Shown: positions 1 through 64,000 of the stretch, in pieces
How positions within the stretch are numbered: the first letter of the stretch is position 1
How the letters are laid out: every line of letters begins with the position of its first letter
DNA from: Phyllobates terribilis
Taxonomy: Eukaryota
DNA length: 64,000 bases
Assembly: GCF_046119375.1 (NCBI RefSeq)
Contig: NW_027362764.1
Coordinates: forward strand, 206,522,001-206,586,000
Direction: 5' to 3'
Translations under genes and position numbers: made by a program
The notes under the pieces: model-generated
The model's input: the letters and a program-made list of their open reading frames with translations, nothing else
Databases searched by the model: none
Told to the model about the DNA's origin: nothing

Positions 1-19
1 TTTTTGTGTGTGTGCACCA

Positions 20-2055
20 TGATGGGGATGAGGGGCCATGCATACCAGGATTGGAGGATGAGGAGTACCATACTTACCAGGACACTGATGAGGAGCCATA
101 CGTACCAGAATGGGGATGAGGGGGGCCATACATACCAGGATTGGGGATGAGGGGCCATACATACCAGTATAGGAATGAGGGGGGCCATACATACCTGGAT
201 TGGGGGATGAGCGGTACCATGCTTACCAGGATAGGGATGAGGGGTACCATGCTTAGCAGGATATGGTTGAGAGGCCACACATACCAGGATAGGGATGAGG
301 AAGCCATACATTCCAGGATTGGGGGATGAGGGGTGCCATGTATACCAAAATATGGATGAGGGGCCTTACATACCAGGATAGGGATGAGGGGGGCCATACA
401 TAACAGGATACGGATGAGAGGCCATGCATACCAGGATATGGATGAGGGGCCATGCATATCAGCATTGGGGATGAGGGGGCCATACACACCAGGATAGGGG
501 GATGAGGAGGCCATACATACCAGGATAGGGATGAGGGGTGCCATACATACCAGGAAAGGGATGAGGGGTGCCATACATGCCAGGAAAGGGATGATGGGTC
601 ATACATACCAGGATTGGGGATGAGGGGGTACCATGCATACCAGGATAGGGATGAGGGGTGCCATGCATACCAGGATAAAGATGAGGAGTGCAATACATAC
701 CAGGATTGGGGATGAGGGGGGCCATACATACCAGGATTGGGGATGAGGGGGGCCATGCATACCAGGATTGGGGATGAGGGGAGCCATACATACCAGGATA
801 TGGATGAGGGGCCATGCATACCAGGATACGGATGAGGGACCATGCATACCAGGATACGGATGAGGGGTCATGCATACCAGGATACGGATGAGGGGCCATG
901 CATAACAGGATAGGGATGAGGGGCCATGCATAACAGGATACAGATGAGGGTCCATACATACCAGGATAGGGATGAGGGGGTACGATGCATACCAGGATAG
1001 GTATGACAGGGGCCATGCATACCAGGATTGGGGATGAGGGGGGCCATACATACCAGGATAGGGATGAGGGGGCCATACATGCCAGGATTGGGGATGAGAG
1101 GGTACCATGCATACCAGGATAGGGATGAGGGGGAACCATGCATACCAGGATAGGGATGAGAGGGTACCATGCATACCAGGATAGAGATGAGGGGGTACCA
1201 TGCATACCAGGACAGGGATGAGGAGTGCCATGCTTACCAGGATAGGAATGAGGGGTAGCATGCATACCAGTATAGGGATGAGGGGGGCTATACATGCCAG
1301 GATAGGGATGAGGGGCCATACATACCAGGATAAGGATGAGGGTCCATACATACCAGGATAGGGATGAGGGGGTACCATGCATACCAGGATAAGTATGAGG
1401 GGAGCCATGCATACCAGGATAGGGATGAGAGGGTACCATGCATACCAGGATAGGGATGAGGGGGTACCATGCATACCAGGACAGGGATGAGGGGTACCAT
1501 GCTTACCAGGATAGGAATGAGGGGTAGCATGCATACCAGTATAGGGATGAGGGGGGCCATACATACCAGGATAGGGATGAGGGGCCATGCATACCAGAAT
1601 TGGGGATGAGGGGTGCCATGCATACCAGGATTGGGGGATGAGGAGGCCATACATACCAGAATAGGGATGAGGGGTGCCACACATACCAGGATAGGGATGA
1701 GGGGCCATGCATACCAGGATTGGGGATGAGGGAGTACCATGCATACCAGGATAGGGATGAGGGGGTACCATACATACCAGGATAGGGATGAGGGGGTGCC
1801 ATGCATACCAGGATAGGGATGAGGGGTGCCATACAAACCAGGATTAGGGATGAGGGGTGCTATGCATACCAGGATAGGGATGAGGGGTGCAATGCATACC
1901 AGGAAAAGGGGTGCCATGTATACCAGGATAGGGATGACTGGTGCCATGCATACCAGGATAAGGATGAGGGGTGCCTTGCAAGTAAGGATGATGGAGGCCT
2001 TGCATATAAGGATGAGGGGTGCCATGCATACCGGGATGGAGGGGTGCCATATACC
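20..2055 (+). repeat. G-rich minisatellite, ~28-31 bp unit (consensus ~CCATGCATACCAGGATAGGGATGAGGGG)
   Basis: Dozens of degenerate tandem copies of cat(g/a)cataccaggat(a/t)gggatgagggg; explains the repetitive HPYPGM/LIPILVC ORFs. Confidence 0.97.
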
Positions 2056-2192
2056 AATTTGGACAATATTAACAGAATTGGGGGACATCTTTAATATAAC
2101 CAGGGATGTGTCCCTCTGTCCGAAGCCTCTATAGACTGCACAAGCGCGACGCGCCTGTGCAGTCTGGCTCCAGACAGAAAAACGCATCCAGC

Positions 2193-2695
2193 TGTTACAG
2201 GTAAGAGAAGTATATGGCGCCGGAGATCGCGGTATGCATAGACACTAAATGCATACCCCTGTTAGAACCCTCCTGTTTGTTTGTTTTCCATCTTGTGTTT
2301 TGCAGTCATGTCATCATCTGCCTTTATATTCCAACTCTGCCCTTTTGGCTGTGCTGGACTTCAGTGTTTGACTGTTTCTCTAGCCAGGTGCTTCGGTGCC
2401 TTTCTCTGTCAGTTCGCTTGGTCCTTCTGGGACCTCTAGTACCTTTCTGTCAGTTTGTTTTTTTGTGTTTTGCAACTACTTCTCTGTTTAGGAGGTGTCC
2501 CATTTTGTCCCAGTCCTTAGTTCTTTGAGGGACCCCTCTCCTTATGCTATAGGTCTTCGTTCAGACTAGCCAAGGACAAAGGCGGGTCTGTTCGCTAGGA
2601 ACAGACAGCTCGCTACATTGTAGGGATTCAGCTTAGTCTTACTGAAGGGACAGCTTTCCCCCTTCTTTCCTTAGTATATGTTGCAGATCATAACA
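2193..2695 (+). repeat. 5' LTR of the sushi-like Gypsy
   Basis: TGTTA...TAACA inverted termini; TATA-like ttatat at ~2324-2329; gag starts 47 bp downstream. Confidence 0.8.
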
Positions 2696-2742
2696 GTAAG
2701 TCCAGCCCAAAAAACTAAAAGGAAAGAAATTCGTGGATCAGT

Positions 2743-3633
2743 ATGGTTTCCGTCCAGGATTTGGCTCAACGCTTGCAGGGATTGTCTCTGGAGGAGGCCG
2801 AGCTACAGCAACACGTGAGTAGCTGTTCTGGAGCGCATTTTGTGGAACCCAAGGTAGGACTGCCTGATGTTTTTTATGGTAAACAGCAAGGTTTTTTTTC
2901 CTTTAAAAATGCTTGTTTGTTATATTTTCGTTTGAGACCAAGGTCCTCTGGGAATGAATCACAGTGCATTGGTTTTATTATGTCACTTTTACACAATGAA
3001 CCACAGGGGTGGGCCTTTTCTCTCCAACCTAATGATCCATGCTTAAGGTCTGTAGAAGAATTTTTTTCTGCTATGGGTCTATTATATGACGATCCTGATA
3101 GAATCTCATCTGCTGAGGCAGAACTCAGGCGTTTGAATCAGGGGTCAGGTGATGTTGAAAATTATTGCACACACTTCAGAAGATGGGCTTCAGAAGTCTT
3201 ATGGAATGATCCTGCTCTGAAATGTTTATTTCTTGCTGGTCTGAGTGAAAGGGTTAAGGATCTGCTAATTGCATTCCCTGCACCTGAAACTCGGCAGGAT
3301 GCCATGCAATTAGCTGCTCGTGTGGACAGGAGGCTGAGGTTCAGGCTGAATGAGGTAAATACTCCTGTAATGTCAGGTCCTAGTCCCCAGAAAATCTGCT
3401 CAGATGGCGGAGAACCGATGGAGGTTGGGGCGATGTCACTCCGCTCTCAGGAAAGAGACCGGAGGTTCGCTAAGGGATTGTGTCTTTATTGTGGTAAAGC
3501 TGACCATTTGATTAAATATTGTGAGCTTCGTTTAAGTAAAGAAAAAAAAAAAGGTCAGGTACGCCCATATTGCTTTGTTTACGCTCTGCAGGACTATTTC
3601 TTTCTGGGAGTACTACTTTGCAGGGAGATTTGA
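2743..3633 (+). CDS. Gypsy gag (retrotransposon gag domain + CCHC zinc knuckle)
   Basis: 296-aa ORF with PEPMEVG-like motif (EPMEVG) and [14 protein letters not shown]. Confidence 0.88.
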
Positions 3634-5240
3634 TTGAATTTCAGGTATTTGTGGATTGTGGTTCAACACTTACTGTGATTGATAAAGGGTTTTTGGAAAA
3701 ACTTAACTTGAAATCCAAACCTTTGTCATCACCTATTTCTGTGATTGCAATTGATAACACTCCCTTGAAATATATTACTCACAAGGTTGCTGCATTTCCC
3801 CTCACTATCAATGGAGTTCACCAAGAAATTTTGGACTTGATTGCATTAGATAATTTATCCTCTCCGGTTGTTCTAGGATTGTCTTGGTTAAAACGGCACA
3901 ATCCTCTACTGGACTGGTCTACTAATGTGATTAAGTCTTGGAGTCCGAAGTGTTATGATAAATGTTGTAATGGTCGCATTGCGGCTGTGGAAAAATGGAA
4001 ATTACCGGTACCTATTCAAGATTTTTGGAGGGTTTTTTCGGAGGAGGAGTCGCGAGATTTACCTCCTCATAGGGATTATGATTGCGCAATTGAGTTTGTT
4101 CCGGGAGCTACTCTTCCCAAGAGTCGCTTGTTTAATCTGACTATCCCTGAAAGAAAGGCCTTGGAGGAATACATACAGACTAGCCTGGCTGCTGGTCACA
4201 TTAGACCTTCTAAGTCGCCAGCGGCAGTTGGATTTTTCTTTGTTGAAAAAAAAGGACGGGGGTTTACGTACATGTCTGGATTTTCGTGAAATTAATAAGA
4301 TTACGGTACGCAATTCCTGCCCATTGCCGTTAATTCCTGACTTGTTTAACCAGTTAGTGGGGGCCAAGTGGTTCTCTAGAATTGATCTCCGGGGGGCATA
4401 CAATGTGTTACGAGTGAAGGAGGTTGATGAATGGAAAACTGCTCTTAACACTTCGGTTGGTCATTTTAAGAATCTGGTGATGCCTTTTGATCTTACCAAT
4501 GCACCTTCCTTTTTTTCAGAACCTTATTAATGACATCCTGAGACCTTTGATTGGTAAAAATGTGGTTGTGTATTTGGATGACATTTTGATTTATTCACCA
4601 GATCTAGAGTCCCATTTGTAGAGTGTACGTGAAGTTTTTCAGTTATTGAGTGATAATTCACTCTTTGCTAAGCTGGAGAAATGTGAGTTCGCTGTGCAGA
4701 AAATTAGTTTTTTGGGCTACATTGTCTCCAGCGAGGGCTTTGAGATGGACCCTGTGAGGGTTCAGGCTGTGCAGGAATGGCCTAGGCCTATTGGTTTGAA
4801 ATCTATACAGAGATTTTTAGGGTTGCCAATTATTGCAGGAAATTCATTAAGAATTTTTCTGTAATTGTTAAACCTCTAACCGATCTCACCAGGAGAGGTG
4901 CGAATACGGTCCACTGGACTACTGAGGCCATTGAAGTGCTTAAGTATCTCAAAGAGAGGTTCAGTTCTGCCCCTATCCTTATGCAGCCTGATGAGACCAA
5001 ACCTTTTTTGGTCGAGGTCGATGCTTCATCGGTGGGGGTCGGAGCAGTTTTGTCTCAGGAGAACAGGGATGGAGTACATCCTTGTCTCTTCTTTTTGAAA
5101 AAAATTTCGGAAACCAAACTGAATTATGATGTTGGAAATCGGGAGTTGCTGGCTATTAAACTTGCGTTTGAACATTGGCGTCATTTTTTGGAAGGCGCTA
5201 GATTTCCTATTCAGGTTTTCACAGATCATAAGAATTTGAG
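3570..5240 (+). pseudogene. Gypsy pol (PR-RT-RNase H), frameshifted and truncated
   Basis: FVDCGS protease site, [27 protein letters not shown] and RNase H motifs spread over several frames (breaks near 4250, 4510 and 4820). Confidence 0.92.
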
Positions 5241-5797
5241 TTTAGGAGCTGGTACCCTCTGCGGCCTGATCCCTCCACATCTGTGTAGATTCAGGCGCAC
5301 GGGTGGCTTCCGCACTCGCCTTGCCCCTGGGACCCCCTCTGTCTCTGGAGCCATCCCTCTGCTCCCGTCCTCTCTCAGTCTTTCCTCCTGGGCCTCTCAG
5401 ACTAGGCCCCGCTCCTTTCTCCACTCCTCCTGAGTAGAGCTCCTCTAGAGCTCCTGCTCCCCAACTCTCTCTCCTCTGTTCTGTCTCCTCTGTCTGACTG
5501 ATCTCCTACAAGATGGTTCCCTTCTTATACTCCTTCTGCCTGTGCTCCCCTGTACTACTTCCTCCACCCACACCCACTACATGGTTCCCCCTCTCTTGGT
5601 TCCCCCCCTTCCAACCAGGGACAGGGCTCAGCACTGTACGCATGCATCTTGCCCCTCCTGCTGGTCTGGAATGGTGTAGTGTTGGATGCAGGTGGGTGGG
5701 TCCCGGGCAGTACTCCATTCTTACCTGAGAGTGGGGCACCACACCTCTGGGTGAGATGCAGTACTTCTGTGGTGACTGAACCCACCGGGGCACCACA
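5241..5797 (-). mobile_element. Partial LTR, same family as solo LTR 12928-14140
   Basis: Minus strand starts TGTGGTGCCCC at 5797 and aligns by eye with 12928 onward (ctcacccagaggtgtg, ctctcaggtaag, ccctgtccctgg). Confidence 0.8.
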
Positions 5798-6095
5798 GAT
5801 GCACGTAACAGGATGGGGACTGCACATAACAGGATGAGGGCTGCACATAACAGGATGGGGGCTGCACATAACGGGAAGGGGCGCTGGATGGGGACTGCAC
5901 ATAACAGGATGGGGGCTGCTCATAACAGGATGGGGGCTGCACATAGGATGGGGGCTGCACATAACAGGATGGGGGCGGCACGCAACAGAATGGGGGCGGC
6001 ACGTAACAGGATGTGGGGCAGCATGTAACAGGATGGGGGAGCATATACCAATAAAAATGCTTGCCACCCGGGCATAGAATGGGTTCAATAGTTAG
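5798..6095 (+). repeat. 21-bp minisatellite (CACATAACAGGATGGGGGCTG) ending in a Helitron-like 3' terminus
   Basis: About 12 tandem units to ~6045, then hairpin acccg...tgggt (6066-6084) and TTAG|T (CTAG-like) at 6092-6096. Confidence 0.6.
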
Positions 6096-6129
6096 TTATA
6101 AGTATAATAGGCTTAGTGTATAAAGATAT

Positions 6130-6558
6130 TTTACATTCTTAGTATGAGGACTGAGACTGTGGGACTAGTGAGGGTCCCGAGCAGTGGATCCAGGGCGTCC
6201 ATAGTGATAAGATATGGAGCCGCTGAGTGGGTATAGAGAAACTCGCTGAACTGTACTGTGGCGACAAGCTAGGCTGTGACAAAGTAGGACGAAACAGTGT
6301 GCTATACCAGCCCTGGAGTAGACTACAGTGGAAGGAAACAATGTTTGTGAAATGGCTTCTTGCTATGAATAAAACGTGCTGAAGACTGTATAGTCGCTAT
6401 TCCTTGTTTGAACGGAAGTCTCCTTCATTGATCTGTGGAAGTCGTGGTCCTGGCCAGCCAACACTATCAACTAAAGGCGGCCTGCACCGGCATAAGGCCC
6501 ACACAACACCAACATCAACACCCAGCCAGGACCCACACAATTTTCCTGGAAAGTGACA
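6130..6558 (+). mobile_element. Probable 3' part of an LTR
   Basis: AATAAA at ~6368, LTR-like U5 composition, ends ...AAAGTGACA; 5' boundary unclear. Confidence 0.4.
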
Positions 6559-6929
6559 GAGCGTGATGGGACAGCAGATCGGTCATGACTACCACTCTGC
6601 AGCACCTTTACAAAAGCATGACCATAGGACAACATACTCGTATAATGTTACTCAGGTTGAACATTTACTTCACTTGTCCAATGCAACAATACAGTTCAAG
6701 CATATTTCTTCTTTTAACAGGTTGTGGAGAAACTTCTCATTTTAACTTATGAAAGAAATATAGACCATGAAATGCAGTTGGTATATTGGTATTCTGAGCA
6801 ATTTTTTTCAAATTCGAATTCACCAACTTTACCGAAATTTCCCCAAATGATTTGCAGCGAAAAAAATTGCTCAAATTTCAATACTGGAAAACTTGTTGGA
6901 AAATAGACGTGGGGGACAGGAGAGAGAGA

Positions 6930-7150
6930 AAGAACCTCTCTGACCAAAAGAGCTTACATATTAAAGGTGGGAAAGAGAAGACATTGCTGACCATAAGAGC
7001 TTGAAGTTTACAGGCGAGAAAGGGAGCAAGGGCCCAGCTGACCATAAGAGCTTATACTCTACTGGAGGGTGAGGACCCCCTGATTATAAGAGCTTACACT
7101 TTACAAGAGATAGAGGTCCCTCTGACCATATGAGCTTACACTCTACAAAA
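6930..7150 (-). repeat. Five tandem copies of an L2-clade LINE 3'-tail motif
   Basis: ctgaccataagagcttacactcta at 6940, 6987, 7038, 7080, 7122; reverse complement TAGAGTGTAAGCTC...CAGGG resembles the L2 tail motif TAGATTGTAAGCTC...GGCAGGG. Confidence 0.65.
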
Positions 7151-7344
7151 GAGAGAGACTTACCCAGTGACTTTGCAGATGGAAAATTGCCCTGCTATAC
7201 AAACTGTGCTCCACTGAGAAACATTGATTTCTGATAACCCAGGTACTGACCCCCACTGTACAAGGCATGATAATCCTTAAAATGTCATAGCTGCAGGGCA
7301 TTATGGGGAAGCCCACCCAGCAATGCAAAATGTCGTTTGCCCGC

Positions 7345-7508
7345 TTCTAAAGCTTCAGTATTGTGGGAAATGGTGCTGGGCAAGTTTTATTTATTTCATT
7401 ATTTTTTTTAGAATCAAATCTCCAAATGTTTAAATCTGCGTGAAACCACAAATTTCAGGAAATTCTATGCAAACTTGATCTTCTGCGGATCAATCTGCTC
7501 ATCTCTGG
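7345..7508. mobile_element. Right end of a non-autonomous hAT (MITE)
   Basis: Ends GCTCATCTCTG, nearly the same TIR as the hAT end at 22597 (GCTCATCTCTA). Confidence 0.5.
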
Positions 7509-8123
7509 TATTCTGTTCTGAAAGTGAAAAACTTTGCAATTGATGTATTTCCTGTTGACACTACAGTTTATATTGCACCTTGCATTCTCGCTTTGTACAT
7601 GTGACTTGTGAGCTCAACCAGCCTGCATCACTCACAATATACCCAAAAAACAGTGCTTCACCAAATACATTTACATATATCCCTGCATTAATTGTTTGGA
7701 AGTATGTATATTTTCTTTTATTGGATTGTGGAGCTATTTCTTAGTTTAACCACTCTACATAAATGTGAGGATTTGTAAAAAGATATGATCAGTTGGACTA
7801 CTGTGATTCTGTTCTGAAAGATCTTACAATTTATGTATTTCCTGTGTACTGTCTAGATTCTGAACCACTGTACAGAAATTGCCATGATGAGGACCAGTGT
7901 GGTTGCCAAGTGCACAAATTAAATTCCCAAATCTTTCCCTGTCACTTGCCAGTTATTGCATTGTATTGCTCTGGTCGTTGTTCACTGATAGGATATGCAA
8001 ATTGCTTCTTCAGAAAGGAAGAGGACTAGAACTCTAGTGGAAGTAGCAATCCTAAATGTCAATATTGGCCCTCCAATGAACCTTGCCACATGACTTAAGA
8101 TAAAAGCTAAGCCAGAATCTCAA

Positions 8124-8168
8124 TTTCCAGACACGGTATTTCAGGATGTTGCCCCTCATCAGTGCAAA
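8124..8168 (-). ncRNA. Type I minimal hammerhead ribozyme (degenerate copy)
   Basis: Minus strand TTTGCA-CTGATGA-GGGGCAACATCCT-GAAA-TACCGTG-TC-TGGAAA: stem I, conserved core, stem II, near-palindromic stem III, GUC cleavage triplet. Confidence 0.8.
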
Positions 8169-8199
8169 GTATGAGATCTGATTTGGCTGGGTGATTCAG

Positions 8200-8568
8200 C
8201 TCATCACTGCGCACGTGTGGGAGCCAATCGTCACTGCGCACGCATGGCGACGTGCGACTTTACACTACACATTGCGCCAGCGTGGGTGACAGTATACAGT
8301 GCGCAAGTGTAGGACTTCAACAAGACCATGTGACATCGACGCAAACCAGGGACAATTCAAATTGAGTGGGCGGCGACAAGCCAGACTGAATGAAGTGAAG
8401 AACACTAATATGACTAAACGAGCAAGCAAGATATAACTATATTAAGTGGTTTTTACAAAAGATTATTACGCCAAATTTAATGCAAAAAGCATGTTACCGA
8501 TGCATATTGCATCACTAACAACAACCTGGGGGCAATTTACAAGCTCCAACTGACATGATAGGTTCCCT
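8200..8568. mobile_element. T2/Kolobok-type MITE, right portion
   Basis: Ends TGATAGGTTCCCT|TTAA, matching the AGGGAACCTGTCA TIR class with a TTAA target. Confidence 0.65.
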
Positions 8569-9883
8569 TTAAGACTGGGATCTAAGGAGAAAGAATTCTC
8601 CTTGTGGAGAGTGACAAGCCAGGCCTGGCATGTCAGAGTGAGAAGACTTATGCGCCATGCATGCTCCTCTGGGAAATTAAATATGCAAATTGCCTCTTCA
8701 GAGAGGAAGGGAACTTGAACTCTATTGCCACCTTTTGGAAGTAGCAATCCTACAAGTCAATATCGACCCTTTAACGAGTTATAGGATTAAACTTTTGCGT
8801 CACACTTGGCTTCTGTACCTTGATTGCTCTATTGAATAACAACCTAATTGGTCTTCTGGATTTAACTTTGGAGTGTTAGTTTATTTATCTGCTTTATATC
8901 TCACTATCCTAAAGTATTATTATATTAGCCCCAAAAAAATCACTTCAAACTTCAGGTCATCAGATGCCTCACTTTGCAGTATGACGAGTTACAGGAAGTA
9001 GGAATGGGTTAAAATATCTGTGTTCCCATATGTCAAACTACATACAAATATAGCAAAGAGTCAGACTTGGTTTTCTGCAGGCAAGCCATCAGACAGTGAG
9101 GGAAGGAAATTCTATTACCTATAGTGAAGGTATAATGCATATGAAGAGGAACCGCCTGGTCTAAAACAATGCACTTATATAAATTATTTATTTTATTCAT
9201 TCCATTCTAGCATTCCACAGAAAGAAAGTTAACCTCTATGTCTCACCAAATATATCACAGTTAACACTGCTTTAATGAATTTACTGTATTTTCTTTACAT
9301 TATTGTTATTATTATGCTACAACTATTATGCTACAACTGAAAATCACAATTATTTCCTGATTGACAAGTAAAATAGTATTCACATTTAACCTGTTTTAAC
9401 ACTAACAAAAATGTGTGTGTCTTTCTGATATACAGTATGTCTGTGTTTCCTACTTAAACTCTTCATTCACATAAAAACCATGAAAACTAGCAAGGATGAC
9501 TATATAATTAAACTCACATTTAGGGCTCCCGCCTGTGTGGCAGAGGGAGCAGGGATGTGGGGGGTGGCAGGTGCAGCAGAGCACACCACTTCCATTTCAC
9601 GCTGGAGTGCGCTTCAATCAGCCATCAAGTGTGGGGAAATATGTGAGCTCAGCGCCGGAGCCAGCATCAAAAGCAGGGACACGGTCGATGATGTAAATAT
9701 ACCCTATGAAGGGGATAATAATTCACTAAGGGAAAATATTGTAGCATCGGCGTTTCTGCCTCCTGCCGGGCAGAGACGTTGTTCCCCTCACTGCCGCGGT
9801 CCAGGCCCGGCATCCTCCCGCTCCCGTGCTGCTTTGGCGCGCACCTCACGCAGCTTCCCGGGCACTGTGCTTAGGGCGCGCGC

Positions 9884-11885
9884 TAAATTCGAGAAATGCC
9901 TTTTTGAGCAGACCTCTCTACCGTTCCTGGGCTATATTATCTCCGAGACTGGGCTGCGGATGGATCCCGAGAAGGTCTCTGCCGTCTTAAAGTGGCCCCG
10001 ACCGGAGGGGTTGAAGGTGATTCAGCGATTCCTGGGCTTCGCAAATTATTACTACCTCTTCTTTCTTCATTTCTCCTCCCGGACTGCTCCCATCTCCGCG
10101 CTCACCCGTAAAGGAGCAAATCCCAGGGAATGGACTTCCGAAGCGGAGGAGGCCTTCGTCTCCCTAAAACTAGCCTTCTCCTCCGCTCCTGTGCTACACC
10201 GTCTGGATTGCAACAAGCAGTTCTTCCTGGAGGTTGATGCATCCTCTTCCGGAGCTGAAGCGGTGCTCACCCAGCAATCCTTGTCCGGAAGAATGGTAAC
10301 CTGCAGCTTCTTCTCCAAGCTCTTCTCTTGGTCCGAACGCAACTACTCCATAGGAGATCGTGAGCTGCTGGCCATCAAATTAGCGCTGGAGGAGTGGCTC
10401 TATTTGCTTGAGGGGGCTCTGCACCTGGTGGTCATCTACACTGACCATAAGAACCTCGCTTATTTACAGAACGCCCAAAGACTAAATCCACGCCAGGCCA
10501 GGTGGTCTCTATTCTTTTCCCAATTCTGCTTCACCCTGCACTACCGCCCAGCGGACAAGAACATTAAGGCTGATGCTCTATCCCGCTCTTTCCTATCTTC
10601 CGACCAAGAGGAGGAGCCTCTACATATCATTGATCCCTCCAAAGTAACGACTGTGGCTCCGTTTGACCTGTCTCATCTTCCACCTTTGTAGCGGTTCCAG
10701 ATCGTAAGAAGGTTCTACTCTGGGGCCATTCATCCAAACTAGCCAGTCATGCTGGCCAGAGGAAGACCTTTCTGCTCATCGCCTGACATTACTGGTGGGC
10801 TTCCCTGGGCAAGGATGTTGCGGACTTTGTCGCGGCTTGTTCCGTCTGTGCCCGTAACAGGGTTCCCTGGCACCTTCCATCCGGCCATCTCCTTCCTCTT
10901 CCCATGCCTTCCACTCCGTGGCAACACATTGCAATGGACTTCATTACGAATCTCCCTGTTTCTGCCGGTTGTACTGTCATTTGGGTGGTCGCTGACCACT
11001 TTTCTAAACTGACCCACTTCATCCCTCTGCCTGGTCTTCCATCTGCATCTGTGCTGGCTAAGGACTTCATCCATCACATTTTTCGTCTTCACGGCCTACC
11101 TCTCCACGTTGTGTCTGATCGCGGGGTCCAGTTCACTTCGCGCTTCTGGATGTCTCCTTGGATTTCTCCTCTGCTTATCATCCTCAGTCCAATGGTCAAG
11201 GGGAACATATCAACCAGGTAACCAGGTCCTTATCAGCTTTCTTTGGCACTTTTTCAATACTAACCATAACGATTGGGTTGAGCTCCTGCCCTGGGCCGAG
11301 TTCTCCTATAACAACCATGAGAGCAAGTCTTCTTCTAAATCCCCGTTCTTTGTGGTCTACGGTTAACACCCCCGGATTCCATTTCCCGTCTCCTCTTCAA
11401 TGGACAATCCTGCCGCGGAGTCTCTGCTCAGCGAATTTTCAGCTATTTGGGAAGACACTTGATCTGCACTTCTTCAGTCCCCTGAGCGGATGAAGAGACA
11501 TGCTGATAAGAGACGTTTGGATCTGCCTCAATTCCGTCCGGGAGACAAGGTCTGGCTTTCCTCCAAATATGTTCGTCTCAAGATACCTTCCTATAAGTTG
11601 GGTCCGCGGTTCATCGGTCCGTTCGAGGTTCTGAACCAAATCAATCCCGTGGCTTACAAGCTGAAACTCCCAGTCACCTTACGGATTCCCAACTCCTTTC
11701 ATGTATCCCTCCTCAAACCTGTTGTCCTTAATTCTTTCTCTGACAATCCAGGTACCACTCCAGCTCCAGTCTCTGCTGAAGACATCTTTGAGGTAGAAAA
11801 CATTTTGGCCACCAAGAGAGTAAGAGGAAAGACTTTCTTTCTTGTGGATTGGAAGGGGTTTGGCCCTGAGGAGAGGTCTTAGGAA
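9884..11885 (+). pseudogene. Gypsy pol remnant (RT end, RNase H, integrase, GPF/Y, chromodomain; chromodomain resumes at 22606)
   Basis: AKFEKCLF, EVDASSSG, WQHIAMDFI, SDRGVQFTSRFW, YHPQSNGQ, KLGPRFIGPF, FLVDWKGFGPEERS then EPRENIHAPHLLKKF after the hAT; several stops and frameshifts. Confidence 0.92.
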
Positions 11886-12391
11886 TAGTGTTGAGCCACC
11901 CCCGTAGTGTTCGAGTTCGGTTCGGTTCGTCGAACACCGGTGTGTTCGCCGAACTGTTCGTCGAACTGTTCGTCGAACACCTTCGAACACCGTTAAAACC
12001 AATGGCAGGCAAACAAAAACACATAGAAACACATAGAAAACACCTTCAAAGGTGTCCAAAAGCTGACAAACTGCTCAGAAGACATAACTAACACATGGAA
12101 AAGTGACAAGTACATATAGTCATGCGAAAATAAAAGAGGTGGAGGAGTAAAAGGAGGGGGAGACACAGATATAGGCATGTCATGTCCTTCTAAAATCCAA
12201 AAAGTGAGAAGCCGACACGGCCAGTCCGCTCCTGCCCGTGCCACCTCCGTGTCGCCGGGTTTGTGCCAGAGCCGCGGTGAACCCTGACGGCCAGCCCCCC
12301 TCTCCCAATACTGGTGCCTGTCCGCTGGTGGGTCGAGCGAGCCCCCCTGTGGTGGAGGCAGCTCTAAGCTTTTTAATTTAAATTGTCTCTC

Positions 12392-12693
12392 TAATTTGAA
12401 TGAATACACTTTAAATCCATTTACAAGGATCTATTGGAGGGCAAGTCTCATGCCAGCAGCCGCGTAATTCCAGCTCCAGTAGCGTCCACTAAAGCTGCTG
12501 CAGTTAAAAAGCTTTTATAAGGATCGAGCTCGGCTGTCCACCGCAAGGCATCCTACTGCCAGTCCCAGCCCCTATGCCTTGGGGTGCCTCCTGATGCTCT
12601 TCACTAAGTATCCCATGGTCCCGAAGCATTTCCTTTGAAAAAATTAAGTGTCTAAACTACAGGTGGTGCAGCTTGCTTAACAGCCGGGATAAT
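12392..12693 (+). pseudogene. Decayed 18S rRNA fragment (530-loop region into V4) inside the hAT
   Basis: ttggagggcaagtc, gccagcagccgcgtaattccagctcc, gctgcagttaaaaagct and cccgaagc...tttgaaaaaatta are collinear with vertebrate 18S; a G is missing from the invariant GCCGCGGTAA. Confidence 0.9.
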
Positions 12694-12767
12694 CCGCTCA
12701 CTAGCAGACACTGCTACTAGGCACAAAGTATTTCCTGGGCTAGATGCAGTTAAAAATTTGTAATTAG

Positions 12768-14583
12768 ATACTCTCGTTGGATGCTGAGAAAGCATTCCAT
12801 AGAGTCTCCTGGCACGCCATATATGATTCTCTTAAAAAGCTTGGGGTAGGGGTCTAGGGGACCCTTTTATAGCCAAAATCACGGCCCTGTATCGCAATAC
12901 GTCACCTAGGCTGAAGATAAATGGAACTGTAGCACCCTGAGGGCTCGGTTGCTACAGACGTATTGCACCTCACCCAGAGGTGTGATATCTCACTCTCAGG
13001 TAAGGATGGAGTGTGGATCAGGACCCGACACCTGCATGCATTACACCACATTGCCGTGGGGCAGGGCGACCAATATGCCCCTGAGATGGGCACGACAGTC
13101 CCTGTCCCTGGCTGGAGTGGGGGGAGGGAACACTGAGGAAGGGGAACCCTGTAGTGCAGGAGCAGGGAGGAAGCAGTTCCTGGGTGCATTGAGAAGGGAG
13201 TATAAAAGGTGGGCACCATCTTAGTTCAGTGCAGAGAAGTCTGAGCAGAAGTGGCAGGGAGCAGGGGCTCTGCATGAGCTCTGCTCCGGAGGCGGGCCTA
13301 GTAACAGAGGCCCAGGCCTGGAAGAGGGAGAAGGAAGGAAGAGGACCGGAGAAGGCTCCAGGAACGAGGAATGAAGGGATCTCAGGGGTGCGGACGGGCG
13401 AGTCGCCACCGCACGCCCGAATCCACCTGCGTGGAGGGGTCAGGCCAAAGGGGGAGACCGGTCCCCGAACTACTGGAGGCAGGAAACGACCCTCAGCTAG
13501 AAACCGGAGGCTCTGACATTTTATGTGGCGCAGCCCCTCGCTACACCCGTTAGGAAGGCACCACATAGGGTCAGGGAAACTGGCGCCAAGTTTACCAAGA
13601 GGAGGCCCGAGGCAGCCGGACAGAAGTGTTGGTAAGAAAGGCCAGACAAAGGACACACAAAGGGGGTCCTGTGAAGTGCTCCAAAGTTATCTGGGAGTTG
13701 TCTGAGCCCCTCACCTGGTGAGCACAGTACGACGTGGGCAGCCGTTACCTGCAGACGTGGTCTGGATAATAAGATCTGTGAGTAAAGGCCCTGAACTGCA
13801 TCACTGACTCCGTGTCGTTACTGCTGCTGCCCTGCACCATCACCCCCATCCTCCGCATACACTGCCCTGAGGCTATACTCCTCCCATGGGGAGTTATGCT
13901 ACGCTCTGCTGCACCCACAACACCAGCCTCAGTGGTCTGCCCTGTAGCGGCGGTTCACTCTGACCGCAATCCACGGGTGGCGTAGTCGGACATTTAAACA
14001 TGAAAACCACATAAATAGTTCCGCCACTGGTTTGACCGCCCTGAGCCACGGAACTGGGTCGCCGCCACGAAGACTGCAACCACCAGCATCCACCAAAAAG
14101 GGTCCGGCTCCGGGTGTCCCAAGGCCCAGGGGGTGCGTCAGAACATTTTCATCACCTTTCACAATCACCAATGGGACAAGGCAGTGATGTCCTCTGTCCC
14201 CTCTCTTATACATCCTAGTGACGGAGCACCTGCTCTCATCAATTCGCCATAACCCCAATATTAGGTGGATTGAGGTGGGAGGCACCGAGTACAAGTGCTC
14301 TCTATTTGCTGATGATGTCCTAGTATATATCACTCAATCACATATATCCATCCATGCTGTTATGGCTGAAATAGATCACTTTGTTACATGGTAAAATTTT
14401 AAAATCAATGCAGCGAAGTCTGAGGCCCTCGATGTCTCCCTCCCCAAATCCATATAGGATTCCATCCAGTCCAACTTTCCCTTTGCCTGGCCCTCACAGG
14501 GTATCAAATACTTAGGAATTCCTATTCATAGAGACCTCTCCCATCTATGTTATCTTAATTTTGGGCCCTTTATTGAACAACTC
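12768..14583 (+). mobile_element. L1/Tx1-clade LINE RT fragment, split by a solo LTR
   Basis: LSLDAEKAF at 12771, GTRQ*CPLSPLLY at ~14172, LFADDVL at ~14303; stops present. Confidence 0.88.
12928..14140 (+). mobile_element. Solo LTR
   Basis: TGTAGCACCC...GGGTGCGTCA termini; 4-bp TSD GAAC (12924-12927, 14141-14144); TATAAAA at ~13201 and AATAAG/AGTAAA near 13768-13786; L1 reading continues across it. Confidence 0.9.
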
Positions 14584-14584
14584 C

Positions 14585-16145
14585 ATACAGACCACGGTTG
14601 GCAAGTTAGAACTGTAAGATTCACTACGTGAACCACTGGTGTTTTGTGGAAAAGCACATGTACACTGCGTTCCAAATTATTATACAAAAAGTGTTTAGGA
14701 GTGATAAGGGAAGAATTTGCTTGTTTGTCAGTTAAACTCATTGATGGTGATGTGTGTCAGGGCTCTTTATATCACTGTAAGCAATTGCAGACACCTGTGC
14801 TAATTAGTTTGGCAGGTGTGTCCTATGAAAGGCAAGACTACTTAAGAAGGCTCTCTCACATTATTAAGCAGCCTACATTTTCTGCCAAAATGGGAAAGAA
14901 AAAGGATGTGTCGGCTGCTGAGAAGCAACAAATTGTGGAGTGTTTAGGTCAAGGCATGACTACAATCAACATTGTGCGATGATCAGGATGAAGTGTCTTG
15001 GCAATCAAGAAGTATGTAGCTGATTCACAGTACACACGTGTGCGTGCTGATAAGGGCAAATTGAGGACTCTTTCCTACAGGCAATTACGTCAGGTTGAAA
15101 GAGCAGCGGCAAAAAAGCCTTGTCATAGCAGCAGACAAGTTTTTTAAGCTGCTTGTGCCTCCAACGTCCCCCGAACAACAAGATGCAGGGTCCTTCAGAG
15201 GTTTGCAGCTGTGCATGCACCATCCTGTCGACCTCCTCTATCCACTTCACACAAGCAGAAACGGCTCCAGTGAGCCAAACATTACATGAAGACTGATTTC
15301 AAAACTGTTTTGTTCACGGATGAGTGCCGTGCAGCGCTCGATGGTCCAGATGGATGGAGTGGAGGATGGCTGGTTGATGGACACCCCACGCAAACACGGC
15401 TACAGCGCCAACAAGGAGGAGGTGGAGTAATGTTTTGGGCTGGAATCATGGGGAGAGAGATTGTCGGCCCCTTTAGGATCCCTGAAGGCGCTAAAGATGA
15501 ACTCCATAATGTATGTGGATTTTCTCAAACAGCACTTCCTGCCATGGTTCAAGAAGAAGAACCGTGTATTTCACAGCAAGATCATTTTTCTGCATGATAA
15601 TGCACCATCTCATGCTGCACATAAACATCTGCATCTCTGGCTGATATGGGCATAAAAGGGGACAAACTTATGGTGTGACCCCCATGCTCCCCTGACCTCT
15701 ACCCCATTCAGAACCTTTGGAGCATCATTAAAAGGAGTGTCTATGATGGCGGGAGGCAGTTCACATCTAAGCAACAGCTCTGGGAGGGTATTCTGTCCTC
15801 ATGCAAAACAATTGAAGCAGAAACCATCCAAAACCTGACAAATTCAATGGACGAGAGAGTTCAGAAGCTCCTTTCGAACAAGGGGTCCTATGTGAAAATG
15901 TAACATCACCTAGAATAAAGTTTTGAGTTGAAAACTGTTTGATTTCAGTTTCTAACAACCTGCTAATGCTTATAATTTCAAAAATGACCATTTTTTTGGT
16001 CTTTATTAAAATGAAAAGGTTGATCGAAAAGTTTGGGGGATCTAAGAGTGTGGCAACCCAGTAGTCATGATTACTTCGAATTCTGACAATATGAGGGTCA
16101 TGCTGCAGGTAGTGCAGCAAGAAGGCACTTATGTGCCTTGCGCAT
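14585..16145 (-). pseudogene. Diverged partial duplicate of the hAT transposase 3' region (14585-14662 and ~16033-16145, split by Tc1)
   Basis: Aligns by eye with 16812-16885 and 16974-17095 (WVATLLDP, LHYLQHDP motifs) with several substitutions. Confidence 0.8.
14663..16030 (+). mobile_element. Decayed Tc1 element lacking its right TIR
   Basis: TA|CACTGCGTTCCAAATTATT left end; LFTDEC, VMFWAGI and FLHDNAPSH motifs in broken frames. Confidence 0.88.
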
Positions 16146-16361
16146 CTCGGAGCCCCAAAATTATTTTCCGGGCTAGATGCAGCTAAAAATTATTTTTAAT
16201 TTTAAATCTGGTGAAGCTTTAGTATAGATGGCCTAATAGGATCAGTGCTGCACACTGCTACAAAGCCCAAATTATTTTCCAGTCAAGATACAGATAAACA
16301 TGATTAGTAATTTGAAAGCTTAAAACGGTTGGTAGGGTGATTTTAACCAATCATCAAGCTT

Positions 16362-19300
16362 TTACTCTCCCCAGGATGACACAGGGGTAGAAAAGTCGTT
16401 TCGGATCCATGATATGTTCATCTTTATGAACGTGAGTCTGTCTACATTATCAGTGGAGAGCCGCGTGCGCTTATCTGTCAGCACACCACCAGCAGCGCTG
16501 AACACACGTTCAGACAGAACGCTGGCTGCGGGGCATGACAAGATCTCCAAGGCGTAAGTGGCTAGCTCCGGCCATTTATCCAGATTGGAAGCCCAAAAAG
16601 AGCAAGGGTCCAGTGACACAGTCGTGGCTTCAATGTTTACTTGGAGATACTCCTGTACCATCGTCTCTAGGCGTTGACTATGTGTCAGACTTCTTGTCTC
16701 CTGTGGCCTTGCAAAGGATGGGCTAAAAAAGTGGTGAAATGATTCCGCAAAATTGATGTTACCAGCAGATACTGTGGTTCTGTTACGGTTTGAGTGCTGA
16801 ACACTTGACGGTCCCACGGTTGGCAAGTTGGAACTGTGAGATTCACTACGTGCACCACTGGTATTTTGTGGAAAAGCACATGTAAGATTCTGCAACAGTC
16901 TCTGCTGATACTCCTGCATGCGTGCATCCCTTTCTATGGCAGGAATAATTTCTGCAAATTTACTTTTGTACCGGGGATCTAACAGTGTGGCAACCCAGTA
17001 GTCAGGATTATTTCTAATTCTCACAATTCGAGGGTCATGTTGCAGGTAGTGCAGCAAGAAGGCACTCATGTGTGTTGCGCATCCAGGAGCACCAAGTCCC
17101 TGTTGTGTTGGTGGCGAGGTAACAATCATGCTTCCTTCCTCTGTCCTCTCCCCCCAACCTCGCACAACAGAAATGTGATCAAGGTCTCCCTCATCTAATG
17201 AGTCTTCCATCAGTTCGTCCTCCACTTCTTCCTGGGCTCCTGCACCTTCCTCACTAGTTTGGCTGCTACCATGCGCCCTGGTAAAACCATCTCCCCCACC
17301 CTCACATGCCTGCCGCCTTGGTGCTGCCGACCGTCTGGACCTTGCAGATGTTAGCCCTTCCGCATACAACTCCTCCTCCTCTACTTCCTCCACCTCCTCT
17401 TGTGCCACCACCTGACTCCGAATTCTGTTTAACATGTGCTCCAGCATGTAAATCACCGGAATAGTCATGCTGATAATGGCATCGTCAGCACTAAACATCT
17501 TCGTCGCCATTTCAAAACTGTGCAGAAGGGTGCATAGGTCCCTGATCAGAGACCACTCCTCCAGCGTGATTTGCCCCACCTCTGAATCTCGTTGGCCCAG
17601 GCTATACGTCAGAACGTATTGCACCAGGGCTTGTCGGTGCTGCCACAGTCGCTGAAACATGTGCAGAGTTGAATTCCACCGGGTAGGCACATCGCATTTT
17701 AGCCGGTGACGTGGCAGGCCCAACGACTTCTGTAGAGATGTAAGTCGCTGAGCTGCGGGATGCGAACGGCGGAAGTGAGCACACAGCGACCGTGCCCTCT
17801 GCAGAAGGCCATCTAGTCTGGGATGGTGGGCTAAAAATTGCTGGACAACCAGGTTCAACACGTGAGCCATACAAGGCACGTGTGTGACATTGCCCCGGCG
17901 AAGGGCCGCACCCAGGTTTGCAGCATTGTCGCACACGGCCTTCCCTGGTTTCAGGTCCAGTGGAGACAACCATTCATGAAATTGGTTCTCCAGAGCTGAC
18001 CACAACTCCTCAGCTGTGTGACTCACATTTCCCAGACATTTCAATGTAAAAACCGCCTGATGACGTTGAGCCCTACTGCCAGCATAGTAAGGAGGTGTGC
18101 AGGATCCCTTCTGCGCAGTTAGAAAGCTTGTGGCATGACCAGACAGGCTTTGGGTGCAGGTGGAAGACCGAGAGGAGGTTGAGGAGGCAGAAGCAGTGGA
18201 GGAACTTTGACATAAAGAGGATTGACGCACAACTCGTGGGGACGGCAAGACTTGGACAGCAGCCCCTTGTCCTGCTGTCACCATAGTTACCCAGTGCCCA
18301 GTCAGCGACATGTAACGCCCCTGTCCATGCCTACTCGTCCAAGTGTCTGTGGTGAAATGCACCCTGTCACACACAGAGTTTCTCAAAGAAGCGGTGATGT
18401 TGTGTGCGACATGCTGGTGGAGCGCAGGCACACCTTTCTTTGAGAAGTAGTGCCGACTGGGCATCTGGTACTGGGGCACTGCGACGGACATAAGGTCTCG
18501 AAAATCCTCTGTGTCCATCAGGCGGAAAGGCAGCATTTCTGTAGCCAAGAGCTTGCAGATGGTGAAATTCAACCTCTTAGCTTTCTCATGGCTAGGAGGA
18601 AATGGTCTTTTACTTGTCCACATCTGAGGGACCAAGGGCTGGCTATTGTGCTTAGACGGAGTTGATAAGGGTGTCCCCGGCAAACTGCCGGTCTGTGAGG
18701 AAGATGCAGGCGGACATGTTAGGTTGCCTTGATCCAAAGGTGGTGCTATCGATGTCGGACAGCGCTCAACACCAGCTGGTGTTACCACCTCCAAAGAAAA
18801 TGATGACCTGCCAATCACGCTGGCTGTTGCGGGTAAAGAGGTGGCAGGTCTGCGCCCCAAAACAGGTGTGACTGCTGTCCCCCCAGTCACAGAGGATGAA
18901 GAGGCCGCGGATGCACAAGATATGGCAGACGGTGATTGGCCCGGCCGGCTAGGCCGCATTGTAGCACACTGAGCTTCCCACTGCAACTTATGCTTCATGT
19001 CCATGTGCCGGTTCATGCATGAAGTACTCAAACTATGTATTTTTTGGCCTCTACTTAGCTTTTGCTGACAAATGTTACAGATAACACGAGTTGGGTCATC
19101 TTTATCGATCTGAAAAAATGCCCAGGCTATGCAAGGCTTAGCACCCATGCGACCTGAAGAGCCACCACGACTTGTGGTGAGAGGCAGAGTTGTGTTTGAG
19201 GATGCAGTTGTTGACGTGCTTCCAGTACTACGTCTCTGTCCAGGAAGGCGCAACCTGACCTCGTCGTCACTAGCATCTTCCTCCACCTCCTCTGCTGACC

Positions 19301-20063
19301 TCATCTCTTGGCTGACTGTGGGTTGACAGTAAGTGGGATCTCCGACCTCATCATCATCACCCTGTGCGTTATCACACCCGTCGTCCTCAGAGCCAACCTG
19401 TTCCTGCCCTGACAAAAAACTAAAGTTGTCGCTCCAATCAGGTATTTGAGTCTTATCATCGTCTTCCTCATTGTCTCCACCAACAGGAGTTACAGTTTGG
19501 GAATGAGGGTCTACATTATGGTCAGAACCTTCTGCGTCTGGTCCTGGATCCGACTCATAAAGATTCTGGGCATCAGTGCAGATCATTTCCTCGTCTGGAT
19601 TCACAGAAGCGCTGGAGTCGACCTCTGATTCCCAGGCTATAGTATGAGTAAACAGCTCTGCAGACTCAACCATCTGTTCTACCTCATACTCAGACGGGCA
19701 GCTGGAGATTTGGGAGCTGTGAGGAAGCAAGTGCGATTTGGGTGACACCTTTGAGGACTGGAGTATTTGTGATGTTGAAGTTGATGTGGAGGAGAGCCCA
19801 CTTAAAGGAGCACTTGATATCCGTTGAAGCACCTGCTGTTTTTGTGCCTCATCTGGAATTTGTAGCGATTGGCGTGGCCGTAAGAAAGGGATCTTATCAC
19901 ATTGTCCGCTAAAAGAAGTAGACATTTTAGTTTGGCTGGAAGATGGTCTTTCTTCTGCAGATGTTACTGTTGCTTTAACACCTACCCCACGGACACAACC
20001 TTTTTTCCCCTTCCCAACACGCCTATTCCCCTTTCCACCAGCAGCAGGCCTTTTTCCACTCAT
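16362..20063 (-). CDS. hAT transposase (ZBED/Ac-like), intact 1233-aa ORF
   Basis: BED finger (WAFF...CNICQ...CMNRHMDMKH), FTTDTW (D), VCDNAAN (D), CMAH (CxxH), TRWNS, C-terminal dimerisation domain with SERVFS (E); no stops. Confidence 0.95.
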   Translation of the reverse strand: MSGKRPAAGGKGNRRVGKGKKGCVRGVGVKATVTSAEERPSSSQTKMSTSFSGQCDKIPFLRPRQSLQIPDEAQKQQVLQRISSAPLSGLSSTSTSTSQILQSSKVSPKSHLLPHSSQISSCPSEYEVEQMVESAELFTHTIAWESEVDSSASVNPDEEMICTDAQNLYESDPGPDAEGSDHNVDPHSQTVTPVGGDNEEDDDKTQIPDWSDNFSFLSGQEQVGSEDDGCDNAQGDDDEVGDPTYCQPTVSQEMRSAEEVEEDASDDEVRLRLPGQRRSTGSTSTTASSNTTLPLTTSRGGSSGRMGAKPCIAWAFFQIDKDDPTRVICNICQQKLSRGQKIHSLSTSCMNRHMDMKHKLQWEAQCATMRPSRPGQSPSAISCASAASSSSVTGGTAVTPVLGRRPATSLPATASVIGRSSFSLEVVTPAGVERCPTSIAPPLDQGNLTCPPASSSQTGSLPGTPLSTPSKHNSQPLVPQMWTSKRPFPPSHEKAKRLNFTICKLLATEMLPFRLMDTEDFRDLMSVAVPQYQMPSRHYFSKKGVPALHQHVAHNITASLRNSVCDRVHFTTDTWTSRHGQGRYMSLTGHWVTMVTAGQGAAVQVLPSPRVVRQSSLCQSSSTASASSTSSRSSTCTQSLSGHATSFLTAQKGSCTPPYYAGSRAQRHQAVFTLKCLGNVSHTAEELWSALENQFHEWLSPLDLKPGKAVCDNAANLGAALRRGNVTHVPCMAHVLNLVVQQFLAHHPRLDGLLQRARSLCAHFRRSHPAAQRLTSLQKSLGLPRHRLKCDVPTRWNSTLHMFQRLWQHRQALVQYVLTYSLGQRDSEVGQITLEEWSLIRDLCTLLHSFEMATKMFSADDAIISMTIPVIYMLEHMLNRIRSQVVAQEEVEEVEEEELYAEGLTSARSRRSAAPRRQACEGGGDGFTRAHGSSQTSEEGAGAQEEVEDELMEDSLDEGDLDHISVVRGWGERTEEGSMIVTSPPTQQGLGAPGCATHMSAFLLHYLQHDPRIVRIRNNPDYWVATLLDPRYKSKFAEIIPAIERDARMQEYQQRLLQNLTCAFPQNTSGARSESHSSNLPTVGPSSVQHSNRNRTTVSAGNINFAESFHHFFSPSFARPQETRSLTHSQRLETMVQEYLQVNIEATTVSLDPCSFWASNLDKWPELATYALEILSCPAASVLSERVFSAAGGVLTDKRTRLSTDNVDRLTFIKMNISWIRNDFSTPVSSWGE

Positions 20064-20184
20064 TTTGGTGGTTAACTAATTCACAACTCTGGAGTTGTTT
20101 GCACAAAAAAACAATGGATGGTAACCGAGCAGAGCTGAGTGGCCAAACTGTGGTATTAGGCCAAAACTATTGGCTGGGTTACAT

Positions 20185-21680
20185 GCAGAAAAAAATTATT
20201 TTGAATTTGCAACCTGATGGAGGTCAGTATAGATGGACTAATACAAATAGTCCCACACACTGCTAGAAGCCCAAATATTTTTTCAGAGGTACTGTAGATG
20301 CAGATAAAAATTATTTTTAATTTGCAACCTGATGGAGGTCAGTATAGATGGACTAATAGACCAAGTCCCACACACTGCTAGAAGCCCAAATATTTTTTCA
20401 GAGCTAGATGCAGAAAAAAATTATTTTTAATTTGCAACCTGATGGAGGTCAGTATAGATGGACTGATAGACCAAGTCCCACACACCGCTAGAAGCCCAAC
20501 TATTTTTTCAGAGCTAGGTGCAGAAAAAAATTATATTCAATTTGCAACCTGCTGGAGGTCAGTATAGAAGGACTAATAGAACAAGTCCCACACACTGCTA
20601 GAAGCCCAAATATTTTTTCAGAGCTAAATGAAGAAAAAATTTATTTTTAATTTGCAACCTGATGGAGGTCAGTATAGATGGACTAATAGACCAAGTCCCA
20701 CACACTGCTAGAAGCCCAAATATTTTTTCAGAGCTAGATGCAGAAAAAAATTATTTTTAATTTGCAACCTGATGGAGGTCAGTATAGATGGACTAATAGA
20801 CCAAGTCCCACACACCGCTAGAAGCCCAAATATTTTTTCAGAGCTAGATGCAGATAAAAAATATTTTTAATTTGCAACCTGATGGAGGTCAGTATAGATG
20901 GACTAATAGACCAAGTCCCACACACTGCTAGAAGCCCAAATATTTTTTCAGAGCTAAATGAAGAAAAAAATTATTTTTAATTTGCAACCTGATGGAGGTC
21001 AGTATAGATGGACTAATAGACCAAGTCCCACACACTGCTAGAAGCCCAAATATTTTTTCAGAGCTAGATGCAGAAAAAAATTATTTTTAATTTGCAACCT
21101 GATGGAGGTCAGTATAGATGGACTAATAGACCAAGTCCCACACACTGCTAGAAGCCCAAATATTTTTTCAGAGCTAGATGCAGAAAAAAATTATTTTTAA
21201 TTTGCAACCTGATGGAGGTCAGTATAGATGGACTAATAGACCAAGTCCCACACACTGCTAGAAGCCCAAATATTTTTTCAGAGCTAGATGCAGAAAAAAA
21301 TTATTTTTAATTTGCAACCTGATGGAGGTCAGTATAGATGGACTAATAGACCAAGTCCCACACACCGCTAGAAGCCCAACTATTTTTTCAGAGCTAGATG
21401 CAGAAAAAAATTATATTCAATTTGCAACCTGCTGGAGGTCAGTATAGAAGGACTAATAGAACAAGTCCCACACACTGCTAGAAGCCCAAATATTTTTTCA
21501 GAGCTAAATGAAGAAAAAAATTATTTTTAATTTGCAACCTGATGGAGGTCAGTATAGATGGACTAATAGACCAAGTCCCACACACTGCTAGAAGCCAAAA
21601 TATTTTTTCAGAGCTAGATGCAGAAAAAAATTATATTCAGTTTGCAACCTGATGGAGGTCAGTATAGATGGACTAATAGA
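20185..21680. repeat. 110-bp tandem array (~14 units) upstream of the hAT transposase
   Basis: tttgcaacct recurs at 20206, 20321, then every 110 bp to 21641; related units at ~12700-12765 and ~16150-16310. Confidence 0.96.
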
Positions 21681-22687
21681 ATGATGCTATGCCCAAAAGA
21701 TTTTACTTCACTAGGTGCAGTAAAAAAATTGGTATTCTATACACAGGTGTTATATCTTGCAACACAGATAGGCTACTCCACTGACTAACACACTCTGCAA
21801 TAGGCCAAAAAGGATTAGCTTTGCTAGATTCAGCCAAATGCTGTGAAAAAAACTTGCACAGCACTGGCACAGACCTGCCTGGCAAAAACTGATAGGAACT
21901 CATGTAACCTAGTCCTGAAAAGGACTCCAATTACAATTAGTCTTTACTCCCACAACCTATCTATTTAAGAGCACAGACCTCCCTGATAAAAGTCGTAGGA
22001 AATGCTGTAACCTAGTCCTTAAAAGGACTGCAATCACAACTATTCCCTACTCCCAAGCTATCTGTATATGTGTGCGAAAATTGGCTTGAAATTAACAAGG
22101 TATAGCGCACACAGCAACAGCGGTGCCGTCTAACACGCAGCTGCAGCAGTGAGAAAATGGTGGCGACGGGGAAAATGGCTTGGTCTTATAGGGCAAGGAC
22201 ATGTGACATACACTGCCAATGACACATGCCCTTGCTTGTGTGAAAAAAAGCACTTCGCTCCGTGTGTGCGCTGCTGATAGGCTGACAGATTGCACCTCCC
22301 CACTGCAAATGCGGGAAAGAGAAAAAAAAATGGAGATCTTCATTGTTCCTGCAGAGATCCATCCCCTGCCCCTCCCCCCACCCCGCTGTACACTCAAACT
22401 GCGTATTAACATTAATTTTCATCATTACTGAGAAAAAATCCAGTTATGATTTTGGTGCACGAACAGTTATCGAACATAACCTCGAACAGCCGAATTTTTC
22501 TCAAATTGTTCGTGTTCGCCGAACGGCTCGAACACCGCCCAAAACAGCTCGAATTTGAAATTGGCGAACAGTTCGAGTAGAACAACGCTCATCTCTACTT
22601 AGGAACCCAGGGAGAACATTCATGCCCCTCATCTTCTTAAAAAATTTCTTGCGGGCCTTAAGAAGAGGGGGCGTAAAGGGAGGGTAC

Positions 22688-23468
22688 TGTAGCATCGGCG
22701 TCTCTGCCTCCTGCCCGGCAGAGACGCCATTCCCCTCACCGACGCGGTCCAGGTCCGGCGTCCTCCCACTCCCCTGCTGCTGTAGCGCGCACCATGCGCA
22801 GCTTCCCAGGCACTGTGCTTAGGGTGCGCGCACGCTCCCTCCCTCTTAAAGAGGCCACACGTGCCACCCTATAGAGTCCCCGGCCAATGGCTGGAGGACT
22901 TCCCCTATATAATGCACCTTCTTCAATATGGAGGTGCCTGTGCAAGGTTGTTGCTCCATGTGCTAACACTTGCTAAAGCCCTCAGGTCCCGCTGCCTGTC
23001 AGTCCTGCCTGCCAGTCTGTATATCAGTCTAGCACACCAGCCTGTCTAACAGTTCTGTCCTCCAGTCTGTCTTCAGTTGTGTCCGCCAGCCTGCTTACCT
23101 GGAGCACCTGCCTGTAACCTGCTGTGCCCACCAGATAGCCTACCTGGAGGACCTGCCTGTAACATGTCGCACCCGTCTGGCTATCTGCCGAACCTGCCTG
23201 CTTATCCACCTGGACCACCCGTCAGCCTTCCTGCCATGCTCATCCACTGTACCAGTCAGTTCCTGCCATCTGACCCGTGGGAGTCACCTGCTCTCACGCA
23301 AGGTCGGTCTCAGAGTGACACCTGGTCCACCTGCCCGGTTCCTCCCTGGTTCACGGAGTCGACTAAGCCGCCGTGTGACCCTGGTCGGGCCGAGTAGGCA
23401 CTTAGTCACGCCCCTCTGGTCCCTCCTTGCACCGAAGCACAGAGGTTCCACTACCCTGACCCGTAAGA
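22688..23468 (+). repeat. 3' LTR of the chromodomain Gypsy
   Basis: Polypurine tract aagaagagggggcgtaaagggaggg (~22659-22685) precedes TG; TATATAA at ~22906; ends CCGTAAGA then TSD. Confidence 0.9.
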
Positions 23469-23479
23469 AATATGTTTTT

Positions 23480-24690
23480 ATTAGTTAACAACTGACTCAC
23501 TAATAGAAAACAGGATAGGATTATTAATGGAACATACTCTGGGTCACGGTTAATAGTGAAGTATTACAGGGGGTCAGTATTGGGCCCTCCTTTTTATACA
23601 TATTAGAGGGAACCTGTCACGTGAAAAAATGCTATTAAACTGCAGATATGGGGTTAATCTGCAGGTTAATAGCATTCTGAACCTGCCTGGTGCCAGCACT
23701 TAGTCCTCTCTGATTGGAGGAAAGAAACTTCCTCCCAGTAGCATTCCTGCTTCAGTCATAGGGGTGCCGCCGGCATGGGTTCAGTCACAGCTCTGTGTAT
23801 AGAGAGCGGTGGCAGTAATCAATCGCACCTCTGGCACTGTCTGACAGCAGCTCAGTAGTAGGGCCTGCTGTCAGTCAGTGACAGGGGCGCTGTTACAGCC
23901 GTTGCTCTCTATACAAAGAGTGGTGACTGACCCAGCGCCTGTGTCACTCTCGTTACTGAAATCTGAACGCTACCGGGAGGAATAAAATTAATTTCCTCCC
24001 AGCAGTGGGGGTCTAATTGCTAGCGCCGTGAAGGTTCAGAATGTTATTGACCTATACATTAACCCCATATCAGCAGGTTAATAGTGTTTTTTCATGTGAT
24101 AGGTTGCTTTTAATGAATTAATACATGGCATGCATAGGAGAAGTTCAAGAAGTTCAATAATTGCAGATTATAATAAACTCTGTAAGGTAATCAACACAAA
24201 GGAAGATAATTTAATATTCCAGAGGGATTGGGGAAACTGGAGGCTCAAGACAAGAAATGGCTATGAAGTTTAACATAGATAAATGTAAGGTCATGCACTT
24301 GGGTCAAGGAAACAAAATGTACAATTATATATTAAAGGTATAACACTGGGTAAAACTGTCACTTAAAAAGCCTTGAGTGTATTGGTGGACAGCAAACTCA
24401 ACTTTAGTGAGCAGTGCCAGGAAGTTGCTGACAATGAGAATAAAATCATTGGATGCATTAGAAGAATCAAAGATGCTCATAACAAGAACATAGTTTTGCC
24501 TCTGTAGAAGTCACTAGTCAGGCCACACATACAAAATTGTGTACAATTTTGGGCTACTGTATAAAGAAGGACATAGCTGAACTAGAGCAGGTGCAGAGAA
24601 GAGTGAGTTATTAAGTTATTAAGGGAATTAGTTGATTGCAGTACCAAAATTGGTTTTCAAACTTGGCATTACAAAGTTTTGAAAAAATAT
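23480..24690 (+). mobile_element. CR1-clade LINE RT fragment, split by a MITE
   Basis: GSVLGP at ~23573, decayed FADDTKL at ~24162, MKFNIDKCKVMHLG at ~24264. Confidence 0.85.
23607..24109. mobile_element. Complete T2/Kolobok-type palindromic MITE
   Basis: TTAG|AGGGAACCTGTCA...TGATAGGTTGCT|TTAA; long internal inverted repeats. A related fragment lies at ~31640-31720. Confidence 0.85.
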
Positions 24691-26539
24691 GTCTTTGGGG
24701 CAGCAGACAGTGGAGAAAAGAGCAAATACTCACCGTAATTCAGGATAAAATAAGAAGAAAGTTCAATATACAACAAAGGAAATTGTGTGACATCATTTTG
24801 GGAGGAGTGTGATAGAATCTCTTAAATTACAGTACATCATTAATCATATAAACAAAAATTATTTGCAATGACAAAACATCCATGTTAGTTCCCATGATTA
24901 TTTATAAAGAGCAAACGTTATTTTTTGAAGAATTTCAATATCTAACTCCAACAGCGTTTCTTTCACCTTTCACTGTCAGAAATATTAATGTTAAGCCAAT
25001 ATACCTGTTGACGTTTCATAAAATATACAATCAGTAAACAAATATACACAGTTTGTGAGTTTAAATTTAGGACAAATTACCAAGTGGGTGAATTCAAAGA
25101 TATACAGATATTTGTTAAGTAATAATATCCAACTACACAATAAATATAAGGAAAACAATGAATAAAAAGGCATAATAAATAGATATGAGGGTATTTTTTC
25201 TTTACAGTTATATTTTTATGGATGATAATATCCTGCATGTGTTAATCCTACCATGGTCAAGGTTGTTTTATCATTTTTTTTATTCCTTTCTACACAAATA
25301 TTGTTTCTATTTATTTATTTTTGTTTGAAGGACACTCAATGTTTTAACAAGAAATTGCATTTCGGTAGAAATGGATGAAAATTATTTCTTTTAATAGGCA
25401 CATTCTGTAGTAAGGTAGTTTGACAAATTAATAAAAAATTGTACTACAATCTTCCCATAAATAATTTGTGCTCATGTCAGGCAGGATACCAAGTATTATA
25501 TTCTTTTATTGTGGTGTAAAGTTTTTTTAGTTTATTTTACATTGCCTTTTTTTCTCCTTTTACTTATTCTTACATTTTCTAGATTTATTTATTAATGATT
25601 TGAGGATCCCTTTCTTTAGCAGCAGCTCACCAGTATGAAAACCTTGACATCCATTCAATATAATAAGGCAGACAAAATTACTTTGGACTCTTGTCTCTGT
25701 TGTGATGGTAACCCATCATTTTTAGTATCTTTTTAGCACGCAAAAGTACAGTCAATCAAAGTGGTGTACATGCCTTAAAAATGGTACACTACCATAACGG
25801 AGGCTAGCTTGAGTCCATAGTGACTCCATCTGCCTCATTATATTGAGTAGTTTCTAGTTATGAGCGAGCATGCTCGCTACTGCTCAGTGTTCGCCCGAGC
25901 ATCTCAATGCTCGAGATGCTCGGCGCTCGCCAAGTATTTCCGGGGTTGCTCGGCGGGAGCTCGGGTCCCCTCCCTGCATGTTTGGCGCTATTTACAGAGC
26001 CAATGAACATGCAGGGATTGTCTGCCACTCACTGTAATGCTGCAGACATGTTGGTTGTGGCATTACAGTGATTGGCTGGCCACACAGCGTGATCAGGTCT
26101 ATATCAGACCTGGCACCGCTGTGCTCATGACAGTCACTCAGGAATCAGACAGCATAGGGAGAGGTGCTGCTGAGCTAGGGAGAGATTTGCTTGTTTCTAG
26201 CTAGTATAGGTATACCAAACTATATTAGAGACACATATCCATCTTAACAAACAGTCTTTTTGAGGACTAATCCATCTGCAGAGATATCAGGCAGACAGGC
26301 GGTATATATAGCAGACGGCAGTGCATATGGCACAAGAGGCTCCAATCCAGTTTTGTCTGCTGCTACTGCTGCTGTTAGATATTTCTAGAAATAGGCCCAG
26401 GTCTCAGGGACCAGGAATAATTTTTTTTTGGATCTTAATTCTCATTATTTGCTTGAAAAGCAATCCAGAGAACACCGTTTTTCTGCGCCATTTTCTTGTT
26501 GGCACTGCAGAATACAGCCAGGGCCTATTACAGCGCTAA

Positions 26540-26890
26540 AAATCCAGCTATTTAAAACTGTGGTTTGTCTGTCACACAGATCACTTATAATTGCACTGAA
26601 AATACTGTCATTTCTGGCCTCCATTAAAAATTTGTTTCAGTGTGTCAGCGAAACTATTGACACCGGTTTGCTGTTCAAAATAGTTACCTACAGGCCAGCT
26701 ATTTAAAACTGTGTTTTCTCCGTCACACGGATCACATATATGTTTTCAAAAAATACTGCCATTTCTAGCCTTCGTTAAAAATTAGTTTCAGTCTGTCAGT
26801 GAAGCCATTGACACCAGTTTGCTGTTCAAAATAGTTACCTAAAGGCCAGGTATTTAAAACTGTGTTTTCTCCGTCACATGGATCACATAT
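26540..26890. repeat. ~150-bp tandem repeat (2-3 units) upstream of the second hAT ORF
   Basis: tatttaaaactgtg at ~26550, 26700 and 26851. Confidence 0.85.
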
Positions 26891-26950
26891 ATGTTCACTC
26901 CAAATTCAGCCATTTGAAGTGAGCGTGGAAGATATTGTCCTCCATTTAAA

Positions 26951-29585
26951 ATGGGCAAGGCATGTGGCAAGGGATGGAAACTGGACGTGATGGTGATGGT
27001 GCATTAAGTGGCCAAGGTCGTGGGCAAGCTGAAATTGTGCCACAACAAACACCCACATCTTCTCGCTCAAGCTTCCTGTCTCAATTAATCGGGGACTGCA
27101 GAACACCACTATTGAACACAGAGCAGTGTGAAAAGGTTATTGGTTGGATAGCAGATAATTCTTCCAGTCACTTAGCCACCACCACCACCACCCTGTCTTC
27201 CACACAGTCAAGTCTCAGTAGCCGTGAGTCCGGACTGTATATTCCTCACCCTGAACCTCCTTCCTCCCACCATGCCGAGTGCCCAGAGACAACTGATCCC
27301 ACACTTGGACACTCCGAAGAGCTGATCACTTTTCCATTTATAGATTCGGGCAATTTCCAGAAAGTCAGGAGGAGGACCAGAGTGCGGAAGTGGAAGACGA
27401 GGTGGTGGATGATATAATAAGTGACCCAACCTGGCAGGAGGACATGCAGAGCAAGGAGGGAGGCAGAGCACCCCAGCAGGCAGGAAGAAGCAGTGTGGTG
27501 CCCCTAGACAGAAGGCAGGCAACCGTTCCCCTTAACGCCAACACGAAGGAAGTTGCCAGTACAACTGTTAGGTCTTCTCGAGTCTGGTTGTTTTTTAAAA
27601 ACTCTGCCGATAACTCCAAAAAGGCCATTTGCACCACCTGCCAGGCCAGCATCAGCAGGGGTGGTAAAACAACCAGCCTGACCACCACCAGCATGATCAG
27701 GCACATGGCAGCAAAACACCCGACTTTGTGGGTCGAACCCCAGAGTCCAGGAACAGTGTCTGCGCGTGGCACCACTGCTTCTTTCGCTGTTGTGCATGCA
27801 AGCCAATCCCCTGTCCATGGTGCATGCAAAAATGCCTCCTTCCCTGCACCGGTCATTGCACACTCTCAAGTAGCAGCATCAGGAAGCATGTCTACATCCT
27901 TGTCCCAGCACAGCATTCAGTTGTCCAAACCCCAGTCTTTGGAATGCAAGCGCAAATACGCAGCCAACGCCCCACAGGCCACACTACTAGATTCCCACAT
28001 TTCGCGACTGCTTGCGCTCGAAATGTTGCCTTTTAGGCTTGTGGAGGCGAAAGCATTCCGCAACCTGATGGCGGCAGCCGTCCCTCGGTACTCGGTCCCC
28101 AGCCGCCACTATTTCTCCCGGTGTGCCGTCCCTGCATTACACAAGCACGTGTCCCAAAACATTAGCCGTGCCCTCAACAACGCAGTTGCCGGGAAGGTCC
28201 ACCTAACCACGGACACGTGGACAAGTGCTTGTGGGCAGGGACCGTACATCTCGCTGACACACTGGGTTAACTTAGTGGAAGACGGGACCCAGTTGGACCT
28301 TGGGACACAACACGTTCTCCCGATGCCAAGGATTGCAGGCCCTAGGTCAATCAGGGTTGCCCCCACAGTCTACAGCTCCTGCACCTCATCTTCCTCAGCC
28401 TCCTCCTCTTCAGCCTCCATTTCCGAAATGACCACATCAGCCACAAGCTGGAAGCACTGCAGCACTGCCTTGGCCAAGCGGCAACAGGCTGTGCTGAAGC
28501 TAATATGCTTAGGTGACAAACCGCACAATGCTGAAGAGTTGTGGACAGCTCTGAAAGAGCAGGCAGATCTGTGGCTCACATTGCTGAACCTACAGCCAGG
28601 CATGGTCATGTGTGACAATGGCCGGAACCTGGTGGCAAGCTCACACACGTACCATGCCTGGCCCATGTGCTTAACCTCGTGGTTCAGCAGTTTCTCAAAT
28701 CCTACCCAGAGCTGCCGGATCTGCTTGTTAGAGTACGCCACCTGTGTGCCCATTTTAGAAAATCACCTATAGCTTCTGCCACCTTTGCCGTGTTTCAGCA
28801 GCGTTTGCAGCTTCAGGTTCACAGACTGGTGTGTGATGTCCCCACGCATTGGAAGGATTTGTGACCAGAAGAGGGCAGTTGTTGAGTACCAGTATCAACA
28901 AGGCCATCAGTATTCATTTCAGAATCCACACATAAGACCTCAAGAGTGGACATGGATGTCAGACATATGTACCATCGTCCAAAACTTTGAGGACTACACC
29001 AAGTTAGTTAGCGGTGATGACGCCATAATTAGCATCACCATCCCGCTTCTCTGTCTTCTGAAACGCTCTCGGCTCACAATCAAAGAGGATGCATTGCAGG
29101 CGGAGCACGATGAGATGGAGCAATGAACCATACAGGGTGATTACACACAGCCCAGCCTCATCTCATCCCAACGTGGATTGGGTGACAATGAGGAAGAGGA
29201 GGAGGAAGAACAGGAGCTAGTTTCATGAGCTATAGACGGTACTACCTGCACAACTGTCATACCTTCTGTTCAGCATGGATGGCCTGAGGACAGAGAGGAG
29301 GAGGAGGAAGAGGAGAAGAACATGGTCACTCTTCTTCTTGGTGAGGACACGGAAGTCTTGCTTGTTAGAAGTCTGGCACGCAGTGCTGAGTTTATGTTAC
29401 GCTGCCTTTCCCGTGACCCTCGCGTTCTCAAAAGTTTGGATGACAGTCATTACTGGCTGGTAACACTTCTAGTCCCACGCTGCAAGGAGAACTTTATATC
29501 TCTTATTCCTGAGGCGGACAGGTCTACAAAAATGGGGCAGTACCAGAAGGCCCTTGTTGAGGAACTATTAACCATATCACTAGGG
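26951..29585 (+). pseudogene. hAT transposase, frameshifted and 3'-deleted
   Basis: BED finger VWLFF...CTTCQ...MIRHMAAKH, HLTTDTWTS, MCDNGRN, CDVPTHW and YWLVTLLVPR across several frames. Confidence 0.92.
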
Positions 29586-29749
29586 TGACCGTGGTCCATG
29601 AGGCAACACCCACATAATTTTTTAAAGGGTCTTTATGATGCCCGTAAAAAAAATTTTTATACAGTATGTTCATGTATACCCCCCAGGGGTAAATGTTTGT
29701 CAAGGCCATACACTTAGTGCAAGGGCATTACAAGTATAGGAGTCCCGCT

Positions 29750-30565
29750 CCTTTCTAATGTGAACATTTTTTTATGAGGCCCTCCTCCACGTCTCTTCCA
29801 AGGGGCATTGGAGTGCCTCCCAATTTTTTTTTCAGCCCTTGCATTCACTGCATGGGCCAACACTATGGGAGACCCACTTCCTAATAATGGGAACATTTTT
29901 TCATGAGGCTCTCTACGTCTCTTCCAAGGGGCATTAGAGTGCCTCCCAACTTTTGACAGCCCTTGTATTCACTGCATAGGTCAACACTATGGGAGATCCA
30001 CTTCCTAATAATGGGAACATTTTTTCATGAGGCCCTCTACATCTCTTCCAAGGGGCATTAGAGTGCTTCCCATTTTTTGGCAACCCTTGAATTCACTGTA
30101 TAGGCAAACACAATGGGAGACCCACTTCCTAATAACGGGAACATTGTTTTCAGGAGGCCCTGTGACCTCCATGTCTCTTCCAAGGGGCATTGGCGTGCCT
30201 CCCAATTTTTGGCAACCCTTGCATTCACTGCATAGGCAAACACAATGGAAGACTCACTTCCTAATAATGGGAACATTGTTTTCAGGAGGCCCTCTGACCG
30301 CCACGTCTCTTCCAAGGGGCATTGGAGTGCCTCCAAATTTTTAGCAACCCTTGCCTTCACTGCATAGTCAAACACAATGGGAGACCCACTTCCTAGTAAT
30401 GGGAATATTTTTTCGTCAGGAGGCCCTCCTCTACGTCTCTTCCAAGGGGTATTGGGATGTGTCCAAATTTTCAAAGGGGTATTGGAGTGCGTCCAAATAT
30501 TAGGAAGACCTGCCACTCACTGCATATGCAATAACAGAATAGGAGACCCAATATTTAGTAATGGG
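29750..30565. repeat. ~125-132 bp tandem array (~6 units) downstream of the second hAT ORF
   Basis: tctcttccaagggg at ~29792, 29918, 30042, 30174, 30306 and 30436. Confidence 0.92.
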
Positions 30566-31289
30566 AACAACAAAGCATAGCCGGTAAAAATAGTAAAGGC
30601 TGCCTGATGGCCCTATAAAAATAGGCTTTGTGCCTTTCAGAGTCCCTCCTTCATAAATGAAACAGGATGTGTCTGATTATGTCTTACACACCACATGGCC
30701 AGATAAGGTTATAAAATGTTAAAATTACATTTCCCGTTGAATGCATTTGTCATGGTTGAAAGCAATGCAAAAGTGCAAAAACGCATCAAAAACGCTATGT
30801 GTGAACATAGCCCAAGGTGTGGAGGAGTATTTTTGGTTTTGGTTATTTATTTTGCCTTATATACAAGTCATTACACTGGAAAGGATGTTCCTTAACATAT
30901 TTCCCACGAAAATCCATTTTGGTTTCGTTTTTGTATATTTTACTGTGAGTCCGTAAAAGTGGCGTAATACCTCCGACAACATTGTTGACAGCATTGACCT
31001 GGGAGTCAGAAATGCTTCCAGGGGTTTTCCCCATGCTGTTCCAATGCCATTTGAGCACTGTTCCCATCGATTTGGGCAATTTTTAGACCCTCTGCAGACC
31101 GCCGGAGGGAGACGCCTGAAAAATGCTCGAATTTCCCATAGGCTTTCATTGGACTGGTTGCTCGGGTCGTGCACCCGAGTATTCCAAAGTGCTCGACCCG
31201 AGCAACGAGCACCTGAGTATTTTAGTGGTCGTCCATCACTAGTAGTTTCATTTGAGGTTTTGTATTTATCAAGTTTTTTTTAGGATTTA

Positions 31290-33330
31290 AAAGGAAAACC
31301 ATATGTAAGTGCTCACCATAAAGCAAAAGATGTAACAGCATACTTAAAGCAATTAAGAAATGTTATGTACCCCAAAATGTTACCAACAAAAACTTCAAAT
31401 CAATCCACAAAAAAGAAGCCTTTCTCAGGTCCATCATCACTCAATGGAAATATAGGTCGTTTCCTTGTTACTGGTAACACAAAGGCTCTGGAAAAGTGAC
31501 AAGGCTCCCAAAAGATATTCTGAAGAATCTGCGCTCTCAAAATCAAATCCCCTTCATGCTGAGTTGCAGAGTTTGACTAAACCATAGGCAGCATCCACAT
31601 GATTAGCATTGCTGTAGTGAGAAGAACCCACTGAAACTGATCCTGTCATGTCAAAAAACACCATTAACCTCTAGATGTGAGGTTAATCTGTAGATTAATA
31701 GTGTTCTAAAGCTGTGCGGCTGTTGTAAACACACTCCGGCACTGACTGACAACCGGCTCAGTGCTCATGCACTGCAGAGGCAGCCCTCACGATATCAATT
31801 TCTCACAATGCGAGTGGTGACATCAGTAAGGTTAACGTAGTTCATCGGCTCTGAACTACGATAAGTTTTCTGATGTTAGCACTCGCCACAGCAGCTGGAT
31901 TCACATGCTACTGTCAGTGTGTACTGGTGGTTGGGCTGAGAAGTCACATTACTGATGTCACCGCTCAGCACTGCATCCGAATGTAGCAGTCGGGGATCGT
32001 CGTGGGACATGGTATGGATTTACAGCGGACCCTTTTGGATTATTTGATTTTTAAAGGCACTAAATGGGTAAAATAGGGTCAGGGACTGCTTTTTACAATT
32101 AAAGGACTTTTCTCTGTGTGTGTTTATTGCTTTTGACTACAGGATTAATAATAGGGGTGTCTTATAGACACCTCTTCATTACTAACCTCTGGGATTGATG
32201 TCAGCAGACACTACACAGCTTTCATCAACCCCAAAATTTTACCTCGCTTGCCAACGCACCAGGGCAAGCGGGAAGAGCCAGGCCAAGCACCAGAATTGGA
32301 ACATCTAACAGATGCGCCTTTTCTGGTGCAGCTACGGACTGCTATTTTTAGGCTGAGGAGGGCCAAATATCCACAGACCTTCCAAGCCTTAGAATACCAG
32401 CCCCCAGCTGTCTGCTTTACCTTGGCTTGTTATCAAAAATAAGGGCGACCCCACACCATTTTTTTAAATTATTTATTTATAAGGTATAGCTGTCTGCTAT
32501 ACCTGTGCTTGTTGTCAAAAATAGAGGGGATCCCACATCTTTTTTTTAACATAATGCAATGGCCTTTCAACAAGCTTTAATCGGGTTGCCGAACCCAAAC
32601 AGTAACATGGACTTCAGGGAGAAGTCCGTGTTCGGACACTTGGTGCCCGGTACGGACCCCAAACTTTATAATTCGGGTTCACCCAGCCCTACTTATAACA
32701 TTTTACTGATAAAAATTTTATTTTTTATTTACAAGACTTAATGTTATAAAAAAAAAAAGAATGTTCCAACTCACCGGGAGATTGGCATGAGGAAACTGAT
32801 AAAGGAAGGATAATCCAGTTCTTTGGGCTGGACTATCCTTCCTTTATTGCAATGTTATAAAATTCTGTGAGGCACTGGAGGGTTCAAAATACTCACTAAT
32901 TCCCTATATGAAATTCTTGATTTGTATAATTTCCACAATGTGGTTACTTATGGGAAGTTTTTTCTGTTCTGCCACCTTTGGAGCTCTGCTAATGCAACAT
33001 GGTGTCAGCAATCTATTCCAGGCAAAATTGCACTCCAAAAAGCGCTCCTTCCCATGCAAGCCCCACCATAAAACCCAAAAAATTATTATCCAGCCACTTC
33101 TGGGGATACCACTATGTTCAGGAGAAATTGCATAACAAATCACGGAGTCCACTTTCTCCTATTACTTCATGTGAGAATTAAAAATTTCAAGTTAAAGCAA
33201 CATTTTAGTGGAAAAGACGTTAGCTTTCATTTTCTAGGCTCAATCTTATAAAATGTTGTGACACACCTGTGGATTAAAAATGCTCACCACACCACTGGAT
33301 TAATTTCATATGAGGTTTAGAGACATGTGG
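31290..33330. mobile_element. Fragments of non-autonomous DNA elements (piggyBac-like/MITE interiors)
   Basis: Motifs such as tgtaccccaaaatg and ggattaaaaatgctcaccacaccactggat resemble common anuran non-autonomous elements, recognised from memory; no termini confirmed. Confidence 0.4.
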
Positions 33331-33338
33331 ACAATATT

Positions 33339-36300
33339 TGTGGTCACTTAGTAACTCTAAAGATAGTTAACACGAACAGGCTTGGTACTGGATACTCCGT
33401 TTTCCAGATTCCAGTGATTGCACTGGCCGTGATACTTTAACCCCTGTACAGGCATCTAGACTTACACAGGGACCTCTTGGCTGTGGCCACAAAGTCAGCT
33501 GTTGTTTGGAGGTGCAAGCTGGCAAGAATAATAAGTTACACGTACGCCGCTAGGTTCAGATAGAGGCGAGACAGGTTACATGAATTCTTTGGAATCCTGG
33601 GGGAACCATTACTCAGGGCGACCATAGGCCATGTGCTGAATCTTCTCTCAGGCACACAGGGGTATTGACCCTCAGGCACAGACACGTAAATTGTTTCACT
33701 TGCTGATCAGATCCACTTGACGAGTCCTCATAAACGGTAGAACAGTACAATTTAATAAGAAGTCGCTCCAGTGACAAACAGTACAGTTTCCTTAGCAGCA
33801 CAGCAGTTCACAGTCTTCCCAGTAGTACAGGACAGCACAGTTCTAATGCAAAGGCACACTAATGAACACAGCATTCTTTACAGCATAGTGAGATGGAGGA
33901 GGGGGAAAGGTTTGTTGAAGGAGATGATCCCTGTGACACCATTTCTTACAGTCCTTATCTTTCTGCTTGACAATACTCTGTACTGCTAGTTGAGGAACTC
34001 TACCTGACCTGTGCTTAGCTTCATTCCTGACTTGAATCCTTTTTACTTGCAGGGGCACTTCAGTCAGATGAAAAACACACACACCACCATTCTCTTCAGC
34101 TCCAGCCAAACAGTAAACAACTTCCCCACAATCCCCCAGGGCTTTGCTAAAACACTCCCCTTCTCCTGTGACTGTGTTAACCCCTCTAGTTGCTGGATGC
34201 TTCTGGAGCACAACACTTCCTGTCTCATTTGCATGTGTTACTTCTAATAGTTGCTGAATGCTTTTAAAGCAACAGCACTACTTTTGCATGTCACACTCTG
34301 CAACAGCACTACTTCTGCATGTCACACTCTGCAACAGCACTACTTCTGCATGTCACACTGTTCCCTCCTTTTTGAATGTCGTCCTCAACATTCATTTAAA
34401 TTGGTCAGTCTGACCAATTCTGAGACAGTGGTGAAAGTTGGATAGCTTTATATACAAACTGGCATTGTGAAATTGGTATAACATTCATAAACACTGATAA
34501 CAACCTAATCTTGCGACCTTTTTCTTGTAGGATGCCTGTAAGAAATAAACAATTAACACAATTAAAATAATCAGCATCTCTTCAGCTGGAGCTTTTCATG
34601 TGTCTTCAACCAGCTCTCTCTATCTATGCGTTAACAGTTCTTTGTTTCTACAAAGTATTTTAAGAAAAATCAAAGCATGAAAACAAGTCTTTCCAGTAGG
34701 CAACATCTACCATACTGCCTCTCGGTGGTGAATACCACTCAAGTGGGCTTACCTGGTGCGCAGTCAGAGATACCTGTTTCCAGTAGACAGTCTTTGGCAC
34801 TTGACTCAGTTCAACAAATGACTCATACATCAGCATCACGGGCCTCCTCACTTCTCGAGTCAGCATCCTCCTCTTGGGTTGTTCCTCAGAGACCACAGGT
34901 TTTTCGGTCGCAGAAGTTTCTTCCACCGCACTCAATTCCCGTGCTTACTCAGATGCTCTTGGAGCTGCCTATGTAAGTTCATGTTCTTCTCCTGAGTCAC
35001 CTGTCCGCACGATCTGGTAAATCCGCTCCTCCTGAGTGTCGATTGGTCTCTTCAAGGACCACTGTTCAATCATCAGATCAGAATTGGACTTCATCTGTAC
35101 TCCTTGGTACGAACTCTGGAGCCTCAAGACTTAGTTCACTCTCCTGAGGATGGTACATCCCTCTCCTTGCTGGTCCGAGAAATACAACAGAGTGTTCTTC
35201 TCCATCGGAACTTTCAAGGTCACTATTCACCTCCGGAGCTTCAGTCTGTGGTGGTCCCTTAGTCGATCTCGGACGATGTCGGACTACTTATGGTAAGTCT
35301 TGTTGTGGTGGGAGATAATCACGAGGTAGCAGTATATTCCGATGGACTATTCTGGTTTTCTTGTCTCCCGTTTCCAATCGGATTTCATACACTGGGCTGT
35401 CATCAGCTTTCCTCCTTATGACCACATACACCTTGTCTTCCCAGTACAAACAAAGTTTTCCTTTCTCACATATGTTCTTGACTAGCACCCAGCTTCCCGG
35501 TGCCAATTCTGCTCCATAACATTTTTGATCATAGTACTCCTTACTCTTGCTCTGTCCTTGCGTAATCACTTTGGACGCTATGCCTCGGCCATTTGATCCT
35601 TCCATTTACGAACATACTCCGGATACGTTCTGTAAGTCTCTGATACTGGAGTATCGAACATGATGTCGATTGGCAGCCTTGGCGATCGTCCATACAATAG
35701 GAAAAAGAGTGAGTAACCTGTTGCATCGCTCTTTGTACAGTTATAGGCATGTACCACTTTTAACAGAGAACTCTTCCAGTCTTTCTTCTCATCAGCTGTT
35801 AAAGTGCGCAACATCGACAATAATGTCCGGTTAAAACGTTCCACCTGTCCATTACCCTCTGGGTGATAGGGCCTTTTGTGGGATCTCTGAATTCTACAGT
35901 ACTTTCCTAGCTTGGCAAAGAGCTGGTTCTCAAATTCTCTTCCTTGGTCTTGATGTAACCTCATAGGGAACCCAAACCTCAAAGTAAACTCATTGAAGAT
36001 CTTCTCTGCCGTTGTTCGACCTGATTTATTGGTGGTGGCATATGCTTGAGCAAATCGAGTTAAATAGTCCATCACCACCAAGATATATTCGTAACCACCC
36101 AAGCATGTCTCGAGATGCAGAAAGTCTATTGAGACCATCTCAAACGGATACGTAGTTTGGATGTTGCCCATAGGTGCCCGGGTTGATGTGTTGGGACGTT
36201 TATCTTTCAGACACCCACACTCCCTGGTCACGTACCTCTCAATATCTCTCTGCATGTACGGCCAGAAGAAACGTTCATGGATCAAGTTGGTTGTCCTTTC

Positions 36301-37345
36301 CACTCCCAGGTGTCCCATGTTTTCATGGAGTTCTTTGAAGATCAACCTACAGGATACCGTCTTCACTGACGTAGAGCTTCGTCCATTCTTTAATTAAAAC
36401 AGATACTGCTGGTGACTCATTATCTCTCTCTTGTTTACTTGGAAACTGATTTTGGTCCACTTAAAGTAGTATTCTACCTATTATTTGATCTTCCCGTTGT
36501 GCTCTATGGATTTTCTCTTTTGGTAGTTGTTGAATAGACCACGGGTGATCCTTTTCTCTCGCTTTTATGGTGGCTTCCACTGTCAACGGACACCACAATG
36601 GCGTGTCTTCCTCCTGATAAGCATGTACTGCTTGGGTAGTGCTCTCAATTGCTTCCAGACTGACTTCCTCTGAGCATTCTTGCATGAACTCCTTAGGCTC
36701 TAGTGGCATTCTTGACATTCTGTTAGCATCCGCATTGCATTTTCCTGGCCTGTACTTGATGCTGAAATTGAAGTCAGCTAGTCCAGCGACCCATCTCTGA
36801 CCCATTGCTGGATACAGGACAGCACAGTTCTAATGAAAAGGCACACTAATGAACACAGCATTCTTTACAGCACAGTGAGATGGAGGAGGGGGGGAGGGTT
36901 TGCTGAGGGAGATGATCCCTGTGACACCATTTCTTACAGTCCTTATCTTTCTGCTTGACAATACTCTGCACTGCTAGTTCAGGAACTACCTGACCTGTGC
37001 TTAGCTTCATTCCTTACTTGAATCCTTTTCACTTGCAGGGGCGCTTCTGTCAGATGCAGAACACACACACGACCTTTCTCTTCGGCTCCAGCCAGACAGT
37101 AAACAACTTCCCCACAATCCCCCTGGGGCTCTGCTAAAAGACTCCCCTTTTTCCTGTGACTGTGTTAACCCCTCTAGTTGCTGGATGCCTCTGGAGCACA
37201 ACACTTCCTGTCTCATGTGCTTGTGTTACTTCTAATAGTTGCTGAATGCTTTTAAAGCAACAGCACTACTTCTGCATGTCACACTCTGCACCAGCACTAC
37301 TTCTGCGTGTCACACTCTGCAACAGCATTACTTCTGCATGTCACA
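33339..37345 (-). mobile_element. Gypsy element, gag/PR/RT deleted, two LTR copies
   Basis: LTR sequence repeated at 33826-34357 and 36813-37345; PPT (minus) aaaaaggagggaacag at 34358-34374; no TSD found. Confidence 0.88.
35288..36812 (-). pseudogene. Gypsy RNase H end + integrase + GPF/Y remnant
   Basis: GQRWVAGLADFNFSIKYRPGK, ELHENMGHLG, SIDF, LHQDQGREFE, PEGNGQVERFNRTL, LYWEDKVYVV; broken frames. Confidence 0.92.
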
Positions 37346-37814
37346 AATAGTCAAGTAGCTGGGTCTGAACTAGGAGATATAGGAAGTATAAAATCTTGAG
37401 GCAGAAGAAACTTCAGGAAATAAGTCAAAGTTAAAATCAGGACTATCCACTAAGACAAGATTTATAACTATTGTCATTTTTATCCACAAATTGTTTTTAT
37501 ATTATTTGTTTCATTGTTTCCATATGTTGGGTTAAACATGCTGATTAATTATGCTGTAATTGGAGTAAACAAAAGGATAGTTTGGAAAACCTTTTTAACA
37601 GAGATTTTTTGCATGGGTAACACATCGACTGTATGTTTAAGGAATGATATTCCAAAAAGCGTAAGATGAGTTGAAGACTGCACTGTATGTCATTTGTAGA
37701 CATGGATTTCCATTAAATCACTGAACCATGGAAAATGTAATATGCTTCTGCTTTTATAGCTCCTTGCCTGCTCAGGCTGTCATATACCCAAAGTGCAAGT
37801 GTTGCGGGTGTTTT

Positions 37815-38230
37815 AAGCTGTCATTTTCTGTGTTTGAAATATGAAAACAAAAAACGATGACAAAAGCCAAAAAAAAATTTCATACAAATTTCTGAATTTT
37901 TTTTCACCATTTAAAAAACTGATATCTGCGTACTCATACTGACTCAGAGAATCATACTGCCAGGTAAATTTTACCATAAAATTAAAATGGTAAATAAAAA
38001 ACTCAAAAAACTTTGGTGGAATTGCACTTTTTTTTGCAATTTCACCGCACTTGGAATTTTTTTCCTGTTTACTATATGGTAAAATGAATGGTGTCATTCA
38101 AAAGTACAATTTGTCCCACAAAAAACAAGACCTAATGCGACTACATTGATAGAAAAAAAAGTTATGGCTCTTGGAAGAAGGGGAGGGAAAAACAAAAGCG
38201 AAAAAAGGAAAATGGCCCGAGGTGAAGGGG
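37815..38230. mobile_element. Right end of a non-autonomous piggyBac-like element
   Basis: Ends ...GTGAAGGGG|CTAA (TTAA-like target); TTAA at the other breakpoint (~37812). Confidence 0.55.
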
Positions 38231-38849
38231 CTAATAGTTTTGTTTATTGTTTATTGATGAGTGGCGCAAACGGTCCTTAAACCAAAGTAAACTAAAAATC
38301 CACACCTCCCTAGTCTGTCCAAATAAGCTGTACTGTCTGAGAGGTTAACCTGCCTATCATCATTCCTAGAGCAAGGTTGCACCAATCAGTAGGAAATTGC
38401 TTTGTGCCTCAATGGGTCATAGTGGCCACCATGAAGCTACAATCCACTGATCACAACATTTCTCAGCCACTAAGAGTGCAACATGCACTTGGGAACACAG
38501 TGCAATAGGAATATACTGTTCAAGATTTTATAGTTACAGGGAACTTATTATGACAGTCTTTTAATAAAAGCCTCTAAACAATACTGTTTAGATGTGATAT
38601 TTTTATTGATTCAACTTTATAAGCAATTAGTACTAATATGTACTAATCTCACGTAAAGCACAGCATCAATTGTTTTAGGTATATCTATATTATAATCAAT
38701 TGCATCCGGCTGCCCAAATAACAAGAAAATTACTGTTGATGACGACATATTTTCTAAAAGAAACTGTGGATTTCTCTATCATTCAAGCAAGATGTCCATG
38801 TCTATTCATTTGGTTCTTAAGCCAAGAGGGCAAGTACTAAAATTACATA

Positions 38850-39106
38850 CAGTGGGGGAAAAAAGTATTTAGTCAGCCACCAATTGTGCAAGTTCTCCCA
38901 CTTAAAAAGATGAGAGAGGCCTGTAATTGACATCATAGGTAGACATCAACTATGAGAGATAAAATGAGAAAACAAATCCTGAAAAATCACATGTCAGATT
39001 TGGAAAGAATTTTTTTAAAATTTTGGTGGAAAATAAGTATTTGGTCACCTAAAAAAGTTCATCTCAATACTTTGTTACATATCCTTTGTTGGCAATGACA
39101 GAGGTA
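38850..39106 (-). mobile_element. Tc1 terminal fragment
   Basis: TA|CAGTGGGGGAAAAAAGTATT TIR; minus strand encodes the Tc1 C-terminus TSVIANKGYVTKY*. Confidence 0.85.
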
Positions 39107-39569
39107 ATTCGAGTTTTCGCTTTTTCCTCTTGCTGTTTTTGTATTTTGTGCTAATAAGTTGCCTAAATTATTATCATGCAAAGAGGTTGTATTTGGGTCT
39201 GTTCCCTGTTCCTCTCATTTACAGTCTGCAACATACTGAAGGACATGTAGAAGATCCTTTTAAATAAAAAAAGATTGAACACATATCTCTAGACTCTTTG
39301 AAGTTGATTTTCTTCTCTTAACTGCCACCAAGTAAACAATTGCTTTTATATGGTCTTTTCTTTAGTCAAAAGTAATTTAATTGGTAAATGGTAAATGAAA
39401 AACTAACATCCATCCTGGAATATTGCCAAGACAAAGTCTTGGTCCCTTGGGTAGACTTCCTTCTCCACGGCAAAAATCTGCATTTCCAGAAAAAAATGTT
39501 TCCAATATCATTGGATACAAAAGTCCAACTACTTTGTGTAACACCTGGCACTTTATAGTTACCATTTTA

Positions 39570-39773
39570 GGCCACGGCCCCACTATCAGTATTCGATCAG
39601 TATTTTTTCTCAAAAGTGGGAGCCAAAACTAGTAGTGGGTGATAAATGCAAAACTGGTGCACTTGTTTCTATTATACCTTTTCTCTGATTGTTCCTCGCC
39701 TGGTTTTGGCTCCCACTCCTGAGAAAAAATACTGACCGAATACTGACCAAATACAGATAGTGGGGTCTTGGCC
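39570..39773. mobile_element. PIF/Harbinger-type palindromic MITE
   Basis: TTA|GGCCACGGCCCCACTA...TAGTGGGGTCTTGGCC|TTA; internal inverted repeats. Confidence 0.82.
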
Positions 39774-40206
39774 TTAAGATAACTATTTGCCTTCTCCATT
39801 TTCTCTTCTTTCTTTTTTCTCAGCTTTCTTCCTCTACCTTCCTTTGTTACTTACCTAGAACTTCCCTTTGAGTTAGCCTTTCCCTGGCCATCTGTTCTAA
39901 TTTTAATGTCCATACATTTCTACATTTCAAAATAAGGAATAATTGTTTTCCATATACAAATAATTTTTTTCTTTAAAAGCAAGATATGATGAACAGATGA
40001 TCAATGTTTTGCTTCTGTGTGTTGTCAACATTGTTATTTTATTGTAAAAATGGGAAACATTGCAATAAAATAATGCTAAAAAAAAGAGAAAACATTTTTT
40101 ACAAAACAAATCAGTGGCAGATAAGGACCTCTGAAATGCACTTCAGACCATCTATATTCAATGGTTTACATTGTAAACAATGGAAACAACACAGAAGTGA
40201 ACCATA

Positions 40207-41776
40207 AAGTCATGGCCAAAAGTTTTGAGAATGACACCAAAATTATATTTTCACATGATCTGCTGGCCTCTGGTTTTTATTAGTGTTTGTCTGATGTTTA
40301 TATCACATACAGAAATATAATTGCAATCATATTATGAGTACCAATAGGTTATATTGACAGTTAGAATGAGTTAATGCAGCAAGTCAATATTTGCAGTGTT
40401 GCCCCTTCTTCTTCAAGACCTCTGTAATTCTCCCTGGCATGCTCTCAATCAACTTTTGGACCAAATCCTGACTGATAGCAGTCCATTCTTGCATAATCAA
40501 TGCTTGCATTTTGCCAGAATTTGTTGCTTTTTGTTTGTCCACCCGTCTCTTGATGATTGACCACAAGTTCTCAATGGGATTAAGATCTGGGGAGTTTCCA
40601 GGCCATGGACCCAAAATCTCTATGTTTTGTTCCATGAGCCATTTAGTTATCACCTTTGCTTTATGGCAAGGTGCTCCATCATGCTGGAAAAGGCATTGTT
40701 GGGCGCCAAACTGCTCTTGGACGGTTGGGAGAAGTTGCTCTTGGAGGACATTCTGGTACCATTCTTTATTCATGGCTGTGTTTTTAGGCAAGACTGTGAG
40801 TGAGCCGATTCCCTTGGCTGAGAAGCAACCCCACATATGAATGGTTTCAGGATGCTTTACAGTTGGCATGAGACAAGACTGGTGGTAGCGCTCACCTCTT
40901 CTTCTCCGAATAAGCTGTTTTCCAGATGTCCCAAACAATCGAAAAGGGGATTCATCAGAGAAAATGACTTTGCCCCAGTCCTCAGCAGTCCACTCCCTGT
41001 ACCTTTTGCAGAATATCAGTTGGTCCCTGATGTTTTTTCTGGAGAGAAGTGGCTTCTTTGCTGCCCTCCTTGAAACCAGCCCTTGCTCAAAGAGTCTCCG
41101 CCTCACAGTGCGTGCAGAAGCACTCACACCAGCCTGCTGCCATTCCTGAGCAAGCTCGGCACTGCTGGTAGTCCGATCCCGCAGCTGAAACAGTTTTAAG
41201 ATACGGTCCTGGCGCTTGCTGGTCTTTCTTGGACGCCCTGGAGCCTTTTTGACAACAATGGAAGCTCTCTCCTTGAAGTTCTTGATGATGCGATAGATTG
41301 TTGACTGAGGTGCAATCTTTGTAGCTGCGATACTCTTCCCTGTTAGGCCATTTTTGTGCAGTGCAATGATGGCTGCACGTGTTTCTTTAGAGATAACCAT
41401 GGTTAACTGAAGAGAAACAATGATATCAAGAACCAGCCTCCTTTTAAAGTGTCCAGTGATGTCATTCTTACTAAATCATGACTGATTGATCGCCAGCCCT
41501 GTCCTCATCAACACCCACACCTGTGTTAACGGATCAATCACTAAAACGATGTTAGCTGCTCCTTTTAAGGCAGGACTGCAATGATGTTGAAATGTGTTTT
41601 GGGGGTTAAAGTTCATTTTCTGGGCAAATATTGACTTTGCTAGTACAGTAATTGCTGTTAAGCTGATCACTCTTTGACATTCAGGAGTATATGCAAATTG
41701 CCATTACAAAAAATGAATCAGCAAACTTTGGAAAAATTACTATTTGTCTCATTCTCAATACTTTTGGCCATGACTG
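40207..41776 (-). mobile_element. Full-length Tc1-like DD35E element (Traveler-type)
   Basis: TA-flanked ~27-bp TIRs (A/C)AGTCATGGCCAAAAGT; intact ORF inside. Confidence 0.93.
40384..41400 (-). CDS. Tc1 transposase, intact 338 aa, DD35E
   Basis: [29 protein letters not shown]; 35 residues between the second D and E by count. Confidence 0.95.
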   Translation of the reverse strand: MVISKETRAAIIALHKNGLTGKSIAATKIAPQSTIYRIIKNFKERASIVVKKAPGRPRKTSKRQDRILKLFQLRDRTTSSAELAQEWQQAGVSASARTVRRRLFEQGLVSRRAAKKPLLSRKNIRDQLIFCKRYREWTAEDWGKVIFSDESPFRLFGTSGKQLIRRRRGERYHQSCLMPTVKHPETIHMWGCFSAKGIGSLTVLPKNTAMNKEWYQNVLQEQLLPTVQEQFGAQQCLFQHDGAPCHKAKVITKWLMEQNIEILGPWPGNSPDLNPIENLWSIIKRRVDKQKATNSGKMQALIMQEWTAISQDLVQKLIESMPGRITEVLKKKGQHCKY

Positions 41777-43014
41777 TACAAGGTGCTGTTTTTGTGAATG
41801 TGCAGTTGATTTTCTTTTAAACTGCAAAACTTGAACAATATTTTTGTTTATAAATGTTTTTCTACTCGGTGAATCCTTTAAACTTATAAGGCCATGTTTT
41901 CAAAGCAGCTTGGAAAAAAAAGATTGTATACGCTTTTCTAATTAACATGGATAACATCTGACTACAAAGTATAAATACTTAAGTGGTCATTTGAAAGAAA
42001 ATGAAATATATGAACAGATGATTTTTTTTGTAACTTCTTTTTCAGATTTTGCATTCAAACCTAGTTTTAAGAAAGTACAAAATAAGATATAAAAGTTATC
42101 CTTCTAAATGTCGGCATAAGAAGAATGATTAGAATTCATGTATCTCCAGATATTATGTTTAAAGTGGAGTTTTAACTGCTGGAGATATTATTAATTTAAA
42201 ATGCTGGTGTAAGTCAACGAGAAAAGATAAAATGTCCCCAAAGAAATCAATTTATGATGGATTTAATTTAAAACATAAAGGGATTACATGTACTCAATGG
42301 AAAGAGTTTTCATTGAGCAGTTTCATCTATGCAATTTTCTCATAATTGACAAAGAAGCTATTCACTACTGCTTCTATTTCGGTTATTTTCATTACAAATT
42401 ATATAGCCTGATAAATAACAGGTGAGACCATTCAAGTATAATATCTCTCCAGGATATTGGGAAATCAATTTAAGACTTTTGTTAAAATACAATGACCCAC
42501 ATTCACTAAGGTACTGGTGCCTGTTTTTTTGTGTGTATTTTGAGCCAACTTTCTTGTTGAAAACTTTTAAGACAGATTTGTTAAATTTCTGCCCCAAAAA
42601 GAAATAACGATATTTGCAACACAGTATTTTATGCTCAAGTATGGGCATGGTAGAAACTTAATTTGTGCTTAAAGGTGTTGTCCAGTCTAAACTGGTAAGT
42701 CGGCAGTCACTCTGTGTGACTGCAGACTTATTAATCCCCCCCAGTGCACGCACTGTGAGGATTCACCAGTTTCTGAGCCGGGAACGATAGTGATGTATGT
42801 CTTATCCATACGCCTGGGCATAATCCAACAAGTGGGCGCAGCCTCGCTCCATACACTTGCCAAACATAAAATTGACTTATGCAAAAGAATGTTGGATCTA
42901 CCACTGTGTTTAACTATTGACAGCATTAGTAAATTTGGGCCAATATTCCATGTTTATCATTATAAACAAATGCTTAAAGAACATACTCAGGTAAATATAC
43001 AGACACATCTTATA

Positions 43015-44649
<1,635 letters not shown>

Positions 44650-44981
44650 TACATGCATTTGCTTAGTTGGTCTCATTGAACTATAATACAGAGCCCCATC
44701 TTTTGCCGACAGTTAAGAACTATATTCAGTACAGTCCTTGGTACTGAATGACTGTATGGGCATAAATATATCAAAGAGGTAGCAATCACACCTGAGCGCT
44801 ATGCCTAAGGCTACCCGAAGGTCTTTATATGACAAAAATAGACACCAATATTATATTTATTATATGTCATTTTTGGGGGTCCTGTTACAGATCTCGCAAG
44901 GGTATGTTTACACGTGGCACAATTGGAGTGATTTTGTTGCATTGTATTTGGTACATATAAAATGCAGTGATTTACAGCACT

Positions 44982-45017
44982 CCCCCTGAAGAAGAAAGGG
45001 TGAAACGCGCATTGGGG
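44982..45017 (+). ncRNA. Degenerate Penelope-type minimal hammerhead motif
   Basis: CCCC-CTGAAGA-agaaagggt-GAAA-CGCGCA-TT-GGGG; stem II poorly paired; T-rich tail downstream. Confidence 0.6.
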
Positions 45018-47527
45018 CATGGGGGGACACACCATTACCTTGCTTTACATGTACCATTATACTTAGTCCTTTACATTATGGTATTTGGTTTGGATGATTA
45101 GTTATAGTCTTTAGTATATTCACTTCAGTGTTTGTTAATTCCCGTTAATTTTTTGAAGACCTTAAATTATATGCAATATATTCTATTTTAATGTGCATCT
45201 AGTTTGATAAAATGTACTTATTTTTTTGAGATATTTGATTTTGCCTCTTTTTCTTTGTTGATTTATATATCCTATCCTGAGGCACATGTGTAGTGATTTT
45301 GCTTATTTACATGGTGACCCTTGTGATCCTTATGTTAGTTTTCAGCTATTTACAGTTCCAGGAAAATCAATGTGATTTCCGAACACTCTGCTTTTTTCTG
45401 CCCTGCTATGTTTTTGCCAAAACACGTCAGTTGTTCCAGTGTTTTTGCAGCATTTTTCACTCTAAAAACGCAACTAAAAACACAAAAATAAGAATGAAAA
45501 ACTTGCAATAAGTACAAAGCATTTTTTCTAACACTTGCTACGAAAATCCCAGTGTCAACATACCTTTAGGATTTAGTATCTTCAAGTTATGTGTCTGACT
45601 GATCATGCACATTAAAAATAACAATACTCATTGATTTTGGTCTCTCCTGGCAGAAATATTGGATAAAAAAGATGAAGATGAAAACTTTCCCCAACCAGAT
45701 TGTCTCAGGAGGATTTGCAATGAACAAAAGTATTGTTTGAGATAACGCACAAATGTACAATATGTGAGTATTATCTACGGATAGTGAAGCTTTTACAAAT
45801 GTGTTTATTTAATAAACAATATACTGTATAATTCACATAAGTAAAGTAAAAGTAATAGGAAATGATAGGAAATAATAAAAAAGAAACTACCGTATTTTTT
45901 GGACAGTTGTCAAAATTAATGAGTCATTTAAAACTTAAAAACTCCATTGTATCAAGGTAAAAGTGTCACAATAGAAACTTACAATTTCATTTGGAGAAAA
46001 ACTGGATGGTGTCGTAACCCTGTAACCCACATCAAACTTTACTAGCTCTCCAAGTTCTGCCAATTTCCACAGTTTATGTAATTAGTGTTATGTGATTTGT
46101 AACAGACATTGATTTAAGTATTATTTTCAAGCTATACTCATCTCTGTATTCTTCTTTCCGTAGGACGAGCAAGGGTGACAGGCCTTATGGTAGTATAGAA
46201 AGATTTATAGATTGAAGAAGAAAAACTATGAAATGCTAATTCAATGAGATATCATATTATTAAAAATCTTAAAGGTCACTAGAAATAGTGCTCGCCATCT
46301 TTAAAGTGTAACTGTGCTTTCAATTAACTTTTACAGAATTAGGTGTCCTGTGTATAAATCAGAACTGAGATGTTTTGATCTGAATCAAAAGCCTGCTAAT
46401 AGATTCCCTTTAAATTTGGGAGGTCTGGCCGGCGGCAGGGCATAATCATTTGTTGCGTGAGCAGCAGCAAATGCTGCATGCATGTACTCATGGTCCAGGG
46501 AAGTATTAAAGGGTCAGCTGGCAAAATGGGTTAGGCGGCTCAAGCACTGCGGTCCCTGGAAATATGACAAAGGGCCAGAAGAAATGACATTGTAGGTTAT
46601 AAATATCCCACGAGACAGAGGTTCTTCACCCCTGTGATAGATCATAACTCATTTTTTCACTTTCTTTTGGCAGATTTGATATAGGTTTTGACAAAACATA
46701 ACCAGGCATGGATGTTTCTCTTTGCAAGAAAAGGCTTCTATCTTGCCCCCTATCCCATAAGCCAGACATATAAAAGGGAATCTGTCATTAGGATCAACCC
46801 TCCTAAGCTGTCTACAGTATATGGGCATATACGTCATACGTGTGTGTGTGCCATCTCCAGAACCGCCCGACGGTACGACTGAGGTACCACTAACTGTTCC
46901 ACGATCTCATCCCTGATTTTGTCTACCCTATAGAGCAAGTCACCGTTGACTACCATGCGTGGAAATACAGTATCTGCAACCAGGCTGTTGAGCTACGCCA
47001 TTTACCTCTAACACCCTTTCCCGCTCCCGAGTCAGGGTGGGATCCTGTAGCTGAACTGTCCCAAATGTGTCCCGGGACACTTCCAGCTCGGGGATCAATG
47101 AGGTCTCCTCGACCTCTCCTGTCAGCACCTCTAGGGGACGCCTATTGGGGTCACACTCTGTCCCTAGGTTGGACACCCCTACGGCAGGTACCCCTGACTC
47201 GGGTTCGTCGGGTACAGCGCCAGTAATAAATTTTACCGGGGGAGAGTGGATTTTGTTTTTCCACAGAGTCCAGAACAGGGGCAAGTCTTGTCCCAACACA
47301 GTCCCATAGGGAAGAGTTTTTACCACCCCCACCACATGTTTTATGTCGCCATATGGCGTGGACAAAACTACCTCTGCAGTTAGGTACTCTCGGAGGTCCA
47401 CATGGATACACACAACCCCGTCTGTCTGTCCACTGGGGTTGTCTCCTGCCACCAGCGACCCATGTACCAAAGTCACTAGGCTCCCCGAGTCTAGGAGGGC
47501 CTCCGTGGGGTACCCGTTAACCAGTAC

Positions 47528-48445
47528 CTAGCACAGTTGGGGTTCACTGTTTGAGGGGTCGGCACTCACAGTGTAGATGGTCTGGGTGTACATTGAGACC
47601 AGGCGACTATACCCACACTCCATGGGCTCCATAGTCAGGGGGCAGTTAGCAACCACATATCCAGGCCCCTGACACCGCCAGCACCTAATGGTGGGAGTAC
47701 TGTTAGTTCTTATGACTGTTTGGGAGGGAACCGGTCTCCTGCCACTCTCACTCCGGGGTACCCCTTCAGCATGGGTACGGTGCTGACTGTCCTCAGAAGA
47801 GGGACGCGGCCCCTTTCCCTGTTCCTGGGTTGGCAGGGATCGGCATGACAGCCGCGAGGGGGCAGAGTCCCGGATAAAGTCCTGAGTGGCCAAGTAGTGC
47901 TTGATCAGGCTGACCACTTGGTTGAGGGTGCCGGGGTCCCCTTGCCCCACCCAACATTGGATAGCAGCTGGCAGAGTCCTCATCAGCCGGTCGACCACCA
48001 CCTTCTCCACCATCTGGGCTGGAGTCAAAGACTCAGGCTGGAGCCACCTCTTTATCAGCTGGAAAAGATCATAAGCCTGAGACCGGGCGGGTCGGGTCTC
48101 CACAAAGGCCCATGAAAATACACGCTGAGCCCTCACGTATGTATTGACCCCCAGCCAGGCAAGGATCTCACTTTTGAGTCTCTGGTAGTCCTGGGTGTCC
48201 TCCCGACTGAGGTCAAAGTAGGCCTTCTGGGCATTGCCGACCAAAAAAGGAGTTACCACTTCTGCCCACTGGCTGGCTGGTAGGTTTTCCCGCTCTGCCA
48301 TGCGTTCATAAATGGTCAGGAAGGTTTCCACGTCGTCCTCCGGTCCCATCTTCCTCAACGCTGAGCAAACCTTGTCCCGGGCCTCTCGACGTTCCGGGAT
48401 CGGCATTGTGGCTGTTTCCCACAGGGCAGCAATCTGTTGTAGCAT
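47528..48445 (-). CDS. Gmr1-like gag with SCAN-like capsid domain and degenerate CCHC
   Basis: KMGPEDDVETFLTIYERMA...RWLQPESLTPAQMVEKVVVDRL; CWRCQGPGYVVANC. Confidence 0.82.
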   Translation of the reverse strand: MLQQIAALWETATMPIPERREARDKVCSALRKMGPEDDVETFLTIYERMAERENLPASQWAEVVTPFLVGNAQKAYFDLSREDTQDYQRLKSEILAWLGVNTYVRAQRVFSWAFVETRPARSQAYDLFQLIKRWLQPESLTPAQMVEKVVVDRLMRTLPAAIQCWVGQGDPGTLNQVVSLIKHYLATQDFIRDSAPSRLSCRSLPTQEQGKGPRPSSEDSQHRTHAEGVPRSESGRRPVPSQTVIRTNSTPTIRCWRCQGPGYVVANCPLTMEPMECGYSRLVSMYTQTIYTVSADPSNSEPQLC

Positions 48446-48693
48446 CAGTTCATTTGTTTTTTGCTGCTGCTGATACAGTAGCTGCTGCTGCTGATTGTGC
48501 TGCTGTTCCCGCTCCTGCCGTTTGAGATTCTGGTGCTGCTCCTGCTGTTGCCGCTGAGACTGCAGCTGCTGCTGCTAGGTAAGTACCAACTGCTTTAACA
48601 GATCCTCCGTTCGGTCCACGGGGTGGAGCTGAAAGGTGGCAGGCTGGATTGTGGCCATGCAGCTGCGGGTGGGGGTATGCCTCAGTCACAATT

Positions 48694-48709
48694 CCCGCAT
48701 TCTCCACCA
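48694..48709 (-). promoter_or_regulatory. Primer-binding site complementary to tRNA-Ala 3' end
   Basis: Minus strand TGGTGGAGAATGCGGG, 3 nt from the LTR edge; matches ...CCCGCATTCTCCACCA of vertebrate tRNA-Ala as recalled. Confidence 0.8.
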
Positions 48710-50100
48710 AGCTGTAGGGAGGCAGTGTTCACACCATGCAGTAACTGAGGCAGTGACCCAAGCAAGTTCAACATAAGCAGCTTTTATTCAGCAGGCTCAC
48801 GGGTAACCAGAAAAGTCCTCCGGTTCACAGCCGGGTTAACACAAGTCAAAAACAACGGTTGCCAGGCCACTGAAAGCCTGACGGGTGCAGAACCTTCCCA
48901 GGCATGGGTTCAGCTACTCACAAATCCGCCGAGCTTTCCTGCTATGCTCCTAGCAGGTCCCAACACTGAACAACACTAATACTTAATGCAGGATTTTTAA
49001 AGGAACTGTGGCAAGAGCCACTGGAAAACCTGGGTTGGAGGGAGGAGACCACCCCACTGCTTTCCTGTAGCCTCCTCCAAGAAATGAAGGCCCTGGTAAT
49101 CTGCCTTAGCCAGGTAGTCTGACCAGACCAATGCTCACCTTCATTCCTGCATTGCAGCTGCAGCTGTGTCTGTGACTGCAATGCACTCCAATGGGTTTAA
49201 TAGGTCTCTGTACACATTCTGGGGGATATATACCGTCTCTCGTATACGATCCCTGTTACTGCCTCACACAGTATAGATTCTTTTCCTCGCTATTTCTCTT
49301 GCCTAGTCTTGTTTCATCACAATTTTATGATATATTATTAAGCAATGTTATTTATTCTCACTACAATGATTTGCTTTTAACTTATTCAATATTAACATGT
49401 GACCGATGTGCACACCAGAGCATTATTCTGCATAGACGTCTCATTTTACAATGCCTTATGTGCTGCCAGCAAAATCCTACAGCTTATTATATTTAATTAG
49501 GCTACTGATGTGCACACCGGAATGGCCTGCTATTTAGGTGCACTAGTAGAGTAACAATAACATCATGCTAGTAGCATAGGTTCAAAGTACATAGTCAGGA
49601 GCGGAGAGATCAGACTGAACGAGAAGACAAGCAGGGTCGGAATCGGGAGAGACAAACAACAAAACTCCTTGACTGGTAACTAGAAGCGAATTGCATTCTT
49701 GAACCAGAGCTCAGGCAAGGAATAGCGGGAGGAGCTACCTAATATATGCCCTTGATAGGCCAGGGAAGTAGAATGCTGCAGCCAGGTGGAGACAGTAGGA
49801 AGCTGCAGCAGTGCTGGGAGTGTTGCAAGAGGCAACTGTGTGAGATAGCCTGATACGAGGAGAAGCAGAGCGGTGACTGCAGTGAGTAGGATGGTGCTGA
49901 CAAGTTACCAGCAGGAAACTGCTTATAATATCAGTGATGTTTTATGATATGTTTTATACCTTGTCATGACCTAAAGAAAAATTACAATGAGAATGTTGCA
50001 TAAATATGCTGACGTGAATCTTGCTTTATATTTTCTTGGTCCTGGATTGCCAAGGACGGCAATCATTCCAGAGGCCGTCTGTGTAATTGAGTGACATTTA

Positions 50101-51685
<1,585 letters not shown>

Positions 51686-51909
51686 TACATGTTGTTTGAT
51701 GTTTATGCAATAGATTTATGTGATTTGATACTATCTTCCTGTATAGAGCTATGGAGATTAGGTAGCTGTAAAAAAAGAGTTCGCAATTAACCAGCTCAGA
51801 TGGGGAAAGAACTTGCAGGGGAACAAGGGGGAAGTTATTTCTTGGATTTAGGCAGTTGGAGTTAGTAAGTAGTAAATTAAGAAGGTGACATTGCCAGACC
51901 ATCATACAG

Positions 51910-51948
51910 GTGTGTGTGTGTGTCTGTGTGTGTGTGTGTGTGTGTGTG
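51910..51948 (+). repeat. (TG)n microsatellite
   Basis: Direct reading, one interruption. Confidence 0.95.
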
Positions 51949-52681
51949 ATGGTTAAGGAGGAGATCTGGAAATACAGGTAGCAAGTCCTGAAAGTAACAG
52001 AAGAAAAAATGGCAGAGAGACCAGAAGACAGGCGGCAAGCAGGGGATCCTCGTGTGATCGAGACAAAGAAATAGTAGACAGGAAAGTTCAGCTTCTGAAG
52101 TACAGAGCCAAACGTTTTAAGAAGGTAGCTGTGGGTTAGTGGGAACCCTAAGACAGCACAGTGGAACAAAGGGACAGAGGCTGACATGTAGGCCAGATCT
52201 GGAAGCAATGGTGAGCAAATACTGGGCTTGCAATGGTGTGACATGTGTACTGTAAGGGGCAGAGCTCAGAAAAAGACGAGCTGAAGATTGAGTGCCCTGT
52301 TGATGTCTATTGTGTACTGTGTCTTTTATTAGATCACACCCCTTTCAGACAAGCCATGCTCCATTGTGTTGTAGAAACTTTGTGTATTTTCAACAACAAA
52401 TATAGTGCACATGATAAATGACACCTGATGGTGCAAATTGTTCTAGAATTCTGGAGTATTTCATTTGATACATCTCCCACAATGTTTTCTGACCCTAATT
52501 TTTTACTTGGCATTTCAGCATGGCCACATCTTTTTGTGGTTAGCCATGTTGTCAATAGTTTATGACGTGTAGTCAAATTGAATTTTCATCAACAGATATA
52601 AGTGCTTCTTTCTTCTGTTAATGTTTCTGAAGCAAGTGCAACAGTAGGTTCAATTTTGTCTGTGTGTCACTGGGTGATAAG

Positions 52682-53446
52682 ACTGACCGGCACTTCTAAA
52701 ACAAGAAATAGGTATGAACAGGTGCTTGCTAGGAGCAGTTACCTCCATGTATAACTAACAAACAAAGTAGAACACTGCAACACTAAGTATGCGAACATGA
52801 AATATATGAAATTTGATTAGCTTTACTGCTCTAGAAAATATAAACAAATGAGAAATATTAGCCCATAAATTGTATAAGCTTTGACTGAGTACTCCACCAG
52901 GCAGGTTCCTGGTATGATGAGAAACGCCTTAACGTGGCTACCAGGTACACATGAATTGGTCAATATTTCTCATTTGTTTCTATTTTCTAGAGCAGTAATG
53001 CTATTCAAATTTGATATATTTCACATTCGCATACTTAGCGTTGCAGTGTGCTACTTTGTTTGTTAGTTATTTATGGAGGTAGCTGCTTTTAGCAAGCACC
53101 TGTACACACCTATTTCTTGTTTTGGAAGTGCCGGTCAGTTTTTTCTATTTCTATGTATAAGCTTTGACTGAGCACTCCGCCTCTAGGCCACAGGTGGTTT
53201 TAATTGCAGCAGGATCTTGCATTCCCACACATAAGCAGATTTTTGTCTCTTAGAGAGGAGTTCACACAGGCGGATTCCTGGTATGACGAGAAATGACTTA
53301 ATGTGGCTACCACGTACACAAGAATTGGCCAATTTATGCGCTAAGAATTCTCATTTGTGTCTATTTTCTAGAGCAGTAATGCGATCCAAATTTCATATAT
53401 TTCATGTTCGCATACTTAGCGTTGCAGTGTGCTACTTTGTTTGTTA
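52682..53446. repeat. Inverted plus direct duplication of one repeat segment
   Basis: 52682-52859 is the reverse complement of 52962-53139; 52872-53064 recurs directly at 53155-53446 with an insertion. Confidence 0.85.
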
Positions 53447-54599
53447 CTGGTGATAAGAATCCTATATAGCTCTAGTTAAAGAACAGTCCATTATGAGCAA
53501 TAAATGCAATACTGCCCCTTTGATCTTCATTTATGCACTCCACTCCCCTCAATCCAGCAAACACTTCTGTGTGTTTTGATTTGTCAATCACAACTGGCTT
53601 GTTGTGTTTCTTAGACCTACACAGTTAGATTTCACAATTTGTCCGTAATTGTTAATGCAATAGGTGAAACCCATTTAAGAGAACCAACATGATCAATTAT
53701 GTATTGTAACAGTTTCTGTATGTCCTGTGATACATTATCTCTCAATGTGAAAATCAATAAGTGTAATTTTTCTTGGACAGGAGGCACATTCAGTCGACAT
53801 TTCATTATGTTAATGAGGTAAGGTACATATGGCCCCAGCTCTTAAACAATCATATGTTGGTATTTTAAGTAACGTGAGTTTTGGTGCAGACAGTGGCATA
53901 TTGCTGTCAATATTGCATATTCCTTTTAAATATTCAGAATAATAATTTCTTGCACATAGTATACTTTACCTTAAACTAACTACTACTAATTGAAAATCTT
54001 GTTGTTTTATTTCTTTCCAGGCCTGTACTGGATGTGCAGATTGAACAGGTGATGTGGAACAATGACTTATTATCTGTGCTTCTTTCATAGCTGATTCAGT
54101 CTGGCTAGTAAGAGTAATAGCTTTCTGTATCTGTCAAAGAAGTAGTAGTTTCTTCTATGAGCTGATCTCTGATTATTATATCTTCCATGTTCCCAAATTC
54201 ACATGTGATTACCTTTTCTCTTAGGACAGTGATGTACTTTTCTGGAGAGTCACCTTCTTCTGCCCACACGGTTGGAATTTATAGCACTCAGCCACTACAT
54301 TAACCTTAGGAAAGAAAAAGTTTTTAGGTTCTGCAAAAACAATGAACCTCAGCAAGGCTAATTTTGGTCTGCTAAAGGGATGGTCTTTATGCTATAAACT
54401 GTGTCCTCTAAAATAAAAGGACCCAAAGCAAATGGGAAACTTTTATAAGCATCCTGAATAAGACCTGTTCTCAATATACAGTATAATCTATGGAAATAAT
54501 CAATTTAGGAAAAAAACTGTCATGGTTAAATAGAGCTGTAAGGGACACAATACATGTCAACAAGAAAGAATTTAGAGAAATAAAGCAAGAAGATAGTGA

Positions 54600-55195
54600 C
54601 GAGATATTAAGAAATTCTAGAGATAAAAATAAAATGTTTAAAAAACAAAATCAAGGCAGTAAAGATTGAGAGAGACTCATTGCCAAGGAAAGTAAGAATA
54701 ATCAAAAAAAGTTTCTTAAAAAAAAGAAGAGTCTCAAAAATGATAGTGTTGGCCTCCTGGAAAATAATCTGGGCGAAATGATGGAAGAGGATGAGGGAAA
54801 GGTCAATCTAAAAAAACATCTTCTTTTCTGCTGTATTTACACAGGAAAATCTAATGGCAGATGCACATACTTAGAGATATTATAAATTTGCCATCAACTG
54901 TCAAGAAGCATGGTGCCATCTCCTAAACAATAAGCTAAACAAATCAGCAGGACTGAATGGCATACACCCCCAATATCTGTAGTAATTAAGTACTGTGGTA
55001 GACAGACCATTATTTGTAATATTTAATGATTCTATAATCTCACGCATAGATAATGAGTTGCTAATAATAAAAAAGGCGTAAAAAAAAACGAGCCTGATAA
55101 CAATAGGCAAGTAAATTTAACCTCGACTGTGGGAAAAATATTTGGGGGTTTTCTAAGAGATGAAGAGATGAAGAGATGCTATACAGGAGTCAAGA
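54600..55195 (+). mobile_element. Decayed CR1 ORF2 fragment
   Basis: Remnants of KSAGLNGIHP (KSPGPDGIHP), VVDRPLFVIFNDS and LTSTVGKIF. Confidence 0.75.
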
Positions 55196-55499
55196 CAGAT
55201 TCTAGTGTCTCAGCTGCCTGACGCAAAAAGTAAAGAGCCCCCCACCTCCCAAAAAAAAACATTAAAAAGAAAAAAATTGTGGGAAAGCGTAAATTGTTAC
55301 AGTTGAACAATAAATTCCCGCATGATTGGTGGCAGAGATGAAGTCTGTAGAAAAAATTGGGTTGCCTGCACACCATCGGTATAGCGAATATTGGTGATCG
55401 TGGGTTCCAGTGATGATATTTCCTGTCAGGCCGTGTCGGTGTTCATGATGTCATACAACTGCTTGTCTGGGGCGGATGGACCTCTGATGTCTCACACCT

Positions 55500-57520
55500 T
55501 CTGTGTGCTTTGTAAGTTCTAAAGGAGTGAATATACACATCTTTGTATACATATTTTATTTTATTTCATCCCACATAGGCATATGTGTATGGCATATGCA
55601 CATATGTATGTGTTTATATACTATTATATTATATATGAGTATACTTTATACAGTTATTATCATTCCTTATGCAATCTGCTGCCTTCTTTCCCTGATCCTG
55701 TCTGTCACTTTCATCACGTCTCACATTGTTTTTCACCCCTTTCCCGTCTTTCCTCCCCTCTTTATCCCTAATTTCCCCTCACTACGTGTCACCCCATTAA
55801 GTTTGTGTCACATTGCTTTTCTGTGCATCACTTCCCTCACACTCACTCACTTCATATCCCCTTACTTACTCTACATAATGATATATATCTAATATTACTT
55901 GTAAATTGAATTTCTGGGTGATTTATTTGGACATGATGCATTCTACCCTTATCATGGTCACTTATATGATTAACATCCACACTCATACACTCCTCACTCT
56001 CTGTTTCACTCACCCCATATTACTAGCATTACCCTTATCATTACCCTCATTATGGTCTTTACATTTTTATATGATTTGATATCCACACCCATACACTTCT
56101 TCATTCTCCTTCTCACACACCCCACACCACCAGTATGTCTATATTCATTCACACTATCCTTTTCTCCTTTACCACCTCCCTTTTTCACTTCAAATATACA
56201 CTTTAATCATTTTCCTATCATTAATATTCTCATCATCATTACATTCCTGTTGTCATCTATTCACTTTATATTTCTTTTAACTGTGTGTGATGCACTGTTT
56301 AGATGTACTTAAATGGTTCATAATCATATATATACTGTATATATTTATTTTTACCCTCACTTTTATTTTACTCTACAACATATCTTACTCCCTATCTAAC
56401 CATATTTTTTTGTCTTATTGGGTTGTATATCATGCCCTTTTCAATGTTACACCACAACTACATTTATTTTAGTTCACCACATGAATATCCACTCATTAGT
56501 CTCTGGTCCCATACAACCATCAATAGCCACACGTCACACAGATGTAGGCTTATGTGGCTCAATACCCTTTCCCTACATTGGCTCAAATACCCATTCCTCA
56601 CATTGTGGTTCATATGTGGCTTAATACCTTATTTTTATATTGTCCATAGGACCTGACCGGACACGCGTGAATGTGCTGATTGTGTCCTGGCTGCTGGCTG
56701 GCTCCTGCATCTTTATGTTTCCAGGATGTCGGGTCACTTGACGTGGGCACCCGCAACTTCCAGGTTCCTCCTGGCAGCGCGTGCGGCAACCTCCTCCCCG
56801 ATCCTCTCCGATTGGCCTCGTTACCCCCTTTTAAATCCCGTTGTTTATACTGGATGCTACCCCCTGACAAAGGACCCTCAATCCAAAATGCATACCGGGG
56901 TGTGTGCCGCACCCATTCTGTAGCTCACTTTAGGTAAATCAGCATTGTTCCTCCCTATGACTGTCATTATTTGACTACTGTACATATATATAGGATGACG
57001 TTTCTGGGTTACATGTGACATCATTATGTGATAAATCTCGCTAAATACTGAGTACTTACTGCACATATTATTCAATACCTGCAGGCATTTTACATGTATA
57101 TCAAGTGTGGTTAGTCATCATGTCAGTGACATTTCAATCTGTAGACCTTGCTCACTTTACTCCATTCTACAGTTACAAATATTTTCTTAAGTTGCAGGAA
57201 CATTGTAGCATATAGAGATTATTATACTCATACACACTACATGTGCTCGGTGATTTGACTATATATATTGTTTGAGCTGCAACAGCACTACAATATTTTC
57301 TGTGGTTATACATGCTATATGTAATCTAGTCACACTAGTTGCATTGTGTATGTTATAGTACACTTTCTGTCTTTTGTTTTATATCATCTTGTAGTGCACA
57401 TATGGAATCTATTTCCTAGGTGGTCCTTATGCATCTATTTGATTATTATACATTGTGTGATTTTTTTTATTTGAGTTTGTATGTAGTACCACCTAACCAA
57501 TTGTCCAATAAAAGTTTTTT
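55500..57520 (+). mobile_element. Probable Penelope-like element 3' tail/pseudo-LTR remnant
   Basis: Pyrimidine/T-rich tract, GC-rich block 56650-56860, hammerhead remnant, AATAAAA at ~57508; no RT or GIY-YIG recognised. Confidence 0.45.
56860..56900 (+). ncRNA. CpG-decayed minimal hammerhead motif
   Basis: CCCC-CTGACAA-AGGA-ccctcaa-TCC-AAAA-TGCATA-cc-GGGG; reverting CpG transitions gives CTGACGA-A-GGA...TCC-GAAA-CGCGTA. Confidence 0.55.
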
Positions 57521-58176
57521 TATCTTTCCCAATAACTTTGTGCTTTCATTTTTTTGGACCCCATGTTCGGTTTTTACCCCTTGTTGTTAGTTAGCTAAAG
57601 AAGCAGAAAGCCAAACAGGGGTGAGTACTTTCCTGACACATTACAGTGTTGTCAAACTAGTTAAATGCCATCAGGTAGATTGGCATTGGTATACCCGGGA
57701 AGACAAACGAACACACGCACACCAGGTTGGCTTTCAGGAGAGTTTCATTTATTATGACAATGGACCATTATTTATAGGGGGGCCTGGTTACAAAAAAGAT
57801 TGCTTAACTACCATGTAATTATTGGCTTGAATATTGGTAAAAAATAATGGCTTGGCAGAGACAACAGAACAATTTCTTAATTTCTTCATAAATTGCAATT
57901 ATGGCGCCCATGTGGTGCTTGGAATAAGGTGTCAAAATCCACCATAAACAGTTTGTCCTTGGCAGAAATAGAAGTTTGTGTTTTCCCATGATTTTTCAGA
58001 AAAGGGGAATTTTATGTCCATTTGTACAGTCAAACGCCCATCTGGTCAAGGCCAAATATTACTCAACAATTGCACAAACAAGGATGTCATGGAGACACAG
58101 ATGATAACCACAAGAATATGTTCAAAATTCAATTTTAAACTTAAGAAAGGAAATTAATTATTTCTTTCACAACGTA

Positions 58177-58410
58177 CCCTGCAGAAGAATGGCCTGCATG
58201 AATGTCATCAACAACAGAGGCCTCTCCTAAAGCCAATGAACATAAAAGCCTGCCTACAATTTCCCAGGGCCCATGCTGAAAATATGAATACTACTGGGAC
58301 TCTGTACTATTAAGTGATAAGACCAAGATAAATGTTTTTGGAACTGATGACTTCAAAACTGTATAGTGTGGTGAAGATGAGGAGAACCAAGAAAAATGCA
58401 TGGTGCCTAC
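58177..58410 (+). mobile_element. Decayed Tc1 internal fragment
   Basis: Remnants of LQKNGLH, KACLQF, DKTKINVFG. Confidence 0.7.
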
Positions 58411-59121
58411 ATACCATTTTAGGATAGTGTGAGTTTATCAGAGCTCACAGCTCAGCAACAGAGATAGAAAGAGAAAGCCCTAAAACATTGGACAAATAGT
58501 CTAGACAGTAATGTGGTATCTAACTGCAGCACTGAAGATGAGAGTTGTAGTCTGGGAATAATACACAGATTCAATTGATGGGGGAGAGAAATTTAGGAGA
58601 GGTGCTAGCATCAGCAGTGCCATACTCAGAGTGACTGATCAGTGATATGGAGTAACTGGTATATTTTATACACTATATAATATATTACAAGTCAAATTTT
58701 GTGAAATACACAGGTCCCGGCAACTTTACACAATTTGCAATTTGATTCGCATGAATCGCCAAAATAATGCTGCCTTTTTACACATTGCAAATGATTATGA
58801 CAGTCACAGAATTCTCACATGACCTCAGGTATGTATGCACAGGCTTTCCCATAATGCCTTAAAGCTATTACATCATATTGTATAGGGCAAATGCAATGAA
58901 ACTGGCATTTCATACATTGATTATAAATCACAGTTTGTGGGGTTAAATATGCCAAATCTGAAAAGGGGCACACACCACTCATTAAAATACTTGCATCTTT
59001 GTCTGCCCATGGACCAGAAATTTTAATTTATGCCATTGTGCATGCATAGATTTGCGCACTAATTTATACCACTTATTACTTACTAATTATTGGTTCTCTG
59101 CTCTTCCGTTGCACTGCATAG

Positions 59122-59290
59122 CTGGCCCGGTGCAGCTTCTTCCAACAGTGAGCAGAAATCAGAGGACACTGTGAATGCAGAGGACTTCCAGGGCCTGGTT
59201 GCGGCCAGAGCCAAAGATGTGGCACAACGAAGGCACAGAAAACTGGACAGTGGGCAGGAAGCATGGGTGGCCCAAGAGATGAACGATGAG
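59122..59290 (+). CDS. Candidate internal coding exon of an unidentified host gene (169 nt, phase 2 to 0)
   Basis: Branch-like TACTAAT at 59081, pyrimidine tract and TAG acceptor, GAG|GTCAGT donor; open frame WPGAASSNSEQKSEDTVNAEDFQGLVAARAKDVAQRRHRKLDSGQEAWVAQEMNDE; GC-richer than its flanks; not TE-like. Confidence 0.55.
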
Positions 59291-59677
59291 GTCAGTATGA
59301 GGTTTTTCTTTTTTTTTACATCTCAGATTTATAATGCTCTGGGGTCTAGAGAAGCCCTAAAGCATAATAGGGAACAGTCAATTTGAGGAGAAGAACTTCG
59401 GTATGAATCAAATTTTCAGGTAAAATCTGTGCGATTTGGCAAATTTGAATATTGTCAGATCCACTCATTTCTACTGTTAATACAGCCAGCTAAATGTGTA
59501 AAATATTTGTTGGTATTCTGCACCAAGGCACGGAATGAGCATGTTCTCAGGAAGAACTGTTCCACAATAAATTATTTTTATATATCCTAATGCATGCAGC
59601 AACTAGTAAAAAGGCCATCCTTATTGCCAATTGTTACTTTAAGGCAACTTTCTCTTGCAATATATCACATTCATGTA

Positions 59678-61292
<1,615 letters not shown>

Positions 61293-62581
61293 TACATTCT
61301 CATCTACTTCTGCCTCTATGGCATGTATGCCTTTGATGTGAGGATGTATGCCAACAGCTGAATTTTTTATTTAAAAGAGTTAAAAGAAGAAGTATTGTCA
61401 AAAGCAGACAACTTCCTAAATATTTGAATTATTTGAAAAGCAAATGGTCACCGCAAGATGCAGTCATTTGTATTTCAGTATTCACATGAGCCTTGAAGGG
61501 GTTATTCACTATTAGAACAACTCCTTCTTGATCTGAATGTTTGGCCCCAATAAAATAAAAAAGCCTATACTCACCTCTCGTGCTGGCGCCATTCCAACTG
61601 TGTCAGCACTCCTGGTCCCTAGACTCCCACTACGGTTGTGGTGACATAAAAGGATGGGATATCCTAGAAATATTCCATTTATTTACAAGACTGAATGCTC
61701 ATTTAAATAAATGTTATGATTATTTAGTTATACAGCAATGTTCTGAACTTTTATCATGGAACCTAAGTTCTGCTGACATGGCTATCCTGTTTTCTTTGGT
61801 TGTAATTTGAATCAATTATACAGTGGGAACTATTCTGTTTGAAATTTAAATTGAATTCGAGATGCTCATTTGTACATTTAAGTCAAGTGTTTTTTATGTA
61901 AATATATGGCACAGTAAATTGAGACCCCTGTTTTGAACAGTTAAATTTAATTCCTGCCTAAGGGCTTCTTCTTGAGATGAGCATTTAATCACTATATGTT
62001 CCAGAAAGGACTTGGGAATACTGTTCTTTATTTCATCGAAGTATCATGTTCATGAAAGCTTCAGGTTCAAACAAACAGTGAAAGAGATCTTAGACCAAAA
62101 TAAGATATCATCATTGATCAATTTAGAGCTTACACCTTTAAAATCATGACTGAATATTATACTTGGATTATAGGAAGAACCATGTAAAGGAGGGAGAAAG
62201 AAGTTTATGAATCTGCTTTGATTAGTTGTCTAAGGTACTGTACATCAAAACAAGGTGGACATTTTAGATTTTTTAACTTGAATGACTTAAGTATAGAGAA
62301 AAATCATCTCAACTGGCACACATCACGGCTTAATTAATTGAACATTTTTATCTGTAAGTATAGTGGTATGGAAAGCAAAAAAAAAGTTTAAAAAATAAAT
62401 CACAAAAATAGCACTAAGCTGACAGATGGTATTGTGTATTTTAAATTAATAAAATGGGTACAATGAGTGTTTAACCCAAATATCAAAGATATCAACAGAA
62501 ATAGTTGCCTCTATAGTATGATCTGTCATATATTACTTAATATGGCCAACACGAAAAAATTGCAGCAAAAATCAATCTTTT

Positions 62582-62800
62582 AGGTTACGTTCCCATGATC
62601 AGGAAGTAGCAGCGCTTTGGACTCAGCGTATATATGCTGCGTACAAAGCGCTGCGTTGTTATCAGTTGAATCCGCATGTGTTCACTGAACCATGCATATT
62701 TAACGCATCCTATCCATTTTTTCGTGGAAATTTTTGTTGCAGCGACCAGAGTCTCCGCAACAGAAATTGACATGCTGCGGCTCCTAAAGCCGCGCCACTG
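62582..62800. mobile_element. Harbinger-type MITE fragment
   Basis: TA|GGTTACGTTCCCAT end with internal palindromes (cagcgctttg...caaagcgctg). Confidence 0.5.
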
Positions 62801-62868
62801 TGATACCCTGAAAAATGATTGTAAAGAAGTAAATAAACAAAATACTATTATACTAAAAATATAAAATA

Positions 62869-64000
62869 CGCTGCTCAAAAAAATAAAGGGAACACTCAAA
62901 TAACACATCCTAGATATGAGTGAATGAAATATTCTCATTGAATACTTTGTTCTGTACAAAGTTGAATGTGCTGACAACAAAATCACACAAAAATCATCAA
63001 TGGAAATCAAATTTAATAACCAATGGAGGCCTGGATTTGGAGTCACCCCCAAAATTAAAGTGGAAAAACACACTACAGGCTGATCCAACTTTGATATAAT
63101 GTCCTTAAAATAAGTCAAAATGAGTCTCAGTAATGTGCGAGGCCTCCACGTGCCTGTATGACCTCCCTACAATGCCTGGGCATGCTCCTCATGAGGTTAC
63201 GGATGGTGTCCTGTGGGATCTCCTCCCAGACCTGGACTAAAGCATCTGCCAACTCCTGGACAGTCTGTGGTGCAACGTGACATTGGTGGATGGAGCGAGA
63301 TGTGCTCAATCAGATTCAGGTCTGGGGAACGGGCGGGCCAGTCCCTAATTTCAATGCCTTAATCTTGCAGGAACTGCTGACACACTCCAGCCACATGAGG
63401 TTTGGCATTGTCCTGCATTAGGAGGAACTCAGGGCCAACTGCACCAGCATATCGTCTCACAAGGGGTCTGAGGATCTCATCTCGGTACCTAATGGTAGTC
63501 AGGCTACCGCTGGCAAGCACATGCCACCCCACACCATTACTGACCCACTGCCAAACCGGTCATGCTGAAGGATGTTGCAGGCAGCAGATCGCTCTCCACG
63601 GCGTCTCCAGACTCTGTCACGTCTGTCACATGTGCTCAGTGTGAACCTGCTTTCATCTGTGAAGAGCACAGGATGCCAGTGGTGACTTTGCCAATACTGG
63701 TGTCCTGTGGCAAATGCAAAGCGTCCTGCACTGTGTTGGGCTGTGAGCACAACCCCCATCTGTGGATGTCGGACCCTCATACCACTCTCATGGAGTCGGT
63801 TTCTAAGCGTTTGTGCAGACACATGCACATTTGTGGCCTGCTGGAGGTCATTTTGGAGGGCTCTAGCAGTGCTCCTCCTGTTCCTCCTTGCACAGAGGCA
63901 GAGGTAGCGGTCCTGCTGCTGGGTTGTTGATCCCCTACGGCCCCCTCCACGTCTCCTGGTGTACTGGCCTGTCTCCTGGTAGAGCCTCCAGCCTCTGGAC
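62869..64000 (-). mobile_element. Decayed Tc1 element running off the window
   Basis: TA|CGCTGCTCAAAAAAATAAAGGG TIR; minus strand [16 protein letters not shown] and C-terminus ARGGLAHY*. Confidence 0.9.

What the first reader, a model, noticed from the sequence alone, without database searches (positions are those of the whole stretch)
7990..8780. Retrozyme-like head-to-tail repeat carrying a hammerhead ribozyme
The minus strand at 8124-8168 has a full type I hammerhead core (CUGAUGA / GAAA / GUC) with stems I and II. Stem III (ACCGTG) leaves a 1-nt loop, so it could fold only as a dimer, the known property of Penelope-associated minimal hammerheads. The same non-coding block recurs 688 bp away in the same orientation; subtracting the ~375-bp MITE between them gives a ~310-nt monomer. 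Tandem short monomers with a hammerhead are the architecture of retrozymes, which yield self-cleaved and circular RNAs (known from newt satellite 2 and other metazoans). Whether this family has been described is unknown to me. This copy has stem I and III mismatches and may be inactive.
Basis: partly seen in the sequence, partly recalled or inferred. Interest (0 to 1): 0.75.

Follow-up and report, generated by a model that had tools for sequence, protein, structure and literature searches.

The report
Lone decayed hammerhead repeat in frog
This is one old, broken, non-coding copy of the small hammerhead-ribozyme repeats ("retrozymes", like newt satellite 2) already known from amphibians; it has one ribozyme motif rather than a tandem of them, so it is an ordinary relic.

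Summary
The hammerhead motif is real. On the minus strand at 8168-8124 all core boxes are present and in register with helices I, II and III. A descriptor scan finds only this site in the window, against 0.007 expected by chance. The flanks add a closing helix (8187-8172 with 8122-8106).

The motif is the canonical amphibian type I kind.

The "head-to-tail repeat" is only an 87-97-nt block (7993-8079 and 8681-8777, 76-87% identical). The second block has no hammerhead beside it. A full covariance-model scan finds no second hammerhead in 64 kb, and Tandem Repeats Finder calls no array here.

The locus therefore looks like one insert slightly longer than one unit, with terminal redundancy and possibly a long target duplication. 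It carries a roughly 430-bp foldback inside.

Unit length cannot be fixed from this locus; it lies somewhere between 257 and 698 bp. This copy has a G10.1-U11.1 wobble, a G-G mismatch in helix I and a broken helix III palindrome, and its active fold is 8 kcal/mol above the minimum. It matches no Rfam hammerhead model.

Earlier notes of this scan report similar hammerhead repeats elsewhere in this genome. Verdict: new member of a known kind, low interest.

The parts
7930..7972 (.). Possible left copy of a long target-site duplication (F)
   Evidence: Local alignment with 8788-8830 in target-duplication geometry scores 28; 1.3% of 1000 shuffles do as well. About two thirds of columns match. Suggestive only.
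7993..8079 (-). Terminal direct repeat, 3' copy (block A). It ends, on the minus strand, with the octamer ATTTGCAT (7995-8002)
   Evidence: Matches 8681-8777: 87% over 47 nt and 83% over 42 nt, with a 10-nt indel; 76% over 97 gapped columns, E about 1e-15. Homology stops at both edges.
8080..8105 (-). Spacer between the hammerhead domain and block A
   Evidence: Read from the sequence. There is no counterpart next to the second block.
8106..8187 (-). Hammerhead domain including the loop-1 closing helix (8187-8172 pairs with 8122-8106)
   Evidence: Duplex of the two flanks is -13.0 kcal/mol; 3.6% of 5000 control flank pairs from the window do as well. The closing helix is kept in the minimum-energy fold.
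8124..8168 (-). Type I hammerhead core motif. Helix I: 8168-8163 with 8129-8124. C3-A9: 8162-8156. Helix II: 8155-8152 with 8146-8143. G12-A15.1: 8142-8139. Helix III: 8139-8131. C17: 8130. Predicted cleavage falls between 8130 and 8129
   Evidence: 1 hit against 0.007 expected. Defects are the G10.1-U11.1 wobble, the G-G mismatch at 1.3/2.3, and an extra C in loop 3. No Rfam hammerhead match.
8236..8666 (.). Foldback (MITE-like) segment inside the unit; boundaries uncertain
   Evidence: Inverted arms 8238-8298 and 8605-8664 score 33, p about 0.007. Terminal 12/14 inverted match with only a 2-nt flanking repeat. Fold z=-3.8. No other copy in the window. The left end overlaps a local repeat of a 20-nt motif (8201-8220, 8228-8247, 8293-8312), which blurs the boundary.
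8681..8777 (-). Terminal direct repeat, 5' copy (block A'), with the octamer at 8683-8690; no hammerhead upstream of it
8788..8830 (.). Possible right copy of the target-site duplication (F')
   Evidence: p about 0.013.

Best explanation
The stretch from about 7973-7993 to 8777-8787, on the minus strand, is one old non-coding insert of a hammerhead-bearing short retroelement. It is of the amphibian non-LTR retrozyme / satellite-2 kind, which a recent preprint derives from the terminal repeats of Penelope-like elements.

It contains slightly more than one unit. It starts inside one unit (block A'), runs through a single canonical-type type I hammerhead, and ends after the same block (A) of the next unit. 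This is the layout expected when a multimeric or circular RNA is copied for a little more than one turn and integrated (inferred).

A roughly 430-bp foldback probably landed inside it later (inferred).

With only one hammerhead, a transcript of this locus could be cut once at most and could not release a unit-length RNA for circularisation. The mismatches and the unfavourable active fold make even that cut unlikely. It is a relic and not a working retrozyme.
For: Motif:
- It is present and non-random: 1 hit against 0.007 expected.
- An independent closing helix lies outside the descriptor (3.6% of controls).
- The architecture matches the canonical metazoan type I hammerhead as defined in PMC4209133.
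- It matches axolotl HHR_Amex2 in Rtz353, sequence in the supplement of PMC7229834: 4-bp helix II, a 5-nt loop of the form CA..A, U at 11.1, and helix III UACCGUG against CACGUG.

Locus:
- Terminal 87-97-nt direct repeats have sharp edges.
- There may be a 43-nt target duplication. Metazoan retrozymes are reported to have long target duplications (PMC7229834).
- No coding capacity: no Pfam hit in any open frame of the element, and no Penelope-type ORF among the window's large ORFs.
- GC is about 44%.
- Both blocks end with an octamer.

Leads I did not check: earlier notes of this scan describe octamer-bearing hammerhead repeats of about 332 bp and an old 1.7-unit copy elsewhere in this genome.
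Against: - No Rfam hammerhead model matches, even in a 111-nt scan at E up to 10.
- The 86-nt domain folds no better than shuffles (z=-0.35).
- The active fold is -10.0 against -18.3 kcal/mol for the minimum.
- No other family copy could be fetched, so membership in a repeat family rests on this one locus plus unverified notes.
- The 257-nt remainder is not unusually self-paired (z=+0.2), unlike published retrozyme circles.
- The target duplication is weak (p about 0.013).
Confidence: 0.6

Rival explanations
1. It is a remnant of an autonomous Penelope-like element. On this reading the two blocks are what is left of its partial-tandem terminal repeats (pLTRs), and the coding part has been lost or was never copied.
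For: - Penelope-like elements carry type I hammerheads in their pLTRs and insert as partial tandems (PMC4209133 and PMC11167929).
- Earlier notes report many such elements in this genome.
- An ATG inside the core (8159-8157) opens a 35-codon frame. In the anole element the ORF starts at helix II.
Against: - There is no reverse transcriptase or GIY-YIG remnant in or around the element.
- The hammerhead is not the minimal Penelope type: helix II is 4 bp and not 7-8, there is no bulge after A9, and helix III is present.
- Insertions of these elements are usually truncated at the 5' end, which would not leave a hammerhead-proximal piece without the ORF.
Confidence: 0.17
2. The hammerhead-like motif is a chance match in unrelated repetitive DNA, and the two 90-nt blocks come from an ordinary local duplication.
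For: - No Rfam hammerhead hit.
- No thermodynamic signal.
- Wobble and mismatch at conserved pairing positions.
- With 0.007 chance hits per 64 kb, a genome of many gigabases would hold hundreds of chance matches.
- The left flank shows that old local duplications do occur here (7435-7707 with 7739-7981).
Against: - The closing helix, the loop-1 geometry and the resemblance to the axolotl motif were not part of the descriptor.
- The motif sits inside a discrete element with terminal repeats.
- Amphibian genomes, this one included according to earlier notes, carry very many real hammerhead repeats, so the prior favours a relic.
Confidence: 0.15
3. One reading: a tandem of ~310-nt hammerhead monomers (an active or recently active retrozyme) interrupted by a MITE, able to yield self-cleaved circular RNA.
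For: - Direct repeat at 688-698 bp spacing.
- A foldback lies between the blocks.
- The hammerhead is of the dimer-dependent amphibian type.
Against: - Only one hammerhead exists.
- The second block is not preceded by hammerhead-homologous sequence.
- There is no Tandem Repeats Finder array.
- The published working criterion of two consecutive units with complete hammerheads is not met.
- The blocks have diverged by 13-24%.
- The active fold is disfavoured.
Confidence: 0.05

Closest known systems
Axolotl non-LTR retrozyme Rtz353 with HHR_Amex2 (Cervera and de la Pena 2020, PMC7229834)
   Same: - Non-coding short unit.
- Canonical type I hammerhead with a 6-position helix I, loop 1 and a closing stem.
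- 4-bp helix II with a 5-nt loop (CAACA here, CACUA there).
- U at 11.1, so the base of helix II is weak.
- A two-pair helix III capped by an ACGU-type loop, which needs a second copy to form a stable extended helix.
   Different: - Here there is one hammerhead in about 1.1-1.4 units, not long tandem arrays.
- Loop 3 has an extra C that puts a C-C mismatch into the dimeric helix.
- Helix I has a G-G mismatch.
- I saw no sequence similarity outside the ribozyme when comparing by eye. A computed alignment was not run because the published sequences have no reference id.
- Expression is unknown.
Newt satellite 2 (Epstein and Gall 1987; snRNA-type promoter, Coats et al. 1994, cited in PMC2220036)
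   Same: A hammerhead repeat with weak helix III that is active as a dimer. An octamer motif sits in the unit (7995-8002 and 8683-8690 here).
   Different: Satellite 2 is a ~330-bp tandem satellite with proven transcription and cleavage. Here there is a single dispersed relic, and promoter function is untested. The octamer detail of the newt promoter is from my own memory, because that paper is not held in the library.
Minimal hammerheads of Penelope-like elements (Cervera and de la Pena 2014, PMC4209133)
   Same: Type I topology, the need to dimerise, and a setting in partial-tandem terminal repeats.
   Different: The minimal form has a 7-8 bp helix II, a 4-5 bp helix I, an unpaired base between A9 and 10.1, and no helix III or loop 3. 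None of these holds here. No RT-endonuclease ORF is adjacent.
The ~332-bp hammerhead repeat family reported by earlier notes of this scan in the same genome (s1-238352, s1-211438, s1-220956)
   Same: Same genome. A type I hammerhead, an octamer block upstream of the hammerhead, and old copies longer than one unit.
   Different: Identity with that family could not be tested, because no sequence of it was available to me. A 332-bp unit would require a 356-366-bp insert here, whereas the foldback I can delimit is about 430 bp.

Membership tests
Hammerhead ribozyme, canonical metazoan type I | Core boxes C3-U4-G5-A6-N7-G8-A9, G12-A13-A14, A15.1-U16.1 and H17, in order, with helix I open | tested here: met
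   Sequence at 8162-8130 on the minus strand. The descriptor gives 1 hit against 0.007 expected.
Hammerhead ribozyme, canonical metazoan type I | Helix II of 4 bp closed by a G10.1-C11.1 pair | tested here: inconclusive
   Four pairs are present, but 10.1-11.1 is a G-U wobble (8155 with 8143), and so is 10.4-11.4. Axolotl HHR_Amex2 also has U at 11.1.
Hammerhead ribozyme, canonical metazoan type I | Helix I of about 6 bp followed by loop 1 and a closing stem | tested here: met
   5 of 6 pairs (G-G at 8127 with 8165). The internal loop is UAC on one side and U on the other. The closing helix 8187-8172 with 8122-8106 has -13 kcal/mol; 3.6% of controls do as well.
Hammerhead ribozyme, canonical metazoan type I | Short helix III (1-2 bp) capped by a small palindromic loop that allows dimerisation | tested here: inconclusive
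   A-U and U-G pairs capped by ACCGU, which is the ACGU palindrome with one extra C. The dimeric helix would have 8 pairs around a C-C mismatch (read from the sequence).
Hammerhead ribozyme, canonical metazoan type I | Match to an Rfam hammerhead covariance model | tested here: not met
   No hammerhead family at gathering score, nor at E up to 10 in 4 kb or in 111 nt.
Hammerhead ribozyme, canonical metazoan type I | Self-cleavage after C17 | not testable with these tools
   This needs in vitro transcription. The active fold is 8.3 kcal/mol above the minimum in this copy.
Non-LTR retrozyme (metazoan) | Tandem units with at least two consecutive complete hammerheads | tested here: not met
   One hammerhead only. 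No Tandem Repeats Finder array. Criterion taken from the preprint 10.64898/2026.07.22.740005.
Non-LTR retrozyme (metazoan) | Short non-coding unit, GC below 50%, no LTR, primer-binding site or polypurine tract | tested here: met
   No Pfam hit in any frame. GC is about 44%. By eye, the blocks lack TG..CA ends and no tRNA primer-binding site follows the 5' block.
Non-LTR retrozyme (metazoan) | Long target-site duplication | tested here: inconclusive
   7930-7972 against 8788-8830, p about 0.013.
Non-LTR retrozyme (metazoan) | Many related copies in the genome; linear and circular unit-length RNA | not testable with these tools
Metagenome scans and the ORF look-up found nothing.
Penelope-like element | RT plus GIY-YIG ORF between terminal repeats | tested here: not met
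Penelope-like element | Minimal hammerhead architecture (long helix II, bulge after A9, no helix III) | tested here: not met
   Compared with the description in PMC4209133.
MITE / foldback insertion (8236-8666) | Terminal inverted repeats, a target duplication of typical length, and other copies | tested here: inconclusive
   Arms are significant and the fold has z=-3.8. Only a 2-nt flanking repeat is present, and there is no other copy in the window.

The most novel reading that the evidence does not exclude
The locus could represent a distinct anuran retrozyme family, separate from the ~332-bp one noted elsewhere. Its unit would carry an octamer-bearing promoter block. Its insert of about 1.1 units, bounded by a ~43-bp target duplication, would record the integration of a rolling-circle cDNA by Penelope-type machinery.
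Probability: 0.15. Interest if true: 0.4.

Novelty: new member of a known kind. Interest (0 to 1): 0.2.

Why it matters
It matters little on its own. It adds one more dispersed, dead copy to the hammerhead repeats already known from amphibians, and already flagged several times in this genome by this scan.

It has modest value as a worked example. A solitary copy with terminal redundancy, and perhaps a long target duplication, fits the model in which retrozyme RNA is copied for more than one turn and then integrated. It also shows that Rfam hammerhead models miss decayed amphibian copies.

Tried and rejected

Searches that came back empty:
- Two exact-pattern scans of metagenome contigs, one for hammerhead helix II and one for the octamer block.
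- A word search with the 93-codon spurious ORF, tried as a way to reach other copies.
- A literature search for the motif string, which returned only unrelated primers.
- Look-ups of the scan's own notes by sequence and by relatives.
- The Coats et al. 1994 paper is not held in the library.

Step left out:
- A computed alignment with the axolotl Rtz330 and Rtz353 units, because those sequences exist only as paper text without a reference id. Only short motifs were compared by eye.

Readings considered and rejected or left undecided:
- An LTR-type retrozyme. The blocks have no TG..CA ends, there is no primer-binding site, and the hammerhead lies outside the repeats.
- A relation between the element and the neighbouring ~300-bp duplication. 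No similarity was found.
- Continuation of that host duplication to the right of the insert. The alignment was not significant.
- A degenerate second hammerhead half at 8210-8181 (p about 0.046; model hit at 8226-8290 with E=2.5). Too weak to claim.
- Other ways of splitting the unit: a 228-nt piece between two exact copies of a 10-mer, and the direct repeat 8322-8412 with 8571-8652. These cannot be decided from one locus.

Full report
**Setting**

The window is TE-dense vertebrate DNA. Earlier notes of this scan call the species a frog, the golden poison frog; I did not verify that.

The finding lies between two truncated Gypsy-type pol fragments, at 2743-5433 and 9480-11882. The other large ORFs of the window are BED zinc-finger (hAT-like), Tc1/mariner, integrase and SCAN-domain remnants. 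None is a Penelope-type RT-endonuclease.

**The hammerhead motif**

Read on the minus strand, 8168-8124 gives these parts:
- helix I 5' strand UUUGCA
- CUGAUGA (C3 at 8162 to A9 at 8156)
- helix II GGGG with UCCU, loop CAACA
- GAAA (8142-8139)
- UACCGUG, then U16.1-C17 (8131-8130)
- helix I 3' strand UGGAAA

A descriptor that demands the core boxes, a 4-bp helix II, a paired 15.2-16.2 and at least 5 of 6 helix I pairs hits only this site on both strands of the window. It averages 0.007 hits in 300 dinucleotide-preserving shuffles.

Outside that 45-nt motif the flanks form a further helix, 8187-8172 with 8122-8106. It lies behind a small internal loop (UAC on one side, U on the other). Its duplex energy is -13.0 kcal/mol, and 3.6% of 5000 control flank pairs from the window reach that value.

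This gives the canonical metazoan type I layout: helix I, loop 1 and a closing stem. The closing helix was not part of the descriptor, so it counts as independent support.

**Which kind of hammerhead**

PMC4209133 defines two kinds.
- Canonical metazoan motifs have a 6-bp helix I, a 4-bp helix II, and a 1-2-bp helix III capped by a small palindromic loop.
- Penelope minimal motifs have a 7-8-bp helix II, a 4-5-bp helix I, an unpaired base after A9, and no helix III.

The present motif fits the canonical kind.

The supplement of PMC7229834 prints the axolotl retrozyme Rtz353. Its HHR_Amex2 reads CUGAUGA-UGCC-CACUA-GGCU-GAAA-CACGUG-UA. The two motifs share:
- the same helix II length
- the same loop length, with C-A at the start and A at the end
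- U at 11.1
- the same helix III, apart from a C-to-U change at 15.2 and one extra C in the loop

The need for a partner copy is the known property of amphibian retrozyme hammerheads. It is not specifically a Penelope trait.

**State of this copy**

- The 10.1-11.1 pair is a G-U wobble.
- Helix I has a G-G mismatch.
- The extra C would put a C-C mismatch in the centre of the dimeric helix III.
- The 86-nt domain folds no better than shuffles (z=-0.35).
- Forcing the active fold gives -10.0 kcal/mol, against -18.3 for the minimum.
- No Rfam hammerhead family matches: not at gathering score, not at E up to 10 in 4 kb, and not in 111 nt.

**The repeat**

Only a short block recurs. 7993-8079 matches 8681-8777 at 87% and 83% in two ungapped pieces either side of a 10-nt indel, or 76% over 97 gapped columns.

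Homology stops sharply at both edges. The sequence that leads from block A to the hammerhead (8080-8175) has no counterpart beyond block A' (p=0.80). The sequences on the other side of the two blocks are also unrelated (p=0.56).

A covariance model built from this hammerhead domain was run over all 64 kb with filters off. It finds nothing else; the best other hit has E=0.6.

Tandem Repeats Finder reports no array over the locus.

The published working criterion for a retrozyme is two consecutive units with complete hammerheads. It is not met.

On the minus strand the order is: A', about 510 nt, hammerhead, 44 nt, A. This is one unit plus a terminal redundancy of 87-97 nt.

**Edges of the insert**

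The DNA just outside the two blocks shows similarity in target-duplication geometry: 7930-7972 with 8788-8830, score 28, with 1.3% of shuffles as good.

If real, this is a roughly 43-bp duplication around an insert of about 815 bp. Metazoan retrozymes are said to have long duplications. I treat this as suggestive only.

The left flank is itself an old, unrelated ~300-bp duplication, 7435-7707 with 7739-7981. It shows no similarity to the element.

**The interior and the unit length**

- 8238-8298 and 8605-8664 are inverted arms (score 33, p about 0.007).
- 8236-8666 folds with z=-3.8, while the remaining 257 nt fold at z=+0.2.
- The ends match 12 of 14 in inverted orientation, but only 2 nt are repeated outside them.
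- No second copy exists in the window.
- The left end overlaps a thrice-repeated 20-nt motif.
- There is also a direct repeat, 8322-8412 with 8571-8652. It has an exact 10-mer on either side of a 228-nt piece.

The unit length depends on which of these is a later insertion. It could be about 257-267, about 450, or 688-698 bp.

A 332-bp unit, the size reported by earlier notes, would need a 356-366-bp insert that I cannot delimit.

**Other features**

- Both blocks end, on the minus strand, with ATTTGCAT, the octamer motif. Newt satellite 2 is transcribed from an snRNA-type promoter (cited in PMC2220036).
- An earlier follow-up note describes an octamer block in an old 1.7-unit hammerhead copy elsewhere in this genome.
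- This agrees with my reading, but promoter function is untested here.
- No open frame of the element matches any Pfam family.

**Interpretation**

The best reading is a solitary, old copy of slightly more than one unit of an amphibian retrozyme-type hammerhead repeat. It was probably integrated from a more-than-unit-length cDNA and later hit by a foldback. It is now inactive. I give this a confidence of about 0.6.

Rivals:
- a coding-less remnant of a Penelope-like element (0.17)
- a chance motif in duplicated DNA (0.15)

A recent preprint argues that vertebrate retrozymes derive from Penelope terminal repeats. The first two readings are therefore close relatives.

**Limits**

Other attempts to reach further copies found nothing.

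The family consensus, the true unit length, the copy number and expression therefore remain untested.

A full alignment to the axolotl units was left out because those sequences have no reference id.

The scan has found hammerhead repeats of this kind before on other DNA of this genome.

Noticed in passing
window 7435-7981: An old direct duplication of about 300 bp (7435-7707 matches 7739-7981; score 84 against a shuffle maximum of 62). It lies immediately left of the element and is unrelated to it.
   Followed up: partly
window 6933-7157: Five tandem copies of a 42-43-nt unit (TRF period 42, 78% matches). The repeat family is unknown.
   Followed up: no
window 8201-8312: A 20-nt CpG-rich motif (TCATCACTGCGCACGTGTGG and variants) occurs three times just upstream of the hammerhead, counted on the hammerhead's strand. 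On the hammerhead strand one copy reads GCAGUGAUGAG, weakly like a second hammerhead 5' half (p about 0.05).
   Followed up: partly
window 8052-8159 (minus): The AUG formed by A6-U7-G8 of the hammerhead core opens a 35-codon frame that runs into block A. It has no Pfam match. It recalls Penelope elements, whose ORF starts at helix II, but is probably meaningless here.
   Followed up: partly
   Followed up: no
window 74-2187 (minus): Long overlapping open frames made of a proline-rich repeat (PHPYPGMHG-like). This is probably a minisatellite and not a gene.
   Followed up: no
window 2743-5433 and 9480-11882: Two different truncated Gypsy-type gag-pol copies on the plus strand bracket a roughly 4-kb mosaic of non-coding repeats that contains the finding.
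   Followed up: partly
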